DNA of 42,379 bases. It comes from Escherichia phage aldrigsur. Location of the stretch: sequence record MN850592.1; one strand, 5' to 3'. The notes under the pieces are model-generated. The model saw only the letters and a list, made by a program, of their open reading frames with translations. It ran no database searches and was not told where the DNA came from. Positions 1 to 42,379 of this stretch are shown here, one piece after another. Made by a program: the position numbers and the translations under genes. Each line of letters starts with the position of its first letter. Within the stretch, counting starts at the first letter, position 1.

Positions 1-1942
1 CGGCGATAGCGCGACCGATACGGTCGGGGGCTACGTCAGCAGGCAAGCCGAGCATAGACTGAACAGTTTGGCCTCTCGGTGCGATAAGCACAGAGCCGGG
101 GCTGAATGTGGTTTCACCGACGCGCAGGACACGGTTGGCCAGCTTCGCAGATGCGAGTGCTTCCATACCATCCTTCGTCACGTTCGGGTTCTTGAGGACT
201 ACAGCTTGCAGCTCCTCGCGGTACGCAGCAGACACCTCCGACATTTCCTGCGCGGCAGTAATGTCACCAGATGCAACGCGTGCTTGGAACAGGTTCTGCT
301 GAGTATCTGAGAACAGACCAGCCAGACCCTGCCAAGTGCGAGAGAGGAAGCCCTGAGCCTCCAGCCCATTCACCACAGAGTTAACGTCAGATTGACGCTG
401 CGTGAGGATTTGAGATTTCTGTGCCGGGGTCAAGCCAGCGTAGTCCTGCTGCTGCTTGATGTAACCCTGACCAGCTTGGTCGATGGTGCGGCCAGCCTTA
501 ATCTGCTCGCGCATGTACACCATCTTCTCTTGGTTTTCTTCTGACAGACCTGACAGGAGCTTAGTCCATGCAGTCTTGTCACCCTGATTCTCGGCCACGG
601 TTACGCGGTCAATCAGCCCGGTTACGGTACGGGCAGCGTCAGGGTTCATTTCGTCAACAGTGCCGAAGTTCGACAGAGACGGCTCAATCAACTTGGCGGC
701 AGACTTGTACGCAGAGGGGAAGCCAGTCTGCGCACCCACTTGCAGCAGGTCGAATGCCACGGAACTTGCCGTCGCGCCCGGTTGCTTCATACGGGCCTTG
801 ATGAATGCGTCAGCACCATCCTGCTCACTCGCGCCCTGCTGGAGCATGTACGTCTGGTTCCCGGTGGCGTAAGCCTGACCGAGCTGGCTGGCCTTGGCTT
901 GCTTGGCGTAATCCTTGTAGAAGGACTCGATAGCGGAGCTGAAACCACCAGCGCTAATCAGCTTATTGTCCACCATCTGCTGGAGCGTCTGCGTGTACTG
1001 TTCCGGCGTAACGTCACCGAATACTGCCTGACGCGCATCAAGTTGACCCTTCTGCGCCAGCAGACCCATGTTGTCCTGCACCTCGGTACGAGACTTGGAT
1101 TCACGAATCTGACCTTGCAGCTTGGCTAAGTCGTCGGCAGGCAGCTCGTTGAACAGCCCGGAGTTCACAGCAGTCTCGACCGGGGTGCGCAAATCCTGCT
1201 GGAGCATCAGCCCCATCATGGAAGTCACCTGCGTCCGGCGAGTCTCCAGCGGCAGCTTGTCATCTGCCAGAATAGACTTGGCCCACGCCATGGTCGCAGC
1301 CGTAGCGTTAGCGTACGCGCCGCCATCACCAGTGGCCTTGGCCTGAGCCGCCAGAGTAACGAGAGTGTTACCCTGCGTGTTGTACATCGCCGCACGCTGC
1401 TCAACCAGATACTTGCCATGCTGGGCAGCCTGCGTACGGATAAGGGTGTTGCTGAACGTGAGCTGGTTCTCCAGCAGAGACTTACGCCCGTTCAGCGTCA
1501 TACCATCAGTGTTCTCGAACAGGCCAGTGGTCTTCTCGTCCACCACCTTCAAGAACTCGTCGGGTGCCATCTTCGCATACTGCGGCATGTTAGCCGAGAT
1601 GTCTGAGGCGACCTTCGCCATTTCCATTCGTTTGTACTGGTCGTTGTAACCAGCTTTCTGGAACTGAGCGGTAAGCCAGTTCGAATCCAAATCCTCGACA
1701 GCCTTGCCACTCGCGGCGGCGTTAGCCCCCTTTAGGTATTCTTCCTCGTTCGCACGCTCAGTGACACGGCCAGCAAGTGCGCTGGCCATGTTCAGTACGC
1801 GTTGAATGGACTCGGTAGGAAACGTGTCGATGCGAGTATCGCGGCCTGCGAGACTAAACGGAGTCTGCGCCTGCTGCACACTTGGTAATCCCTGCTGCGC
1901 AGCATTAAGGTTAGCGCCACGCTGGTCACGCATAGTAGCCAT
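1..1942 (-). CDS. Internal virion (core/ejection) protein B-like, N-terminal ~647 codons; gene runs off the window start
   Basis: ATG at 1942-1940 (minus) immediately after the TAA of the upstream gene; hand translation of the minus strand is open down to position 1; absent from ORF track only because no stop lies inside the window; position after tail tubular B and the small internal virion protein matches T7/phiKMV-like order. Confidence 0.65.
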   Translation of the reverse strand, partial: MATMRDQRGANLNAAQQGLPSVQQAQTPFSLAGRDTRIDTFPTESIQRVLNMASALAGRVTERANEEEYLKGANAAASGKAVEDLDSNWLTAQFQKAGYNDQYKRMEMAKVASDISANMPQYAKMAPDEFLKVVDEKTTGLFENTDGMTLNGRKSLLENQLTFSNTLIRTQAAQHGKYLVEQRAAMYNTQGNTLVTLAAQAKATGDGGAYANATAATMAWAKSILADDKLPLETRRTQVTSMMGLMLQQDLRTPVETAVNSGLFNELPADDLAKLQGQIRESKSRTEVQDNMGLLAQKGQLDARQAVFGDVTPEQYTQTLQQMVDNKLISAGGFSSAIESFYKDYAKQAKASQLGQAYATGNQTYMLQQGASEQDGADAFIKARMKQPGATASSVAFDLLQVGAQTGFPSAYKSAAKLIEPSLSNFGTVDEMNPDAARTVTGLIDRVTVAENQGDKTAWTKLLSGLSEENQEKMVYMREQIKAGRTIDQAGQGYIKQQQDYAGLTPAQKSQILTQRQSDVNSVVNGLEAQGFLSRTWQGLAGLFSDTQQNLFQARVASGDITAAQEMSEVSAAYREELQAVVLKNPNVTKDGMEALASAKLANRVLRVGETTFSPGSVLIAPRGQTVQSMLGLPADVAPDRIGRAIA

Positions 1943-1944
1943 GA

Positions 1945-2685
1945 TTAGCCCCCAAAGATTGAACCTGAGCCGTAGCCCATGTAACGATTTGATTGATACT
2001 GCGCAGGCACAGGGTTAAATTCCCCAGCCTTCTGCATCCAGTTAGTTGTTCCATAACTCGCTGTACTGGAGCCGAGGTTATCGAACGTTGACGCTGTAGC
2101 GCCAGCACTGCCGCTCTGTGTACCCGTACCCTTCGCACCCTCAGTCGGCATGTAGTCGAAGCTGGTCTGCGCGAGGCTCGAAGCAAACTGCATAGCAGAC
2201 ACGCCAATGGCGCGGCCCACAATCATGCTGTTGCTCGCTGGCTTCTGCGAATAACGCTGAGCTGCGACGGCGGTGTCGATGATGTCGTTGATACTGGTGT
2301 CGAGGTTCATCTCCTGAATCTGCTCATTGAACCGGGTCTGCGCTTGGCTTTCCTGATTCTGGCGGCTGATGTCCGTGACCGCCTCGTCCACAGAGGCACC
2401 TTCAATCCCGGCAGCGGCGGCATTGTTAATGCTCGCGCCGGATGCCCGGTTAGCTTCCTTGTTGATATTGTACAGGTCGGTGCCAGTCTGCTGCCGGAGC
2501 AGGCCGCGCTGGAGATTCACGGTGTTGATGCGCTGGCCCATTGCCTGCCACGTTTGCTTGTTCAGGCGTTCGTTCTCTGCCTGAACCGCCTTCATCTGCG
2601 CACGCTCTGCTCGTCCTTGAGCATAGGTGGTGATGAAGGAGTTCGTAGCGTCGGCACCAGCTTTAGCAAAAGCTGCCCAACCCAT
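1945..2685 (-). CDS. Internal virion protein A-like (small core protein), ~246 aa
   Basis: ORF track 1945..2730; preferred ATG at 2685 lies 1 nt after the tail tubular B stop and is preceded by GGAGA; synteny. Confidence 0.6.
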   Translation of the reverse strand: MGWAAFAKAGADATNSFITTYAQGRAERAQMKAVQAENERLNKQTWQAMGQRINTVNLQRGLLRQQTGTDLYNINKEANRASGASINNAAAAGIEGASVDEAVTDISRQNQESQAQTRFNEQIQEMNLDTSINDIIDTAVAAQRYSQKPASNSMIVGRAIGVSAMQFASSLAQTSFDYMPTEGAKGTGTQSGSAGATASTFDNLGSSTASYGTTNWMQKAGEFNPVPAQYQSNRYMGYGSGSIFGG

Positions 2686-2686
2686 A

Positions 2687-5131
2687 TTAAATTCTCCGAA
2701 CTTTGTTGTAGAACTTGATGTAGTAGCCAAGCCCCTGAATGTTCAGGTCGCCTGCCGTAGACGAATCCACGACCATGCTGCTGGACTCCACCTCAAGACC
2801 CATGCGAACCTTCAAGTGCGCACGCTTGGCCAACATCGCAGACCCCAGACCCAGCTCTTTACTGGTATACCGGATAGGGCTGCTGATGATGTTCAGTGCC
2901 GAGTACGCGCCCCGGTCGCTGGCCGTGATGTTGAACAGGCTCGTGTACCGCAACGTGAAGTTGTAGTGCATGATGACCATCTTGTTCACGTCCATGTACG
3001 AGCCGTCCTGATTGAACACACGCGGAGGCGTAGGGCTGAACAGGGCAGTGAATCGCAGGCCCACATACAGTGAGCTGCTGCCGTACGAAGGCTGGAGGTA
3101 CACGCGTCGGTTAGTGGTGTCGATGGACTTAACCCCGACCTCAGCCCCGATGTAGTTGCCAGACGGCACTACGTTCGTCATGAAATCCCAGTTGCCCTCA
3201 GTCTGGTAGCGGTACTGAATAATGTCCCACAGCGCCCTCTGCTCGCCAGTGGCAGCGAACTGAATGTACGAGCTGTCCGTGGCCGGGTTCGTCACAGTCA
3301 TCAACTGGGCGTAGTCAATGGCCGGGAGGAATCGCGCCGGGTCAGTCGGGTCAGGGGAGTCTCGCATGGACAGCGTGAGCAGGTTCATGTGGCCCTGTTG
3401 CTCAACCAAGAGCACCAGAACCTCACGGACGAACCACGCAGCCTGCACAGTCCCGTACACCTCCCAGCGATGCCACGAGGACAGAACCTTCTCGTCACCA
3501 GACCACAGGTACTCGTTCACGTAGAGCGTGGACTTCTCAGTGGTTGAGCCAAACACGACGATGTTGTTCGTGGTGCTGGCAGAGATATACGAGTTGGCCC
3601 CTTCCAGATAGGTCGGCAGGTGGTCGGTTACATCCTGACTCACGTACTGCAAATCCGTGTAGCCGGACGGCAGCATCTCCTTGATGGAGAATGAGCTGTT
3701 CGAGCGCGGGTACGCGTAATACAGGCTGCGGCCAGAGGTGGTCGGTGCTACGCCAGTGTCCATCTGGTACGTCGAGGTCAACACAGCAGTGGCGTTGTTC
3801 GGCGTAAGGATTTGGTTACGTCCGGGGATAACGGCTTGGTGTTCCTCACTGGCCAGAATCAGGTCAGAGTTGAACGGGATGCCATACCGGAACGATGCCC
3901 CGGCGAAGCTGGTTGCGGTGAACTCAATGCGGTCGTCGTCCAGTACCTGCGTCACAGTCGTACGGAAGAAGTTGGTTCTGTCTTCCTTGTTGCTGGAACC
4001 CATGGTAATGTACGGGCCGGAGAACACAATCAGGCGACCTTGGAACGAAGCCAGACCAGTGATACCCACACCATCAGCATCAGTGAATGCCGGGATTGAG
4101 TTGGTCTTGTCGTCGCCAGCCAGTCGGCCCGGCCATGAGCCTTGAGCGAACGTGTGCTGGTTGGTGGTCGAGGTCGTGCTGAATACCAGAGGCATAGTGC
4201 TTGGGTTAATCCCGGTCGGGGAACCCCACGCACCTTTCTCCACCCAGCGCGAGTTGGCGTAATCCCACTGGAAATACTGAGCGAAGCTGTCGTCGCCCAC
4301 GGTCATGATGAAGCCACCAGCCTGAGTCGGCAGACGCGCCGGGAGCTTGGTGGTCAGGTCGACGCGGTGAGTGTTCGACGCAATCGCATAGCTGGAACCA
4401 GTGTTGGTGGAGACGTTCAGGTCAGTGTACGCGGCAGTGGTCTGGAGGTACATGTACGCACCATCCACCTGCACAACCTCCAGCCCGGTAGCGCCGCCAA
4501 TGGCAGCGTCGAGCTGAGACTTCAACTGACCGATGATATATTCCGGCGTAGCCTTACCCGAAGCGCCTGTCTCGTCGGAGTTAGGTGTGGTGTAAGAGGC
4601 TGACACAGCGCCGCCGCTTGTTTCAACGCGAACGGTGTACTGCTTACCGTAGCCTCCGGCCAGCACAAAGTAGTAACCCCGGCGACCCGGATTCATACGC
4701 GTCTCGTTCTCCAGAAGCACGGGCAGCTTGGAGCAGTTGGCAACGTACATGGTGTTGCCTACGGTAGCGAACACGATGTCGTCGGGGTTGTTCGTGACGA
4801 GGTACGAGGACTGGCCCATGAACTGGACAGTCTCCGTCTCGACGATGGCGGTGACATACCCGGTCTTCGTATTCACGATGAACGTGGTGATGCCCCAGCC
4901 TAAGTTAGTGGTAGTGAATCGCAGGTGGCCGAAGTTACCAAGGCTCCAGACGTTCGCGTTAGTGGAATCCACAGTACGGTGCAGTCGGGTGCCGGGGCGT
5001 TTACGCAGGCCACGCACGGTGTCAGAGGTCATGTTGACCTGTTCCTCAACCTGCGATAGCTGGCGGTCAGTATAGACCTGCTGGCTCACGCCGCCGAGGA
5101 TGGATTTATAAGCGCCTTGGTATACTGGCAT
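2687..5131 (-). CDS. Tail tubular protein B (T7 gp12-like), 814 aa
   Basis: Size and position match T7 gp12 (~794 aa); start overlaps upstream stop (TAATG) with GGAGAGGA Shine-Dalgarno. Confidence 0.8.
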   Translation of the reverse strand: MPVYQGAYKSILGGVSQQVYTDRQLSQVEEQVNMTSDTVRGLRKRPGTRLHRTVDSTNANVWSLGNFGHLRFTTTNLGWGITTFIVNTKTGYVTAIVETETVQFMGQSSYLVTNNPDDIVFATVGNTMYVANCSKLPVLLENETRMNPGRRGYYFVLAGGYGKQYTVRVETSGGAVSASYTTPNSDETGASGKATPEYIIGQLKSQLDAAIGGATGLEVVQVDGAYMYLQTTAAYTDLNVSTNTGSSYAIASNTHRVDLTTKLPARLPTQAGGFIMTVGDDSFAQYFQWDYANSRWVEKGAWGSPTGINPSTMPLVFSTTSTTNQHTFAQGSWPGRLAGDDKTNSIPAFTDADGVGITGLASFQGRLIVFSGPYITMGSSNKEDRTNFFRTTVTQVLDDDRIEFTATSFAGASFRYGIPFNSDLILASEEHQAVIPGRNQILTPNNATAVLTSTYQMDTGVAPTTSGRSLYYAYPRSNSSFSIKEMLPSGYTDLQYVSQDVTDHLPTYLEGANSYISASTTNNIVVFGSTTEKSTLYVNEYLWSGDEKVLSSWHRWEVYGTVQAAWFVREVLVLLVEQQGHMNLLTLSMRDSPDPTDPARFLPAIDYAQLMTVTNPATDSSYIQFAATGEQRALWDIIQYRYQTEGNWDFMTNVVPSGNYIGAEVGVKSIDTTNRRVYLQPSYGSSSLYVGLRFTALFSPTPPRVFNQDGSYMDVNKMVIMHYNFTLRYTSLFNITASDRGAYSALNIISSPIRYTSKELGLGSAMLAKRAHLKVRMGLEVESSSMVVDSSTAGDLNIQGLGYYIKFYNKVRRI

Positions 5132-5679
5132 TATCCTCTCCGAGCACTCTCATAGCGCCACCAGCTCTTGCGCTGGCGAGCATTGAATCGACGCTGGCGG
5201 GTATGGATAGACTGGCACTGTTGCAGGGCCATGGCATAACCACCAGTAACACTGGCCGGGGGATTGTCACCCATGTCATCCGAGTACGCGGAGATAGCTG
5301 CTTGATATGCAACGAGTCGTTGTACCGGACTGGGTAGGTCATCCCAGCCTAAATCGTAAGTCACCAATCCCGGAACATCTTCTGTAAAAACAAAGGTTTG
5401 GGAATTAGCGTTGTAAAGATACCCGCCACGCACGATACACTCAAACCCATCAGGGATGAAGCTCAATGCGTCGGCGGGGTATTTGACACGACCATCCGTT
5501 TCGCGGGGGATGGTGATTCGAATATTGTTGAACCACCAACCATCAGTGAGAACTTCTTCCTGTGCGATACCAATCTTGTCAAGTGCAAGGGTAACGGACG
5601 GGTTTCGAATCTCGGTGGATGATACAGTGTGTTCAGACAATGCTCGAAGAACAATGTTGACTGCTTCGAGTAGAGTCAT
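5131..5679 (-). CDS. Tail tubular protein A (T7 gp11-like), 182 aa
   Basis: Size/position immediately downstream of capsid gene; GGAGG SD upstream of ATG. Confidence 0.75.
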   Translation of the reverse strand: MTLLEAVNIVLRALSEHTVSSTEIRNPSVTLALDKIGIAQEEVLTDGWWFNNIRITIPRETDGRVKYPADALSFIPDGFECIVRGGYLYNANSQTFVFTEDVPGLVTYDLGWDDLPSPVQRLVAYQAAISAYSDDMGDNPPASVTGGYAMALQQCQSIHTRQRRFNARQRKSWWRYESARRG

Positions 5680-5702
5680 AAAACCTCCCAGTGATAATCA
5701 TA

Positions 5703-5725
5703 GAAGCCCCTCAGAGAAGGGCTTC
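5703..5725 (-). terminator. Stem-loop 10 nt downstream of the major capsid gene stop (7-bp GC-rich stem, 9-nt loop); candidate terminator or RNA-stabilising hairpin
   Basis: Inverted repeat GAAGCCC / GGGCTTC seen directly; same relative position as T7 T-phi after gene 10; no clean U tract. Confidence 0.3.
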
Positions 5726-5735
5726 GAGTTTACCA

Positions 5736-6728
5736 TTAGGACTCAGTGGTAACTACAGCAACCACGTCTGGACGACGCTGACCCACGGTGTACATGTGGA
5801 AGCTATCCAGAACGTTGGTCAGTTCACGTTCGTCATCCCATACGCGGTTGAACAGCGGCTGGGCTTCGACAGTGACCAGAGCCAGAGACGGGTCGAAGAT
5901 AATCATCTTGCGCTGAATCTCGTCGGCGGTGACGTTGAAGTCAGGGCCGAGGATGTGGTCGGTGATTGCCGCCTGCGGGAACGCGTTGCTCTCGATGATA
6001 CGGATACCGTTGACGTACGCAACACGACGCATTGCGAAGTCGTTGACACCACGACCACCAGTGAACTCAACGTTCATCAGTTTCTTGTGCTCCAGCAGAA
6101 TGCTGAACCACGCCGGGTCAATCAGCGTAACCAGTCGGCCAAGGTCGGCATCGCGACGGATGAACGCCTCGATAGCTTTCTTGTGGCCGTGTACCAGCGC
6201 AGACGCATCATCTTCCTCAGATGCCACGGTGCCAGTCAGAGTGACCTGCTCCTTGATACCTGCATTGAACGCGCCAGCCAGAGAAGCCGGAGGCACGAAG
6301 TCGGCAGACTTCTGGAGCTGGATGACGTGCGCTTGGTCGAACGCCTTCGCCTGTGCAGTACCCATGTTACGGGTCAGCTCAGCGCGGAAGTCCGGCGCAG
6401 TCCAGTCGTCCTGATAGTCAATCGGGATACGGATGTAAGACACGGTATCCACAGTGACAATCAGTTTCTCAGAGCGAACTGGCTGGTTGTCCAGCGCCTC
6501 GCCAGAGCGACGACCCTTAACGGTCACAGAGCCGAGACGGTCGCCACGCCAAGTGTTGGACTGGTTAGCCACAGACTTGAAGTTGGTCAGACCGGAACGG
6601 AAGATGGAGTTGTAGATGAACTGGGTTTGAACATCACGGTCATACACCTCAAGGTGAATGTCGTTATCAGAGTTCGCGCCACCCCAGTGTGGACGGAACT
6701 GATTCGGGGTATAAGCGTTATCAGCCAT
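5736..6728 (-). CDS. Major capsid protein, 330 aa
   Basis: Size and position between scaffold and tail tubular genes; long intact ORF. Confidence 0.85.
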   Translation of the reverse strand: MADNAYTPNQFRPHWGGANSDNDIHLEVYDRDVQTQFIYNSIFRSGLTNFKSVANQSNTWRGDRLGSVTVKGRRSGEALDNQPVRSEKLIVTVDTVSYIRIPIDYQDDWTAPDFRAELTRNMGTAQAKAFDQAHVIQLQKSADFVPPASLAGAFNAGIKEQVTLTGTVASEEDDASALVHGHKKAIEAFIRRDADLGRLVTLIDPAWFSILLEHKKLMNVEFTGGRGVNDFAMRRVAYVNGIRIIESNAFPQAAITDHILGPDFNVTADEIQRKMIIFDPSLALVTVEAQPLFNRVWDDERELTNVLDSFHMYTVGQRRPDVVAVVTTES

Positions 6729-6748
6729 GGAAAATCCTTACGAAGAAA

Positions 6749-7978
6749 TTAGTAACCTTGAGCTTTAGCCTGACGGCGCTGCTCTACCAGTGCGGCGTAA
6801 TGCTTGTTGTATTCCGGGGAACCAACAGGATGCGCCTGCTCAAGCCAGCCAAGATGCTGACGGAATGCCTCGTTGGTCATAACCTCACGAGGTGCTTGAC
6901 CGCCACCATTAGGCGTCAAAGTTTGACCAGAACGCTGAATCAAATTCCCTGCGGAACCAGCGAACTGGAGAATGGTGTTCACTGCCAGACGCACCTGATT
7001 AGGGTCGCCGGAGTTCACAGCCGCTACAACGGCATCGACCGTGCCTTTGTCGGCGGCGGTGTTGAATGCCTGTACAGCCAGACCCCATCGCTCCTCGCCA
7101 CCAGCCATCTGGTAAACCTGCTGCTCGATTGCAGCGTCACGCTGCTGACCAGCCGCAACCAGTGCGCCGAATTGACCTTTGAGGATTGATACTGTCTGTG
7201 GGTCGAACTGAGCCAGATAGCGGTCGTTCACCAGAGACGGGTCACGACGCTCGTAAGCAGAACCGAACGCTGCAAGCAGGTCGATGTTCTGGCCACGGGC
7301 AATGGTGTCCATGCCTTGGAATACGGCGCGACTGGTATCGTCCGGGAAAATCTGAGCAACCTGCTCGGAGGTCAAGCCACCTTCCTGAGTAGCCAGTTTC
7401 TCAGCCGTGAGGTTGGGATTCTGGAACTGCTGCGGAGGCTGGCCCGGCTGCTGCTGCAACTGTTGGAATGGCTGCTGCTGCTGTTGAGGCTGCTGTGCCT
7501 GCGGCTGTGCGCCCGGCTGACGACCATACGGGTCGAAAGCATAGGGCTGCGGAGCTACTGGCTGTTGGAACTGTTGTGCCGGAGCCGCTTGGCCCGGAGG
7601 CGTTGCGCCCGGATTCTGATACCCATTAACCGGAATTGGTGGTGCCGCAAACGGAGAGGTCTGCTGCGGAGCACCATACGGGTTCTGCTGAGGTACGGGT
7701 GCGTAAGGACTTGGGTTTCCCTGTTGGGGCTGTGCATACGGATTCTGCTCCTGATAAGGAATCAGGCCCGGCTGCTGTCCGAACGGCTGCGCAGGCTGCG
7801 GGGTAGCGCCACCACGAGGTAACTCGATTGGCGTACCGAGACGGCCTAACGCTGGGTTCTGTACCACCTGTGGGCTTCCACCATAATCATTACCGCTGTG
7901 ACCAGAGGGAGTATAGGTCGGGCCAGCGGGTACGTTTTGGGGAGCGGGTGCGGCAGTAGGTTGGGATTCACCAAACAT
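6749..7978 (-). CDS. Scaffolding protein with ~190-aa Pro/Gln-rich low-complexity N-terminal region, 409 aa
   Basis: Position between portal and capsid genes (synteny); N-terminal half dominated by P, Q, G, Y, A. Confidence 0.6.
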   Translation of the reverse strand: MFGESQPTAAPAPQNVPAGPTYTPSGHSGNDYGGSPQVVQNPALGRLGTPIELPRGGATPQPAQPFGQQPGLIPYQEQNPYAQPQQGNPSPYAPVPQQNPYGAPQQTSPFAAPPIPVNGYQNPGATPPGQAAPAQQFQQPVAPQPYAFDPYGRQPGAQPQAQQPQQQQQPFQQLQQQPGQPPQQFQNPNLTAEKLATQEGGLTSEQVAQIFPDDTSRAVFQGMDTIARGQNIDLLAAFGSAYERRDPSLVNDRYLAQFDPQTVSILKGQFGALVAAGQQRDAAIEQQVYQMAGGEERWGLAVQAFNTAADKGTVDAVVAAVNSGDPNQVRLAVNTILQFAGSAGNLIQRSGQTLTPNGGGQAPREVMTNEAFRQHLGWLEQAHPVGSPEYNKHYAALVEQRRQAKAQGY

Positions 7979-7988
7979 GTATTCTCCA

Positions 7989-9554
7989 TTAAATCTGTGC
8001 GATGTTAGGCGCTACATCGACCGCGCCCGGCTGAACGCCTGCGGCAGCCTGAGCTGCATTGTCGATGGCCTGCCCTTCTTGGGCCAAGTCTTGTGCCGAC
8101 TTACGATAGTCGTCAAGCGCAACACCGTTGGATGCGAAGATAACCTCAAGGACTTTCTGTGGGTCGATGGTGTTAGCAACGCCATTAATATTTTGGACAG
8201 CAACCATTGCTGCCTGCGAGTCAGAGAGCGCACGAATCAGCGTCTCTGCTTCAATGCTGCGACCGAGGGCATCCAGACCAGCTTCAACTTGAAGCGACAG
8301 GATATTGCCTACGATGTCAGGTACGGTGGACTCGTCAATCTCCGCGAGCAGGACGTACGCCAGAGGAATCTGGAGGGTCTTAGCCTGCATTGAGTACGGG
8401 CCACCCAGCCCACGTTCGGCGCTGGTTGCTACCTGCTGCACTTCGGTGGCGGTGGTACGTTCGGAGTCACGGAACTCGCCAGTGTACATGAAGGCTTGCG
8501 CCAGTCGCTGCACAATCTGGTTGATTTCGTCACGGGCCTGTTGAACTTTCTGGTAATCCCCGACCTCCAAGCCGGACAGCGATGTGCCGTTCTGGAGTGG
8601 AATGACCTGACCAGTCTCTGCGCTCTCAATGTCATCGACGTTGCCGCCAGAACCAGTGAGCATCCACAGCACGCGCAACGCTTCCTGCATGTACAGAGCC
8701 GAATGCTCAGACAGCATGGACAGACGTGCGAAATCCCCAGCGTGGTCTTCGACAATCCCGCGACCGTAATGCTCGCCAGACTTCAAAGACCACACTGGGA
8801 ATAACCATGGGCAGACTTTTTCAGGGTAGTAATCCTTACCGGGGGTATAGACGCAACCTTGGTAGTTACCAATCTGCTGCGTGATTTCGTAGCCGTACGT
8901 GCCGCTGTCCTTCTGGACGCGGAGCACACGAGTGTACAGCCATACGCGTTTGTTCCCACCACAGCGGAAGCCTTTGGAGTTCAGCTCATTCTGAAAGTCC
9001 TTGGGCAGAGAATCCCACTGGATGCGCTCCTTCACGATAGCATCCACCACAACGCCACGACCGTCGCGCTGCACCACGAAGGATTCCAATCCGTACACTC
9101 GGTACGAACCAGTTTCCATATCGCGGTACAGCGCGGCGTTTCCGGTCACGGCTTGTTGGGCAATTGCTTGGAGCAGGTCAGCGTAGCCTCCATTCTCTTT
9201 GGCTTTGTCTACGATGGCCTTTTCAATAGTGATAAGCGCCTGATTAACTTGCGACATAGACTGCCGCTGTTGGTCAGACACCTTGTTTAATTTCAGCTTC
9301 ACGAATCGAGCGGAAGCCGGGAACAGGAACTCACCCAGTTTGGCAACTAGGTTGTTGACGAGCAGGGCGCCGACAGACTGGTAATCACGAGTAATCTGCT
9401 GGCGGTTCATGTCGTCCACGTCACTGCGGTCATACTCGCTCACCAGCTTGGCCAGTGTATAGCGGCTGTATTCCCGCGCTTTGGTGACAACGTTGCTATC
9501 CCGGTACTTCTGCCACAGAGACTCATAGCTGACGTTCTGCGCGTCTTGAGTCAT
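7989..9554 (-). CDS. Portal (head-tail connector) protein, 521 aa
   Basis: Size comparable to T7 gp8 (~536 aa); first large gene of the structural module. Confidence 0.85.
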   Translation of the reverse strand: MTQDAQNVSYESLWQKYRDSNVVTKAREYSRYTLAKLVSEYDRSDVDDMNRQQITRDYQSVGALLVNNLVAKLGEFLFPASARFVKLKLNKVSDQQRQSMSQVNQALITIEKAIVDKAKENGGYADLLQAIAQQAVTGNAALYRDMETGSYRVYGLESFVVQRDGRGVVVDAIVKERIQWDSLPKDFQNELNSKGFRCGGNKRVWLYTRVLRVQKDSGTYGYEITQQIGNYQGCVYTPGKDYYPEKVCPWLFPVWSLKSGEHYGRGIVEDHAGDFARLSMLSEHSALYMQEALRVLWMLTGSGGNVDDIESAETGQVIPLQNGTSLSGLEVGDYQKVQQARDEINQIVQRLAQAFMYTGEFRDSERTTATEVQQVATSAERGLGGPYSMQAKTLQIPLAYVLLAEIDESTVPDIVGNILSLQVEAGLDALGRSIEAETLIRALSDSQAAMVAVQNINGVANTIDPQKVLEVIFASNGVALDDYRKSAQDLAQEGQAIDNAAQAAAGVQPGAVDVAPNIAQI

Positions 9555-9556
9555 GC

Positions 9557-9817
9557 TTAGCTCCCAATGCCGAGGTTACTTGCCACACCAGTTCCGGTGC
9601 GACGGCGGCGACCACCCAGCGTATCAGAGGCCGAGCTTACTTGGCCACCTGCCTGAATGGTTGGGGTGTTCTCACCAGCGAGGTCGGCTGCAAGGTTAGC
9701 CTGCATCGTTTCTGCCTTCACCTGCGCCGGGTCAGTCTTGATAGTGTACTGAGGCTTTTGGCTACCCAGCCCGAAGACCGAGCCAATGCCCTTGAATACT
9801 TTGCCTACGCTACCCAT
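9557..9817 (-). CDS. Hypothetical Gly-rich small protein (possible virion protein), 86 aa
   Basis: ORF tightly packed upstream of portal. Confidence 0.45.
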   Translation of the reverse strand: MGSVGKVFKGIGSVFGLGSQKPQYTIKTDPAQVKAETMQANLAADLAGENTPTIQAGGQVSSASDTLGGRRRRTGTGVASNLGIGS

Positions 9818-10236
9818 TACGGTTTCTCCAAATCAATGAAGCGGTACTCCTGAACGTAAGGCCGCACCATATGGGAGTAACCGCACCAACGCACACCCTC
9901 TGAACGGGCCACGTCTTTGAGTACACGGAGGATGGCACGCATCACTCCACGGTTTCTGTACGGGGGCCAGACGTATGAGGCCATAACGACCACCATCTCG
10001 CCCACATGAATATCGAATAACCTGCCGATGTGTGCAACGGCCATGAGGCTGTCGTCATCGTCAGTGATGTAAACGTCAACACAACCGGAGGCGGTGGCCT
10101 CGTACATGCTGTCAACAATCACATCGGGAGATAAGTCTGACCATGGCCGCTCGGCTTGAATGCCTTCGGCCACAGCACGGCGAATGTCGAGTGGCATTGT
10201 CGTGTGTGATGTATTTCCCATAGTAGACACTTTCAT
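9817..10236 (-). CDS. Hypothetical protein, possibly GNAT-like acetyltransferase, 139 aa
   Basis: ATG at 10236 with GGGAGAG SD; weak R-x-x-G motif (YRNRGVMRAIL); function uncertain. Confidence 0.45.
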   Translation of the reverse strand: MKVSTMGNTSHTTMPLDIRRAVAEGIQAERPWSDLSPDVIVDSMYEATASGCVDVYITDDDDSLMAVAHIGRLFDIHVGEMVVVMASYVWPPYRNRGVMRAILRVLKDVARSEGVRWCGYSHMVRPYVQEYRFIDLEKP

Positions 10237-10250
10237 ACCGACAACTCTCC

Positions 10251-10442
10251 CTACAACCCAATGACACGTTCACGGATGAAGTCGATAACATCTTGTTTAC
10301 CAGCTTCTCTGTTAATCAGTGGCAGGTTGGTATCAGGGGTTACAGTCTTACCTACTGCCGCCCAAGTTCCGAAGTGTTTTTCCAGTAGAGCTAACTGAGC
10401 TTTAGTGAACGATACTCTTTCTAATGGAGATTCTTTACCCAT
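10251..10442 (-). CDS. Hypothetical protein, 63 aa
   Basis: ATG preceded by GAGAGG SD; first gene after the RNAP-downstream regulatory region. Confidence 0.45.
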   Translation of the reverse strand: MGKESPLERVSFTKAQLALLEKHFGTWAAVGKTVTPDTNLPLINREAGKQDVIDFIRERVIGL

Positions 10443-10490
10443 TACAATCCTCTCTTAGTGGCAGTAACCCCCGCCACTGACGGGGCTACC

Positions 10491-10526
10491 GGTAGCGTGA
10501 TACATATCACTATAGACACTTTCATA
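10491..10526 (-). promoter_or_regulatory. Composite conserved element (19-bp box TATGAAAGTGTCTATAGTG followed by palindrome TGATAcaTATCA) in the RNAP-downstream intergenic region; candidate phage promoter/operator
   Basis: Near-identical composite found in inverted orientation at 31190..31226; 19-bp box also at 24533..24551 and 10219..10237. Confidence 0.35.
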
Positions 10527-10553
10527 TAAGTCAATGATACATATCACTATTTA

Positions 10554-12986
10554 TCAGCAGAAAAACTTGCTTGATTGTTTCACAAGCTGGATGTCCAGAT
10601 TGCCACGTTCAGGTGGAACAGCATTGTATCTTACCGCAAGTTGTTGAATTGGGTCATGTTGCTCATACATCTGTACGAACTTTTCACGAATGACCTTATG
10701 CAGCAGACCAGCATGTGCCGCCGCAACACCGAACGAGTCATGGATGGATACCATGTACACCCCGTTATTCCACATCTCCCACAGCACCTTCATCATGTGG
10801 CTGGCATCCATGGCGTGTACGAAATTCGGAGCAATCGCAGCCGCACACTTCCGGCTATCCGGCTTGTCCAGATACTCGCGCAGCTTAATGCTGTGGATAC
10901 CCATGAGGTTGATGTTGTTGAGCATCGTCTCCTTGCTGGCTTGGTACAGGTTAACCACCCGCAACCCTGACGGCGCAATGATTTCTACGTACTCCCCGTT
11001 GGCTGCCGCCTCAACCGCGATAGCCTGCAACCATGCCATCAGCTCAGCCGCCTTCGGCACAACACGAGGGATTGCATTCCACATGAACTCTGCGATGAAC
11101 TGCGCACACTCCAGCAGGCTCTTGCCGTCCGGCAGCTTGACCCTGTTCTCACGCAGGTACAGGCAGTAGTAGTCAACCATACCGTGCCGGGTTGCCCCGT
11201 ACACGTAGGTCATCACTGGCTTCTTGGCCATAGCCCGAACGATGCCGATGCTAACAAGCCACGTACCCATCTGCGTCGGCGCTGTCGTCTCACTTTCTTC
11301 AAGAGCCTGCATTGCCGCTGCTGCCGTCTTGAGGTAAATGTCTGCCTTACGTCCGATGCTATTGATAAGATTGACAGCAGCACCGCCAACTTCATCTCGT
11401 AGCATGGCCGACAGGTGTTGTAGTCCTGAACATGTAGCGTCCCATTGTGTAACCACTCGGCAGGGATAAGTCTCAGGACTTCCTGAGTCGATAGCTCGAA
11501 TGAGTTCAACAGATGCAGCCCACGCGCTGACAGGGCTATCGGCCTCTGACCAGAACGAATCAAATGCCTCTGGAAGACGGCACGCCTCACGTAGTCGGGG
11601 GAGTGTTTTGTCCGTCCACGCTGCCCGGTCTTCGAAGTCTGTTGCGTCGTAGCCGAAGCAATTCGCAACATGTACCTTGAGCCAGAACAGCCCCTCACTT
11701 CCGAGAGCCACTGGTTCAGCAAGTTCGAGCAGCGCTCGCACTGCGTCGATGGACTGAGGGTTAAGGGTCGAAGAATAATAAATTCGGCCCCGTGTATCAG
11801 CGTAGGTCGGGAGGTATACCCTGTCATAATGCGCATAGCGCTCTGCCTCTTTGACTGCACCATTCAGCGCCAGCATCTGCGACGTGAACTTACGCAACTC
11901 ATTGTAATACAAGCGAGTCTTAACCTTGTACTCATGAGCCTCGGCATCCATCTGCTGCTGCATCTCTGGTGGGAACTTGCTGATGTACTGCGCGAAGCTG
12001 ACACCAGCCGGGATGGTGAATGGGAGCTTAGGCTCACGAGGCGGCACAGGCAGCCCCATAACGCCTGTACGGTTCGTTCTCAGGAACTCCAGTACCATTG
12101 GGTTAATTCGGTACGGAACGCTGCTGAGCATCATACACGGCTCTATAACAGGGGTCGGGTCAACGTTCAATGCACGATACCCTTTGTGGTTCATGCGACT
12201 CATTACCCGGTACATCGCCGCCTGCCCATCCGAGTGCCACATACCGCTGCGACCGTTCGGTGCAATCTGCTTCGGCGGGATAATCAACGGTGGGCAGCAC
12301 ATGCCATCAGCACGCGGCATGTCCAGCCAGTCGTTCATCGTAGCCAGCACATCCTCATGCAGTGCGAAGTGTGCCGTACCGCGCTGACGTTGGTTGCCGC
12401 CGACGCGAATCGTAGCCACCAACCCAGTTGGCTCCACGCACTTCATCATCAGCTTACCAATGGTAATCAGAGCACGCTGTGGCAGCACGTCAATCTCTAC
12501 CCCAACGTTCGCCGCCGACGCACGAGCTTTGTTGTAGACGTGGTTGGCCGACTTCGACCGGGACTTCTTAACGTCCTGCTTCACGCGCTCCATGTACGCT
12601 GCCTGCTGTGGCCCGGTCTGCTTCGCCCGGAGATACACCACCTCAGCCATCAGCGCTTTACCCATACTCTTGAGCAGACTCAGTACCGCCTGCTCCGACG
12701 CAGCACCGGACACCGCCATGCTCAATGCAAGAGAAGCACACGCCTTGGTGCCAATCTCACGCATGTACGTCCGGTACTGCGCACCGTACCCACGGGTCGT
12801 TTCGTTCAGGGTTTCTTGCATCGCAGCTTCGACAAGAGGATACGCCTCTACCATCATACGCTGGAGCAACGGCACCGACCCGGCCCGGCCACTGGCCATG
12901 GCTTCTTTGATATTGTCCAGCCAGCCCTCGCGGTGTCTGGCTCGTGCTTCTTCTTCAAGTCGAATCTGCTCAGCAAGTAAGTCCAC
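10554..12986 (-). CDS. Single-subunit DNA-dependent RNA polymerase (T7 gp1-like), 810 aa
   Basis: Recognisable T7 RNAP motifs: CSGLQHLSAMLRDEVGG (T7 CSGIQHFSAMLRDEVGG), FVHAMDASH, SIHDSFG. Confidence 0.95.
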   Translation of the reverse strand: MDLLAEQIRLEEEARARHREGWLDNIKEAMASGRAGSVPLLQRMMVEAYPLVEAAMQETLNETTRGYGAQYRTYMREIGTKACASLALSMAVSGAASEQAVLSLLKSMGKALMAEVVYLRAKQTGPQQAAYMERVKQDVKKSRSKSANHVYNKARASAANVGVEIDVLPQRALITIGKLMMKCVEPTGLVATIRVGGNQRQRGTAHFALHEDVLATMNDWLDMPRADGMCCPPLIIPPKQIAPNGRSGMWHSDGQAAMYRVMSRMNHKGYRALNVDPTPVIEPCMMLSSVPYRINPMVLEFLRTNRTGVMGLPVPPREPKLPFTIPAGVSFAQYISKFPPEMQQQMDAEAHEYKVKTRLYYNELRKFTSQMLALNGAVKEAERYAHYDRVYLPTYADTRGRIYYSSTLNPQSIDAVRALLELAEPVALGSEGLFWLKVHVANCFGYDATDFEDRAAWTDKTLPRLREACRLPEAFDSFWSEADSPVSAWAASVELIRAIDSGSPETYPCRVVTQWDATCSGLQHLSAMLRDEVGGAAVNLINSIGRKADIYLKTAAAAMQALEESETTAPTQMGTWLVSIGIVRAMAKKPVMTYVYGATRHGMVDYYCLYLRENRVKLPDGKSLLECAQFIAEFMWNAIPRVVPKAAELMAWLQAIAVEAAANGEYVEIIAPSGLRVVNLYQASKETMLNNINLMGIHSIKLREYLDKPDSRKCAAAIAPNFVHAMDASHMMKVLWEMWNNGVYMVSIHDSFGVAAAHAGLLHKVIREKFVQMYEQHDPIQQLAVRYNAVPPERGNLDIQLVKQSSKFFC

Positions 12987-12988
12987 AA

Positions 12989-13294
12989 CTACTCCTTAAT
13001 TTGTCCAGCCAACCGCTCAACCTCAGCCGCATCGTCTTGAAATTCTTCGACAATACCAACGCCGTAGGTAGGTTTATCGTAACCGGGTTGCGCCTGATTA
13101 CGCTGCCCTAAGTCTGCCAGCACCTCGTGTTGGAGCGTGCTGTTATTCGTACCCGTACCGCCGCAGGCTTCGCAGTCCATCAGGACTACCTGCCCACCAA
13201 TTAACATGCCCCGGTAGGTGCCACTCCCATGGCACGCACCGCACACATTCTTGTCTACCGCTGTGTCATCGACAGCTCTCTGATAACGACTCAT
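12989..13294 (-). CDS. Small DnaJ-type zinc-finger protein (two CxxCxGxG motifs), ~101 aa
   Basis: CGACHGSG and CEACGGTG motifs; preferred ATG at 13294 with AGGGGA SD (ORF track gives 12989..13354). Confidence 0.55.
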   Translation of the reverse strand: MSRYQRAVDDTAVDKNVCGACHGSGTYRGMLIGGQVVLMDCEACGGTGTNNSTLQHEVLADLGQRNQAQPGYDKPTYGVGIVEEFQDDAAEVERLAGQIKE

Positions 13295-13302
13295 ACAATC
13301 CC

Positions 13303-13482
13303 CTACGCCAGATAGCAGATGAACCAAGTTGGCAGTACAGCCAACAGTACCCACACAACGAAACCAGCAGAGCCAGCCCGTGTCGGGTAGTGCGTCAAGT
13401 TGTAAGACTTACACGCGCTGAGGGTGGCCAGTGTAAAGTACACGAACCAGAACAAAGCAATCACATAAAGTAAAGCACTCAT
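13303..13482 (-). CDS. Small membrane protein (two predicted TM helices), ~59 aa
   Basis: Hydrophobic segments; ATG at 13482 with AAGGAAAA SD, ATGA overlap with upstream stop (ORF track 13303..13527). Confidence 0.45.
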   Translation of the reverse strand: MSALLYVIALFWFVYFTLATLSACKSYNLTHYPTRAGSAGFVVWVLLAVLPTWFICYLA

Positions 13483-14063
13483 TTCGTTTTCCTTAAAGCA
13501 AGTTCCAGAATGAACAGCGCATTGCAAGCAGCGTGCGCCAGATGGTGCAGATTGGATTCCGGGTCAGTCTCCTCACCCTTACCCACTGCGGTCAGGTGAC
13601 GAAGCAGCGCTGACTTGTAACGTTCCTCACCTTCCGGCACGGTCTGCCACGAGTGAGCCGCGTACTTCTGAGCGCCGAAGGTTAGCACGCTGGCTACAGC
13701 TTCCAGCGCATTCGGGCAGCCGTCGAACAGCAGAGCCATGCGAGGCTTGTCGCCGTCGAACTTCATACCGCCCGGCCCACCAACACCCTGACCAATGGCC
13801 ACGGCCACCTCAACATCAGAGGCCGGGTCATATGGGTCGTTCTCAATGAACGCAGTCTGGACTGGCTGTACCTCATAAGGCTCCAGTACCAGATGTTCCG
13901 TCCTGCCGTCCCAAACGCAGGTGTAATAATCCCTGCTGTCGTTAGGTACATCATAGGGTTCATCGTACGTCAGGATGATACCGTTGTCCCGCATAGCGTT
14001 GAGCCGTGGGCTTTGGTAGTCTCGGTTAATATCCAGACAGAACTTGTCACCACGTTTACTCAT
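13479..14063 (-). CDS. Hypothetical protein, possibly nucleotide pyrophosphohydrolase (MazG/dNTP diphosphohydrolase-like), ~194 aa
   Basis: Alpha-helical C-terminal half with K..R...Y/W pattern reminiscent of phage dNTP pyrophosphohydrolases (weak, from memory); start at 14063 with GGAG SD (ORF track 13479..14105). Confidence 0.4.
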   Translation of the reverse strand: MSKRGDKFCLDINRDYQSPRLNAMRDNGIILTYDEPYDVPNDSRDYYTCVWDGRTEHLVLEPYEVQPVQTAFIENDPYDPASDVEVAVAIGQGVGGPGGMKFDGDKPRMALLFDGCPNALEAVASVLTFGAQKYAAHSWQTVPEGEERYKSALLRHLTAVGKGEETDPESNLHHLAHAACNALFILELALRKTK

Positions 14064-14559
14064 CTTTGTCTCCATCGTATTTGGCATTGGCGTGGACGTA
14101 TTCATGGTTGTCCTCGTACCGGGTCACTTCATACACTGTGATGCCGAGGCTTCGCATGAAGTCCACGATGTGCGGCAGGTCATCGAAAGCACACACGATG
14201 TTCTCGATACCAATATCCTCCAGAGCGGATAGCTTCATCTCTGTGTCCTTACGGCAGTCACCAATCTCTCTCATGATTAGCTTGTCGTAAACAACGCCAG
14301 CTTCGTCGAGCCACTGCTCTGTTACTTCACGGGCCACGGCCCCGCGTCCAGTCAGGATGACAATGCGATACGTGAGGGCCAGAGCGTTCACAATGTCAAT
14401 CGTATCCTGAAACGCAGGGTCGTCAGCGCCAGCCAAGTTGAACTCGGCCCACGCTTCGTCAAGGTGCCGACGCTCCGGTGGAGGCAGCAGGTGCAAACGC
14501 CAGCGGCCATCGGCCAGCGTACCATCAAGGTCTACTACTACGGTGTCTTTCATGTGCAT
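14056..14559 (-). CDS. HAD-superfamily phosphatase (polynucleotide 3'-phosphatase/nucleotidase-like), ~167 aa
   Basis: HAD motif I VVVDLDGTLADG near N-terminus, later ILTGR and FDD motifs; ATG at 14559 with GAGGAAG SD (ORF track 14056..14724). Confidence 0.65.
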   Translation of the reverse strand: MHMKDTVVVDLDGTLADGRWRLHLLPPPERRHLDEAWAEFNLAGADDPAFQDTIDIVNALALTYRIVILTGRGAVAREVTEQWLDEAGVVYDKLIMREIGDCRKDTEMKLSALEDIGIENIVCAFDDLPHIVDFMRSLGITVYEVTRYEDNHEYVHANAKYDGDKDE

Positions 14560-14749
14560 CGTGTGCTTCCTCAAGAGCAAAGATAATGTCTCGGACGTAC
14601 GCCCAAGGCAACCAGACTTCCTCACCGTCCTGAGAAATGCAGACGGTGCCATCTTTGTACAGCTCAACCTGAGTGTTGGCCTCCCACTCAATCGAGAGGC
14701 CATCTTCTTTAAGCTGTACCACATCTTCTTGGTACAGGGTTCGTGTCAC
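14525..14749 (-). CDS. Hypothetical acidic protein, 74 aa
   Basis: ORF with ATGA overlap to upstream gene stop; overlaps HAD start by ~35 nt. Confidence 0.4.
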   Translation of the reverse strand: MTRTLYQEDVVQLKEDGLSIEWEANTQVELYKDGTVCISQDGEEVWLPWAYVRDIIFALEEAHDAHERHRSSRP

Positions 14750-15873
14750 TCTAACATCTCCGGGCTAATCGTGAATCGTGCAACCTCACCGTACCGGGTA
14801 TGGTACGTAATCACGCTCGCGCTGCGCTCGCTCAGCCAACCACCACGAGAAGCATAGGCATCCTTCGCCGCCAGCGTACGGTGCTGCTCGACAACCATGA
14901 CACCGGACTCCAGTACCTTCTTGTGATGCAGGTGGCCAACGTGTGCATAAGCATGTTTGGTTCGGCCATACACTTCGCGGAACTTGGCGACCAGTACAGT
15001 CTCCAGTTGTTCTGCCTTGCGCTTGTGACCATGGTGGAAGAACAGTGCCGTCTCGCCATGCTCATAGCAGTAGTACGGGTCAGGGCTGCGGTCAACAGTA
15101 ACACGCGGCTCGTCGGCGTACAGTACATGCAGCAGCTCACGCATCCAGATAGAGCTGGCCATGTCGTGGTTGCCCTCGGCACACACTACGTGAACCTGCG
15201 GGAACTTCTCCAGCAGCATACCAATGATGCGGCGCTGCGCCCGGATAGCTACACGCACCAGCTTCTGGAATCGCGTGTCGGCATCCAGCACATGACCACT
15301 CGACGGCGTTACTGCATCCAACCCATCCCAGTGCAGGAAGTCACCGAGCTGTCCGAAGATAGCAACCTGAGCTGGCGGCGCACTGTCGATGGCGGCGGCG
15401 AACCACTTGACCAGCAGGTCTTCCGCAATCTTCATATCCCAGTCGTCGCCAGTCTCCTCAGCCCACGCCAGCATACCGAGGTGGTAGTCAGTCAGGACGA
15501 ACAGGTTAAGCAAATCGGCTGGCGCTGTGCGACCTGCATACAAGCGCGGCGGCTCCGGCACGATGCTCTCACTGATTGCATCAACTGCTGCCTGTAGCAT
15601 AGCCAGCTCTTGCTCACGGTCGAGCGCAGTCTTCACCCACTGCATGACAACGTTGCCGTCCTTATCGTACAGCGTGGACGTACCCTTGACTGCATACGGC
15701 TCCGGTACTTCCTTCGTCATGTCGTGCTCAGGACTCCAGCCGCTCTTGGCAAGCTGGCGCTTCCGGTATCGGATGGCACTCTCGGTCATGTCGTGCTTAT
15801 CCGCAATGGCTTTGGTGCCAAGCCCTTCGGCAATGTCTTCTTTGAGTTGGTGATTCGTTAACTTGGTCATCAT
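14746..15873 (-). CDS. Calcineurin-like metallophosphoesterase with N-terminal helix-turn-helix domain, 375 aa
   Basis: Phosphoesterase motifs GDFLH, GNHD, GHLHH; N-terminal HTH-like GLGTKAIADKHDMTESAIRYRKRQL. Confidence 0.7.
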   Translation of the reverse strand: MMTKLTNHQLKEDIAEGLGTKAIADKHDMTESAIRYRKRQLAKSGWSPEHDMTKEVPEPYAVKGTSTLYDKDGNVVMQWVKTALDREQELAMLQAAVDAISESIVPEPPRLYAGRTAPADLLNLFVLTDYHLGMLAWAEETGDDWDMKIAEDLLVKWFAAAIDSAPPAQVAIFGQLGDFLHWDGLDAVTPSSGHVLDADTRFQKLVRVAIRAQRRIIGMLLEKFPQVHVVCAEGNHDMASSIWMRELLHVLYADEPRVTVDRSPDPYYCYEHGETALFFHHGHKRKAEQLETVLVAKFREVYGRTKHAYAHVGHLHHKKVLESGVMVVEQHRTLAAKDAYASRGGWLSERSASVITYHTRYGEVARFTISPEMLE

Positions 15874-16250
15874 TTCCCCTTAGTCAATAAGGCTCGCGCT
15901 TTCGCGGCTGCTGCCTTCTTACGTCTGTCGGCTACTGCCGCCTTCTTCTCTGCCTCGGTCTTGTGCGTTGGGTACATCAGACCAGTGTGTTGCTTACGTC
16001 GCCACTCGATAGCGCTGTCCAGCCAATCATCCACAGTGCGCTGGCGCTTCGCTCGGTTGGCAGAGTTCTCTACCTTGCCGAGCTGAGCATTGCACCAGCG
16101 ACAGATGACCCCGCGAATCTCCCCACTCACATGGTCGTGGTCAACAACCATGAGCTTGAGGTCTACCATCGGCTCGTTACAGAGTGGGCAAGGACAGCCC
16201 ATCGCATTCTTCCGCATCTGCAACAAGGTCGCGCCAGTCACTTTCCGCAT
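15870..16250 (-). CDS. Endonuclease VII-like Holliday-junction resolvase, ~126 aa
   Basis: CPLC...DHDH...GEIRGVICRWCN matches T4 endo VII pattern (CxxC...HLDHDH...RGLLCNLCN); start uncertain (GTG 16262 / ATG 16250 / ATG 16202). Confidence 0.75.
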   Translation of the reverse strand: MRKVTGATLLQMRKNAMGCPCPLCNEPMVDLKLMVVDHDHVSGEIRGVICRWCNAQLGKVENSANRAKRQRTVDDWLDSAIEWRRKQHTGLMYPTHKTEAEKKAAVADRRKKAAAAKARALLTKGK

Positions 16251-17151
16251 ACCATTCCTCACTCAATTTCTTATGCAACCAGATACGCAGCTCCTTGCTC
16301 AAGGTCAGCGTATTCAAGTGAGCTGCGAATGAGTAGGTCGGCGTGCGGTACAGCCACAGAGCAACAGCCTCCGGCCATGGGTTCTGGTCACGCACCATGT
16401 ATTCTCTCAGCACCAGCTCAGCCACTACCGACTCGTCATCAGTTTCCTGATACTCGTTCAACATATTGTAAGCTGCCTGCTTGCCAAGTTTCTTGACACC
16501 AGCGATGTTGTCTGCCGTGTCACCCATCAGCATCTGCGCCCAAAAGAATATCGGGCCGTGGCCAATGAGCGACTTGTCACTCTTGGTTTCATGCCACCAC
16601 AATGTGCCGATACCTTTGCATGGCTCCAGCACCTTGTTGTCATACGGGTCAAGGAACCTGCCCGGCCAGCAGCGCAGGTCTTTATCCGCACTGTAGATGA
16701 CAGCATCCTCCAGCCCAATCGTCCACGCATCCATGATTAAGGTGTCGTCTGCCTCGAACTCAAAGTTCAGGTGGACGTACCAGTCCTCACCATCGGGAAC
16801 GTTGAACATGTTCCGGCCAATCGCCTTACGCAACGGCTCAACCAGACCGGGCTTTCTGTCCTTGTCTCGGTTGCCTTGGTACGGCTTGACACCGCGCAGC
16901 TTGTACCGACCAGCCTTGCTACACTCGGCAGCGGTCAGCTCGATACGCACAGACTGGGCGGCGGCCAAGAACTTAGCAGTCAGCACCCCTGAGCAGAAGC
17001 GCGTCTTTGCTGTCTCAATGTTCTTCGTGGTTGCCGCCGCGACGTAGACCGTGGAGTCAGCATCGCACAGCAGGATACGACCAGACACGTAACCATCAAA
17101 CTGGTCATCAAGTTCCTCGGCGTTGTGGAGTAGACGTTTCAATCTGCTCAT
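16177..17151 (-). CDS. 5'-3' exonuclease (T7 gp6 / FEN-like), ~324 aa
   Basis: GDTADNIAGV H3TH motif, acidic clusters; ATG at 17151 with GGGGGA SD (ORF track starts at GTG 17169). Confidence 0.8.
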   Translation of the reverse strand: MSRLKRLLHNAEELDDQFDGYVSGRILLCDADSTVYVAAATTKNIETAKTRFCSGVLTAKFLAAAQSVRIELTAAECSKAGRYKLRGVKPYQGNRDKDRKPGLVEPLRKAIGRNMFNVPDGEDWYVHLNFEFEADDTLIMDAWTIGLEDAVIYSADKDLRCWPGRFLDPYDNKVLEPCKGIGTLWWHETKSDKSLIGHGPIFFWAQMLMGDTADNIAGVKKLGKQAAYNMLNEYQETDDESVVAELVLREYMVRDQNPWPEAVALWLYRTPTYSFAAHLNTLTLSKELRIWLHKKLSEEWYAESDWRDLVADAEECDGLSLPTL

Positions 17152-17188
17152 TGGTTTCCCCCGTGGCACATCCCTGTGCCTGCGTCAG

Positions 17189-18082
17189 TTACAGACTCGG
17201 CAGCCCGAAGTCAGCGTCACCAGTTACGTCCGGCTCTTTGGTGCTGGTCTTGTCAGCAGCGCCAGCCGTCTCCAGCTCCTTCACTTCTTCCTTGACCTCG
17301 GCCACTTCCTCCGGCGCACCCACGTCACCCAGCTCCGGCAGCTCAGCGATTGCAGAGCCAGCACCTGCACCATTCAGCAGCAGGTCAAGCGGAGAGCCGG
17401 GGAACTCTGGAGATTCCAGCAGCTTATCCTGAATCCAGTTCTTGGATTTGCCATCGTCGTTCTTACCTTCGATGTACAGGGATTCCCAGTCTTCCTTGGT
17501 CGGACGGTTCCACAGGAACAGCTTGAACAGCGTCTCGTCCTCAACCTCCGGCACCGGGTACGGCTGGTCAGTCACCGGGTCAACCGCGAGCATGATGTTC
17601 TCAAGGTCAATGTTGGCGTACACCTTCTTGTTCTCGCCCTCGCCCGATTCGTTGTGGATAATCGGAACGATGAAGGTGTGGTTCAGAAGCTGCGCGAAGT
17701 GCTTCGCAGTCTTGTCCGGGTTCATACGCTTGAACAGTTTGTATGCGCCGGACTTGCTGTTGAGGTCTTTCTTCACAGCGATGAACTGCGTGCGCACCTT
17801 GCCCGGCACCATCTTACCATTGACAACTTCGTGGTAAGTCTCGCCGTTCTTGGCCTTGCCCCACAGCGCGAACTGGAGGAAGAACTTATTGACAGGCGGC
17901 TTGTCCGGTGCCTGCTTGGTTACGCTCGGCCCCACTTCAATGTAGCCAACCAGACGTGCCAGTGCCTTACCTTCCGGCAGCAGCTTACCACCACCAGACG
18001 TGGCTTCGTTAAAGTCAAGTTCTTCCTCGTCAACGTACTGTTCGACGATGGAGTTCATGCGGTTCAATACAGATGCGGTCAT
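17189..18082 (-). CDS. Hypothetical protein with acidic C-terminal tail (ssDNA-binding protein candidate), 297 aa
   Basis: Position between DNA polymerase and exonuclease; acidic tail ...DVTGDADFGLPSL. Confidence 0.5.
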   Translation of the reverse strand: MTASVLNRMNSIVEQYVDEEELDFNEATSGGGKLLPEGKALARLVGYIEVGPSVTKQAPDKPPVNKFFLQFALWGKAKNGETYHEVVNGKMVPGKVRTQFIAVKKDLNSKSGAYKLFKRMNPDKTAKHFAQLLNHTFIVPIIHNESGEGENKKVYANIDLENIMLAVDPVTDQPYPVPEVEDETLFKLFLWNRPTKEDWESLYIEGKNDDGKSKNWIQDKLLESPEFPGSPLDLLLNGAGAGSAIAELPELGDVGAPEEVAEVKEEVKELETAGAADKTSTKEPDVTGDADFGLPSL

Positions 18083-20544
18083 AATGCGATACCCTTACTC
18101 GTCAGGAATTGTCTCTTAAACTCCAGCACTTCATCGGCTGTCGTCTCTACGTGGTGCTTCTCGTACATGCTTGGCCCTGCTTCCACCTCTGCCGGGAACG
18201 GCACTGTCAGGTTATACTCTGGCCATACGTGGTTATAGTATTCCGGGATGCTCTCCATGATTGCCTTGAGTCCAACGAAGAACTCGTGAGGGCAGTCAGG
18301 TGCAATGTCGAAATAGAATGCGTCATGCACTTGGTTGATGGGAACCACACGCCCACCAAAGAAGTCATTCGATAGCAGCCAGCGGAACAGCAAGCCACCG
18401 ATTCCCTGTACCCAAAATGCTGTCTCACCCTGAATGGGATAGTTACGCATCTGAGTTGGTTTGTATTCCATCAGGTGAGCACGCGCCGCCTTGTTCCATT
18501 TCTCGTACTGACGGAATGAATAACAAGTTCCACCCGGCGAACGGAAGTGACCACGGCGATACACCTGCCACCGCCCGTTCTCGTCCTGCTCCTTGAATAC
18601 ATTGCTCTGTCCACTTTTCTCTACGGCAGGGAAGATAACCGCGTCGAACCATTCTTCAACTTCCGGGAACAGACCCTTCTCGTTGTCGATGAACGCCTGC
18701 GCTTCTTCCTCTGAGCAACCAGTCGAGTAAGCAATACCTCGCGCTGTTGCACCGTACTGGTATGAGAACGCCTTCGGCTTAATGTCAGTACGCATCTGAC
18801 TGTACCGTGCATGGTCAGGATGGGATTCATCCTTGCACTTCTTAAGCACGTCCTCGTACGGCTCGTTGAGCTGAGCTGACAATCGCATACAGTGCATGTC
18901 GATACCATCGAGCAATGCACGAATCAGGTTCTTATCCTTACTGAACCCGGCCAGCCCCACCACTTCCAGTGCCGAGTAGTCAGCTTCAACGATGCGGCCA
19001 CCTTCACCAAAGCGGGAGGTGAACATCTGCTTAACCTTACTCGTACCTTTACGTGGCAAGTTCTGGCTGTTCGGTCGCGCCGAAGATAAGCGCGTCGTCT
19101 CGGTCGCGGTCATGTTGATGGTGTGGTGTACGATACTGTCCGGCTGGATGAACTGCATCATCCCCGACTGGCCAGTCACGTTACCTTCTTCATCGAACGT
19201 CTCGCTGAGGTAGTAGGTGCCGAGGTCTTTCTGTGCCTTGGCCCGGTCAGCAATCTCCACCACGCCGGGAATCTTACGAGCTGCCAGAATGTCCAGCACC
19301 TCACCCGCCGTACTGAATACCGGGGAACCATCGGCCAGCCTACGCTTACCTACCCAATCACCTGTGCGCCGGAGATACTCGCCCGGCTTCTTCGGGTCTT
19401 CCCATTCGAGGTTGTCTGCAATCTCCTTCGCTCGTTTATCCTGCACACGCAGAAGCCCCGGCATACGGAACAGCACCTCACCCCACTTGGTATCCACCTC
19501 GTCGGTAGCCAGCTTCTCAAACTTCGGCTCGCCCTTGTGCTTGCCGCTGGTGTAGATAGTCTGGTGTACCTTCTCAACCGGGTCGTACCACAACCCAGTC
19601 TCGTCATCCCACTCACACTCGCTGGTATGCTTGAGCCACTTGTCCTTGCCTCGCTTGAACAGTGGTGCATCCACCTTCACGTAAATGAGATTGCCCTCGG
19701 CATCCCGGCGCTCGACTCGCGCCTTGTACTTCATCACACCACCGAACACGAAGGCGCTCATGTGATAAGCTGACGTGAACTTGAATTGCTCACGCGCTTC
19801 CTTCGGCATGTCGGCTGGCAGGTAACTCAGCAGCGTTTCAGTCAGCCCACTGATTGCATCCTGTAACTCGCGACGGTTGCGCTCGGCTACCTCGCGGTCA
19901 ACATGCAGACCAGCGTGCATCATGTACGCCCACATGAGCATACCTTCGAAGCGGGTCAGTGCCATCGGCAACATGCCCTGCTTTGTCAGTTCAGCCCACT
20001 GACCAACGAACAGCTTGGTCGTGTTCTCAATATCCCCGGACGGCCCGGACAGATACTCGCTCAGCAGCTCAGGGTCAATCTGGCTGGTCAGGTAGCCTGA
20101 CTCCCACATTGCCTTGACTGCATCCACCTTGTGAGTACCACCATACTTCGGTGCTGTCTCGTTCAAGGATGGGTACTGGGATTGCTGATGCGTCAGCAGG
20201 TACTCAGCATACGCGGTACAGAATACACGGCCACCTCGTTTGAGGAAGGCAATGAACTCGTCACCGTAATGCTCGAACCACCAGCTCAATTCATACGGCG
20301 CGTTGTGAGCTACCAGAATGTTCGTGTCAGGATGCAGGTGCAGACTCTTGTTCTGCAACCAGTCCTCACGAGAACTGTACCGATACTCCTCGCGCTCGTA
20401 GAATACCCAGCCATCCTTGGTCAGCACACAGTCACGCTGGCCCTGCATAACCACATAGTTATCCGGGCAGCGCGGCGATGCCAGCTCCCCATACCACTCA
20501 TGGTTCTCAGTCTCAACGTCGATTACCTGTGCTCTTATTGCCAT
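18079..20544 (-). CDS. Family A DNA polymerase with N-terminal 3'-5' exonuclease (T7 gp5-like), 821 aa
   Basis: Motif A region VEADYSALEVVGLA, motif C NQVHDAFYFD, Exo I-like VIDVETEN. Confidence 0.9.
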   Translation of the reverse strand: MAIRAQVIDVETENHEWYGELASPRCPDNYVVMQGQRDCVLTKDGWVFYEREEYRYSSREDWLQNKSLHLHPDTNILVAHNAPYELSWWFEHYGDEFIAFLKRGGRVFCTAYAEYLLTHQQSQYPSLNETAPKYGGTHKVDAVKAMWESGYLTSQIDPELLSEYLSGPSGDIENTTKLFVGQWAELTKQGMLPMALTRFEGMLMWAYMMHAGLHVDREVAERNRRELQDAISGLTETLLSYLPADMPKEAREQFKFTSAYHMSAFVFGGVMKYKARVERRDAEGNLIYVKVDAPLFKRGKDKWLKHTSECEWDDETGLWYDPVEKVHQTIYTSGKHKGEPKFEKLATDEVDTKWGEVLFRMPGLLRVQDKRAKEIADNLEWEDPKKPGEYLRRTGDWVGKRRLADGSPVFSTAGEVLDILAARKIPGVVEIADRAKAQKDLGTYYLSETFDEEGNVTGQSGMMQFIQPDSIVHHTINMTATETTRLSSARPNSQNLPRKGTSKVKQMFTSRFGEGGRIVEADYSALEVVGLAGFSKDKNLIRALLDGIDMHCMRLSAQLNEPYEDVLKKCKDESHPDHARYSQMRTDIKPKAFSYQYGATARGIAYSTGCSEEEAQAFIDNEKGLFPEVEEWFDAVIFPAVEKSGQSNVFKEQDENGRWQVYRRGHFRSPGGTCYSFRQYEKWNKAARAHLMEYKPTQMRNYPIQGETAFWVQGIGGLLFRWLLSNDFFGGRVVPINQVHDAFYFDIAPDCPHEFFVGLKAIMESIPEYYNHVWPEYNLTVPFPAEVEAGPSMYEKHHVETTADEVLEFKRQFLTSKGIAL

Positions 20545-20554
20545 TCATCCCCCG

Positions 20555-21238
20555 CTATGCTGTGCCACCCAAATGGTCTGGCATACGATTGACGTATGCT
20601 TCGATGCGCTCGCGGTGTGTCTCGTGCTTCTCAAGCATGTAGGCCACACGACTCAGGCTGGCATCCGGTCGGCAGACACGGAGAGTCAGCAGGTCGTCGT
20701 AGCTTTCAACCAGACTGGCCAGCGCCGGATACCACTGCACGTCCTCGGCTGTTAGCTTCGGCTCATACGGGTACGCCATGAACTCACCGGGGTCACGGCT
20801 GTACTGCCCGGAGTATCGCGGGATACTGGACGGGAAGTAGAACTGGTTCAGGTTGAAGTCGAACTCGCTCAGCACCTGTGACCAGCAGCCACATTTACTA
20901 ATGATGATGTCAACCGGGCCGAGCTTGAACACACCGTACAGACGGGAACCGAAGTCGCCGCCCTCGGCTGCGTCGTGGTAGCTTGGCATGTACTCATACG
21001 GCAGGTTGTGCTGCTTGGCATACGCTTCGAGGTTGGTGTCCAACCATTCCAATCTACCGACCACGCGGCTTACATCCCCACCCCAACCGAAGACCACGAT
21101 GTCATAGTCCTTCGGCTCAACACCCAGCGCTGTATCCCTTGCCCCTCCCCCGGCAACCACAAAGTTCAGCTCATGTGATTGCAGCAGACGGCAGATGTCC
21201 TCTGCCCATACGCGCTTGACTTCTGCATTACTTATCAT
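20555..21238 (-). CDS. Pol-beta-superfamily nucleotidyltransferase, CCA-adding/poly(A) polymerase head-domain-like, 227 aa
   Basis: FVVAGGGARDTALGVEPKDYDIVVFG matches class II CCA/PAP head signature GGxVRDxLLGxxPKDxDxVV (E. coli Cca N-terminus as I recall it); lacks DNA ligase KxDG motif. Confidence 0.65.
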   Translation of the reverse strand: MISNAEVKRVWAEDICRLLQSHELNFVVAGGGARDTALGVEPKDYDIVVFGWGGDVSRVVGRLEWLDTNLEAYAKQHNLPYEYMPSYHDAAEGGDFGSRLYGVFKLGPVDIIISKCGCWSQVLSEFDFNLNQFYFPSSIPRYSGQYSRDPGEFMAYPYEPKLTAEDVQWYPALASLVESYDDLLTLRVCRPDASLSRVAYMLEKHETHRERIEAYVNRMPDHLGGTA

Positions 21239-21419
21239 GCTTCTGTTTCCCCTTGCGATAAGTGAAGTTCACCACTGCCACCACATCAGCAGGCGGCACA
21301 TTGAAACGTTCGGCCAGCGCCTCAGCACCACGGAACGCATCACCCTTCCGGTACTGCGCCCGGATGGTTGCTTGCTCACGTTGGTTTAAGGGTGCCGCTC
21401 GATACGTGCGTTCTTCCAT
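21228..21419 (-). CDS. Hypothetical basic protein, 63 aa
   Basis: ATG with GGAG SD. Confidence 0.45.
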   Translation of the reverse strand: MEERTYRAAPLNQREQATIRAQYRKGDAFRGAEALAERFNVPPADVVAVVNFTYRKGKQKHDK

Positions 21420-21539
21420 ACTGCTTTACTCCACACTTTTCACACTCGTAAATCACCAGCGTCTTGCCAGTGGCCTTGCCCTTGGTCTGCTCAGCCAGCA
21501 GACTGCCGCCGCAAGAGCAACGGCGATAGCTGCGACCCT

Positions 21540-21902
21540 TCACCACTTACTCGGCACGCTGCCGGGCAGGTAGCTGGTCGTTGGCTTACGCTCAACGTAC
21601 TGGTTGTACACTGACATGGCATCGCACGCCGCTTGGTACAGACGCTCAGCCTCAGCGTAACTCCAGTCCTCGGCAGTCGCCTCCGGTTCCGGCGTGGCTG
21701 CCACATGCGGCGCGTCACCAATCCGCGCCCACGACGCATGGCGTGCAGTCCACGAGCCGCTGATACCAGAACCACGCGCACCATCATCGCGGTCAATGCT
21801 CACGTACTTGTCGTTGATGTCAACCACAGTACCCTTCGCACCGTAATGCACACTGCGTGCATCAATGTTTACTACTCGGTCGCCTACCTTTAAATGGCTC
21901 AT
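21540..21902 (-). CDS. Hypothetical protein, 120 aa
   Basis: ORF tightly coupled downstream of helicase. Confidence 0.5.
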   Translation of the reverse strand: MSHLKVGDRVVNIDARSVHYGAKGTVVDINDKYVSIDRDDGARGSGISGSWTARHASWARIGDAPHVAATPEPEATAEDWSYAEAERLYQAACDAMSVYNQYVERKPTTSYLPGSVPSKW

Positions 21903-23167
21903 TACATATCCTCGTATTGGCAGCGGTCAGCAAAGAAGTGTACCTGCGACCGCACGTTGCTTGGACGCCCAGCAATCTGGCGTTTGTTCTTCGGCGTACT
22001 GACACCGCGCCGCGCCGCCAGTGATGGGTCATCCACACTGCCGAGCATCACGATAACATCAGTCGCCCCTTGGATACCAGTCTTGGAATCCTTGAGCGCA
22101 TCCAGTGCCGGGAACATATCATCGGCACCATCAGCAGATACCTGCACCGTAGCCAGCGACACAAAGTTGTGACGCACAGCCAGCTCACGTACCTCCTGCC
22201 ATAGCTGCTCGACCTGACTCGCCTTGTTACTGGACGGGTCAGACACAGACAGCTTGAAGTTGGCAAGCATATCCCACACCACAATGCACGGGTTCATCGC
22301 TTCGATAACTTGCTCAGCTTTCGCCAGCGTTGCACCGTGCATATCCTTCACACGAATCACATTGGCTGGCGCACCCAGTGCCTTGGCATACGCAGCGTGC
22401 AGCTTGCTCCTGTCCTCACCCAGCGCTTTCAGTTCCGGGAGCGTACAGTTGAGCGCCGCCTGATAGATTCGCGGGATGATGTTGATGCCCTGCCCCTCAT
22501 TGTTGAACCAGAGGATTGGCCTGCCCGGATACAGCTTCGCTGCTGTCGCCGCCATTCGCGTAAGGTTAAACGCGATGAAGCTGGTCTTCCCACTGTCAGG
22601 TCGGGCAGCGATTGCAACGGAGTCGCCGGGAAGCAGTACGCGTACGCTATCTTGCAGGCACATGAGACCGAACTTAAAGCCTTGGTCATCATCAGTCCGA
22701 TTAATAATGTCAACAACATCGTCATCGACGTAATCGGTAACGGATGATTGACCCCGACTGCGGCGTGCGCCCTCAGCCAGACGGCCAAGCTCATAGATAA
22801 TATCCAGTTCTTCACCATTGTCGTACCTCTGCATTAGCAGGTTCGCACGACCAGCAGTGTCCAACTCTACGAGCTGGTCAAGGATGCCCTCCTTCTGTTC
22901 CTTCGTTGGCTTGTACTCTTTGAGCTGAGCGCACAACGAATCGAAGGCTGCCATCTGTTCAGGCGTGCTGCCTGTCTTCAAACGAACATGCGTACCCAGT
23001 GTCTCAATGTCAATGAAGTCACTGTCCGGGAACGCGTCAAAGTATGAGCCATAAGCACGCAGCATATAGCCCGTGGTCTGGCTCATTGTATCTTCCGGGA
23101 TGGCGTGTCGCAGGGAGTTGTACTTCCCGCGCTCGCGCATCACCGTTAACAACAGCTTGTCAAGCAC
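21902..23167 (-). CDS. DnaB-like replicative DNA helicase, 421 aa
   Basis: Walker A AARPDSGKTSF; position after primase. Confidence 0.85.
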   Translation of the reverse strand: MLDKLLLTVMRERGKYNSLRHAIPEDTMSQTTGYMLRAYGSYFDAFPDSDFIDIETLGTHVRLKTGSTPEQMAAFDSLCAQLKEYKPTKEQKEGILDQLVELDTAGRANLLMQRYDNGEELDIIYELGRLAEGARRSRGQSSVTDYVDDDVVDIINRTDDDQGFKFGLMCLQDSVRVLLPGDSVAIAARPDSGKTSFIAFNLTRMAATAAKLYPGRPILWFNNEGQGINIIPRIYQAALNCTLPELKALGEDRSKLHAAYAKALGAPANVIRVKDMHGATLAKAEQVIEAMNPCIVVWDMLANFKLSVSDPSSNKASQVEQLWQEVRELAVRHNFVSLATVQVSADGADDMFPALDALKDSKTGIQGATDVIVMLGSVDDPSLAARRGVSTPKNKRQIAGRPSNVRSQVHFFADRCQYEDM

Positions 23168-23168
23168 A

Positions 23169-23879
23169 TCACTCTCCTACTATCTGCACTCGCCCTACCA
23201 CGCGCAGTTCCCTGCGGATACGTTGAGCACTTGGGTGGTGACAGATGACCACGATGTTGTAGCCATAGGCCAGCGTCACACTGACCAGTGCCTGCAACGT
23301 TGTGTCATCCACGTTCGGTACGAATGCACAGTTGCCCCCGTCTCGTACCTGCTGTAGATACTCAGCCACCTCGCCATAAATCCACAGGCAGTTTGTCTCA
23401 GCATCACCACGCGGGTGTACCTTCATCGCCAAGCTATGCTTGTGCGGCGAGCGCCACGGGATGAACTGCCTGCCCGTGTAGTCCAGACCACAGTAGCTGC
23501 CCGTGTCGTCCGGCAGATACAGCCTGCCATACGTTGGGCTTGCAGTCAGGAGTGACAGGTGCGGCATCAGGTTCTCGCGCTCCAGCACGGGCAGGAGAAG
23601 GCGGGGCTGCTTGGCAATCACCTCAGTGATAGGCACAACATCAGTCGGCACCTTCACCTGCACCTCGGCTGGCGGTACGTACACTGCATGGGTCAGGTCA
23701 TGCTTGCGGCTGTACCCACAGCGATGGCACTTGCACCAGATGTAATCCGGCGCACGGCCATACTCAAAGTTGGTCTTGCTGAATGACCGCGAGCAACTGT
23801 GAAACGTCCTTCGCTTTTGTCCTACTGGCAGACGCTTCGCCAGCTCCGGCCACTCGTCGTTGCTCACTGATTTCATCAT
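23169..23879 (-). CDS. DNA primase (zinc-binding N-terminus), 236 aa
   Basis: Cys/His cluster HSCSRS...CKCHRCG near N-terminus; located directly upstream of helicase as in phiKMV-like phages. Confidence 0.6.
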   Translation of the reverse strand: MMKSVSNDEWPELAKRLPVGQKRRTFHSCSRSFSKTNFEYGRAPDYIWCKCHRCGYSRKHDLTHAVYVPPAEVQVKVPTDVVPITEVIAKQPRLLLPVLERENLMPHLSLLTASPTYGRLYLPDDTGSYCGLDYTGRQFIPWRSPHKHSLAMKVHPRGDAETNCLWIYGEVAEYLQQVRDGGNCAFVPNVDDTTLQALVSVTLAYGYNIVVICHHPSAQRIRRELRVVGRVQIVGE

Positions 23880-24316
23880 TCGTTATCCCACTCTGGTATG
23901 TACTGAATCTTCTTCTTCATCTTCACGCTGGCTACAACTTGCAGCACACGGACAGTACCTCCGTTGCGCTCAGCCAAACGCTCAGCTTCTTCCCGCGCAT
24001 CCAGTTCAGTGATGTGCTCAACCTTCGGCGGTGCATTGCTGCCTTCAACCAAGCACATGTAGCGGCCCCGGTCTTCTGGCTTGCGGCTGACCAGACTGGT
24101 GTTTTCCTCCAGCCAGTCAGACTTGTAGTGGCTGATGTCCGGCTGTGCATTCAGCCGCTCACCAATCCAGCTCACGATGTAGCGGGTCTCACCACTGCGC
24201 TCCCATGCTCGGCGGTCAGGGTTAACCCATGCGATGATACCCAGCTTACCTGACCGGGTGCCAGTGTCGTTGTGACCTACAATCTCGTCACCGATTTTGT
24301 ACTTAGGCTTTACCAT
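23876..24316 (-). CDS. Hypothetical protein, 146 aa
   Basis: ORF with coupled start/stop. Confidence 0.5.
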   Translation of the reverse strand: MVKPKYKIGDEIVGHNDTGTRSGKLGIIAWVNPDRRAWERSGETRYIVSWIGERLNAQPDISHYKSDWLEENTSLVSRKPEDRGRYMCLVEGSNAPPKVEHITELDAREEAERLAERNGGTVRVLQVVASVKMKKKIQYIPEWDNE

Positions 24317-24513
24317 CTAATCCACCTCCGGCTCTGACCTACGCTCAGGCTTACGTGCATCAAGCCCCAGCCTACCAGCATACCGAGCAGCGTACCCACC
24401 GAAGAAGTAGCCGACTCACCGATGGCGGGTATCAGTGCGAACACTGCCAGCGCCATCCATAAAGCTCCCCAAATAATAACGAGGAACAGGAACAACAATA
24501 TAACTCGGAACAT
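24310..24513 (-). CDS. Small membrane protein (two TM helices), 67 aa
   Basis: Strongly hydrophobic sequence. Confidence 0.45.
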   Translation of the reverse strand: MFRVILLFLFLVIIWGALWMALAVFALIPAIGESATSSVGTLLGMLVGWGLMHVSLSVGQSRRWIRW

Positions 24514-24532
24514 ATTTCATCCTCACGTTGGC

Positions 24533-24551
24533 CAATATAGACACCTTCATA
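24533..24551 (-). promoter_or_regulatory. Copy of 19-bp conserved box (TATGAAGGTGTCTATATTG), 20 nt upstream of the 24513 start; candidate promoter
   Basis: 17/19 match to boxes at 10508..10526 and 31190..31208; preceded by hairpin 24552..24576. Confidence 0.3.
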
Positions 24552-24576
24552 ATGCCTGCTAAATAATAACAGGCAT
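24552..24576 (-). terminator. Stem-loop (7-bp stem ATGCCTG/CAGGCAT, 11-nt AT-rich loop) in intergenic gap
   Basis: Inverted repeat seen directly; lies between stop at 24587 and next start at 24513. Confidence 0.3.
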
Positions 24577-24586
24577 GAGTAGATGA

Positions 24587-24757
24587 CTACGCCGGAATAA
24601 CATTACGCACTATGCGTTGCAGGTCTTCGAGTTTACTCTCGGCTTCCCACTTTGTATCACGCACAGCCAAAGGTTTATTCGGCTGGAGTTTATTAACAAC
24701 CCACCAGAATAATCCGGTGGGTGATTTGACTACGGCCAGCTTAGTGTCGCGTTGCAT
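24587..24757 (-). CDS. Hypothetical protein, ~56 aa
   Basis: ATG at 24757 with GGAG SD (ORF track 24587..24778 from GTG). Confidence 0.35.
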   Translation of the reverse strand: MQRDTKLAVVKSPTGLFWWVVNKLQPNKPLAVRDTKWEAESKLEDLQRIVRNVIPA

Positions 24758-25253
24758 TCTTCGACTCCAGCATTGCACGAATCATCTGCTCAACGTTGCC
24801 CTTGATAGTACGCATCGTTGTGTCAATGAACTCGCCCACGAACAGCAGACCCAGCGCCGTCTCGCTAATATCCCCCGGCACATTGGAGCACGCCATGTAC
24901 CAGTCGTGATACTTCTCAGCAATATCAACCGAGGACATAGCCTGCGCTGCCATCTTACCAGCCAGACGCAGCTCGACCTGCAACTCCTCGTCACCGTCTG
25001 CCTGCGCAGCTCGCATGTTCATGCCGATGATGACGCTGACGTTGCGTGCCAGCAGCGCACCAGTACGAGTGGCCGGAACAATGTCCAGCATACCCTCGCG
25101 CCCGGCACGCACCGCGCCGATGTAACTTTGCTTCGGCAGGTAGCCGCCCTTGAACTCGACCAGCTCACTGAGCATAGGCTCGCTGTCGATGTGTGCAGCC
25201 AGCAGCTTAATCACTTCCAACTGCTTCGGATTAAAAGTTTTGAAGTCAATCAT
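24741..25253 (-). CDS. Hypothetical protein, 170 aa
   Basis: Intact ORF with ATGA overlap. Confidence 0.5.
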   Translation of the reverse strand: MIDFKTFNPKQLEVIKLLAAHIDSEPMLSELVEFKGGYLPKQSYIGAVRAGREGMLDIVPATRTGALLARNVSVIIGMNMRAAQADGDEELQVELRLAGKMAAQAMSSVDIAEKYHDWYMACSNVPGDISETALGLLFVGEFIDTTMRTIKGNVEQMIRAMLESKNATRH

Positions 25254-25549
25254 TTGTTATCCTCTTTCAGAATACGGACGGTGAACTCGTCATCTTCGTA
25301 CGCCTGCCACTCACGCTCAGGCCCATGCCCTAACTTGGTTACGACCAGTCGGCTGCCGTCATACTCCACGGCACCGATGCGCTGGATGTAACCGCCGTAT
25401 GCTACCACGTAGTCACCCAGCTTAAGCTCCTGCGTTTTCTTCTCGACGTACTTGAACGGCGAGTCGTCATGCACAGGGGCTGGCGGTGCGCCAAAGGCAT
25501 CGACCAACCAACGCTGTAGCTTGGCTACGTTATCTTTCCACTTGCTCAT
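25250..25549 (-). CDS. Hypothetical protein, ~99 aa
   Basis: ATG at 25549 with GAGAGGTG SD (ORF track 25250..25576). Confidence 0.45.
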   Translation of the reverse strand: MSKWKDNVAKLQRWLVDAFGAPPAPVHDDSPFKYVEKKTQELKLGDYVVAYGGYIQRIGAVEYDGSRLVVTKLGHGPEREWQAYEDDEFTVRILKEDNK

Positions 25550-25551
25550 AC

Positions 25552-25836
25552 TCACACCTCTCGTTGTTCCAGCCATACCTGCGCGGCTGCATACGCATCT
25601 TCATAACTTACGAAGCCGTCGAACTCGTCGCCGTTCGGTGCGAGGAAGCACCAGTCGAGGTGTTCATGTGGGTTGCCCCGCGAGAATATCACGCAAGGAA
25701 ATACGCCGCCGACTGAATGCCCACGCAGACCGCCGTTGCCAGCACAGTGACCGAGCGTTGCGGCTACCCCACGCAGATGCTCAGCTTCACGGATTGCGCC
25801 AGCCTGTTCGATAATACTTTCAGATGCCAGTACCAT
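25552..25836 (-). CDS. Hypothetical His/Cys-containing protein, ~94 aa
   Basis: ATG at 25836 with AGGGGG SD; ORF track lists longer 25552..26070 version. Confidence 0.45.
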   Translation of the reverse strand: MVLASESIIEQAGAIREAEHLRGVAATLGHCAGNGGLRGHSVGGVFPCVIFSRGNPHEHLDWCFLAPNGDEFDGFVSYEDAYAAAQVWLEQREV

Positions 25837-25838
25837 AG

Positions 25839-25991
25839 TTACCCCCTGATTAAATAGTATTCGTGGTGCATGTAGTGACCGCCGAGATACACCGCCCGGC
25901 TCATTAGGTTCGGGTTGCTCGCCCCACCCAGTGCGCAGTACCCTGCGTAACTTATCTGGTTGGCGTGCGCATTGTATGTGCTGCCACTCAT
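25839..25991 (-). CDS. Hypothetical protein, ~50 aa
   Basis: ATG at 25991 with GAGGTG SD. Confidence 0.3.
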   Translation of the reverse strand: MSGSTYNAHANQISYAGYCALGGASNPNLMSRAVYLGGHYMHHEYYLIRG

Positions 25992-26047
25992 GTTCACCTC
26001 TCTCGTTTGATAATGACACAGCCCCCGCAAGCAGAGGCTGTAGCTTA

Positions 26048-26281
26048 TCACTCGACCAGCTCGAAGCCATCGCCCAGTGTTGTCACCACGTTCTCACCGA
26101 TGTCATCCACCAACCACAGCTCGTCATGCAGGCAGACTTCCAAGCCGTCCGGGTCAACCTCACCCGGCTCAGGGCGACGGGCATCGTACACCTTGTCCAC
26201 TGTCAGGTCACGGGCCACAAACTTACCATGATGGGAGGTGTGCTTCCCGGTGTACAGAACCTTCACATTCGCAGCCATCAC
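26048..26281 (-). CDS. Small acidic protein, paralog family 2 (copy c), 77 aa
   Basis: Shares V(R/A)D..VYDA..GE(L/V)DP.G.E..VDD pattern with 26526..26771. Confidence 0.5.
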   Translation of the reverse strand: MMAANVKVLYTGKHTSHHGKFVARDLTVDKVYDARRPEPGEVDPDGLEVCLHDELWLVDDIGENVVTTLGDGFELVE

Positions 26282-26523
26282 AGCACCTCAAACCAGTCGT
26301 TGTAATCAGAGACAAAGAAGTCACACGGATGACCGCTCTCGTCCAGTACAGCTACAGTCTCGTAGCCTGCCACGTCATCAGCACCCTTGCCGTACACTGC
26401 GGCCAGCTTAGGGAACGCCTTGACCAGATTCTCACCCTCAGCAACCAGCACTGCCGGGTACTCATTGCCCACGGTGAACCCGGTGCGGCGCTTGACTACC
26501 TTCAAAGTTACTTTCTTACCCAT
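26278..26523 (-). CDS. Small acidic protein, paralog family 2 (copy b), 81 aa
   Basis: MGKKVTLKVV N-terminus parallels MSKKVRIEII of copy a; ATG at 26523. Confidence 0.5.
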   Translation of the reverse strand: MGKKVTLKVVKRRTGFTVGNEYPAVLVAEGENLVKAFPKLAAVYGKGADDVAGYETVAVLDESGHPCDFFVSDYNDWFEVL

Positions 26524-26525
26524 GA

Positions 26526-26771
26526 TTATTCCCCCAGTTCTTTGATGGTGATGTCTTTGTGGGCTGACACGAACGCCAGACATTCATCGCCTTCATCATC
26601 AACGAAGGAGTAGCCCGGCTCGTCCAGCTCATAGCCTACCGGGTCAAGCTCACCAGCTTCCAACAGCTCAGCGTCATACACCTGCCCAATGGTGGTGTCA
26701 CGCACAGCGCCAGAGAACCAGTGCGGCTGGGATACGTGGCCGATGATTTCAATGCGTACTTTCTTGCTCAT
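26526..26771 (-). CDS. Small acidic protein, paralog family 2 (copy a), 81 aa
   Basis: Tandem with copies b and c, same size class. Confidence 0.5.
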   Translation of the reverse strand: MSKKVRIEIIGHVSQPHWFSGAVRDTTIGQVYDAELLEAGELDPVGYELDEPGYSFVDDEGDECLAFVSAHKDITIKELGE

Positions 26772-26773
26772 GA

Positions 26774-27109
26774 TTATTCCTCGTTGTCAATACCAAACAG
26801 ATACATCTCACCCTCGTAGATGGGAGTGAGAATCTTGAGCCACGTCTGGATAGCCAGCGGCGCGGCACTGTAATGCAGCTCGTTCAGCAGGTCGATGATG
26901 AATGGCCTGCGCCCGGCGTACGCCTTGAAGCGTTCGATGATTTGCTCGTCGCTCGCCTCACTCGTCAGCATCTGCTGCCCTAAGATTTCAATCTGGTCAA
27001 TGACGACCAGCCCTTCCTGACCATCGGGCAGGCGGTACAACAGTACCGCCACGTCTTGCCCATCCGTAATGTCAGGCCCACGGAATACCTTGACCGGATG
27101 CAACGCCAT
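26774..27109 (-). CDS. Hypothetical protein, 111 aa
   Basis: Intact ORF, tightly coupled. Confidence 0.45.
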   Translation of the reverse strand: MALHPVKVFRGPDITDGQDVAVLLYRLPDGQEGLVVIDQIEILGQQMLTSEASDEQIIERFKAYAGRRPFIIDLLNELHYSAAPLAIQTWLKILTPIYEGEMYLFGIDNEE

Positions 27110-27111
27110 GC

Positions 27112-27396
27112 TTAGACCTCGAAGCTACCGACTTCTTCGTAGCCCTTGGCAGGCATGTCAACCGCAGCAGTAGCGTTCAGCGAACCACCGTGCAGCAGGA
27201 AGGCCAGCTCACCCATGCGTTCGATGTCAGCTTGCAGCGACGGCAGCGCAGCCACAGCATCATCAACCGTGTTCAGCTTCGGCACTTCCTTACAGCCGGA
27301 AATGCAGAGTGCGAAGTTGCCTTCTTCGAAGCCGTCACCAACAACAGCCACGATGTCTTTCTCTTGTGCGGAGTAGTATGCAGTTACTTTAGCCAT
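27112..27396 (-). CDS. Small acidic protein, paralog family 1, ~94 aa
   Basis: ATG at 27396 preceded by conserved upstream module (hairpin, GGCAATCATGCC box, CTGAGGG SD). Confidence 0.5.
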   Translation of the reverse strand: MAKVTAYYSAQEKDIVAVVGDGFEEGNFALCISGCKEVPKLNTVDDAVAALPSLQADIERMGELAFLLHGGSLNATAAVDMPAKGYEEVGSFEV

Positions 27397-27464
27397 GGTA
27401 AAACCCTCAGTTAGTTGTGGCATGATTGCCCTACAGCCCACCGCTATGGATGGGCTGACAGAAA

Positions 27465-27701
27465 TCACGCAGTCTTGATGACTTCGCCTTCATCCAGTGC
27501 GGCCTGCACTGCGTCGGCGTACTCACCACCGGACAGCAGCACGTAGCTCACGCTGTCAAAGTGCAGTTCCTCACCGAACTGTTCGAAAGCAAAGGTCTTG
27601 CTGGTGTACACTGCCACCTGCTGGCGGTCGTCAGCGAATTGCGCATAGGTTACTTCACCATCGTTCGGGTCAGTGAAGCGTACCAGTTCAAACTTAGCCA
27701 T
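27465..27701 (-). CDS. Small acidic protein, 78 aa
   Basis: ATG with AGGAG SD. Confidence 0.5.
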   Translation of the reverse strand: MAKFELVRFTDPNDGEVTYAQFADDRQQVAVYTSKTFAFEQFGEELHFDSVSYVLLSGGEYADAVQAALDEGEVIKTA

Positions 27702-27737
27702 GTTGTTTCTCCTGTTACTGGTGGGTTAGTGGTCGGC

Positions 27738-28013
27738 TTACTCGAAGTCAGCCGCGTCTACGTTGTCAGCTTCAAAGCTGGTGATGAAGCGAGGCTCCAG
27801 TGCATTCAGCTTTTCAACCGACAGCTTGCCACCCTGAATGGCAATCAGCATACCGCCGAGGTCTTCCAGCGCCTCGCGCACCTCGCCAATCACCTCGTCA
27901 TGGCTTGCGTCTGGCTTCGGCTGCACACCCAGTGAAGGTGCATTGTCAACAGTCTCGCCAACGATGAAAGCCAGACCGCCGTTGTTCAGGGAAAACACAT
28001 TGATAGTGGACAT
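27738..28013 (-). CDS. Small acidic protein, paralog family 1, 91 aa
   Basis: Conserved upstream module; C-terminus ...DAADFE. Confidence 0.5.
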   Translation of the reverse strand: MSTINVFSLNNGGLAFIVGETVDNAPSLGVQPKPDASHDEVIGEVREALEDLGGMLIAIQGGKLSVEKLNALEPRFITSFEADNVDAADFE

Positions 28014-28078
28014 AATAAATCCTCAGTAGATTGGGGCATGATTGCCGCACTGCCCCGTCGCAACGAGGCAGTAAGGTA

Positions 28079-28420
28079 TCACGCAGAGAAGTCTACGTCA
28101 TCTTCATCGCCGTACACTTTCAGCTCGGTGACAGACACGTCTGCACCCAGCTTCTCACGGTCGATGAAAGGCACGCCGTTCATCATGCCGAACAGTTCCA
28201 GCGGCAGGCCAGAAGCTGCGAACCCAGCGAAGCCTTCGTCAGCGTCGAAGTGCGCCACGATGTCCTCGGCAGAGTCGCCGTCGCGGTTGCGGCCTGCAAT
28301 CAGGTAGCCCTCGTCGTCGGAGGTGAATGCCACCCACTCAGCGGTACGCGCTTCTTCCGGTACGTCTGCGCCGAATGCGGAAGCTGCGATGTTGGTCAGG
28401 ATTACAAGTTTGATGCTCAT
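28079..28420 (-). CDS. Small acidic protein, paralog family 1, 113 aa
   Basis: Conserved upstream module; segment SAEDIVAHFDADEGFAGFA resembles SAQEKDIVAVVGDGFEEGNFA of the 27112..27396 product. Confidence 0.5.
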   Translation of the reverse strand: MSIKLVILTNIAASAFGADVPEEARTAEWVAFTSDDEGYLIAGRNRDGDSAEDIVAHFDADEGFAGFAASGLPLELFGMMNGVPFIDREKLGADVSVTELKVYGDEDDVDFSA

Positions 28421-28491
28421 ATTAAAACCCTCAGATTGAGTAAGGCATTATTGCCACGCTGCACCCTCGCAAGGATGCAGCAGGACAACGC

Positions 28492-28773
28492 TTACTCGTC
28501 GTCTACTTCTGCTTCGAACGTGCCGATTTCTTCAATCGTAAGGTCGTCGCCGTGGCGCAGTCGCAGGTCGTCTTCGTCCTGCTCAGCGAGCATGATGATG
28601 AACTCGTGCGGCAGCGGGATACCCTGCAACGTTTCGAGGATGGCTACGGCCTCAGTCGGCTCGCCTTCTTCACGGACGTGGTGCAGGTACTGGCCTTCGT
28701 TCAGGGAAACAGCGAAGCCATACAGTTCGCCAGCTTTCTTGGTCACGAATGCAGTTACAGTTTTGATAGTCAT
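28492..28773 (-). CDS. Small acidic protein, paralog family 1, ~93 aa
   Basis: ATG at 28773 with GGAG SD and conserved upstream module; ORF-track 178-aa version rejected as N-terminal over-extension. Confidence 0.5.
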   Translation of the reverse strand: MTIKTVTAFVTKKAGELYGFAVSLNEGQYLHHVREEGEPTEAVAILETLQGIPLPHEFIIMLAEQDEDDLRLRHGDDLTIEEIGTFEAEVDDE

Positions 28774-28849
28774 GGTTAATACTCCGAATAGGTTGGGGCA
28801 GAATTGCCATAAAGCCAGCGCCTTGACACTGGCTTGAGTCAATCCCGGC

Positions 28850-29128
28850 TTACGCCACTTCGAAGTCTTCCTGACGACCCCAGCGAACGGTGCCATCCCA
28901 TTCGGTGCCTTGGTCTTCATCGACCAGCCACAGGAAGTCGCCGGACTCGTCCAGAATGTCACGGCTCTGAGCAAAGTGCGGCAGGTTCTCCGCGCCTTCC
29001 TTGATGTCGATGCGGCCAGTGTCGTCAATGGTCGCTACGATGGTGCCAGTAAGCTGGCCGCCCATCAGTGCTGCCGGGAAAGAGTGCGCCAGCGGTTTGG
29101 TGCGAGTGTCTACAGCTTTAAAAGTCAT
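28850..29128 (-). CDS. Small acidic protein, probable paralog family 1, 92 aa
   Basis: MTFKAV start and acidic C-terminus ...EDFEVA; preceded by hairpin 29164..29186. Confidence 0.45.
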   Translation of the reverse strand: MTFKAVDTRTKPLAHSFPAALMGGQLTGTIVATIDDTGRIDIKEGAENLPHFAQSRDILDESGDFLWLVDEDQGTEWDGTVRWGRQEDFEVA

Positions 29129-29193
29129 GCTATGCCCCTTTGGGTTGGTGTGTGGTTACAATTCAGGCCACTCAGTGAATGGCCTGTCAGTAA

Positions 29194-29724
29194 TCACGCA
29201 GCTTGCTTAGCCTTGCGCAGTGCATCCAGCACGTTCTGAGGAACAACAACCTTGTTCGCGTCTTCGTCCTTCCCTTCGTGGCGCAGTTCGTTCGCCTTGT
29301 TCAGCGCCTTCTCAGCTTTGGCAATCAGCTTTTCGAGCGCATCTTGCAGGTCGAAGCCTTCGAACGCCTGCTCAGGTTTCAGGCTCCACCACATAGTGGC
29401 TTTGGCCGTGTCAATGTTCGCCTTAATGTACTCAGCGCCCTGCCAGCCGATAAAGCCCTGTTTCCCGCCGTTCTCACCGATAATCAGGCCGCCGAACTTG
29501 ACGAACCAGTCTACCAGCGCCTTACCACGGATACCCTGACCGAGCTGATTCACGAAGGATTCAGCACGAGTGTAGTCGCCGTGATGGTAAGCGTGCAGGA
29601 TGATGCCGACCGCAACGTTCTGAATGTCGCTACGGAGTGAGTGCGCCTTCTTGACGGTAGACTCAATGGCCTTGTCCAGAGCGGCAGCGTCTTTGAAGCT
29701 GGTGTATTTGATTGCAGTTGTCAT
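29194..29724 (-). CDS. Hypothetical early protein, ~176 aa
   Basis: ATG at 29724 with AAGGGG SD (ORF track starts at GTG 29757). Confidence 0.5.
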   Translation of the reverse strand: MTTAIKYTSFKDAAALDKAIESTVKKAHSLRSDIQNVAVGIILHAYHHGDYTRAESFVNQLGQGIRGKALVDWFVKFGGLIIGENGGKQGFIGWQGAEYIKANIDTAKATMWWSLKPEQAFEGFDLQDALEKLIAKAEKALNKANELRHEGKDEDANKVVVPQNVLDALRKAKQAA

Positions 29725-29785
29725 GGTAGTACCCCTTGTCAGGTTGGTTGATTTCACATAGCGCCTCGCAAGACGCTATAGGCTA

Positions 29786-29860
29786 TCAGCCACGGCGACG
29801 GCTCAGTCGCTGGTCAATGACCCAGCAGGCCGCCGCTACTACACACAGTGCGGTAAACAT
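29786..29860 (-). CDS. Very small hydrophobic peptide (24 aa, MFTALCVVAAACWVIDQRLSRRRG)
   Basis: ATG 1 nt after upstream stop (TAACATG), GGAGG 5 nt upstream; below ORF-track size cutoff. Confidence 0.3.
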   Translation of the reverse strand: MFTALCVVAAACWVIDQRLSRRRG

Positions 29861-29861
29861 G

Positions 29862-30254
29862 TTACGCCTCCACTACCCAAAATTGTTCACCATCGTAAGT
29901 CCAAGCGGTGTGCTGCCCGGCTTCCATTTCGGCCTCTGTCTTGCTGACGAACTTGCCAGCAGGCTTGCCCGGATATGGTGAATCCATGAAGATTGCATCA
30001 TCATCTTTGGTCACTACCATGATGCAGTCCTGTTCGAATGCTTTACAGAACAGCTTAACAGCCTGCCTGATTTCGTAGATTCCATCGACAGGAAAGACCA
30101 TGCTTAACTCGTACGCATTGTCGAACTTGCCTGTCAGTGTGACCGGAACCACTCCGAACATATCCTGCACCGTTCGCAGTGCCTTGCAATGAAGCGCCAG
30201 ATTAACACATTCAGCGTTGCCCTGACGATATGCGCTTGCATAGATACGGTACAT
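29862..30254 (-). CDS. First early gene, hypothetical protein, 130 aa
   Basis: First ORF downstream of the tandem promoters; GGAGA SD. Confidence 0.55.
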   Translation of the reverse strand: MYRIYASAYRQGNAECVNLALHCKALRTVQDMFGVVPVTLTGKFDNAYELSMVFPVDGIYEIRQAVKLFCKAFEQDCIMVVTKDDDAIFMDSPYPGKPAGKFVSKTEAEMEAGQHTAWTYDGEQFWVVEA

Positions 30255-30711
30255 AGTTATTTCTCCAGTTGTTGGCTATTTTCAGGTGGATAGTGAACCC
30301 ATTGTGACGCGCCGTACATGTTGCACTAAGTGGCATTGATTGGCTTGTCGGATTCACTACCCTGAAAAATCGCCCCGCCCATTTCGCGCCGTGGATATTG
30401 TCTGCATCCACTCTCAGGAGTCCTCCAGCAGTCCGGCTCACCGTTACCAGCTTGCCTACCTACCCGCTTCACTCCGCGCCTTATAAGACGTTTGGGATTT
30501 TACTGATACTGCGCTGTGTCTATCGCGCTTCTCCGTTCCCTTGCATCAGGCACTACCCCTACGGCGTTAGCATTGTTGCGATACCGTTGCTTTTCAGCGA
30601 TGCCTCTCACCAGTTCCTAGCTGCGCCGGATACCCATGAGACCGTGACACTACGTGGCCAGTTTACGTTCACTCAGAGCAGGTTGTTTTGCAACCTTTCA
30701 ACTCGGTGCTG

Positions 30712-30740
30712 ATTACATCACATCGTATTCAGCGTGTCAA
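30712..30740 (-). promoter_or_regulatory. Sigma70-type early promoter A (TTGACA-17-TGTAAT)
   Basis: Minus strand: -35 TTGACA at 30740..30735, 17-nt spacer, -10 TGTAAT at 30717..30712. Confidence 0.55.
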
Positions 30741-30791
30741 CTACTTTTTACTTCTGACTGACTGGCTTGCTGCCCTGTCAATCTGGTGTGC

Positions 30792-30820
30792 ATTACAGCA
30801 TACTCATTTCATCCTGTCAA
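30792..30820 (-). promoter_or_regulatory. Sigma70-type early promoter B (TTGACA-17-TGTAAT)
   Basis: -35 at 30820..30815, -10 at 30797..30792; shares TATGCTGTAATGC context with promoter C. Confidence 0.55.
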
Positions 30821-30928
30821 CCGATTTAATCAGCGCCCGTTCTGAGATAATTAAACCGTACCAGTTCGCCTACGTGTGTTTTAACGTCTTTATCAATGAC
30901 TGTTTAGCTTGCTGGCTGACGTGGAAGC

Positions 30929-30957
30929 ATTACAGCATAGTGAGCTTGCCTTGTCAA
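30929..30957 (-). promoter_or_regulatory. Sigma70-type early promoter C (TTGACA-17-TGTAAT)
   Basis: -35 at 30957..30952, -10 at 30934..30929. Confidence 0.55.
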
Positions 30958-31034
30958 CACACCAGATTGTTAAAGAGCAGTGTTACCGTCCTACACCGTC
31001 CAACACGTTGACGCTGTGTTGTCCGGCGAGATGA

Positions 31035-31063
31035 ATTACAGCAAATAGCGAATACCTTTGCAA
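31035..31063 (-). promoter_or_regulatory. Sigma70-type early promoter D (TTGCAA-17-TGTAAT)
   Basis: -35 TTGCAA at 31063..31058, -10 at 31040..31035; weaker -35. Confidence 0.4.
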
Positions 31064-31189
31064 GTATTATTTTCAAGAAATGTGATAAGTGTATGTAATC
31101 ATTAGGATTAAAGTTTGATTAGATAATCATAACACTGGATAGAATACCGTTATCAGATAGGTTATAAGTTACTGTAATCATTAGATAAT

Positions 31190-31226
31190 TATGAAAGTGT
31201 CTATAGTGATATAGTATCGCTAGATA
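31190..31226 (+). promoter_or_regulatory. Inverted copy of the composite element (TATGAAAGTGTCTATAGTG + TGATAtagTATC palindrome) at the boundary of the AT-rich and T-depleted regions
   Basis: Same composite as minus-strand 10491..10526, here on plus strand. Confidence 0.35.
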
Positions 31227-31230
31227 CGCA

Positions 31231-31620
31231 GAGCGAGCGCGGCGCAGCCGAAACAAGCGAGCGCCGAACGGATGACGGATGGCAGACCGTAGGACTGACA
31301 GACGGCAGACAGTGAAGGCAGTAGGACAGTAACAGCAGGTAGCAGAGCATGACGCGCAGAGCTGGCAGGCGCAGACAGTAGACCAGCACACCACACAGCA
31401 CCACGCCGCACACCGCTACACACCAGCACCACGAAAAGAGACAGATACCCGCACGACCACGCGCAGCACACAGCACCACACAGCCAGCGCAGAGCGTCCC
31501 CAATAGGACAGCACCACACCGCCACCGATAGCCCACACAGCAGGCACACAGCCAGCCAGCAGGACAGCACCACGCGGCGAGTGATGAAACGCGACACGCA
31601 CGAGCTATACCGCACGCAGG
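31231..31620. repeat. Strand-asymmetric block (plus strand ~5% T) with degenerate short repeats (ACAGCACCAC x4, GACAG-type); candidate terminal-repeat/packaging region
   Basis: Composition counted directly; lies between last late gene (stop 31810) and early promoters, where genome ends of T7-like phages map. Confidence 0.4.
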
Positions 31621-31809
31621 CAATCCTCTTGACGCGCCGCGCAACGCACGCGAGACAATATCGCGCACGTCGCGAGGCTAATCCGCGCACACGTCATGGG
31701 GGTACGCGCGGTCATTTGGGTCGAGGGAGGGGCAACCATAAACATGCAATTTTCAAGCCGGGGGTATTGCTCCACACGGCCTGTTCAATGCTCCAGCTTT
31801 CGATAGCCC

Positions 31810-32346
31810 CTACAGCGTCGCACAGTAGTCGCTACAGCGTTTTGCACGAGCTACCAAGGCATCCCTATACCGAACGATTGTCGGGGCTGTAGAAGCCTTT
31901 AGGAACGCAATACGAAGGTCACAGATGGCTGCTGCTGCGGAGTGAGGTTCCAGACGTTTGGCTGCTGCCACGGTAGCAGGGCCAATAACCCCGTCCTGTG
32001 CAACACCGCATACCCGCTGTAGAGCTTTCGCCGCACGGGAGACACCTGAGTTAACGCCGTAGTCGAACACGGCACATGCAATCGCAGGGTGAAGCTCGTC
32101 ACCTCGGATGGGGCTGTAGTAGTCCCGTCGATAGATAGCTTCGGCTTGTGCTTTGGTGAGGTCGCGGATAGGCACACAAATAGTGCCGCCAAGCCCAGTA
32201 GGGACACCGCAAGCTCTACCATCCAGCTTTCCATCACGAGCGTCACTAATTCCATGATTCGTTTCCCCTCCGGTGTCGCCGGGCAGGTTGGCGTAACCGC
32301 CTTCTGCCAGCCCGGTGAACCGCATACAGATTTCAAAGTTAGTCAT
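31810..32346 (-). CDS. Endolysin, GH108-type lysozyme with C-terminal peptidoglycan-binding domain, 178 aa
   Basis: N-terminal AEGGYANLPGDTGGETNHGI (GH108 EGGY..GGETN.GI signature) and C-terminal DGVIGPATVAAAKR (PG_binding_3-like); no signal or SAR segment. Confidence 0.75.
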   Translation of the reverse strand: MTNFEICMRFTGLAEGGYANLPGDTGGETNHGISDARDGKLDGRACGVPTGLGGTICVPIRDLTKAQAEAIYRRDYYSPIRGDELHPAIACAVFDYGVNSGVSRAAKALQRVCGVAQDGVIGPATVAAAKRLEPHSAAAAICDLRIAFLKASTAPTIVRYRDALVARAKRCSDYCATL

Positions 32347-32729
32347 TACATCCCCAAGATAGTCGTGATAAAGGACTGGAGAGCCGTTAGGTCGCCAGCT
32401 TTAACAGCTAAGTAGATACCGCTGCACAGGGATGCGGTTAAGAGACACCATTTGACAGCGTGAGCCGCCGCCGTAAAGAGCTTACCGATATGGCTCATAG
32501 TCTTCTGAATGTCCTGAATTTGCTCAACCACAAGGAGCTGCTGTTGAACGGTCTGCCAGCGGGTATCGTTCTCCGCGAGCTTGGCCAGCATTGCAGCATC
32601 GCCCTTTTCAAGAGTGGCGATTTGTACCTCGTGCTTGTCGAGTCGAAGTTCTACGGATTGCATACGAGCCTCCACTGCACCCATACGCGAGTGGATGTTA
32701 GGAGTTGGCTCCTTCTTTGCTTCCGTCAT
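32346..32729 (-). CDS. Membrane protein with N-terminal coiled-coil and C-terminal TM segment(s); holin or lysis-regulator candidate, 127 aa
   Basis: AAGGAAAG SD; hydrophobic WCLLTASLCSGIYLAV near C-terminus; adjacent to endolysin. Confidence 0.35.
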   Translation of the reverse strand: MTEAKKEPTPNIHSRMGAVEARMQSVELRLDKHEVQIATLEKGDAAMLAKLAENDTRWQTVQQQLLVVEQIQDIQKTMSHIGKLFTAAAHAVKWCLLTASLCSGIYLAVKAGDLTALQSFITTILGM

Positions 32730-33186
32730 CTTTCACTTTCCTTTTCCACGGAGATGGTACAAACCACATGACTAAACCAAGGATACATGTAAGGCCCATG
32801 CCAAAAGCCCACAGGAGACTGCGTGGGTCGCTCTGTGAGACGATTACTGTGCGAGCCTGTACGTTTCCTTGGGTCATTTGCGACCCCTGCTTAGAAGCGT
32901 TTACAGAGCCTCCTGTAACGTCCTTGACGGAAGTGCCATTCGAACCCTGTTTAGCGGTATCCACTTTCGCGTTACCTGATACGTCACCGACCTTTGTTTC
33001 GTCGGACTGTTTCGCAGTCACACCGATACCTTGCTTCGTGTTCTCTGCACCGACTTGGGCCGTGAGTTCCGGCTTGTTGGGAGAGACAGCCGAAGTTACA
33101 GCAGACAGTGCGCTAGTTGCGGAGCAGCCCGTCAATGTCAGTGACAATGAGAGGACTGCCCCGGCCATTAGCCGAGACAGTTTCAT
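32698..33186 (-). CDS. Lipoprotein with C-terminal TM helix; unimolecular-spanin-like, 162 aa
   Basis: Signal peptide with lipobox LTLTGC, Gly/Ser/Thr/Lys-rich periplasmic region, C-terminal LLWAFGMGLTCILGLVMWFV followed by KRKVKDD; strong AAGGAG SD. Confidence 0.5.
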   Translation of the reverse strand: MKLSRLMAGAVLSLSLTLTGCSATSALSAVTSAVSPNKPELTAQVGAENTKQGIGVTAKQSDETKVGDVSGNAKVDTAKQGSNGTSVKDVTGGSVNASKQGSQMTQGNVQARTVIVSQSDPRSLLWAFGMGLTCILGLVMWFVPSPWKRKVKDDGSKEGANS

Positions 33187-33196
33187 ACGCTACTCC

Positions 33197-33391
33197 TTAC
33201 GCGCCGCCGTTAGTGAGGTTGGTGAGTGCCGTTTGTACACGGGTCACGAACGTCTGGTAGTAAGCAACCAGCTCGGTGTTGGTGGTGTCGAAGAAGTAGT
33301 CTTCCGTCCAAACGTTCAGATACTTGGCTGCCATATTACAGGCTGCCACGAACTCCGCACGTTCAGCAGCGGTAGAGTCAACAAGTGCCAT
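33197..33391 (-). CDS. Hypothetical protein, 64 aa
   Basis: AAGGAGA SD. Confidence 0.45.
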   Translation of the reverse strand: MALVDSTAAERAEFVAACNMAAKYLNVWTEDYFFDTTNTELVAYYQTFVTRVQTALTNLTNGGA

Positions 33392-33402
33392 AAAGATTCT
33401 CC

Positions 33403-34071
33403 TTAAGAGAGGGTGATGCCAGTGATAACGCCACCAGCGACAGTGAAGGTTACAGTGTCGGTGTAAGTGCCAGTCACCGGAACCTGTAGTGCAGCGGCGT
33501 TAGCCACAGCAGCGATAGTTGCAGGGAAGGTGCCGTACGAGATTACCCCGTTGGACACAGTAAACGTGGCGTTGGCGATAGCCGTACCCGCAGAGTTGCG
33601 GATTTGGATACCGTTACCGCTGGAGATACAGGCCACCGTCGCCGGGAGCCGGGCTGCCAGCAGCACGCCGTTGGTGTTCACGAAGGAAGTGGACGTAATG
33701 CCAGCGGCACCGTTCACGTTCTGCACAGAGATTGAATCACCGTTGGACTTCATACCGACAGTCACCGGGAATCGAATCTGATAAGTAGAGCCATCAACCT
33801 CAACCGTACCCGACTTGGACACAGTGCCGTCTTGGTTCACTACAGTCGCTGTAGCGCCGTCTGCGACGATTACTGAGCCTTCCGGTACGGAACTATACCC
33901 AGCCGCTTCCAACGCTGTCATGAGCTGCTGGATGGCCGTGTCGATGTCAGCAGCCTGAGCTGCCGTGATAGTGGTCGTGTTGTTCACGAAACGCTGCGTA
34001 AGGTTCGCAGCAATGTTGGCGCGGTAGCCGATGTCATACCGCTGTTGGTCAGTGATGGAAATCAAGGACAT
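33403..34071 (-). CDS. Hypothetical Gly/Thr/Ala/Val-rich protein (beta-rich, fibre/adhesin-like), 222 aa
   Basis: Start overlaps terminase stop (TAATG); composition suggests beta-sandwich/fibre-like fold. Confidence 0.5.
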   Translation of the reverse strand: MSLISITDQQRYDIGYRANIAANLTQRFVNNTTTITAAQAADIDTAIQQLMTALEAAGYSSVPEGSVIVADGATATVVNQDGTVSKSGTVEVDGSTYQIRFPVTVGMKSNGDSISVQNVNGAAGITSTSFVNTNGVLLAARLPATVACISSGNGIQIRNSAGTAIANATFTVSNGVISYGTFPATIAAVANAAALQVPVTGTYTDTVTFTVAGGVITGITLS

Positions 34072-35831
34072 TAACGTAGTCTCCGTCGCACGCCGCGCAC
34101 AGGCTTATGGCTGCGCCACTTCGAGTCGTCGTAACCCATGGGGTTGGCAAGGAACTCTTGTGCAGCAGCAGTCTCGCGCTTGGCAGCTTCTTCATGTTCG
34201 TCCTGCTGTAGCACCTCAGCGTGCAGGTACACGGCAGCAGATAGGGTTTCAATACGGTCATCATGAGGGATTGATTGACGGTCTTGGGTCAGGTTCTGGA
34301 GCTGCCAGAACAGACTGAACTCGCGACCACCGTTATTCATCCCCCGGCACAGCCGCAGGTCTTCTTCAACAACGCACCAATGCACAACGACACGGTGGCG
34401 CTGCATGATTGGGCCGAGGCGGTTGATGATACGCACCTCTTTCTGGCCGGACGAGTACACGCCTTCGCAGCCAATGGTCGAGCTCTGCCGCTTAATCTCA
34501 CCTCGGTACATGTTGGTCACGGTTCCGTGGCCCATGTTATCCTCAATGACCAGCCGTTTAACGCCGACCTCAGACAACCACTCTACCGCCGCCTTGATGT
34601 TCTCCTCCGTCTGGCCGCCGTGGTAGACGTGCATACCAATGACGTGGATAAACGGGCCGACAGAAGCTGTGGCGATGATAACTGATTCGTCCGACCCACC
34701 ACCAGCAGGGTCAAGAAACGCCGAGGTATTTTCGAATGGTACATACGTGTCCGAGAAGTCAGCAGCCAAGAATAGCTGAGCGCGAGCAAGTGGGAAATCC
34801 AGTGGCAGCTCGGCGGCATGGCGCGGGTGGTTCGACCAATGCAGAACCTCTGGCGCAGACTGCGTAGAGCCGTGGAAGAAGATTAAGTCTCTGAGATGTA
34901 ACGTTTGTTTGAGCGCATCAGACAGCGACGTGTCCAGCATGAACTGCAACTGGAAGCCTGCCTGCTGATAATCTCGTTCGTTCTGGAGCTGCTTCTCCTC
35001 AGAATAACGCTGAGGGTCAGTCTGAGCACCACGGTTCCCAAGGATACCGTAGCCAGTACGCAGTTCCGGGTGGCCTTCCATCTTCTGCTTAATCCACGGG
35101 GCCAGACAGCCGCCGTACCGTTCTTCTTCTTCCGGCGTAGGGAAACGACCGGGCCAGATACGAACGTCGAAGCCACGCTGCGGGAGCGTGTTATAGATGG
35201 AGTCCTGAGTCTGCGGGGTGCCGAGGTACAGAATCTCTGCACCATCGTTGGCGATAGCCGCGAACTCTTTGGTCAGGGTGTTGATACGGGCGCGGTTGGC
35301 AGGAGAGCTACCGTTACTGGTAGTCTCCACGTCATCGGCAATCAACAGCGATACGTGGTTCCCCTGCAACTGGCCGAAGATACCGACCGCTTTTACAGAG
35401 GGCTGTTTGTCAGGGATACGGAACGCGTGATGCACGTCAAAGCCGTCAGTGTATGACGTACGTGCGCCAGCGCGAGTCTCCGGGCGCAGCCATTCAAGTC
35501 TGTCCCATTGCATGATGGCAGACACGATAGCGTGCGAGAGCGTGCCAGCATAGTCATCCGAACCGGAGACCAGCAGCACAGTGGCGTTCGGCATCTGCAC
35601 AAATTCGTACAGAGCACGGGCAATGCCGATGGTGGACTTAGCCTCACCACGCTGCGCCATGACGCACTTGTTCTTGAGCGTCCTGTCGGCCATGTAGCGG
35701 CCAATGTCGAGCTGCATTTCAGTGAGGTCAAAGCCCAGCCATGCGAAGTAGTCATGCAGGAACAGCGGGAAGTTGTTCTCGTAGTGAGCGCGAACGATTC
35801 CTGCCATCACCATGCGGCGTTGTAAATCCAT
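34071..35831 (-). CDS. Terminase large subunit (T7 gp19-like), 586 aa
   Basis: Size close to T7 gp19; position after small terminase subunit and tail fibre. Confidence 0.8.
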   Translation of the reverse strand: MDLQRRMVMAGIVRAHYENNFPLFLHDYFAWLGFDLTEMQLDIGRYMADRTLKNKCVMAQRGEAKSTIGIARALYEFVQMPNATVLLVSGSDDYAGTLSHAIVSAIMQWDRLEWLRPETRAGARTSYTDGFDVHHAFRIPDKQPSVKAVGIFGQLQGNHVSLLIADDVETTSNGSSPANRARINTLTKEFAAIANDGAEILYLGTPQTQDSIYNTLPQRGFDVRIWPGRFPTPEEEERYGGCLAPWIKQKMEGHPELRTGYGILGNRGAQTDPQRYSEEKQLQNERDYQQAGFQLQFMLDTSLSDALKQTLHLRDLIFFHGSTQSAPEVLHWSNHPRHAAELPLDFPLARAQLFLAADFSDTYVPFENTSAFLDPAGGGSDESVIIATASVGPFIHVIGMHVYHGGQTEENIKAAVEWLSEVGVKRLVIEDNMGHGTVTNMYRGEIKRQSSTIGCEGVYSSGQKEVRIINRLGPIMQRHRVVVHWCVVEEDLRLCRGMNNGGREFSLFWQLQNLTQDRQSIPHDDRIETLSAAVYLHAEVLQQDEHEEAAKRETAAAQEFLANPMGYDDSKWRSHKPVRGVRRRLR

Positions 35832-36136
35832 TAGTGCATCATCCCGCTATCTTCTGCGATTGAGTTAATGGCAGCGGTCATAATATCCTTACGACCTGCC
35901 TCGGTCTTTTCGTTATTCAGTTGCTCTTGCAGCGCCAGCAGGTCATCTGCGTGGTCTTTGTCAGCCTGAATACCGTTGTCTTTCAGGAACTGGCGAAGTA
36001 CGGACAGCTCAGCCGCCGCCATAGGTTCGATGATGTTACCATGTTCATCTTTCCTACGAGCGTCGGCCAAGCGGTCGGACAGATACTCCACCAGCATCCG
36101 GTGCAGCCCGTCGAGCTGCTTGTTCACGGATGCCAT
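35831..36136 (-). CDS. Terminase small subunit (T7 gp18-like), 101 aa
   Basis: Small helical protein directly upstream of and overlapping the large subunit. Confidence 0.6.
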   Translation of the reverse strand: MASVNKQLDGLHRMLVEYLSDRLADARRKDEHGNIIEPMAAAELSVLRQFLKDNGIQADKDHADDLLALQEQLNNEKTEAGRKDIMTAAINSIAEDSGMMH

Positions 36137-36145
36137 GGTTTCTCC

Positions 36146-38518
36146 TTAGATGTAAGCCACCGGGTATGTAGCGGCGAGCTGCGTCCCAGCAGGGATAGCA
36201 GTCACCAGCGGCGGTGTGATGTCAATGCGCACCGGGTTCCCGATGTTGTTATCCACCTGATACGGCGCACGCACTACGGTTACAGTGAGCGCACCACCAC
36301 TCGGCCCTGCGCCCGGCACCTGTAGGCGAGTACCAGCCGAGATAGGCTTATGGTACAGCCACGATGTAGACGCCTGAGTACCAGCCGGAGTCAGGTTCTG
36401 CTCCAGATACGTCTGGCCAGCGGCAGCAGCACGCACCTTGAAGTTGTTGCCATCATCGGGGATGTAGGCACCAAACCGGGTTACGATGAAGTTGCCACCT
36501 GAGCCGTCAGTCTTGAGCAGCACAGTGCCTTCCGGCAGCTCTTTGCCAGTAGGGAACTCATTCCCGTCCAGCGTAGCGAGGTCGTTCGGCAGAGTGTAGA
36601 TGCGGTTGACTGGTGACAGGATGACACCCACGTTACCTTGGATATTGGTGTACGGGATAGCACGCACGTTGGAGTTCAGCGTGCTAATGTCAGAGTACCG
36701 AGCCTTACTGTACAGCGCACCCTCGGTCATGCCCGGCCCGTAGAAGTTCACGTTCACCATGTTCAGGCACGTCTTCTTACGCGGGTACACACCGTTGGAT
36801 GAAGTACCACCACTGGAGTCATCGCCAACAGCGTCGAACACGACACCAGTAACGTTGGTCATATTCAGCAGAGTAGCCACACCGAACAGCGTCATCTTGT
36901 AACAGTGAATGTTTTCAAGGTGATATGTGTTAGTGTTGGTGTCATCTGAGCCTACGCCAGCATAGAAGCGCCCGGTACGGGTCTGTACGTTGCGCACGGT
37001 CATGTCGAAGGATGGACATGCAGCGCCCGGCGTACCGCCAGCACCTGCTTGGTTGGCACCCCACTCCAGCATAACGAGACGAATATCGTTAGGGGAGGTT
37101 GAACCAGTGTTGATAGGCTCACCCACCACACCGTCAATGGTCATGCGTTTGCAGCCGTACGTGATTACGCCAGCAGCAGACAGGCCAGTACCAGTGGACA
37201 CGGACAGGTCAGGGTTACAGACCACGTTCTCGCACACGCTGTCGCGGGTAACTTCGAAGTGGACAACCTGACGTACACCGCGCGGAGCATGGACGTTACG
37301 CACGGTCACGTTCTTCGCGTACTGAGTCTCAGCAGCGTCCCAACCGAACGGGCCTTGACCAGCGATACCGATACCGATGCCCCAGTTGGACAGTGGAATA
37401 GGTGCGTTGGTGCCGTCGATATTCTCAAGGTAGATGTTCTCAATCAGCAGGCCACCGTCATAGTGCTTGTTGATTACGTTCATCTCAATACCATCACCCA
37501 TCATATCCATCATAGCGACGTTGCGGATAATGCCGTTGGTGATAGCCTCACCAGTACCTTGTTGCAGAATACCGAACTTGCCGTTGCGGTGGATACCGTT
37601 CTCGATTACGTAGCTGCCCCCGGCGATGTTGCCTTGGAACAGGATTGACGTAACCTTGGAGTTGCTCGGCGCACTGGTGAACTCATAGTCAGCAATGCGA
37701 ACCTTGCCACCCCAGTACGCCACGCGCACAGTGGATGCCTTGAAGTTGCGGAACGTTGAATCAATCAGTCGAATATCTGCCTTACCGTGCCACGTACCGC
37801 CGACGACCTCAATACCATCCATCGTCACCGTGGAGTCCACAGTGCCTTCCCAGCCGCGTGCATCCACAACCTTACCGTTTGCCTTGGCATAGTCGAAACA
37901 TGCCTGCACAGCGGCAGCGATGGACGCATAGCCAGTGTTGTTGGTGAACTCTGACAGACACACAGTGTCCTGACGGTCGAGGAATGTGCCACCGCCAAGG
38001 GTGCCAATCCACTTACCGCCGTCATTCATCGCCAGCGCAATGGCCAGAGCTGAGTCAGGAATATCAACCAGAGGAATCATGAACGGCTGGCCAGCGTTGT
38101 CAAAGCCCAATGCCTTGTTACGGCGGCCAGCGACGTTCGGTAATGCGTTGATGGAGACTTCGGAGTTCGGGACACGGACTGCGCGGTCAAGTGGCGCGAG
38201 CCATGCCTCCTGAGTTTCCTCAGCCTTAAACAGAATCTGCTCGAAGTTCTCGTCGAGGTTGCTGCCCGTGAAGGCAGCGTCCTGACCGAACTTGTTAAGC
38301 AGCGTCTCAGAGGTGTAGCGTTGCAGGCGTACGATTGTTCCGGCGACAGGTGCCGTCGAGAAGACAATCTGCTTGGTCACAGAGTTGTAGGTGTACCCTT
38401 CCGTCACGAGGGTGGAGTTGAGGTACACCTGAATCTGCGTAAATACGCGCTGCTCAAAGGTGACGAGGAACGCAGTCTGCGTCCCGTTCGCCACGTAGGT
38501 GTTATAGCTGTTCGCCAT
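36146..38518 (-). CDS. Tail fibre/tailspike with T7 gp17-like N-terminal adaptor and beta-helix body, 790 aa
   Basis: N-terminus MANSYNTY...DENFEQILFKAEETQEAW resembles T7 gp17 N-terminal domain; central region has repetitive N/V/G/T beta-helix-like rungs. Confidence 0.8.
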   Translation of the reverse strand: MANSYNTYVANGTQTAFLVTFEQRVFTQIQVYLNSTLVTEGYTYNSVTKQIVFSTAPVAGTIVRLQRYTSETLLNKFGQDAAFTGSNLDENFEQILFKAEETQEAWLAPLDRAVRVPNSEVSINALPNVAGRRNKALGFDNAGQPFMIPLVDIPDSALAIALAMNDGGKWIGTLGGGTFLDRQDTVCLSEFTNNTGYASIAAAVQACFDYAKANGKVVDARGWEGTVDSTVTMDGIEVVGGTWHGKADIRLIDSTFRNFKASTVRVAYWGGKVRIADYEFTSAPSNSKVTSILFQGNIAGGSYVIENGIHRNGKFGILQQGTGEAITNGIIRNVAMMDMMGDGIEMNVINKHYDGGLLIENIYLENIDGTNAPIPLSNWGIGIGIAGQGPFGWDAAETQYAKNVTVRNVHAPRGVRQVVHFEVTRDSVCENVVCNPDLSVSTGTGLSAAGVITYGCKRMTIDGVVGEPINTGSTSPNDIRLVMLEWGANQAGAGGTPGAACPSFDMTVRNVQTRTGRFYAGVGSDDTNTNTYHLENIHCYKMTLFGVATLLNMTNVTGVVFDAVGDDSSGGTSSNGVYPRKKTCLNMVNVNFYGPGMTEGALYSKARYSDISTLNSNVRAIPYTNIQGNVGVILSPVNRIYTLPNDLATLDGNEFPTGKELPEGTVLLKTDGSGGNFIVTRFGAYIPDDGNNFKVRAAAAGQTYLEQNLTPAGTQASTSWLYHKPISAGTRLQVPGAGPSGGALTVTVVRAPYQVDNNIGNPVRIDITPPLVTAIPAGTQLAATYPVAYI

Positions 38519-41500
38519 TATTCGCCCTTAACTGCTTCGTTGAGTGCTCGGACACCCGGCACAATGGAGATTAGTGGGAGAGCCTGAATGATGTTCCCGG
38601 CAGCCTTGCGAGCGTCATGCCCGGCTTGGTCGATGTCACCAGTAGCCAGACTCCCTGCTGTAGCAGAGGTGGCCCCAGCGATACCGTACAGGCGGTCGAG
38701 GAACAGCAGGCCCGGCGCACCGAAGCTGCGCTGCTGCCCGGTCAGTACACCAGTGAACTCAGAGGCGAAGCCAATAGCACCAAGATAGTTCAGTGCCTGA
38801 CCTGCCAGTTTGTTCGGTGCCATAGTGTCCGGGTCAGAGAATGCCTTGCCGGAGATGACGTTGTTGGCAGCAGTGGCCATCATCGCCAGCGGGTACTGGT
38901 ACGCCATCAGCGTAGCCAGACCACGCGCACCCTCGCGATTCCAAGTACCAACCAGCGTCTTGTTGTGCGTAGCCGCGACGAAGCGACGGAACGTAAACAG
39001 GAACTTACCGAGGGTACTGAACTCTGCGAAAGCAGGCAGCTCACCTACACGAGCGCGAACAATAGCGTCATCCATGGCGTTCATCATGACGATGCGAGAG
39101 CGATTGAACACCCCTTCATCCCAAGCGTCAGGCTTGGTGCCATGAGTACCAACCTGCTTGCGAATGTCAGCCAGCAGCGCATCGTTGGCCCCGTAGGTTT
39201 TCATGGCTGCAATAGCCTTGGCATCACCTTCGGCTGCCTTGCGCAGCGTCTGCATCACGAGCGCAGCGTTGGTTCGAGTCTGGTGGAAGTGGATGTATTT
39301 CTGCATGTTGATGAACATCGTGGCATCGCGCAGGTGTTCCATACGCATGACCCACGGCGACTTATCCGCAGAGAACATGTCGTCATAGTGCTGCATGATT
39401 GGGCGCATACGAATATCACTCGCAACCGCCGCAGTCAGAGCTTCCTCGGCATCAAGTGCCAACTGACGACCTTCCTTAGTAGACACCCTCATTTGCTTAA
39501 ATAGTGCGCGTGCTTCGGGAATTGTACGCATCATGGCGCGAAACGTATTGACTGCCCCGAAACGTTGCATCATCGTGCCGTATTCCACCAACTGCCACAG
39601 ACCAGATGCAGCCAGACCAGTGGCCTGAGTCAGCGCCGACAACTGACGCATGAACTCCGGCATCTCCTCACCAACAGGAGCACCTTGGTAGTAGGCCATG
39701 ATGTTGTCGTACTGGTCGAGAGCCTTGCGGCGTGCAGTGCTGTCCGGGATAGATTTGGCCAGAGCCTCGCGAGCAGCAGCTCGTTCAGCGTCAGTACCCA
39801 ATCCAGCCTCGTGCAGAGCCAGTCGCCCAGTAATGCGTCGGTTATAGCTGTCCATCATACTGGTGATGCTGTCATCGAACAGGTCACGCACCTGCAAGTT
39901 AGGGCCAAGCGTGTGCATCATGTCGATGTTGATACGGCTCTTAAGCATTGACGGTCTACCAGCGTCCGAGCCAGACTCACGAAGGAGCGCTGACGCACGG
40001 GCCTTGGCAGCCTCGTCCATACCTTTCGTGTTCGCGATGATTTCGAGTAATTCATCACGACCCTCCTTGTTGATAATCATCCCGGAGTTGTCGATACCAT
40101 AACCCTTACGACGAGCACGCTCAACCATAGCGTGGGCAATGACGTTGGCAGTCGGACGGTCAGTACCGATACCGCGCTGCACAGCAGTCGTCATCTGCTT
40201 CATGAATGGTTTCTTGCCGAGCAACTGCTCAGCCTGCTCAATCTTGGTCACGTTCATCCGGCGCGGGTAGTAGTACGGGTTCTTCTCAACGAAGCCCGGT
40301 TCAACCATACCCTTGTTCTCCAGCTCACGGCCAACGGCACGGGAGTATTCCCCCAGTCGGTCGGCAGCGTTGGCCACATTTGGGTTAGCGCCTTTGAAAC
40401 TGGGGTCAATCATACGCTTATCCAGCTCCAGACGCACAGCAGCTTCAAACTCCTGCTGCGCCCGGCGATAGCCTACCGGGTCGCGGAAGCGCCGGATGTT
40501 GCTCCAGCCATCAGCGTTCAGGGCGTTGCGCAGTGTATCCTCATACTGGTTCAGCAACACACCAAAGCGAGCCTGAGTCTCGCGCTGGATAGACGCAGCG
40601 GAGGTCATGTTCGGATTCAGTGGGTCGTCCAGCAGTCGCCCGGCCAGAGCACTTGATTCATCAGAGTGCTGGCTGAAAGACTTGAACAGTGACCACTCAA
40701 GGAACGGACGCTTAGGGTTGGTCTGCTCACCACGGCGTGCGAGGTCGAGTCCACGCTGAGCCGTAGCCCGGATGGATTCAGGAACCTCGTCAACGACAGC
40801 GGCACCGCGTGGGCCAACACCGAGCGACATCGCCAGCGGCGACATAGCATTGTTCGGGTCGAACTGCGGCGGGTTGTTGGGGTCGATACCGTTACGGCGC
40901 TGCATCTCAGCAGCGAACTCCTCCGGCGACAGTTCATCAAGGCGACGAGCTGGCGCGGCGGCGGGACGATAGAATGCGGTGGTGGCCGCCCCGTGCAGGG
41001 CAGCCGCGAAGATAATCTCGTTCTGAGACACTGGGCGTGCTTCGTTACCCACCGCTGTCATAGTGGCAGCAGTTGAAGCTGCACCGACAGCGGCGGTTCC
41101 GAGGCGACCTAATTTCAGGGCAGTGCCTGCTCCCATCGAGAGCAGGTCGGTGGCGAGATACAGCGGGTCAGCGAATTGCAGAACCGCGTTCATCACCGGG
41201 GCAGTGTGAGCCAACTGGGTACGCTCACGCATCTCTTGGAGCTGCTGGGTACGCCAGTTGAACTCGTCCATGGATTTGGATTTGAACAGGAACGTCCGGT
41301 CATCTGCACCCACCGGGAACTGTACGTTCTGCAATGCCTCGTTGGGCTTGAAGTCCGGGTCAGCTTGGAAGGTGGGCTTGTTGAACGCGGCATCAAAGAG
41401 CTGGGTGGTGTCCCAGTTCTTCACAGAAGCACTCAACGCCGTGGCCATCGGAGTTGCTTCCAGTTCCTGCATCTTGTCGAACTGCTCGACGGCACCCTGA

Positions 41501-41628
41501 CGAGTGGCATCTTGCAGTGGAGTGCTGAGGTCAGCAGTCTTTACGGGAGCTGGAATAACCAGCGAGGGAGCGTTGGCCCCCTGCTTGGGAGCCATGAACT
41601 TGTCGAGCGATTCTTGTGTGATAATCAT
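38518..41628 (-). CDS. Internal virion protein C-like (large core/ejection protein, T7 gp16 analogue), 1036 aa
   Basis: Size and position between internal virion protein B and tail fibre. Confidence 0.7.
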   Translation of the reverse strand: MIITQESLDKFMAPKQGANAPSLVIPAPVKTADLSTPLQDATRQGAVEQFDKMQELEATPMATALSASVKNWDTTQLFDAAFNKPTFQADPDFKPNEALQNVQFPVGADDRTFLFKSKSMDEFNWRTQQLQEMRERTQLAHTAPVMNAVLQFADPLYLATDLLSMGAGTALKLGRLGTAAVGAASTAATMTAVGNEARPVSQNEIIFAAALHGAATTAFYRPAAAPARRLDELSPEEFAAEMQRRNGIDPNNPPQFDPNNAMSPLAMSLGVGPRGAAVVDEVPESIRATAQRGLDLARRGEQTNPKRPFLEWSLFKSFSQHSDESSALAGRLLDDPLNPNMTSAASIQRETQARFGVLLNQYEDTLRNALNADGWSNIRRFRDPVGYRRAQQEFEAAVRLELDKRMIDPSFKGANPNVANAADRLGEYSRAVGRELENKGMVEPGFVEKNPYYYPRRMNVTKIEQAEQLLGKKPFMKQMTTAVQRGIGTDRPTANVIAHAMVERARRKGYGIDNSGMIINKEGRDELLEIIANTKGMDEAAKARASALLRESGSDAGRPSMLKSRINIDMMHTLGPNLQVRDLFDDSITSMMDSYNRRITGRLALHEAGLGTDAERAAAREALAKSIPDSTARRKALDQYDNIMAYYQGAPVGEEMPEFMRQLSALTQATGLAASGLWQLVEYGTMMQRFGAVNTFRAMMRTIPEARALFKQMRVSTKEGRQLALDAEEALTAAVASDIRMRPIMQHYDDMFSADKSPWVMRMEHLRDATMFINMQKYIHFHQTRTNAALVMQTLRKAAEGDAKAIAAMKTYGANDALLADIRKQVGTHGTKPDAWDEGVFNRSRIVMMNAMDDAIVRARVGELPAFAEFSTLGKFLFTFRRFVAATHNKTLVGTWNREGARGLATLMAYQYPLAMMATAANNVISGKAFSDPDTMAPNKLAGQALNYLGAIGFASEFTGVLTGQQRSFGAPGLLFLDRLYGIAGATSATAGSLATGDIDQAGHDARKAAGNIIQALPLISIVPGVRALNEAVKGE

Positions 41629-42379
41629 TCCTGCATACCTGCGAGTAGAGTTTGGACGTAATACTGCTTACGCTCGTCCTGCGACAGCTTATAAGCCGGG
41701 GTCGCAGCCAGAGCCTGCACAGCTTTCTCTTGGTCGCCAACACGGATTGCATCAGCCAGTTTGCTGTACGCACCATCGGTACGATACCAGCTTGAACCTG
41801 CCTGATAACCCATCTGCATCATGAACTGGAACTGGGCATCGTTATCACGACTCCACCCCAGTGCAGCAGCAGTGCCGGGCATCTGCCGGGCTACCATGTT
41901 GGTGTGTTGCACGAACGTATCGTGGATAGTTCGCGGCGACCACTCAGTACCGCCTTTCATACCAGACGCTTGGCCTTGGGCAAAGTACGGGCTACGGTCG
42001 GAGATACCGACACCGTTAGTCTGTACGCCAGTGCTGTCGCGGTAGGTGCTGCTGCGGATACCTTCGAAGTCAATCAGTTTGCCACGGGCAACAAGCATAC
42101 GCTGCTCGTCTACCCCCGCAGTATTAACGCCATTCACGCGGATACCCACGTTACTGGTCTTATCAACAAAGAGTTTCCCGTCGCCATACACTTCGTTGTT
42201 GGCAGTGGCTGCTGCACGGTCGTCTTCACGGATGCGTTCCTGCACGAGCTGCGGCAGAATGCGTACCGAGTTCGGGGAAACGTCACCTTGCTTATTGAAG
42301 AACTGAACATTCAGAGAGCCATCTGGCATAAACGAGTAGGACGACTCGAAGCCTTCTGGTGCCTTGGTCTGGTCAAGTG
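41625..42379 (-). CDS. Internal virion protein B-like, C-terminal part (same gene as 1..1942 if the sequence is circular)
   Basis: Minus-strand frame open from the window end to stop at 41625; frame is continuous with the ORF ending at position 1 (joint codon GCA from 42378-42379 plus 1). Confidence 0.65.
   Translation of the reverse strand, partial: LDQTKAPEGFESSYSFMPDGSLNVQFFNKQGDVSPNSVRILPQLVQERIREDDRAAATANNEVYGDGKLFVDKTSNVGIRVNGVNTAGVDEQRMLVARGKLIDFEGIRSSTYRDSTGVQTNGVGISDRSPYFAQGQASGMKGGTEWSPRTIHDTFVQHTNMVARQMPGTAAALGWSRDNDAQFQFMMQMGYQAGSSWYRTDGAYSKLADAIRVGDQEKAVQALAATPAYKLSQDERKQYYVQTLLAGMQE

Follow-up and report, generated by a model that had tools for sequence, protein, structure and literature searches.

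The repeated modules that separate the small acidic early genes of Escherichia phage aldrigsur are most probably T7-like signals for processing by RNase III, a prediction that draws on structure, covariation, strand, position and similarity to T7 sites, all computed here. In T7, RNase III cuts the host-made early precursor at five intercistronic sites (PMC4858673). The window analyzed here (42,379 nt, MN850592.1) is the complete genome of a Bonnellvirus (Autographiviridae), a T7-superfamily phage of E. coli with 98% identity to Escherichia phage altidsur; its gene order is phiKMV-like, with the RNA polymerase gene far downstream, and all of its genes are carried by the minus strand. The putative promoters and the genes that concern us (A to E, named in the direction of transcription, and one further ORF) are as follows:

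30712 to 30957, minus strand: three tandem sigma-70-type promoter sequences, TTGACA-N17-TGTAAT; 3 exact matches, each on the minus strand, where chance predicts 0.00
28850 to 29128, minus strand: gene A, 92 aa, pI 4.3, orphan; in only 3 of the 12 genomes compared, and unlike B to E
28492 to 28773, minus strand: gene B, 93 aa, pI 4.3, orphan
28079 to 28420, minus strand: gene C, 113 aa, pI 4.05, orphan with a disordered acidic tail; AF2 pLDDT 80.5
27738 to 28013, minus strand: gene D, 91 aa, pI 4.1, D/E family; AF2 pLDDT 91.8, pTM 0.83
27465 to 27701, minus strand: 78-aa acidic ORF, conserved in 10 genomes
27112 to 27396, minus strand: gene E, 94 aa, pI 4.25, distant paralogue of D; matches phrog_32287 (family of unknown function)

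Judged from their sequence, the three promoters would be the drivers of a polycistronic early transcript. The acidic block itself comprises ten ORFs, from 28850 down to 26048, all with a pI of 4.05-4.96, and a SAMase (anti-restriction) gene adjoins the small acidic early genes. A preliminary description of this region had singled out A to E as five consecutive, paralogous acidic ORFs. All five do exist on the minus strand, their acidity is borne out (pI 4.05-4.32) and their C-termini carry the Phe-containing tails that had been quoted (FEAEVDDE, DVDFSA, DAADFE, SFEV and EDFEVA); the N-termini read MTFKAV, MTIKTV, MSIKLV, MSTINV and MAKVTA. They are not consecutive, as the 78-aa ORF, which had been missed, intervenes between D and E.

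The same description had placed a hairpin, a mini-palindrome (GGCAAT(NN)TGCC) and a CCAA(C/T)CTA box ahead of four of these genes. The palindromic box GGCAATNNTGCC does occur exactly four times in 42 kb, always on the minus strand and at the positions previously reported, while shuffled sequence yields 0.19 matches by chance and reached four in 0 of 100 shuffles; the middle and late regions of the genome are free of it. Folding places a stable hairpin upstream of every box, and box and hairpins are kept in 11 related Bonnellviruses, with all 12 specified and flanking box positions invariant across 40 instances from 12 phages. What did not stand is the status of the palindrome as a separate element: the box is the 3' strand of a lower stem, its 3' half (AUNNUGC) pairing with a stretch, GCGUGAU or GGGAUUG, that surrounds the stop codon of the preceding gene. 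Each module is thus one irregular hairpin of ~55 nt (a lower stem, then a bulge or small internal loop, then 7-11 bp of upper stem, often with a UGCG loop), of which the hairpin first described is the upper stem. The CCAA(C/T)CTA box is exact in two of the four modules but across phages dissolves into a loose C/A-rich spacer. The modules are intercistronic and their 5' strand overlaps the stop codon of the preceding gene, so that a module cannot be assigned only to the gene downstream; from the end of the box to each AUG there are 22-26 nt. Hairpins of this class without a box stand ahead of gene A and of the 176-aa gene upstream of it, and the leader of the 78-aa ORF, C/A-rich and unstructured on folding, has neither hairpin nor box. 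In the lines that follow, R1 and R2 are covariance models built from T7 sites and from Bonnellvirus modules, respectively.

29741 to 29793, minus strand: RNase III-like hairpin before the 176-aa gene; 10-bp upper stem, UGCG loop, no box; model R2 13.5 bits, E = 0.058
29142 to 29205, minus strand: RA, RNase III-like hairpin before gene A, no box; model R1 27.0 bits, E = 5e-4; model R2 E = 0.0025; fold z = -2.9
28790 to 28854, minus strand: RB, RNase III-like composite hairpin; model R1 23.0 bits, E = 0.006, full-length alignment; box at 28797-28808
28437 to 28499, minus strand: RC, composite hairpin, 11-bp upper stem, UGCG loop; MFE -34.3 kcal/mol, z = -4.0; box at 28444-28455
28028 to 28090, minus strand: RD, composite hairpin, 11-bp upper stem, UGCG loop; MFE -30.3 kcal/mol, z = -4.1; box at 28035-28046
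27412 to 27476, minus strand: RE, composite hairpin, 9-bp upper stem; model R1 18.3 bits, E = 0.09; z = -3.3; box at 27419-27430
26008 to 26050, minus strand: RNase III-like hairpin that follows the final small acidic ORF; model R1 17.4 bits, E = 0.16; model R2 E = 0.013; fold -25.1 kcal/mol

RB reads GGGAUUGACUCAAG, then a 7-bp stem with a 6-nt loop, then CUUUAU^GGCAAUUCUGCC (where ^ is the predicted cut), with flanks near-identical to those of T7 R0.5, R1.1 and R18.5; in its short form (GACUCAAG, stem, CUUUAU^GG) it is almost the same as T7 R0.5 and R1.1, and its core, GAUUGACUCAAG...CUUUAU GGCAAUUC, matches the layout of the T7 sites. RA resembles T7 site R1 (ACAGGcCAU...GGCCUGAAU). The lower stems of the other three modules are formed by GAGUAAGCGUUGU paired with AUAAUGCCUUACUC (RC), by GCGUGAU/AUCAUGC plus CC/GG (RD) and by GCGUGAUUUCU/GGG-AAUCAUGC (RE). 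All three modules show compensatory changes between phages: GAGUAAG/CUUACUC vs GAAUAAG/CUUAUUC at RC, changes in BHUENT7, HHU8 and J8-65 at RD, and two A-U to U-A changes in LF82-23 at RE.

Model R1 was built only from seven T7 sites (R0.3, R0.5, R1, R1.1, R1.3, R4.7 and R18.5), located at positions attributed to Dunn & Studier 1983 and checked by folding alone; RNase III sites are not among the features of the T7 sequence records. Folded, the seven sites run through a lower stem, ACUCAAGG, an upper stem, CCUUUAU^GA and the lower stem again, the same anatomy as that of the modules. Within the window the model matched RA and RB significantly, RE at a borderline score, and three further places: 5686-5743 (E = 7e-6), 24535-24594 (E = 4e-4) and 26008-26050; every match is intergenic and on the sense strand. 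The same bias holds in ten related early regions, where 34 of 35 matches (E <= 1) lie on the sense strand. RC and RD were not matched at E <= 10 and are placed in the class only on account of the box and architecture that they share with the others, and the hairpin at 29741-29793 is a weak member. The loop-flanking sequence (A)CUCAAGG ... CCUUUAU^GA is present in RB, 5686-5743 and 24535-24594, takes a variant form like that of T7 site R1 in RA, and is absent from RC, RD and RE. When the reciprocal model (R2) was run on the whole T7 genome, R18.5 and R0.5 ranked first and second, at non-significant E values of 0.35 and 1.1, and R1.1 was partially matched at rank nine (E = 6.1).

Covariation was assessed over 18 distinct modules. 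The upper stem is 99.4% paired, with seven of its nine pairs changing on both sides, and the structure as a whole is 93% paired, vs 35-54% after a shift of the 3' partner by one to three columns. The lower stem is 85% paired with one compensatory pair; being mostly invariant in sequence, it is tested only weakly by covariation. Both variable box positions are paired to the upstream strand, one in a covarying pair (11-55; UA in 10 rows, GC in 5) and the other in a pair that varies on a single side (12-54; GC in 10, GU in 4). Two variants break one lower-stem pair each, site B of J8-65 and the RZ4-type site C (AA to AC). Taken together, the anatomy, the matches to the T7 model, the sense-strand bias and the stem covariation argue that the modules are probably RNase III signals of a host-transcribed, polycistronic early mRNA. 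The coordinated post-transcriptional control suggested in the preliminary description thus survives as a shared RNA-level element, T7-like in anatomy, position and part of its sequence, but not as a new regulatory module.

The likeness to the RNase III signals of T7 and T3 extends to their setting (between cistrons, on the sense strand, in a host-transcribed early operon of a T7-superfamily coliphage) and to their build, an irregular hairpin of ~55 nt in which a small internal loop separates the lower stem from 9-11 bp of upper stem. In sequence, RB shares the ACUCAAG...CUUUAU^G flanks and RA resembles T7 site R1; a short leader of 25-35 nt leads to a Shine-Dalgarno sequence that is ACUAACUGGAG-like, as it is after T7 site R1; the aldrigsur site at 24535-24594 overlaps a phage-promoter-like motif, just as several T7 sites adjoin phage promoters. 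There are also differences. In four of the putative aldrigsur sites the same invariant palindrome of 12 nt recurs, while each T7 site has a lower stem of its own; the CUCAAG/CUUUAU loop sequences are missing from RC, RD and RE, whose helices are more continuous (about 20-26 bp); the aldrigsur sites are much denser (six within 2.4 kb, nearly one per ~300-nt gene); and they lie in a phiKMV-like gene order.

Cleavage, the position of the cut and its effects on mRNA stability and translation are what we infer. Host RNA polymerase would start at the three tandem promoters (30712-30957) and produce one long early mRNA that covers about ten small acidic ORFs as well as the SAMase and 176-aa genes, with a ~55-nt hairpin folding between several of the cistrons. 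Host RNase III would then cut the 3' side directly before GGCAAU, a position predicted from the alignment to the model. The upstream mRNA would keep a protective 3' hairpin, and the downstream mRNA would gain a short, unstructured, C/A-rich leader ahead of its Shine-Dalgarno sequence.

The invariance of the full palindromic box, GGCA..UGCC, is not explained by RNase III processing. A speculative extension, which we regard as rather doubtful, is a structural switch at the box that is triggered by processing, with the modules perhaps serving also as crossover points for cassettes of early orphan genes. Half of the box would be locked in the lower stem before the cut, which would leave four early mRNAs with GGCAAU(NN)UGCC as their initial 12 nt; the freed box could then refold as a 5'-terminal hairpin, either shielding the 5'-monophosphate from RNase E or serving as a handle for a regulator. 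The part of this proposal that concerns crossover comes from the presence of the same repeats at indel junctions.

The box could instead be an operator in its own right, an RNA mini-hairpin or a DNA palindrome bound by a phage or host protein that represses or activates, and so coordinates, the four genes downstream, much as at T4 RegA or coat-protein operators; in that case the neighboring hairpin would be incidental or stabilizing, and the arrangement would be compatible with RNase III processing. The constancy of the box in all 40 instances exceeds what a lower stem needs, its distance from the AUG is kept at each gene, and a 4-bp GGCA/UGCC hairpin (-3.5 kcal/mol) is possible and is retained in folds of the processed leaders, although this mini-hairpin has no support from covariation because the box never varies. 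The variable positions within the box, however, fit pairing with the upstream strand and not an internal hairpin (one such pair covarying on both sides), no candidate RNA-binding regulator was found among the early proteins, and three members of the same block (gene A, the 176-aa gene and the 78-aa ORF) have no box. On balance we consider an operator unlikely.

The modules might also act mainly as DNA, as recombination cassettes whose short repeats allow small early genes to be lost, gained and reordered through homologous recombination. Analogous cassettes exist in T4-type phages, where PeSL (promoter-early stem-loop) modules, short and repeated, flank small, fast-evolving early orphan genes between cistrons; T4 also has stable intercistronic hairpins with UNCG loops. 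The aldrigsur modules recall both, with indel junctions inside them and three hairpins with UGCG tetraloops, but they contain no promoter, differ in sequence and belong to another phage lineage. Several rearrangements do map to the modules. Gene A is missing in six phages, with the junction running exactly from RA (about 29196) to RB (28855); mellemsur has deleted gene A through the 78-aa ORF by an RA x RE crossover with a 30-nt overlap, leaving a hybrid hairpin; J8-65 has an A-type hairpin fused to the box before gene C, and a different gene order; and a second D-family gene stands behind an E-type site in glasur, forsur and ROV85. Other breaks fall inside coding sequence, however (the deletion of C in forsur, the truncation of D in usur and the fusion of the 176-aa gene to gene D in ROV85), and the pairing-preserving changes, the strict sense-strand bias and the likeness to T7 sites speak for selection on RNA, of which recombination at repeats is an expected by-product. 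A primary role as recombination cassettes is therefore, in our view, quite improbable.

That the G+C-rich, intergenic hairpins are transcription signals (intrinsic terminators, attenuators or promoters for the phage RNA polymerase) is scarcely credible, as no U-tract follows any of them, a terminator scan was empty at the modules, the box is absent from the middle and late regions, and the phage-polymerase promoter-like motif GAARGTGTCTATAKTG occurs at 10508, 24533 and 31193 and not in the modules. With this motif found elsewhere, a reading of the modules as phage promoters was rejected, as was, by eye, a sigma-54 reading of GGCA..TGC, in which the spacing is too short. A sigma-70 scan found nothing at the modules, and Rfam, searched at permissive thresholds over 25500-31800, gave just two chance-level matches.

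If the modules are indeed RNase III signals, RNase III-dependent maturation of early mRNA extends beyond T7 and T3 to a phiKMV-like lineage of enterobacterial phages, the natural RNase III substrates that consist of a single hairpin, a small set, gain about nine candidate sites, and early-gene expression in aldrigsur-like phages probably depends on the host rnc gene. For annotation, the intergenic repeats should not be called promoters or terminators. The invariant box and the link between sites and cassette indels bear on how processing sites influence the stability of mRNA and how plastic they make the early region. RNase III goes unmentioned in the genus description (PMC7552041), and full-text literature searches for such sites in Bonnellvirus and in phiKMV-like phages returned no report.

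As for the genes themselves, sequence comparison indicates that those between the modules are mostly unrelated acidic orphan early proteins and not five copies of one gene. The internal similarity attributed to A to E did not materialize in an all-against-all BLASTP (E > 0.5 for every pair). Of the proposed array of paralogues only D and E remain, their family profiles forming the sole significant pair (hhalign P = 4.7e-5 over 61 columns); B-E, at P = 0.0096, is not significant after 21 tests, all remaining pairs have P >= 0.0096, and A and C match none of the others. Comparison of the profiles of A, B, C and the 78-aa, 111-aa and 81-aa-type families likewise revealed no relation beyond D-E. 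On these profiles, then, D and E are the only demonstrably related pair, with A and B similar to none of the others; C may share the D/E fold; hhalign of C against D/E gave a probability of 0.2%. The D/E fold, which is confidently predicted, begins with a three-stranded sheet, continues through three helices and ends in a closing strand; no informative match came from fold searches with the models of D and C, and the D/E fold has no close PDB counterpart.

A to E are genus-restricted orphans without a match to any protein of known function: Pfam and PHROGs gave no match for A to D and phrog_32287 alone for E, and homologue searches returned 7 clusters for D, 6 for E and 12 for C, all Bonnellvirus-like. 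Like Ocr (gp0.3), gp5.9 and comparable early proteins of T7-like phages, they combine small size and strong acidity with an early position in the genome, beside an anti-restriction gene (here the SAMase), but they differ from these and similar DNA mimics in having no sequence, profile or fold similarity to any of them; nor was such similarity found to other characterized proteins. DNA mimicry is not indicated by the sequence and model comparisons made here. An exhaustive HMMER search with a combined D+E profile added about ten further small relatives and four matches to long repeat proteins, which we treated as compositional (the two inspected, P0030 and P0035, are low-complexity repeats); the D/E family itself recurs in the early regions of related phages.

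The preliminary description reported a repeated hairpin and box ahead of the small acidic early genes of phage aldrigsur, and that observation is largely real as a whole. The proposal of a post-transcriptional module was right in kind, but the element is a classical one: by comparison with known processing signals, the modules are probably T7-type RNase III sites with predicted cleavage. A literature search found no earlier description of RNase III sites in this lineage, and only the box and the association of the sites with cassette indels go beyond textbook knowledge.

Phage aldrigsur is among the nine Bonnellvirus members described in PMC7552041; it belongs to the Autographiviridae, has a phiKMV-like gene order, and carries every gene of the window on the minus strand. 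The region shares 98% identity with that of Escherichia phage altidsur and 80-90% with other Bonnellviruses, and its early part is laid out as follows.

30712-30957, minus strand: three tandem promoters, TTGACA-N17-TGTAAT (chance expectation 0.00)
30255-30705, minus strand: untranslated leader of 451 nt, downstream of the three promoters and ahead of the SAMase gene
29862-30254, minus strand: SAMase gene
29194-29724, minus strand: 176-aa gene (phrog_1448)
28850 down to 26048, minus strand: block of ten small ORFs

The leader folds more stably than its shuffles (z = -3.3; 0/100 as stable), no Rfam match to it was found, and the stretch that holds it is 87-90% identical across the genus. At the genome end, 31250-31650 is made of short G/T/C-rich repeats, with a sense strand nearly without A and a plus-strand AT skew of up to +0.82; it probably belongs to the terminal repeat.

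The genome contains exactly four copies of the box GGCAATNNTGCC, at the positions first reported (28797-28808, 28444-28455, 28035-28046 and 27419-27430) and always on the sense strand, against 0.19 matches in shuffles; CCAA(C/T)CTA, also described as a box, is merely a loosely conserved C/A-rich spacer. When each intergenic region was folded with its flanks, the box paired through its 3' half, AUNNUGC, with a GCGUGAU stretch spanning the upstream stop codon, or with GGGAUUG at site B (before gene B), so that a lower stem lies under the hairpin first described, ~20-26 bp in total and broken by small loops. Fold z-scores at sites C, D and E were -3.3 to -4.1. The lower stem has GCGUGAU as its 5' strand, and as a consequence the 176-aa gene, gene C and a 78-aa ORF between genes D and E all terminate in Ala(GCG)-UGA.

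Covariation was assessed on 40 box modules from twelve genomes (18 distinct sequences aligned). In the named structure 93% of cells were paired, vs 35-54% after a shift of the 3' partner by one to three columns. The upper stem was 99.4% paired, with both-side changes in 7/9 pairs; the lower stem was 85% paired, its failures coming mostly from three type-C rows misaligned by 2 nt, and one of its pairs is broken in each of two variants. Of the variable box positions, pair 11-55 covaries with the upstream strand (UA in 10 rows, GC in 5) and pair 12-54 changes on one side only (GC in 10, GU in 4), while the outer helix of site C shows a compensatory change (GAGUAAG/CUUACUC vs GAAUAAG/CUUAUUC). Since the GGCA/UGCC mini-palindrome never varies, covariation is uninformative on it.

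T7 RNase III processing signals have the same anatomy, with a lower stem beneath the hairpin. The T7 sites were folded at the published positions attributed to Dunn & Studier 1983, and the cut fell after CCUUUAU in every T7 fold, which supports those positions. Site B reads GAUUGACUCAAG-[stem]-CUUUAU GGCAAUUC, and T7 R0.5 reads GAUAGACUCAAGG-[stem]-CCUUUAU GAUUAUC; upstream of gene A, the hairpin ACAGGCCAU...UGGCCUGAAU is similar to T7 R1, ACAGGUCAU...GUGGCCUGAAU. A covariance model built from seven T7 sites only was then run on the whole window with filters off, and its six top matches were every one intergenic and on the sense strand.

5686-5743, minus strand: strongest match in the genome (34.5 bits, E = 7e-6)
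24535-24594, minus strand: E = 4e-4
29147-29204, minus strand: site RA, before gene A (E = 5e-4)
28795-28853, minus strand: site RB, before gene B (E = 6e-3)
27417-27475, minus strand: site RE, before gene E (E = 0.09)
26008-26050, minus strand: E = 0.16

Sites C and D were not reached in this search. In ten related early regions, 34/35 matches with E <= 1 lay on the sense strand, with a top score of 45 bits. In the reverse test, a model from the Bonnellvirus modules run on the 40-kb T7 genome placed R18.5 first and R0.5 second, at non-significant E-values of 0.35 and 1.1, and R1.1 ninth as a partial match (E = 6.1); in the window it also detects RA, 26016-26040 and the hairpin ahead of the 176-aa gene. 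The strongest T7-only match is located immediately downstream of the presumed major capsid gene (5736-6728), with flanks ACUCGAAG...CUUCUAUGAUUAUCAC.

Judged by analogy and by the model alignments, the cut would fall just 5' of GGCAAU, which would put the box at the 5' end of each mRNA as its first 12 nt. Cuts in one strand leave 3' hairpins, which serve as stability determinants (PMC3867540). The lower stem needs only part of the box, yet the box is invariant in all instances (40/40), and a 4-bp hairpin of -3.5 kcal/mol can form within it; its invariance could possibly reflect protection by a 5' structure, use as a handle for a protein, or recombinational homogenisation.

Rearrangement junctions fall at the modules as well. 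Six phages lack gene A, the junction spanning RA to RB; mellemsur underwent an RA x RE crossover (30-nt overlap, hybrid hairpin) that removed everything from A to the 78-aa ORF inclusive; and in J8-65, where gene order differs, an A-type hairpin is fused to the box. Further breakpoints fall within coding sequence, which makes recombination at the repeats look like a by-product of the modules and not their function. Intrinsic termination was rejected, there being no U-tract after the hairpins and an empty terminator scan at module positions. A phage-polymerase promoter was likewise rejected, the SP6/K11-like promoter-like motif GAARGTGTCTATAKTG being unrelated to the box; it has three copies without mismatch. 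No Rfam family matching the modules was found.

10508-10523, minus strand: GAARGTGTCTATAKTG
24533-24548, minus strand: GAARGTGTCTATAKTG, overlapping the RNase III-like hairpin 24535-24594
31193-31208, plus strand: GAARGTGTCTATAKTG, near the genome end, leftward and antisense to all genes

Genes A-E are present with the N-termini and tails first described; they are not directly consecutive, since the 78-aa ORF (27465-27701, pI 4.1) sits between D and E. Acidity is common to all ten ORFs of the block (pI 4.05-4.96 vs a genome median of 5.4) and not peculiar to A-E. The Phe-containing acidic tails are real, but the motif is wider than these five: [FW][DE] falls within the last ten residues of 7/10 block proteins (DFEVA, SFEV, WFEVL and GFELVE, for example) vs 1/37 others (Fisher p = 1.4e-5, for a pattern picked post hoc), and in D and E it lies partly inside the last predicted beta-strand.

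The claim of a five-gene paralogous array proved mostly wrong. All-against-all BLASTP found no similarity among A-E, and with family profiles drawn from 12 genomes D-E was the sole significant pair (hhalign probability 68%, P = 4.7e-5, 61 columns); B-E (P = 0.0096) was lost after allowing for 21 tests. The D-E alignment is colinear across the full length, and exhaustive HMMER recovered small proteins intermediate between the two. In glasur, forsur and ROV85 the E position behind an E-type site is occupied by a second gene of the D family, with 46-47% identity to the phage's own first copy, so either D/E branch can fill the slot behind one processing site. All the protein families are confined to this phage group, no characterised family or fold matching any of the proteins was found, and structural searches with D gave as its only neighbours early proteins of Lidtsur, LIMElight and usur, which are themselves uncharacterised. 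These results weigh neither in favour of DNA mimicry nor against it.

In Pantoea phage ROV85 (reverse-complement sense coordinates 4295-4825), an in-frame chimeric gene joins the first ~100 residues of the 176-aa early protein to residues 20-93 of a D-family protein, the latter part 85% identical to glasur D, with the intervening genes deleted. By sequence similarity, the region has a single clear set of tandem paralogues, a trio of successive minus-strand ORFs of ~80 aa each (26526-26771, 26278-26523 and 26048-26281); the first and last proteins share 39% identity over 66 aa (E = 3e-7), alignment of the middle one is weaker, and the stop and start codons at the junctions overlap slightly or abut, which suggests translational coupling.

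Follow-up and report, generated by a model that had tools for sequence, protein, structure and literature searches.

Escherichia phage aldrigsur (MN850592.1) carries the same short element twice, in opposite orientations and 20.7 kb apart, in a genome whose minus strand holds all long open reading frames (ORFs) with phage functions. What, then, is the inverted copy for? The stretch analyzed here, referred to as the window, is 42,379 nt long and was identified by megablast as a complete, circularly permuted genome of a Bonnellvirus (Autographiviridae), with Escherichia phage altidsur as its closest relative (95–97% identity). The sequence TATGAAAGTGTCTATAGTGATAT occurs exactly at 31190–31212 on the plus strand and at 10526–10504 on the minus strand, giving an inverted repeat (31190–31212/10504–10526) of 23 nt that is 100% complementary and has 20,663 nt between its arms. 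A search of the whole window showed this to be the longest perfect inverted repeat present, bearing out an earlier note that had described such a pair from the letters of the sequence. The same note had presented the element as a near-exact composite of 37 bp. The pair is real, but the strings quoted for it were 33 and 34 nt long, and beyond the 23 exact bases gaps are needed to align the arms (AGTATC--GCTA vs. -GTATCACGCTA, about 32 matches in 35 columns); the similarity stops at 31222 and 10493.

An exhaustive search of both strands for the 19-mer, allowing three or fewer mismatches, returned exactly four matches, at 31190(+), 10526(-), 24551(-, two mismatches) and 10237(-, three mismatches). 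The chance expectation is 0.01 matches, and four were reached in 0 of 100 shuffles. The four copies previously claimed were thus recovered, including the two further minus-strand boxes at 24533–24551 and 10219–10237, and loosening the scan to five or fewer mismatches gave no further copy in the window. However, the count of four had missed a degenerate fifth copy, ATGAGGGTGTCTACTAAG, at 39492–39475(-) within the gene for an internal virion protein, which was located via the position homologous to an intragenic copy in phage LIMEzero (NC_015585). As argued below, the inverted arms are in all likelihood two copies of a promoter for the phage's own T7-type RNA polymerase (RNAP), one serving the late genes and the other pointing outward at the left end. 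The two arms do not act on each other as partners.

The gene order runs from four host-type early promoters through the early genes, the replication genes and the RNAP gene to the structural genes, which span the record junction, and ends with the endolysin gene (32346–31810). The early promoters are arranged in tandem on the minus strand (31063–31035, 30957–30929, 30820–30792 and 30740–30712) and share the pattern TTG(A/C)(C/A)A-N17-TGTAAT. A generic sigma-70 scan, which accepts only A as the second base of the -10 hexamer, missed promoters of the TGTAAT type; the same -10 element is found in two of the three LIMEzero promoters annotated as putative Pantoea-specific. The RNAP gene (12986–10554, minus strand) encodes 810 amino acids, 97% of which align with T7 RNAP at 25% identity. 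This ORF is homologous to T7 gene 1 and is annotated as RNA polymerase in relatives, so that the phage possesses the single-subunit enzyme to which a T7-type promoter belongs.

The motif is co-oriented with the genes at module boundaries, especially behind the RNAP gene (10526, 24551, 10237 and 39492, all on the minus strand); among the four copies listed earlier, three had been called sense-oriented, and these three do lie on the minus strand, like all genes. The copy at 10493–10526 starts 28 nt downstream of the RNAP stop codon and is followed by a leader GC hairpin (10485–10469), a ribosome-binding site and the first late ORF (ATG at 10442). Its position is that of an annotated phage promoter in LIMEzero (20330–20349) and of P007/P008 in Pseudomonas phage LUZ19, and directly behind the RNAP gene it is the predicted main late promoter. 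The copy at 24533–24551 comes directly after a terminator-like hairpin (24577–24552) and ahead of the replication module, matching a LIMEzero terminator (7255–7284) plus phage promoter (7294–7313) ahead of the primase gene. At these two positions, the LIMEzero record carries the annotation “putative phage specific promoters”, with the sequences ATTTAAAGGCAATCACTAAG and TATAAAGGCAAGCACTATGA. Alignment with the promoters of related phages thus places window copies at annotated LIMEzero positions, and the left-end copy has its counterpart in LUZ19 P001 (see below).

The overlap of the copy at 10219–10237 with a start codon, noticed previously, was confirmed. The ATG, at 10236, lies behind a GGAGAG ribosome-binding site and starts a 139-aa GNAT/Rac-like gene (10236–9817), and this sequence doubles as a putative promoter and as coding sequence. 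The same overlap is present in altidsur, usur, Kc261, forsur, ROV85, J8-65 and LIMEzero, each with its own variant of the motif, while the corresponding copy in Lidtsur is degenerate. Codons homologous to the weak fifth copy (39475–39492) carry their own motif variant in LIMEzero (33866), Lidtsur (33128) and J8-65, and parallels to it are LUZ19 P009 and the KP34 promoter at 33721, both in the structural region. The copies at 24551 and 10237, and probably that at 39492, are probably further sense promoters.

Variation of the motif between genomes points to the protein that reads it. The bases common to all copies, TATGAARGTGTCTA, lie on the ATGAAAG side together with a variable block of 4 nt. 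The 4 nt following ATGAAAG are TGTC in aldrigsur and altidsur, TGAC in forsur and ROV85, CTAC in usur and Kc261, and TAAC in J8-65, smaasur and Lidtsur; the variable block of LIMEzero is GCAAGCAC. Within each genome of the TGTC, TGAC and CTAC groups, all copies compared share one block, the antisense copy and the copy at the GNAT start codon included. In J8-65 and Lidtsur, TAAC is found in the left-end and post-RNAP copies, and the weaker copies have TATC or TGAC, one or two bases off. The RNAP segment matching the T7 specificity loop (739–770) reads KETMLNNINLMGIHS in aldrigsur, KEIALNNINLMGIHG in forsur, KESPM-HLHLMGVHQ in usur, KETTM-GIKLMGVHA in J8-65 and RETSM-RLNLLGVHA in LIMEzero, with IQT---RLNLMFLGQ for T7 in the same alignment. 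The loop cores (NNINLMGIHS, NNINLMGIHG, HLHLMGVHQ, GIKLMGVHA and RLNLLGVHA) vary in step with the promoter block, a correlation that holds across five variants. When six close RNAPs were aligned, a 30-column bin over T7 743–770 contained 9 of the 117 variable columns and was among the three densest clusters of substitutions, along with the bin over the T7 AT-rich recognition loop.

The motif is therefore very probably the promoter of the phage's single-subunit RNAP, as judged from its positional homology to the LIMEzero promoters, its concerted variation, its co-variation with the RNAP loop and the mapped P001 of LUZ19. A phage-RNAP promoter was one of two functions suggested in the earlier note, the other being a regulator site. 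If the motif were an operator for a DNA-binding regulator of the phage or host, the inverted copy would regulate the adjacent early promoters, and its location about 125 bp upstream of the first of them would fit such a function. We consider this very unlikely, because the motif varies in step with the RNAP specificity loop, occupies the canonical post-RNAP promoter position, with a leader hairpin and a ribosome-binding site behind it, and has two copies within coding sequence, where it is hard to see what an operator would do. In addition, the LUZ19 counterpart is a mapped transcription start (PMC10914365).

The motif was oriented by the location of its conserved and co-varying bases and by the three sense copies, since its core, CTATAG, is itself palindromic. 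Transcription is predicted to start at the G of TATAG or at the G two bases further on (31206/31208 on the plus strand and 10510/10508 on the minus strand). The strand opposite the core reads TCACTATAG, which equals positions -8 to +1 of the T7 promoter. The self-complementary core and this match to the T7 consensus leave room for the reverse assignment, in which the left-end copy would fire in the gene sense, rightward like T7 phiOL, from the strand that reads ATATCACTATAGACAC; the left-end promoter of KP34 is sense-oriented in just this way. Such an assignment, however, would put the shared TATGAARGTGTCTA and the co-varying block at +3 to +17, which a T7-type polymerase does not read for specificity, and would have the other three copies all firing against their genes. 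The TCACTATAG match is, moreover, not seen at 24551, at 10237 or in J8-65, and the orientation in LUZ19 is antisense by experiment (PMC10914365). A gene-sense promoter at the left end is accordingly a highly improbable reading.

Read as a promoter firing outward, the left-end copy (31190–31222, plus strand) consists of the 23-nt exact core at 31190–31212 and a similar initially transcribed stretch to 31222. It matches the late promoter at 23 of 23 bases on the strand opposite to all genes. The first host-type promoter begins about 125 bp away and is transcribed in the opposite direction, and an AT-rich spacer (31064–31189, 75% A+T) that is partly conserved across Bonnellvirus separates the two. 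The position of the genome end was derived from J8-65, the one Bonnellvirus record with annotated terminal repeats among those retrieved. Its direct repeats are 259 bp long and start TCGACCCGAAGG, 72 nt after the endolysin gene, and the right-end repeat is preceded by ...GGGCCTCCC. Since the same junction, CCTCCC/TCGACCC, is found at 31730–31718 in the window, we place the predicted left terminus at 31724 (TCGACCC...). The repeat would be about 260 bp long (31459–31724, minus strand, with an approximate inner boundary) and be represented by one collapsed copy in the circular assembly. With these assignments, the left-end copy has the predicted terminal repeat on one side and the four host-type early promoters on the other, and it faces the predicted terminus from a distance of about 520 nt. 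Just inward of the predicted repeat boundary, the sense strand has a conserved island, TATCTGTCTCTTTT (31434–31447, minus strand), which is kept in both Bonnellvirus subgroups though its flanks diverge; in J8-65 it is found at 271–284, 12 nt past the end of the repeat (259). In appearance the island is similar to the class II pause/termination signal of T7, which consists of ATCTGTT and a T-run.

Exactly one antisense copy was found in the same place in all ten of the other Bonnellvirus genomes examined (altidsur, BHUENT7, Ec1-ASingh, usur, Kc261, ROV85, forsur, smaasur, J8-65 and Lidtsur) and in LIMEzero, where it lies at 656(-) and is absent from the annotation. Conservation in related genomes, the lack of which would have spoken against a function, thus extends to every relative examined, and each antisense copy has the promoter variant of its own genome. 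With the motif on the opposite strand and its position conserved in relatives, the left-end copy matches the antisense promoter of phiKMV-type phages and is the predicted counterpart of LUZ19 P001. Part of the downstream composite sequence is common to both arms, as after a recent duplication, and could suggest a duplication of the late promoter that left a non-functional relic at the left end. This is extremely unlikely: the antisense copy has been kept in place in all Bonnellvirus examined, LIMEzero, LUZ19, phiAp1 and Petty, and it tracks each genome's promoter variant in spite of diverged surroundings (in the J8-65 subgroup, the DNA around it is too diverged for megablast alignment), whereas a relic would decay.

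It had also been suggested that the long-range inverted repeat might mark a recombination, replication or packaging site. As the longest perfect inverted repeat in the genome, with one arm near the genome end, the pair could in principle be a recombination substrate, for example flanking an invertible segment of 20.7 kb, or a pac site. However, J8-65, altidsur, Lidtsur and LIMEzero are collinear, with essentially all genes on one strand, and no integrase, invertase or recombinase appears in their annotations. The suggestion of a recombination site finds no support in these observations. The motif furthermore occurs three more times in direct orientation, and the outer arm is about 520 nt from the predicted terminus rather than at it. 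We give these possibilities next to no credence. If the outward copy does have a part in replication or packaging, it would act via transcription and not via pairing of the arms.

The region that the outward promoter would transcribe has an unusual composition. As proposed earlier, the copy at the genome end is antisense and would read into a T-depleted block, which starts about 20 nt downstream. This non-coding block (31227–31724, plus strand) has 7.4% T, compared to 22.9% genome-wide, and ends at the predicted left terminus; it is AG-rich for roughly the first 140 nt (to about 31370) and turns CA-rich over some 230 nt that follow. The eight 300-nt windows with the lowest T content on either strand of the genome all fall within it. 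In all ten genomes profiled (eight other Bonnellvirus, LIMEzero and LUZ19), the depletion sets in some 20–50 nt beyond the antisense promoter, with T dropping to 0–6 in each 50 nt. The low T content persists to the terminus, predicted or known, as in J8-65 (548 to 1) and LUZ19 (751 to 1), and the boundary of the block therefore coincides with that of the outward transcription unit. Strong T depletion is restricted to GC-rich lineages: phiAp1 is only mildly A-poor, and the AT-rich Petty is G-poor on the sense strand instead. KP34, whose left-end promoter is sense-oriented, has no marked A/T strand depletion beside that promoter. We found no mention of a composition bias in the LUZ19 paper (PMC10914365).

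Potential start codons are scarce in the predicted outward RNA, and no reading frame is conserved. Two long ORFs overlapping the block, 31201–31690(-) and 31581–31892(+), were regarded as spurious, as the indels in relatives are not multiples of three; such ORFs are long because stop codons are impossible without A or T. Similar ORFs have been annotated in relatives (forsur_28, Kc261 QQM15444 and ROV85 gp22). No Rfam match at E ≤ 1 was obtained for 30500–32500, and the predicted 519-nt RNA folds no better than shuffled sequences (z = +0.85). By an estimate of nearest-neighbor stability of RNA:DNA relative to DNA:DNA, the block is not among the most favorable windows, which lends no support to the idea of an R-loop acting in replication. 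A sponge for CsrA was likewise rejected, with about 6 GGA motifs (counted by eye) where about 9–10 are expected by chance. A terminator scan detected no plus-strand terminator downstream of the outward promoter, a single weak hairpin on the minus strand, and no strong intrinsic terminator after the endolysin gene.

These features suggest the following sequence of events. Once made, the RNAP would initiate at about 31206–31208(+) and synthesize a non-coding, U-poor RNA. On unit-length DNA, the outward transcript would run off the left terminus after about 520 nt. On concatemers, transcription would cross the single junction repeat and enter the lysis genes in antisense orientation, a course that has been observed in LUZ19. 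In our preferred reading, the outward promoter would keep the phage RNAP moving through the terminal repeat and the concatemer junction, as a mirror-image functional counterpart of T7 phiOL and phiOR, with consequences either for concatemer maturation and packaging or for late read-through into the early region, which would be opposed.

A function in concatemer maturation or packaging is a reasonable, if tentative, proposal, which we rank slightly above insulation. The latter, in which antisense transcription would oppose late read-through into the early genes, was put forward as a hypothesis by the LUZ19 authors (PMC10914365) and may apply here, though we would not count on it. Priming of replication or opening of the DNA end, considered by analogy with T7 phiOL, appears unlikely, and other roles take up the remaining probability. 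None of the three candidate roles accounts convincingly for the base bias. It is conceivable, although we hold it somewhat doubtful, that the outward promoter works together with the U-poor unit, which ends at the terminus, as one conserved cis-acting device of phages with a phiKMV-like RNAP position. If so, the mechanism would depend on outward passage of RNAP through the terminal repeat. Such passage could serve to duplicate or cut the repeat where concatemers join, to load the terminase, or to open the DNA end or protect it. In that case, the extreme base bias would reflect selection on outward transcription and not be incidental.

No description of Bonnellvirus promoters was found in the Bonnellvirus literature searched or in the annotated GenBank records retrieved. 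The present analysis provides a predicted promoter set for Bonnellvirus, with five sites in the aldrigsur genome, and one for LIMEzero. It also provides four natural specificity variants with their paired RNAP loops, which could serve as orthogonal polymerase–promoter pairs. Antisense left-end promoters as a class are already known, having been mapped in phiKMV-type phages; new are their predicted occurrence in further genera and the nearly T-free transcription unit ending at the (predicted) terminus. The purpose of outward transcription through the terminal repeat thereby becomes testable in a phage of E. coli K-12, a tractable host.

The closest parallel is LUZ19, in which ONT-cappable-seq identified four phage-specific promoters, including P001, which is antisense at the left (early) end (Putzeys et al. 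2024, PMC10914365). P001 transcripts extend over gp47–49 at the opposite end of the genome, and a motif search found an antisense P001-like motif in 15 other Phikmvvirus species as well (PMC10914365). We located P001 at 751(-), between the repeat (1–472) and the sigma-70 promoters (913 onward). LUZ19 and aldrigsur thus both have a promoter for their own RNAP antisense to all genes, between repeat and host promoters and about 520–730 nt from the terminus, followed by a block strongly depleted in T up to the terminus. In each phage the total is about four promoters, and those besides the left-end copy follow directly on the RNAP gene or lie within the structural region. The promoter sequences, however, are unrelated (GgtTATGTCACacACAnnGG vs. 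TATGAAAGTGTCTATAGTG), the RNAPs share only about 31% identity, and host and genus differ. P001 rests on mapped transcripts, whereas the aldrigsur copy is known here from sequence.

In T7, phiOL and phiOR are end-proximal promoters for the phage RNAP that have the gene-sense orientation and are not known to be needed for the expression of any gene; their description reportedly goes back to Dunn and Studier in 1983. T7 promoters flank the concatemer junction, and phiOL acts as a secondary origin. Like phiOL and phiOR, the left-end copy in aldrigsur is a predicted phage-RNAP promoter with no evident part in gene expression that adjoins the terminal repeat, between the short repeats flanking it and the host early promoters, and a sense-strand motif like the class II pause signal is present at the inner boundary of the repeat, as it is in T7. 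The left-end copy differs from the T7 promoters in being antisense and not gene-sense, and no phiOR-like sense copy was found before the right-end repeat in the window at five or fewer mismatches. Pausing of the T7 RNAP at the concatemer junction starts maturation (summarized in PMC3276506).

LIMEzero provides positional homologues of the 10526 and 24551 copies, composed of ATGAARG, a variable block and then CTA. Only these two sense copies are annotated there, and the antisense copy at 656(-) and two intragenic copies are not. A scan of IMG/VR with ATGAARGTGTCTATA yielded at least 120 loci with single matches in unrelated contigs, all of them chance matches, which fits the reported absence of bonnellviruses from that database. 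More distant phages have comparable arrangements. In Ralstonia phage phiAp1, AGAGTGCCACCTGTAGGGTATAACCCC on the minus strand at about 612–585 corresponds to AGAGAGCCACCTGTAGGTATAACCC right after the RNAP gene and lies between the repeat (1–416) and the host promoters (from 646). Acinetobacter phage Petty has a motif of about 44 nt at about 575–525, inverted relative to a copy in the intergenic region downstream of the RNAP gene and again placed between the repeat and the early region. KP34 also has a left-end copy (nt 475–490), strong and active in vitro, of a promoter found also after its RNAP gene and once more in the structural region (Lu et al. 2019, PMC6834552), but this copy is on the sense strand, as is T7 phiOL. 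The antisense left-end promoter mapped in LUZ19 is thus not peculiar to Pseudomonas phages but recurs in distant genera, and the outward arrangement is found in at least five (Phikmvvirus, Bonnellvirus, Waewaevirus, Ayakvirus and Pettyvirus). A left-end promoter seems to be general in this group of phages, and its outward orientation seems to be widespread, if not universal, since that of KP34 is sense-oriented.

The GNAT/Rac-like gene has its start codon within the promoter copy at 10219–10237 (−), and homologous sites are found at 19869 in J8-65 (L003), 20740 in LIMEzero (L005) and 31499 in another relative (L004). In the five phages compared, residues 3–5 of the protein vary together with the promoter variant, phage by phage, giving the N-termini MKVST (aldrigsur), MKATT (usur), MKVTI (forsur), MKVSV (J8-65) and MKAST (LIMEzero). 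The N-terminal codons of the gene seem to be dictated by the overlapping promoter. The start codon itself would be absent from any transcript initiated at the predicted promoter.

A fifth promoter-like copy lies within the internal-virion-protein gene at 39475–39492 (−), with homologous sites in LIMEzero (33866), Lidtsur (L006, 33128) and J8-65. Its position is conserved across these four phages, and the motif variant is each phage's own. The peptide encoded by the copy and its homologues is M(R/K)(V/A)S(T/A)(K/V)(E/D).

Behind the RNAP gene, ATAGTGATATGTATCA is present in two copies 37 nt apart, at 10534–10549 (−) and 10497–10512 (−). The former, immediately 3′ of the RNAP stop codon, is without the upstream promoter half, and may be the leftover of a tandem promoter duplication.

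Near the predicted left terminus, a conserved island, TATCT(G/A)TCT(C/T)TTTT, occurs at 31434–31447 (−) in otherwise A-poor, diverged surroundings. The J8-65 equivalent, at 271–284, is located 12 nt inside the terminal-repeat boundary. We take the island to be similar to the class II pause/termination signal of the T7 concatemer junction; it was not found at the left ends of LIMEzero, LUZ19 or KP34. On the outer side of the predicted repeat start, and directly adjoining it, a stretch of ≈50 nt (CCCCGGCTTGAAAATTG...GGGCCTCCC, 31725–31775) lies between the endolysin stop and the predicted terminus. This stretch is kept in both Bonnellvirus subgroups, is still recognisable in LIMEzero, and may represent a terminase recognition or cleavage context. 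The long ORFs of the T-depleted block, at 31201–31690 (−) and 31581–31892 (+), were rejected as genes, being artefacts of one strand that lacks the bases required for stop codons. Such ORFs are annotated as hypothetical proteins in the GenBank records of relatives (forsur_28, Kc261 QQM15444 and ROV85 gp21–24).

Four tandem early promoters of host type, not detected by a generic sigma-70 scan of the window, lie at 30712–31063 (−). They combine a near-consensus −35 with an unusual −10, TG-N-TGTAAT, in which position 2 is a G. LIMEzero has three promoters annotated as putative Pantoea-specific, and two of them share this −10.

LUZ19 has two promoters behind its RNAP gene, comparable to the doubled ATAGTGATATGTATCA of aldrigsur, and the copy in the internal-virion-protein gene parallels P009 of LUZ19 and the KP34 promoter at 33721. 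Inverted left-end copies that match the motif downstream of the RNAP gene, annotated in neither record, are present in Ralstonia phage phiAp1 (≈585–612, −) and Acinetobacter phage Petty (≈525–575, −), whereas the left-end copy of KP34, at 475–490 (+), is in the sense orientation.

Follow-up and report, generated by a model that had tools for sequence, protein, structure and literature searches.

A T-depleted tract at the predicted genome end of Escherichia phage aldrigsur and the almost U-free antisense RNA it probably encodes

Why should a phage genome hold a tract of nearly 400 nucleotides in which one strand has almost lost one of its four bases? The window analysed here is the whole 42,379-nucleotide sequence of Escherichia phage aldrigsur (MN850592.1), in which the plus strand of positions 31231-31620 contains 135 C, 124 A, 111 G and 20 T, or 5.1% T in 390 nt. 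A first-pass annotation of the sequence had counted about 21 T against roughly 20% elsewhere, and the contrast is confirmed: across all 390-nt windows of the genome T averages 22.9% (SD 2.9), which places the block at a z-score of about -6. The lowest T content outside the block is 16.2%, making this the strongest base depletion of the genome. The four longest T-free runs in the genome (52, 50, 47 and 37 nt) all lie within it, and the AT skew reaches 0.654 at 31201-31600, compared with at most |0.37| elsewhere. The depleted tract is longer than the block first reported, with about 5% T from 31226 to ~31620 and a weaker depletion that continues to 31724. All genes are on the minus strand, and on this gene-sense strand A is lowered while T and G are raised. 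A search of the open-access literature turned up no earlier account of the asymmetry. The explanation proposed here, which is considered somewhat more probable than its alternatives taken together, is a non-coding left-end leader from which an antisense phage promoter would direct the synthesis of an almost U-free RNA.

Protein coding is the reading adopted in several database records. Two minus-strand ORFs of 155-156 aa are found here, and a 'hypothetical protein' CDS is annotated at this place in four records (Kc261, forsur, HHU8 and ROV85); that the block encodes a protein is nevertheless almost certainly wrong. A strand without A has no possible stop codon, so that such ORFs arise automatically: all three frames are open and the two long ORFs overlap in different frames. 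Their products are of low complexity (Cys/Leu/Val/Ala/Ser/Arg) and have no match in Pfam or PHROG, and the infecting genome offers no promoter upstream of them. Of 121 indels, only 18 have a length divisible by three, and the remaining 85% break the frame, even in comparison with a 96%-identical relative. The first-pass view that coding does not explain the asymmetry therefore stands. A search of 30600-32000 with Rfam covariance models likewise gave 0 matches at E ≤ 1.

The genome end and its landmarks

The sequence is that of a whole Bonnellvirus genome in circular permutation. It shares 96% identity with phage altidsur and 84-96% with Bonnellvirus genomes, in keeping with the phiKMV-like phage supposed at first pass. 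The block also lies where it had been placed, between the last late gene, an endolysin gene, and the early promoters (Table 1) of a unidirectional genome that has a gene for a single-subunit RNA polymerase, and the large terminase is of the T7 type (Pfam Terminase-T7_RNaseH-like, E = 5e-24). The record of J8-65 (KM247287) carries identical 259-bp repeats at both ends, with TCGACCC as its first bases. Homology to this one record with annotated ends maps the left terminus of the present genome to 31724 and a single repeat copy to ~31458-31724, the repeat being present only once because the assembly collapsed its two copies. Excess read depth at the non-coding ends has been reported for this phage cluster (10.1101/2020.01.19.911818). 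BHUENT7 was rejected as a second, separate witness to the repeat boundary: the 121-bp overlap of its ends was introduced by the assembler, and its circular record is unverified.

With the terminus and the repeat placed in this way by homology to J8-65, the block divides into 163 bp of predicted repeat and ~227 bp of unique leader. The earlier proposal that the block sits at the genome terminus, in a direct terminal repeat, is thus supported as to the place and only in part as to the repeat, which is predicted to take in only ~163 of its 390 bp. The comparison with the termini of related phiKMV-like genomes, suggested at the same time, does bring the terminus to this locus through J8-65, at a point 104 bp outside the block.

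Table 1. Coordinates, strand and basis of the features discussed
Feature	Position	Strand	Basis or remark
RNA polymerase gene	10554-12986	-	Pfam RNA_pol, E = 8e-83
Promoter motif, gene-sense, 3 mismatches	10219-10237	-	overlaps start codon of ORF 9817-10236
Promoter motif, gene-sense, 0 mismatches	10508-10526	-	28 nt past stop of RNA polymerase gene
Promoter motif, gene-sense, 2 mismatches	24533-24551	-	intergenic
S-adenosylmethionine lyase (anti-restriction), first early gene	29862-30254	-	Pfam S-AdoMet_lyase, E = 1e-27; annotation of relatives
Four sigma-70-like early promoters, TTG(A/C)(C/A)A-N17-TGTAAT	31063-31035, 30957-30929, 30820-30792, 30740-30712	-	kept in relatives
AT-rich segment, leader to first early promoter	31064-31189	.	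two 30-nt direct repeats
Antisense copy of putative phage RNA-polymerase promoter motif TATGAAAGTGTCTATAGTG	31190-31208	+	predicted start ~31206
Predicted leftward (antisense) non-coding transcription unit, promoter to left terminus	31209-31724	+	transcription inferred from LUZ19
Unique post-repeat leader spacer with ACTGTCTGC-type short repeats	31220-31433	-	
Reported T-depleted core (A-depleted on gene-sense strand)	31231-31620		same depletion at same place in 13 related genomes
Five copies of GTGGTGCTG (starts 31396, 31424, 31471, 31509, 31565)	31396-31573	-	straddle repeat boundary; P ~ 0.001
TATCTGTCTCTTTT, candidate pause/termination signal for rightward phage RNA polymerase	31434-31447	-	11 nt past predicted inner repeat edge
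Predicted direct terminal repeat, ~267 bp	31458-31724	-	aligns to 259-bp repeat of J8-65; inner boundary +/- ~15 nt
Two ~19-nt direct copies (TGCGCG-N9-CGCG) in repeat; possible protein-binding site	31649-31689	-	repeat_region in altidsur; conserved in close relatives
CCCCCAT motif, 23-29 nt from predicted terminus	31696-31702	-	same motif near the termini of seven other phages
Terminus motif CCTCCC/TCGACC, predicted left-end cut between 31725 and 31724	31719-31730	-	invariant in 13/13 genomes, unique in genome
GGCTTGAAAATTG, in 85-nt spacer from endolysin stop to terminus; candidate packaging signal	31747-31759	-	invariant in 13/13 genomes, unique in genome
Endolysin, last late gene	31810-32346	-	Pfam Glyco_hydro_108 (GH108), E = 2e-22; endolysin in annotation of relatives

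The landmarks of an Autographiviridae (T7-type) left end are found at this position. The sequence starting with TCGACC at the predicted cut corresponds to base 1 of the J8-65 record, TCGACCC being present at 31724 and CCCCCAT at +23. A start with TC... is common to J8-65, T7, SP6, phiKMV, LKA1 and JG068, and CCCCC(A/G)T occurs 23-30 nt from the termini of the same six phages and of KP34; the latter has the C-run, but its genome begins with CC.... Read in the gene-sense direction, the endolysin stop is followed by an 85-nt spacer, the cut CCTCCC/TCGACCC, the ~267-bp repeat and TATCTGTCTCTTTT, and then by a spacer of ~215 nt, the opposite-strand promoter copy, the AT-rich segment and the host-type early promoters. 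The region is very likely the terminus, terminal repeat and leader of the genome.

The element at the inner edge of the repeat resembles a known transcription signal. TATCTGTCTCTTTT is unique in the genome, with 0 copies expected by chance, and all 13 genomes carry the form TATCT(G/A)TCT(C/T)TTTT unchanged, as an island (TATCTRTCTYTTTT) amid indel-rich DNA. ATCTGT(T) stands at the repeat boundary in T7 (nt 161), SP6 (nt 173) and JG068 (nt 216); K1-5, with an unverified repeat boundary, has it at nt 234. The position agrees here too, the element starting 11 nt beyond the predicted boundary and running into T-rich CTCTTTT. The strict heptamer ATCTGTT, preceded by A, C or T, is absent from this place: the genome reads T-ATCTGTC (TATCTGTC, with C at position 7) and J8-65 reads T-ATCTATC. 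For T7 polymerase, any change in ATCTGTT abolishes termination. The class II signal HATCTGTT sits at the T7 concatemer junction, where pausing of the polymerase recruits the terminase (PMC3276506). The cognate polymerase in Bonnellvirus is an enzyme other than T7 polymerase. No T7-lysozyme (amidase) gene was seen in the gene annotations of relatives or in the part of the genome inspected, and for this reason the T7 pausing mechanism may not transfer to these phages.

A putative phage promoter aimed at the terminus

At the inner edge of the leader lies a copy of a putative promoter motif for the phage RNA polymerase. Four copies with at most 3 mismatches in 19 positions are present in the genome, compared with ~0.01 expected by chance: two directly after the RNA polymerase gene, one intergenic and one antisense. 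The antisense copy agrees with the gene-sense site at 10526-10508 without a mismatch over 19-23 nt and is the sole copy on the plus strand; it stands 18 nt ahead of the T-free tract and is oriented toward the terminus. J8-65, LIMEzero and LKA1 each carry exactly one antisense copy, again at the inner edge of the leader, and motif positions that vary from genome to genome change in step with the sense copies of the same genome. In LIMEzero the antisense copy matches the annotated phage promoters. Sense copies at 10237 here and at 19870 and 5664 in J8-65 coincide with ORF start codons, an odd location for a promoter. Repeats of the 12-mer TGTAATCATTAG were also considered as a phage promoter and set aside, since they are unique to one spot and do not occur at the gene-sense sites. 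The Bonnellvirus motif, as read from its sequence and distribution, is a putative promoter.

Experimental evidence comes from the genus Phikmvvirus. In LUZ19 the transcription start of the antisense promoter P001 has been mapped, with transcripts that reach the genome end and pass over it, and 15 other Phikmvvirus species keep the P001 motif (PMC10914365). phiKMV has the published P001 motif at 730->711 on the bottom strand, and its A-poor tract reaches ~70 nt upstream of P001. LUZ19 is so far the only phage in which such an antisense promoter has been mapped by experiment; it appears to be shared by at least four genera. T7, SP6 and KP34, used as negative controls, have neither an antisense copy at the leader nor a strong extended A-poor leader. 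This comparison of antisense promoter with leader skew takes in five positive and three negative genomes and ignores their kinship.

The depletion tracks the interval between the antisense promoter and the terminus, not the terminal repeat. In each genome compared, this promoter-to-terminus interval is the most base-depleted one. In the present genome, the RNA predicted from 31209-31724 would consist of 29.7% A, 33.5% C, 28.5% G and 8.3% U, and among 167,456 windows of the same length, with any base considered, only eight are as depleted, all at this locus. Since the depletion spans the interval from promoter to terminus, the interval probably encodes an almost U-free antisense RNA. An antisense transcription unit at 31209-31724 is regarded as probable. 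The first-pass annotation had named transcription of the block as part of a gene as evidence against its reading; no sign of such a gene was found here, but a non-coding antisense transcript, a possibility not raised at first pass, probably does arise from the block.

The predicted RNA has unusual properties. Its leftward transcript folds with a minimum free energy of -60 to -67 kcal/mol per 300 nt, compared with a background of -101 +/- 12 (z = +3.2), and is the least structured of those sampled. In relatives the same quantity is high in LIMEzero (z = +3.6) and weak in J8-65 (z = +2.0) and LKA1 (z = +1.0). The difference in free energy between the RNA:DNA hybrid and the DNA duplex falls in the top 0.4% of the genome and in the top 0.01-1% across the genomes compared, ranking 11 in LIMEzero and 8 in LKA1 of ~85,000 windows each, although in this genome and in J8-65 the effect amounts to only ~2.2-2.6 SD. 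Selection of the U depletion for properties of the antisense RNA or its hybrid is a tentative suggestion, somewhat short of an even chance. Avoiding U-runs alone would prevent termination, and the near-total depletion of U is thus not fully explained.

In the mechanism proposed, the phage RNA polymerase would start at ~31206 in mid to late infection and transcribe toward the genome end, and on concatemers this leftward transcription would carry on across the junction. Both the firing of the promoter and the passage of transcripts over the genome end are experimental in LUZ19 and are extended to this phage by analogy. The product would be a non-coding RNA with ~8% U, and the missing U would leave no termination or pause signals in the leftward direction, an RNA almost unable to fold and an unusually stable hybrid with the template. 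Rightward read-through from the late genes would be halted, in the manner of the T7 concatemer junction, by TATCTGTCTCTTTT at the repeat's inner edge. The depletion may then serve to insulate the early genes from late read-through, to open the repeat as an R-loop, or both, and such an R-loop over the repeat might be used in replication or in the joining and processing of concatemers. A broader proposal is rather unlikely as it stands: that phiKMV-like leaders (Bonnellvirus, Waewaevirus, Stubburvirus and Phikmvvirus) are dedicated templates for an almost U-free RNA made by the phage polymerase from the conserved antisense promoter, the U depletion being selected so that the RNA would neither fold nor terminate and would persist as an R-loop over the terminal repeat, which would prime left-end replication or expose the other strand for concatemer pairing or packaging processing.

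Selection, repeats and mutation as possible sources of the skew

The depletion could also have been selected at the level of DNA, independently of transcription. The leader enters the cell first, and it may be kept free of signals and protected until the SAM lyase is expressed, by exclusion of sigma-70 -10 elements in both orientations, start and stop codons, Dam sites, Type I sites and A/T-containing palindromic restriction sites. The leader is indeed promoter-free, it contains 0 EcoKI, EcoBI and GATC sites, the first early gene encodes the SAM lyase, and the depleted tract stops where the AT-rich promoter region starts. GATC, however, is missing from the whole genome and not from the leader alone, and ordinary windows show no significant excess of AT-containing 6-mer palindromes over the leader. 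GC-only palindromes show no avoidance either (25 observed, 19 expected), and restriction evasion through their avoidance was discarded as a candidate on this ground. T7 and SP6 share the problem of entry and yet lack a strong skew, and the start of the tract at the antisense promoter in five genomes is left unaccounted for. Selection of this kind is considered unlikely.

Short repeats suggest a neutral origin, in which slippage and duplication of short A-free motifs would amplify a founder composition in the manner of a satellite. CAGCACCAC occurs five times in the block (at 31396, 31424, 31471, 31509 and 31565), and GCAGACAGT-type repeats are found in its low-coordinate half. The 10-mer ACAGCACCAC is present in four copies, as the first-pass annotation had stated, at spacings of 75, 38 and 56 nt in place of the 50-65 nt given there. 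Recurrence exceeds what the skewed composition would produce (P ~ 0.001 in 1000 dinucleotide shuffles), the copy number of GTGGTGCTG ranges from 0 to 5 among relatives, leader indels come in units of ~10-11 nt, 54% of the alignment columns in the leader are variable, and other genera have different short repeats at the same place. Residual A residues show no significant helical phasing in any of 13 genomes. Repeat expansion is still quite unlikely to be the cause: four genera that share no nucleotide similarity have unrelated motifs, every one of them free of A on the same strand, and the non-repetitive stretches are depleted as well, with the depletion stopping at the promoter and at the terminus. 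Moreover, substitutions continue to avoid A. Polarised per-site substitutions in the leader number 28/447 to A and 48/344 to T (p = 0.0004), and the flank shows no difference; these rates replace raw counts of C/T versus A/G polymorphisms, which were dropped because they are confounded by composition.

The direction of the skew could in principle be the footprint of mutation, left by deamination of a strand that is often single-stranded during replication, resection or transcription. The rise of T and G and the loss of A on the gene-sense strand correspond to C-to-T and A-to-G changes. C deaminates far faster than A, however, and C is not lowered on this strand (28.7% in the leader, 26.4% genome-wide), while T, G and C have taken the place of A in approximately equal shares. 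Leftward transcription would expose a non-template strand that should gain T, yet this strand is T-poor. Such a footprint is highly improbable.

Alternatively, the skew may prevent the terminal repeat from folding when single-stranded, which would help the complementary 3' tails of replicated genomes to anneal efficiently into concatemers. Both strands of the core fold less well (-54.6 and -44.4 kcal/mol) than sequences of the same G+C in which A equals T (-76 +/- 4.5 kcal/mol). Their folding is nevertheless only ~1-2 SD below that of ordinary genome windows, a lower G+C content would be a simpler route to the same result, and the unique post-repeat spacer, which lies outside the annealing repeat, is equally or more depleted. 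A role in annealing is therefore very unlikely to account for the depletion.

Further candidates were rejected. A cluster of Chi sites guarding the ends does not exist, as the leader contains no Chi and one 7/8 match, and all eight genomic Chi sites lie elsewhere. The T-poor strand is not a primase-site-free lagging-strand template, since it has five GTC, several of them within ~60 nt of the terminus; the equivalent region of T7 has many top-strand GAC triplets, which are GTC on the other strand. Alternating purine-pyrimidine tracts are enriched in the leader (0.633, against 0.487 +/- 0.021) and also in J8-65, but not in phiKMV (0.476), and Z-DNA was dismissed as a general explanation. A survey of IMG/VR anchored on TerL is too noisy for quantitative claims because the contig ends are unknown; it did no more than confirm A-poor blocks in two distant contigs as well as in close relatives.

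An antisense unit with a U-poor product would turn a compositional oddity into a testable hypothesis, in which a non-coding RNA poor in U passes through the terminal repeat and over the concatemer junction. The insulation of early genes on concatemers, the duplication of the terminal repeat and the joining of ends are incompletely understood in the T7 family, and if the R-loop reading were true, it would offer a transcription-driven answer to the copying and joining of these genome ends. In practical terms, T/A depletion combined with CCTCCC/TCGACCC, CCCCC(A/G)T and TATCTGT provides a sequence-only terminus finder for permuted assemblies. The locus also exposes a recurrent false gene call, stop-free ORFs being listed as hypothetical proteins in several GenBank records, and the leader should be preserved when such phages are engineered or synthetically rebooted.

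Comparison with known systems

The closest counterpart, a direct homologue, is the left end of J8-65. Both left ends follow the endolysin gene, begin with TCGACCC preceded by CCTCCC, and carry CCCCC(A/G)T at +23, the TATCTRTCTYTTTT island just past the repeat, an A-poor leader of ~520 nt and the antisense promoter at its inner edge. They differ in sequence, with ~62% column identity across the leader and many indels, and in the repeat, which is 259 bp in J8-65 and ~267 bp as predicted here from one collapsed copy. The promoter motif of J8-65 is a variant that differs at four positions (GTAACTGTAG compared with GTGTCTATAG).

LUZ19 P001 is likewise a single antisense copy of a phage promoter left of the early region, aimed across the genome end, with sense copies directly downstream of the RNA polymerase gene. 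It belongs to another genus and has another motif (GgtTATGTCACacACAnnGG compared with TATGAAAGTGTCTATAGTG), and the Bonnellvirus copy is a putative promoter. The passages of the study consulted here make no mention of one-base depletion in the P001-transcribed leader (PMC10914365). The link between a P001-type promoter and a U-poor template, and its extension to Bonnellvirus, Waewaevirus and Stubburvirus, come from the present work.

At the T7 junction the repeat likewise has the last late gene on one side and the early promoters on the other. Also shared are an ATCTGT-type signal at the inner edge with a T-rich tail after it, lineage-specific short direct repeats beside the repeat, and a T7-type terminase. 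Here the signal reads TATCTGTC, where T7 has the strict HATCTGTT, and it begins not at the boundary but 11 nt beyond. T7 has no antisense phage promoter, as none of its 17 consensus sites is on the opposite strand; its leftward promoter, A0, is a host promoter, and its post-repeat array is G-poor, not A-poor.

R-loop primers are made by T7-like single-subunit RNA polymerases at the T7 primary origin and at mitochondrial LSP-CSB II. These known cases involve G-rich RNA, in contrast to the U-poor RNA with C > G predicted here. The likeness is functional only and derives from modelled properties: as in those systems, the template is strand-asymmetric, the hybrid would be more stable than the duplex, and the nascent RNA would remain unstructured.

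Base depletion and placement of the block

The tract at 31231-31620 (the block), which the first-pass annotation had described as strongly T-depleted, contains 135 C, 124 A, 111 G and 20 T on the plus strand. Base counting confirms the depletion, with 5.1% T against a mean of 22.9% (SD 2.9) over all 390-nt windows of the sequence, where the minimum away from the block locus is 16.2%. The four longest T-free runs in the window (52, 50, 47 and 37 nt) all lie at the block, and the AT skew of 31201-31600 is 0.654. CAGCACCAC occurs five times and ACAGCACCAC four times in the block, a recurrence above expectation from the skewed composition (P about 0.001); the four copies of ACAGCACCAC are as first described, but lie 75, 38 and 56 nt apart, not at the 50-65 nt given. 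No earlier description of the asymmetry was found in the open-access literature; accounts outside open access are possible.

The minus strand carries all genes of the window, so the block is A-depleted in the gene-sense orientation. The region is 84-96% identical to genomes of Bonnellvirus (Autographiviridae), including altidsur, mellemsur, J8-65 and Kc261. Nine relatives have contiguous sequence across the junction between the end and the start of the window, which indicates a complete, circularly permuted assembly with the terminal repeat collapsed to one copy. Homology to J8-65 and terminus landmarks bear out the suggested location at the genome terminus, and the block region is securely assigned to the left-end leader and concatemer-junction region of a T7-family genome. 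The Dam site GATC is absent from both strands of the 42.4-kb window (about 165 expected from length alone). The eight Chi octamers GCTGGTGG (952, 4321, 5165, 7105, 20285, 33438, 34706 and 36095) are all gene-sense (minus), with none on the plus strand; RecBCD recognises Chi in this orientation when it enters from the right end of the genome.

A strand devoid of A can form no stop codon. Each of the three minus-strand frames reads open across the block, with two overlapping ORFs of about 155 aa in different frames; both encode low-complexity products rich in Cys, Leu, Val and Ala. Pfam, PHROG and Rfam searches of the block region gave no match. Indels among relatives are multiples of three in only 18 of 121 cases, and those separating altidsur (96% identical) from the window measure 1, 10 and 11 nt. 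Protein coding is thus excluded, in keeping with the initial view that coding does not explain the asymmetry, and the leader CDSs of Kc261, forsur, HHU8 and ROV85 are stop-free composition artefacts.

Features of the window and annotated leader CDSs of relatives (L-numbers are handles of comparison sequences)
Feature	Sequence	Coordinates	Strand	Remark
S-adenosylmethionine lyase	window	29862-30254	minus	first early gene
Four sigma-70-like promoters, TTGACA-N17-TGTAAT	window	31063-30712	minus	
Putative promoter 19-mer TATGAAAGTGTCTATAGTG	window	31190-31208	plus	18 nt before T-free run, points into run; unbiased window search
TATCT(G/A)TCT(C/T)TTTT	window	31434-31447	minus	one occurrence in window, 11 nt past predicted repeat boundary
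GH108 endolysin	window	31810-32346	minus	flanks block
T7-type large terminase	window	34071-35831	minus	
Sense motif copy	window	10237 (10219-10237)	minus	3 mismatches
Sense motif copy	window	24551	minus	2 mismatches, intergenic
'Hypothetical protein' CDS in leader	Kc261 (L049)	877-1416		
'Hypothetical protein' CDS in leader	forsur (L051)	1030-1545		
'Hypothetical protein' CDS in leader	HHU8 (L054)	829-1377		
'Hypothetical protein' CDS in leader	ROV85 (L050)	988-1554		

Terminus, terminal repeat and junction signal

The linear J8-65 record carries the same 259-bp repeat at each end, and its first bases, TCGACCC, align to window position 31724 (minus strand). All 13 aligned genomes have CCTCCC|TCGACCC unchanged, even one whose endolysin is only 78% identical, and the window contains a single copy. 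The inner end of the repeat, placed by alignment to one homologous record, J8-65, falls at about 31458 (+/- 15 nt). On this alignment, the left terminus is predicted at 31724 and the single repeat copy would extend to about 31458. The block then consists of about 163 bp of repeat and about 227 bp of unique leader, with the genome end 104 bp outside it, so that its proposed identity as terminal repeat stands for the former portion and not for the latter.

Termini begin with TC... in J8-65, T7, SP6, phiKMV, LKA1 and JG068, KP34 being the exception (first 45 nt compared). In all seven, CCCCC(A/G)T lies 23-30 nt from the end, and the window carries CCCCCAT at +23 from the predicted terminus. Comparison with the termini of related phiKMV-like genomes, as proposed initially, thereby agrees with a terminus at 31724 on both landmarks. 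The publication that describes these phages reports excess read depth at the non-coding ends of the cluster (10.1101/2020.01.19.911818). Two direct copies of about 19 nt, TGCGCG-N9-CGCG, at 31649-31689 (minus), 36-76 nt from the predicted terminus, are annotated in altidsur as 'repeat_region' and are candidate terminase or end-binding sites. In the LIMEzero record (L058/L149), 40 nt precede the conserved terminus motif CCTCCC|TCGAC, and ORF56/57 are annotated between the endolysin and the other end of the record (42242-43032); its deposited ends probably differ from the physical termini.

The junction motif TATCT(G/A)TCT(C/T)TTTT is shared without exception by the 13 genomes, in DNA otherwise ridden with indels. 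Direct reading gives a repeat of 160 bp in T7 (ATCTGTT from base 161), 174 bp in SP6 (ATCTGTT at 173-179) and 216 bp in JG068 (ATCTGT at 216); these three carry the boundary comparison, K1-5 (ATCTGTT at nt 234) giving the motif position only. GAP227 (L065) has GGGTATCTGTAAA at about nt 220. The class II pause/termination signal of T7 RNA polymerase is ATCTGTT after A, C or T, with its natural copy at the T7 concatemer junction. Terminase is reportedly recruited by polymerase pausing at that site (PMC3276506). The TC..., CCCCC(A/G)T and ATCTGT(T) landmarks are useful for finding termini in permuted Autographiviridae assemblies.

Conservation of the depletion and the putative antisense promoter motif

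In all 13 Bonnellvirus-like genomes, A makes up 0-12% per 50 nt along a tract of 450-500 nt, which begins at the terminus or close to it and gives way abruptly to an AT-rich segment. In the leader (the non-coding repeat and unique spacer, about 31220-31724), 54% of alignment columns are variable and the depletion is nonetheless kept. Polarised substitutions to A (28/447) are half as frequent per available site as those to T (48/344; p = 0.0004), and the same test detects no bias against changes to A in the flank. Without any nucleotide similarity, phiKMV (nt 1 to about 800), LKA1 (nt 1-450) and LIMEzero (about nt 100-650) have the same kind of A-poor leader, which reaches from the terminus almost to the early promoters; in KP34 and SP6 it is less pronounced. 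In the GAP227 record, T is the scarce base (4-8%) over the first 150 nt of the gene-sense strand, opposite to the depleted base of phiKMV-like leaders. Over 31220-31724, alternating purine-pyrimidine steps are enriched (0.633 vs 0.487 +/- 0.021 in shuffles) and the homopolymer triplets GGG, CCC and TTT are 3-5-fold depleted; the J8-65 leader has alternating tracts such as TGTGCGCGTGCGCGTGCATG, and the phiKMV leader lacks this enrichment. Z-DNA, Chi clusters, primase-free templates, helical phasing and GC-palindrome avoidance were each tested as explanations and rejected.

The putative antisense promoter is an exact copy of a gene-sense site at 10526-10508, 28 nt after the RNA polymerase gene stop. 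The plus strand of the window holds no second copy, about 0.01 such matches being expected by chance. One antisense copy each also occurs at the leader inner edge in J8-65 (553->531), LIMEzero (655->635, matching the annotated phage-specific promoters of its record) and LKA1 (478->453); the motif varies by genome, and in these three the antisense copy tracks the sense copies of its own genome. phiKMV carries the motif of P001, an antisense phage-specific promoter of LUZ19, at 730->711 (bottom strand), in the inner portion of its A-poor leader. No antisense copy was found at the leader in T7 (17 sense, 0 antisense), SP6 or KP34. Across this set of five positive (window, J8-65, LIMEzero, LKA1, phiKMV) and three negative genomes, compared with kinship ignored, the promoter-to-terminus interval is the most base-depleted genome-wide in every positive one. 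Avoidance of signals or restriction at the DNA level, neutral repeat expansion, selection of low-structure single strands for annealing, and mutational footprints each explain less, and all four are silent on the start of the tract at an antisense promoter in five genomes. The best-supported explanation of the asymmetry is that the leader serves as template of a conserved antisense transcription unit.

Some sense copies of the motif lie at annotated or predicted ORF start codons (ATGAAAGT...), at 10219-10237 in the window and at 19870 and 5664 in J8-65 (L148); either ORF starts are mis-called or the putative promoter motif has a second role. Two 30-nt direct repeats (31076-31105 and 31155-31184, plus; 80% identical), within the AT-rich stretch that separates the putative antisense promoter from the first early promoter, share a core TGTAATCATTAG absent elsewhere in the window and may be a regulator-binding site. 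SP6 (L152) has a near-palindromic 18-mer, TTGTCTAACGTGTTGGAC, at at least seven sites including the left-end region (493-510, 6262, 7071, 8545, 9381, 14256 and 30567).

Predicted antisense RNA and comparison with known systems

The predicted leftward transcript (31209-31724) has a computed 8.3% U and 58% purine, and so U-poor an RNA cannot contain U-run terminators or class II signals. At -60 to -67 kcal/mol per 300 nt, against a background of -101 +/- 12 (z = +3.2), it has less self-structure than any other RNA sampled in the genome, although its G+C is higher; rightward RNA from leader DNA is structured above average. Leftward folding z is +3.6 in LIMEzero, +2.0 in J8-65 and +1.0 in LKA1. 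By nearest-neighbour parameters, the preference for RNA:DNA hybrid over DNA duplex falls in the top 0.4% in the window and the top 1.1% in J8-65, ranking 11 of 85,464 windows in LIMEzero and 8 of 82,586 in LKA1. As to the function of the predicted antisense unit, we infer two possibilities: antisense transcription may insulate early genes from late read-through on concatemers, as proposed for LUZ19, or a stable RNA:DNA hybrid over the repeat may aid end replication, concatemer joining or processing.

T7 differs in being G-poor at nt 150-450 rather than A-poor like the window leader. The Bonnellvirus junction motif resembles the T7 class II signal in sequence and in its position at the repeat edge; as it departs from the strict heptamer ATCTGTT, it is class II-like rather than a strict member of that class. 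In the transcriptome study of LUZ19, P001 was mapped in antisense orientation at the left of the early region; its transcripts reach and cross the genome end, and 15 other Phikmvvirus species conserve its motif (PMC10914365). The window motif, a putative promoter, is likewise single, antisense, left of the early region and aimed at the genome end.

Follow-up and report, generated by a model that had tools for sequence, protein, structure and literature searches.

Bonnellviruses and LIMEzero are in use in phage cocktails and biocontrol, yet a holin is annotated in none of their genome records. The Kc261 paper likewise gives no holin annotation, and one paper states explicitly that the endolysin alone was recognized. 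Which protein, then, would allow the endolysin of these phages to reach the cell wall? We addressed this question for Escherichia phage aldrigsur, in which a compact cassette of three genes lies at the right end of the genome.

The lysis operon at the right genome end

The window, i.e., the whole stretch of DNA that was analyzed (MN850592.1; 42,379 nt), is the complete genome of this Bonnellvirus (phiKMV-like coliphage); over the 4.9 kb compared, it shares 97.9% identity with Escherichia phage altidsur. The three genes that a sequence-only reading of the locus had described were all recovered as open reading frames on the minus strand, encoding 162 aa (33186..32698), 127 aa (32729..32346) and 178 aa (32346..31810). 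Together they form a cassette (31810-33186) that is the last late operon of the genome; only the non-coding genome end lies beyond it. The genes are more tightly coupled than first pictured: the first two overlap by 32 nt, and the stop codon of the 127-aa gene overlaps the start codon of the endolysin gene in the sequence TAATG. We read the region as a late operon for lysis, made up of three genes and located at the right end of this phiKMV-like Bonnellvirus genome. Two proteins encoded upstream, of 222 and 64 aa, were considered as lysis proteins and rejected, as both lack a membrane segment.

The last gene before the genome end (31810..32346, minus strand) encodes a GH108 N-acetylmuramidase-type endolysin of 178 aa. 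It matches Pfam family PF05838 (GH108; E = 2.4e-22, 79.7 bits at a cut-off of 21.2), PHROG 315 endolysin (E = 8e-41), the NCBIfam family ‘holin-associated N-acetylmuramidase’ (E = 8e-17) and the solved GH108 relative 7dnp (E = 1e-23), and scores 23 bits against PG_binding_3, just below the cut-off of 24.6. With the EGGY ... GGETN motif of the GH108 muramidases followed by a peptidoglycan-binding region, it is an ordinary member of this family, whose founding member is gp61 of coliphage N4. As proposed from the sequence, it has no secretion signal: a hydrophobic N-terminus is absent, and there is neither a signal nor a SAR domain. An endolysin of this kind requires a holin.

The first gene (32698..33186, minus strand), preceded by an SD sequence GGAG 7 nt 5′ of its ATG, encodes a protein of 162 aa that starts with a signal for outer-membrane lipoproteins, continues with a periplasmic domain and has an inner-membrane helix at its C-terminus. 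Residues 1–21 (33124..33186, minus strand) read as a lipoprotein signal peptide with the lipobox L-T-G-C; the predicted signal peptide is MKLSRLMAGAVLSLSLTLTG, followed by the lipobox cysteine and a serine at +2. Cys21 is therefore the predicted lipidation site, and Ser22 at +2 would direct the protein to the outer membrane. Among 16 homologs, L18 and C21 of the lipobox are invariant and G20 is nearly so. The only other cysteine, at position 134, lies within the membrane helix, so that the periplasmic part has none. This C-terminal transmembrane helix (residues ∼124–147; 32746..32817, minus strand) reaches KD19 = 2.01 at residues 125–143, is modeled by AF2 as a helix from 121 to 142, and is followed by a basic cytoplasmic tail (KRKVK; KRKVKDDGSKEGANS contains five K+R).

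Alignment of homologs revealed two copies of a periplasmic repeat of ∼17–18 residues, TKVGDVSGNAKVDTAKQG and TSVKDVTGGSVNASKQG (32884..32997, minus strand). The copy number is 1, 2 or 3 across homologs, giving lengths of ∼128, 162 and 188 aa, and no tandem repeat is detectable beneath it at the DNA level. In the AF2 monomer the periplasmic domain is unstructured at low confidence (pLDDT < 50); for the J8-65 ortholog, 35 of 102 residues (34%) are given in the second structure column of the supplementary table of Kongari et al. 2018, which we read as strand (PMC6139136).

That this lipoprotein is a u-spanin, as had been suggested from its lipobox and C-terminal helix, is supported by homology as well as by architecture. 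It matches PHROG 1804 ‘Rz-like spanin’ (E = 1.4e-36) and the annotated T1-like unimolecular spanin of a Drexlerviridae phage (hhalign probability 99.0%, E = 4e-18; BLASTP E = 1e-15), and tblastn searches found its family in 661 phage records, some of them annotated as U-spanin. With the T1 gp11 family it shares the N-terminal lipobox signal, the C-terminal transmembrane helix, the lack of periplasmic cysteines and the conserved motif KPE(I/L)TAQVGAENTKQG. It differs from this family in its length (162 versus ∼130 aa), which is explained by one extra copy of the ∼18-residue repeat, and in being encoded with a soluble rather than a SAR endolysin. The J8-65 and LIMEzero orthologs have already been listed in the T1 gp11 u-spanin family, in SpaninDB, as u-spanins that are not paired with a SAR endolysin, and complementation of lambda Rz/Rz1, like disruption of the outer membrane, has been shown only for T1 gp11 (Kongari et al. 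2018; PMC6139136). Thus, neither the endolysin nor the u-spanin, which was already known, is new; the new part of the operon is the 127-aa protein between them, a member of an unnamed family.

The 127-aa protein and its gene neighborhood

The middle gene (32346..32729, minus strand) was characterized from its open reading frame, an AF2 model, profile searches and gene context as encoding a candidate holin, a tail-anchored coiled-coil membrane protein of PHROG 35530. The AF2 model (pLDDT 84.7) consists of a continuous helix at residues 12–110 and a short helix at 114–126. Hydropathy places a transmembrane segment at residues ∼91–109 (32403..32459, minus strand), the sole hydrophobic stretch of the protein, with a KD19 of 1.56 at a classical cut-off of 1.6 and of 1.66–2.38 in orthologs. 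The coiled-coil N-terminus and C-terminal membrane segment anticipated by the sequence-only reading are therefore both present. Downstream of the membrane segment, residues 110–127 (32349..32402, minus strand) comprise a G-D motif and an amphipathic C-terminal helix; the 14 family members aligned all have G112 and D113, and they conserve a basic residue at 110. The C-terminus, KAGDLTALQSFITTILGM, has a net charge of 0 and is amphipathic by its hydrophobic moment, and is not the charged tail typical of holins. A search of viral structures with Foldseek yielded no match at E ≤ 0.001, which is the usual outcome for one long helix. When the family profile was run against PDB sequences, all matches were coiled coils below significance, with trimeric fibers at the top.

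A possible second translation start, at Met23 (32663..32661), is preceded by GGAGG (32673..32669) at a 5-nt spacing (32661..32673 in all, minus strand) and may give rise to a 105-aa form. ATG1 and ATG23 have an SD sequence each, and both start codons and the GGAGG are kept in 10 loci, including LIMEzero (53% protein identity). The dual start is absent from distant subfamilies, and in the J8-65 and LIMEzero records the short form alone is annotated.

Some properties of the protein speak against a holin role, namely the moderate hydrophobicity of its helix in aldrigsur, the zero net charge of its C-terminus and the lack of an adjacent two-helix partner. As an i-spanin of the Rz type it was rejected, since its membrane helix is C-terminal and no embedded or overlapping ORF with a lipobox encodes an o-spanin partner.

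The 127-aa protein is present in 21 of 21 Bonnellvirus/LIMEzero records and is called ‘hypothetical’ in every one of them, and no function is assigned to PHROG 35530. No holin family in Pfam, PHROGs or NCBIfam matched it at threshold. Apart from the u-spanin, it is the only membrane protein of the late region. A profile search of 1.84 billion proteins identified seven full-length relatives (E = 9e-13 to 1e-6); such relatives, at 20–30% identity, come from T7-like phages in metagenomes. The flanks could be read in six of these distant loci (the seventh contig ends at the flank and was excluded from this count), and in each of the six the relative lies directly upstream of a PF00959 (GH24) lysozyme gene at a gap of 0–30 nt. 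The neighboring lysozymes in these six contigs have no hydrophobic N-terminus, and in two of the distant contigs (L009 and L010) an overlapping u-spanin gene is found upstream as well. Scans of IMG/VR returned only Bonnellvirus-like contigs with the alignment of close members and nothing with the distant members. The retention of the family down to 20–30% identity, together with the wide occurrence of the lipoprotein family, places the features of the cassette beyond chance.

Thus, in eight divergent lineages the 127-aa family abuts or overlaps (0–30 nt) the gene of a soluble endolysin, which belongs to one of two unrelated enzyme families, and the other neighbors vary among these lineages. 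In PP16, Nobby and Buco, the same place in the genome holds TerL ... u-spanin, a PHROG-20 holin and an endolysin, which in PP16 has an N-terminal membrane/SAR-like helix. The 127-aa family and PHROG-20 holins are mutually exclusive in this slot, where the 127-aa protein takes the place of the pinholin of sister phages.

These patterns bear on whether the protein acts in lysis at all. It could be a membrane-anchored late protein with another role, e.g., in exclusion or in assembly, whose gene is simply carried along with that of the endolysin, and its coiled-coil sequence, which produces many weak and non-specific matches, would be compatible with this. Such a passenger would not be expected to adjoin soluble endolysins of two families in eight lineages with otherwise changing neighbors, nor to exclude PHROG-20 holins from the slot, and we consider a role outside lysis very unlikely. 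The earlier suggestion that the protein is the nearby holin candidate instead gains support: its uniqueness in the late region, its position in the pinholin slot and its relatives beside soluble endolysins make it the best candidate. Judged from sequence and context, the 127-aa protein is most likely the candidate holin or an essential part of the holin.

The gene order u-spanin, holin, endolysin has already been described for KP34-like and PhiM1-like phages. The cassettes of these phages (Drulisvirus and Phimunavirus; u-spanin, pinholin, SAR endolysin) resemble that of aldrigsur in gene order, in a homologous u-spanin and in their location downstream of the large terminase gene, close to the right genome end. 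In contrast, the middle gene is unrelated, encoding a PHROG-20 holin of 57–88 aa in those phages and the tail-anchored coiled-coil protein of 127 aa here, and the endolysin is a membrane-tethered GH24 enzyme there and a soluble GH108 enzyme here. The holin-endolysin pair of aldrigsur looks like a module that has replaced the pinholin/SAR-endolysin pair at the same position in sister phages.

Resemblance to XhlA and other holin candidates

XhlA is the top Pfam family for the 127-aa family and matches 10 of its 14 members. The aldrigsur protein scores 14.3 bits against PF10779, below the gathering threshold of 34.7, and the best family member reaches E = 5.4e-4. By hhalign the family matches XhlA with a probability of 92.7% over just ∼47 coiled-coil columns at the N-terminus, versus 9–12% for reversed-sequence controls. 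Heptad-block shuffles scored 20.9 on average (sd 5.0) against 42.3 for the real alignment, and the real score was reached by 1 shuffle in 100. Of the three subfamilies, two are independently positive and the third shows no match; BLASTP aligned no part of the 127-aa protein to SPP1 gp24.1. The N-terminal domain appears to resemble that of XhlA and SPP1 gp24.1, a holin component of Gram-positive phages.

The likeness to XhlA (PBSX) and gp24.1 (SPP1) comprises an N-terminal coiled coil, predicted to be on the cytoplasmic side, a single C-terminal transmembrane helix, the location beside the endolysin gene, a dual-start motif and, within the ∼47 N-terminal columns, the motifs D-[KR]-H-[DE]-x-Q-I and E-N-[DT]-T-x-W. 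The 127-aa protein differs in a helical part that is ∼30 residues longer ahead of the membrane helix and in the invariant G-D with the amphipathic helix after it, in the Gram-negative host of aldrigsur and in the lack of an adjacent XhlB-type partner; neither the cassette nor the distant loci contain a gene for such a two-helix partner.

XhlA/gp24.1, whose role as a holin component is proven, has its helix at the C-terminus and a dual start; it is inactive alone and requires a two-helix partner (PMC6316719). In PBSX and SPP1 neither holin subunit is lethal by itself, and SPP1 produces the partner early and gp24.1 late (PMC6316719). The 127-aa protein might accordingly be one half of a two-component holin, as in XhlA/XhlB of PBSX or gp24.1/gp26 of SPP1, with late expression of the 127-aa half timing lysis and the two-helix partner encoded elsewhere. 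Its XhlA-like N-terminal domain would fit this reading, and the genome has two small membrane ORFs with two hydrophobic helices each, located in the early and middle regions: 24310..24513 (67 aa) and 13303..13527, the real start of which is probably M16 at nt 13482, giving a 59-aa protein. However, both are restricted to Bonnellviruses, where they occur in 17 and 13 records and diverge fast (41–100% identity), and they match no holin family. Moreover, they are undetectable in LIMEzero, which retains both the 127-aa family and the GH108 enzyme, and no second membrane protein is seen within 1–8 kb around the distant relatives. We therefore regard a two-component holin with a distant partner as unlikely.

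Alternatively, the 127-aa protein might have an accessory part in lysis, as an antiholin or timer or by tethering the endolysin to the membrane, and the true holin would then be another protein. Its weak transmembrane helix and the want of a charged holin C-terminus would fit such a role, and a +1-frame ORF (117–147 codons) within the endolysin gene, open in all Bonnellviruses checked, encodes a single hydrophobic helix with a basic stretch behind it. In Staphylococcus phage 187 the holin ORF is embedded in the endolysin gene. In LIMEzero, however, the embedded frame is broken by 6 stops and the hydrophobic helix is absent; the ORF matches no PHROG family and is statistically not unusual, as the genome contains five +1-frame runs of 134 codons or more. 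Neither could an embedded holin be a solution shared by the family, because the distant relatives pair with GH24 and not with GH108 enzymes. We thus rejected the embedded ORF as a holin and consider an accessory role of the 127-aa protein quite unlikely.

Altogether, it is probable, on the combined evidence of sequence and gene neighborhood, that the operon encodes a soluble muramidase, a u-spanin and, in the 127-aa protein, a holin or an indispensable holin subunit.

Proposed course of lysis

In the proposed model, the GH108 muramidase, whose sequence carries no export signal, would accumulate in the cytoplasm, and the 127-aa protein would enter the inner membrane via its single C-terminal helix. 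Its ∼90 N-terminal helical residues would remain in the cytoplasm as a coiled coil, and the short amphipathic C-terminal helix would come to lie on the periplasmic side. The protein would oligomerize and at a set time open the membrane, giving the muramidase access to the wall. The conserved in-frame starts (127 and 105 aa) may yield a pair of regulator and effector, comparable to lambda S107/S105 or SPP1 gp24.1/24.1*. The u-spanin would be held in the outer membrane by its lipidated Cys21 and in the inner membrane by its C-terminal helix and, by analogy with T1 gp11, may fuse or disrupt both membranes after loss of the wall.

The T4 holin T, of class III, likewise has a single transmembrane helix and a cytoplasmic N-terminus and serves a soluble endolysin, and its large domain is C-terminal and periplasmic. 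Compared with T4 T, the 127-aa protein has its large domain N-terminal and, as predicted, in the cytoplasm, and no similarity in sequence between the two was detected. In the papers searched, no link was found between holins and tail-anchored or coiled-coil architectures. We put forward, tentatively and as a possibility about which we have considerable doubt, that the 127-aa protein represents a new topological class of holins in phages of Gram-negative hosts: tail-anchored, with a large cytoplasmic coiled coil, releasing soluble endolysins on its own, and related to XhlA, with the XhlB partner dispensed with.

Assigning the 127-aa protein would complete the lysis pathway of Bonnellviruses and LIMEzero and would give a name to PHROG 35530 and its metagenomic relatives. 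If it does form holes by means of one C-terminal helix and a coiled coil in the cytoplasm, its topology would lie outside the classical holin classes, and lysis by podophages of Gram-negative bacteria would be linked to the XhlA system of Bacillus phages.

Layout of the lysis cassette

The window is an essentially complete Bonnellvirus genome (Autographivirales, phiKMV-like) with all genes encoded on one strand, and its start was probably placed inside the structural genes of the whole phage genome. The three lysis genes that the sequence-only reading had located at 31810-33186 were recovered as ORFs at exactly these coordinates on the minus strand: a u-spanin gene (33186..32698, 162 aa), the gene of a 127-aa protein that is the candidate holin (32729..32346), and a GH108 endolysin gene (32346..31810, 178 aa). 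The genes interlock: the u-spanin gene runs 32 nt into the 127-aa gene, whose stop codon in turn overlaps the endolysin start (TAATG), and a Shine-Dalgarno sequence precedes each of the three starts. Over the 4.9 kb compared, identity is 97.9% to Escherichia phage altidsur and 84–92% to J8-65, LF82-23 and others. As TerS, TerL and two small proteins come before the cassette and only non-coding DNA follows the endolysin gene (∼1.5 kb, corresponding to the genome end and early promoter region), the cassette represents the last late operon.

Within this non-coding end, the coding strand of the stretch that separates the endolysin gene from the early promoters (31270-31640) is nearly devoid of A and carries degenerate short repeats (families D2, D3 and D6); the AT skew is +0.26 for 31001-32000 of the window. 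This is probably a terminal-repeat or concatemer-junction region, and the 155–156-aa "membrane" ORFs found there are spurious, being artefacts of the near-A-free composition. Where the early region begins (30700-30960, minus strand), we observed three copies of a ∼32-nt element, each of which opens with TTGACA and has TGTAAT ∼17 nt further on. These are candidate early promoters for the host RNA polymerase, like T7 A1-A3, and were passed over by the promoter scan because position 2 of the −10 hexamer is a G.

The endolysin is an ordinary GH108 enzyme (Pfam E = 2.4e-22, with a PG_binding_3 region close to threshold after it), which also matches PHROG 315 endolysin and the NCBIfam entry "holin-associated N-acetylmuramidase" and has solved relatives (7dnp, 2is5, 2ikb). 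Its N-terminus is not hydrophobic, so that, in line with the proposed lack of a secretion signal, it needs a holin.

A u-spanin with a variable periplasmic repeat

The 162-aa protein carries a textbook lipoprotein signal ending in LTG|C with Ser at +2, a periplasmic stretch that is rich in Ser, Thr, Gly and Lys and lacks cysteine, and a C-terminus with one strong membrane helix followed by a basic tail. It matches PHROG 1804 "Rz-like spanin" (E = 1.4e-36) and reaches an hhalign probability of 99% against an annotated T1-like unimolecular spanin; homologues, in many cases labelled U-spanin or RzlA, are present in 661 phage records. Its reading as a u-spanin, based on the LTGC lipobox and the C-terminal helix, is thus supported. 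This part is already in the literature, since Kongari et al. 2018 (PMC6139136) assign the orthologues of J8-65 (163 aa) and LIMEzero (188 aa) to the T1 gp11 family, noting their unusual length and that no other member lacks a pinholin and SAR endolysin as partners; the pairing of u-spanin and GH108 endolysin is likewise published for the Bonnellvirus/LIMEzero group. The source of the additional length is a new detail of the present analysis: a periplasmic repeat of ∼18 residues, [ST]-x-V-[GK]-D-V-x-G-x-x-V-x-x-[AS]-K-Q-G (32884-32997, minus strand), is present once, twice or three times in u-spanins of ∼128, 162 and 188 aa, respectively (alignment A4, 16 homologues). The extra length is therefore due to further repeat copies, pointing to repeat number as a means of tuning the periplasmic span.

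Two annotation issues emerged alongside. Metagenomic contig L009 contains a 167-aa u-spanin ORF (1170-1673) that automated gene calling overlooked, another such case for a spanin gene; it encodes a lipobox (LWGC) as well as a C-terminal helix and shares 83 nt with the beginning of the 127-aa-family gene. The 222-aa protein encoded after TerL (33403-34071, minus strand) has no membrane segment and consists in part of repeated T-F-T-V-x-x-G-x-I-x-x-I-x-L-like modules; its PP16 homologue (2087-2497 of locus L006; BLASTP E = 2e-11) is labelled "putative Rz-like lysis protein", apparently a misannotation.

The 127-aa protein as candidate holin

The AlphaFold model of the 127-aa protein (pLDDT 84.7) consists of a continuous helix (residues 12-110) and a short helix (114-126), and its sole hydrophobic stretch spans residues ∼91-109 with Lys93 and Lys110 at the flanks, in agreement with the predicted coiled-coil N-terminus and C-terminal membrane region. 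Because the ∼90 N-terminal residues are hydrophilic and lack a signal sequence, the protein is likely tail-anchored, with a cytoplasmic N-terminus and the short amphipathic C-terminal helix outside. Public records disagree on its start: 127 aa in the Danish phages, and 105/106 aa from an internal Met in J8-65 (gp46, 868-1185 of locus L002) and LIMEzero (ORF54, 5388-5708 of locus L005). Ten loci, including LIMEzero (53% identity), keep both ATGs, and GGAGG lies 5 nt before the internal one, a dual-start arrangement like that of lambda S and SPP1 gp24.1. At the protein level, residues 1-22 are conserved, indicating that the 127-aa form is real. Conservation of the upstream ATG and the N-terminal peptide leads us to favour the long form, in which case the LIMEzero protein would comprise 131 aa.

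In a collection of 50,697 isolated-phage records, only Bonnellvirus and LIMEzero have the protein; it is labelled "hypothetical" in every record carrying it, and no function is assigned to its family, PHROG 35530. When 1.84 billion representative proteins were searched with a profile, seven full-length relatives emerged (E 9e-13 to 1e-6, 20–30% identity), which have in common a G..E motif close to the N-terminus and the membrane helix, directly after which follows an invariant G-D. All seven contigs are T7-like. In six of them a PF00959 (GH24) lysozyme without hydrophobic N-terminus is encoded 0–30 nt downstream; the seventh stops 23 codons into the following gene. Two contigs (L009, L010) have an overlapping u-spanin gene upstream, uncalled in one, and no further membrane protein was found near the family gene in the others. 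Moreover, the sister phages PP16, Nobby and Buco encode homologous u-spanins and, in the same position, a PHROG-20 holin and a GH24 endolysin, the latter with an N-terminal SAR-like helix in PP16. These neighbourhoods show the family in the company of soluble endolysins from two unrelated enzyme families, and in the position of a known holin, for which it can be exchanged. The layout of the cassette is a known one with the holin-endolysin module swapped. This linkage and interchange is the main argument for a holin function and supports the original proposal.

XhlA resemblance and competing holin candidates

The Pfam family matched by the largest number of members of the 127-aa family (10/14) is PF10779 (XhlA), with a best E-value of 5.4e-4 and all below threshold, so that the family lies outside PF10779 as defined; four match PHROG 1193 "hemolysin", which we take to be XhlA-like. 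An XhlA alignment built around SPP1 gp24.1 matched the family over 47 N-terminal columns (hhalign probability 92.7%, score 42.3), including the common motifs D-[KR]-H-[DE]-x-Q-I and E-N-[DT]-T-x-W, compared to scores of 22–23 for reversed-alignment controls and a mean of 20.9 (sd 5.0) for 100 heptad-block shuffles, one of which reached the real score. Two of the three subfamilies matched the same XhlA region independently, and the third gave no XhlA match. Based on these profile comparisons, the N-terminal domain is likely homologous to XhlA, short of established, and the family possibly derives from the same stock. Experiments support XhlA/gp24.1 as a component of a holin; it has a dual start and a C-terminal membrane helix and depends on a two-helix partner, XhlB/gp26 (PMC6316719; PMC5589764).

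No holin is named in the PHROG-based annotation of LF82-23 or the J8-65 RefSeq record, and the Kc261 paper recognises the endolysin as sole lysis gene. A hydropathy scan of the gene strand for small membrane proteins yielded two with two hydrophobic helices each, both on the minus strand: a 67-aa protein of the early region (24310..24513) and one of the DNA-metabolism region (13303..13527; listed with 74 codons, its product most likely being 59 aa long and starting at an internal ATG). Either could possibly be the holin partner of the 127-aa protein. As sole holins they are not likely, since they are restricted to Bonnellvirus, fast-evolving and poorly conserved, with no homologues detectable in LIMEzero and no family match; a role in superinfection exclusion is among the possibilities. 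A third candidate, a +1-frame ORF inside the endolysin gene (∼31920-32270, minus strand; 117 aa from its ATG), encodes a single hydrophobic helix with a basic stretch after it and is open in all Bonnellviruses checked. We rejected it as a holin because it is interrupted in LIMEzero and lacks a PHROG match, and +1-frame runs of this length occur five times in the genome; such runs elsewhere indicate that it is probably a chance by-product of codon usage.

We thus consider it quite probable that the 127-aa protein is a holin or an essential holin subunit, the two-component case included, and give a somewhat better than even chance to its being the sole holin. The family, a conserved, unannotated, endolysin-linked and probably tail-anchored coiled-coil protein, is the part of the cassette that deserves follow-up: the candidate holin would be a variant within a very diverse functional class, relevant to lysis specialists and readily testable.
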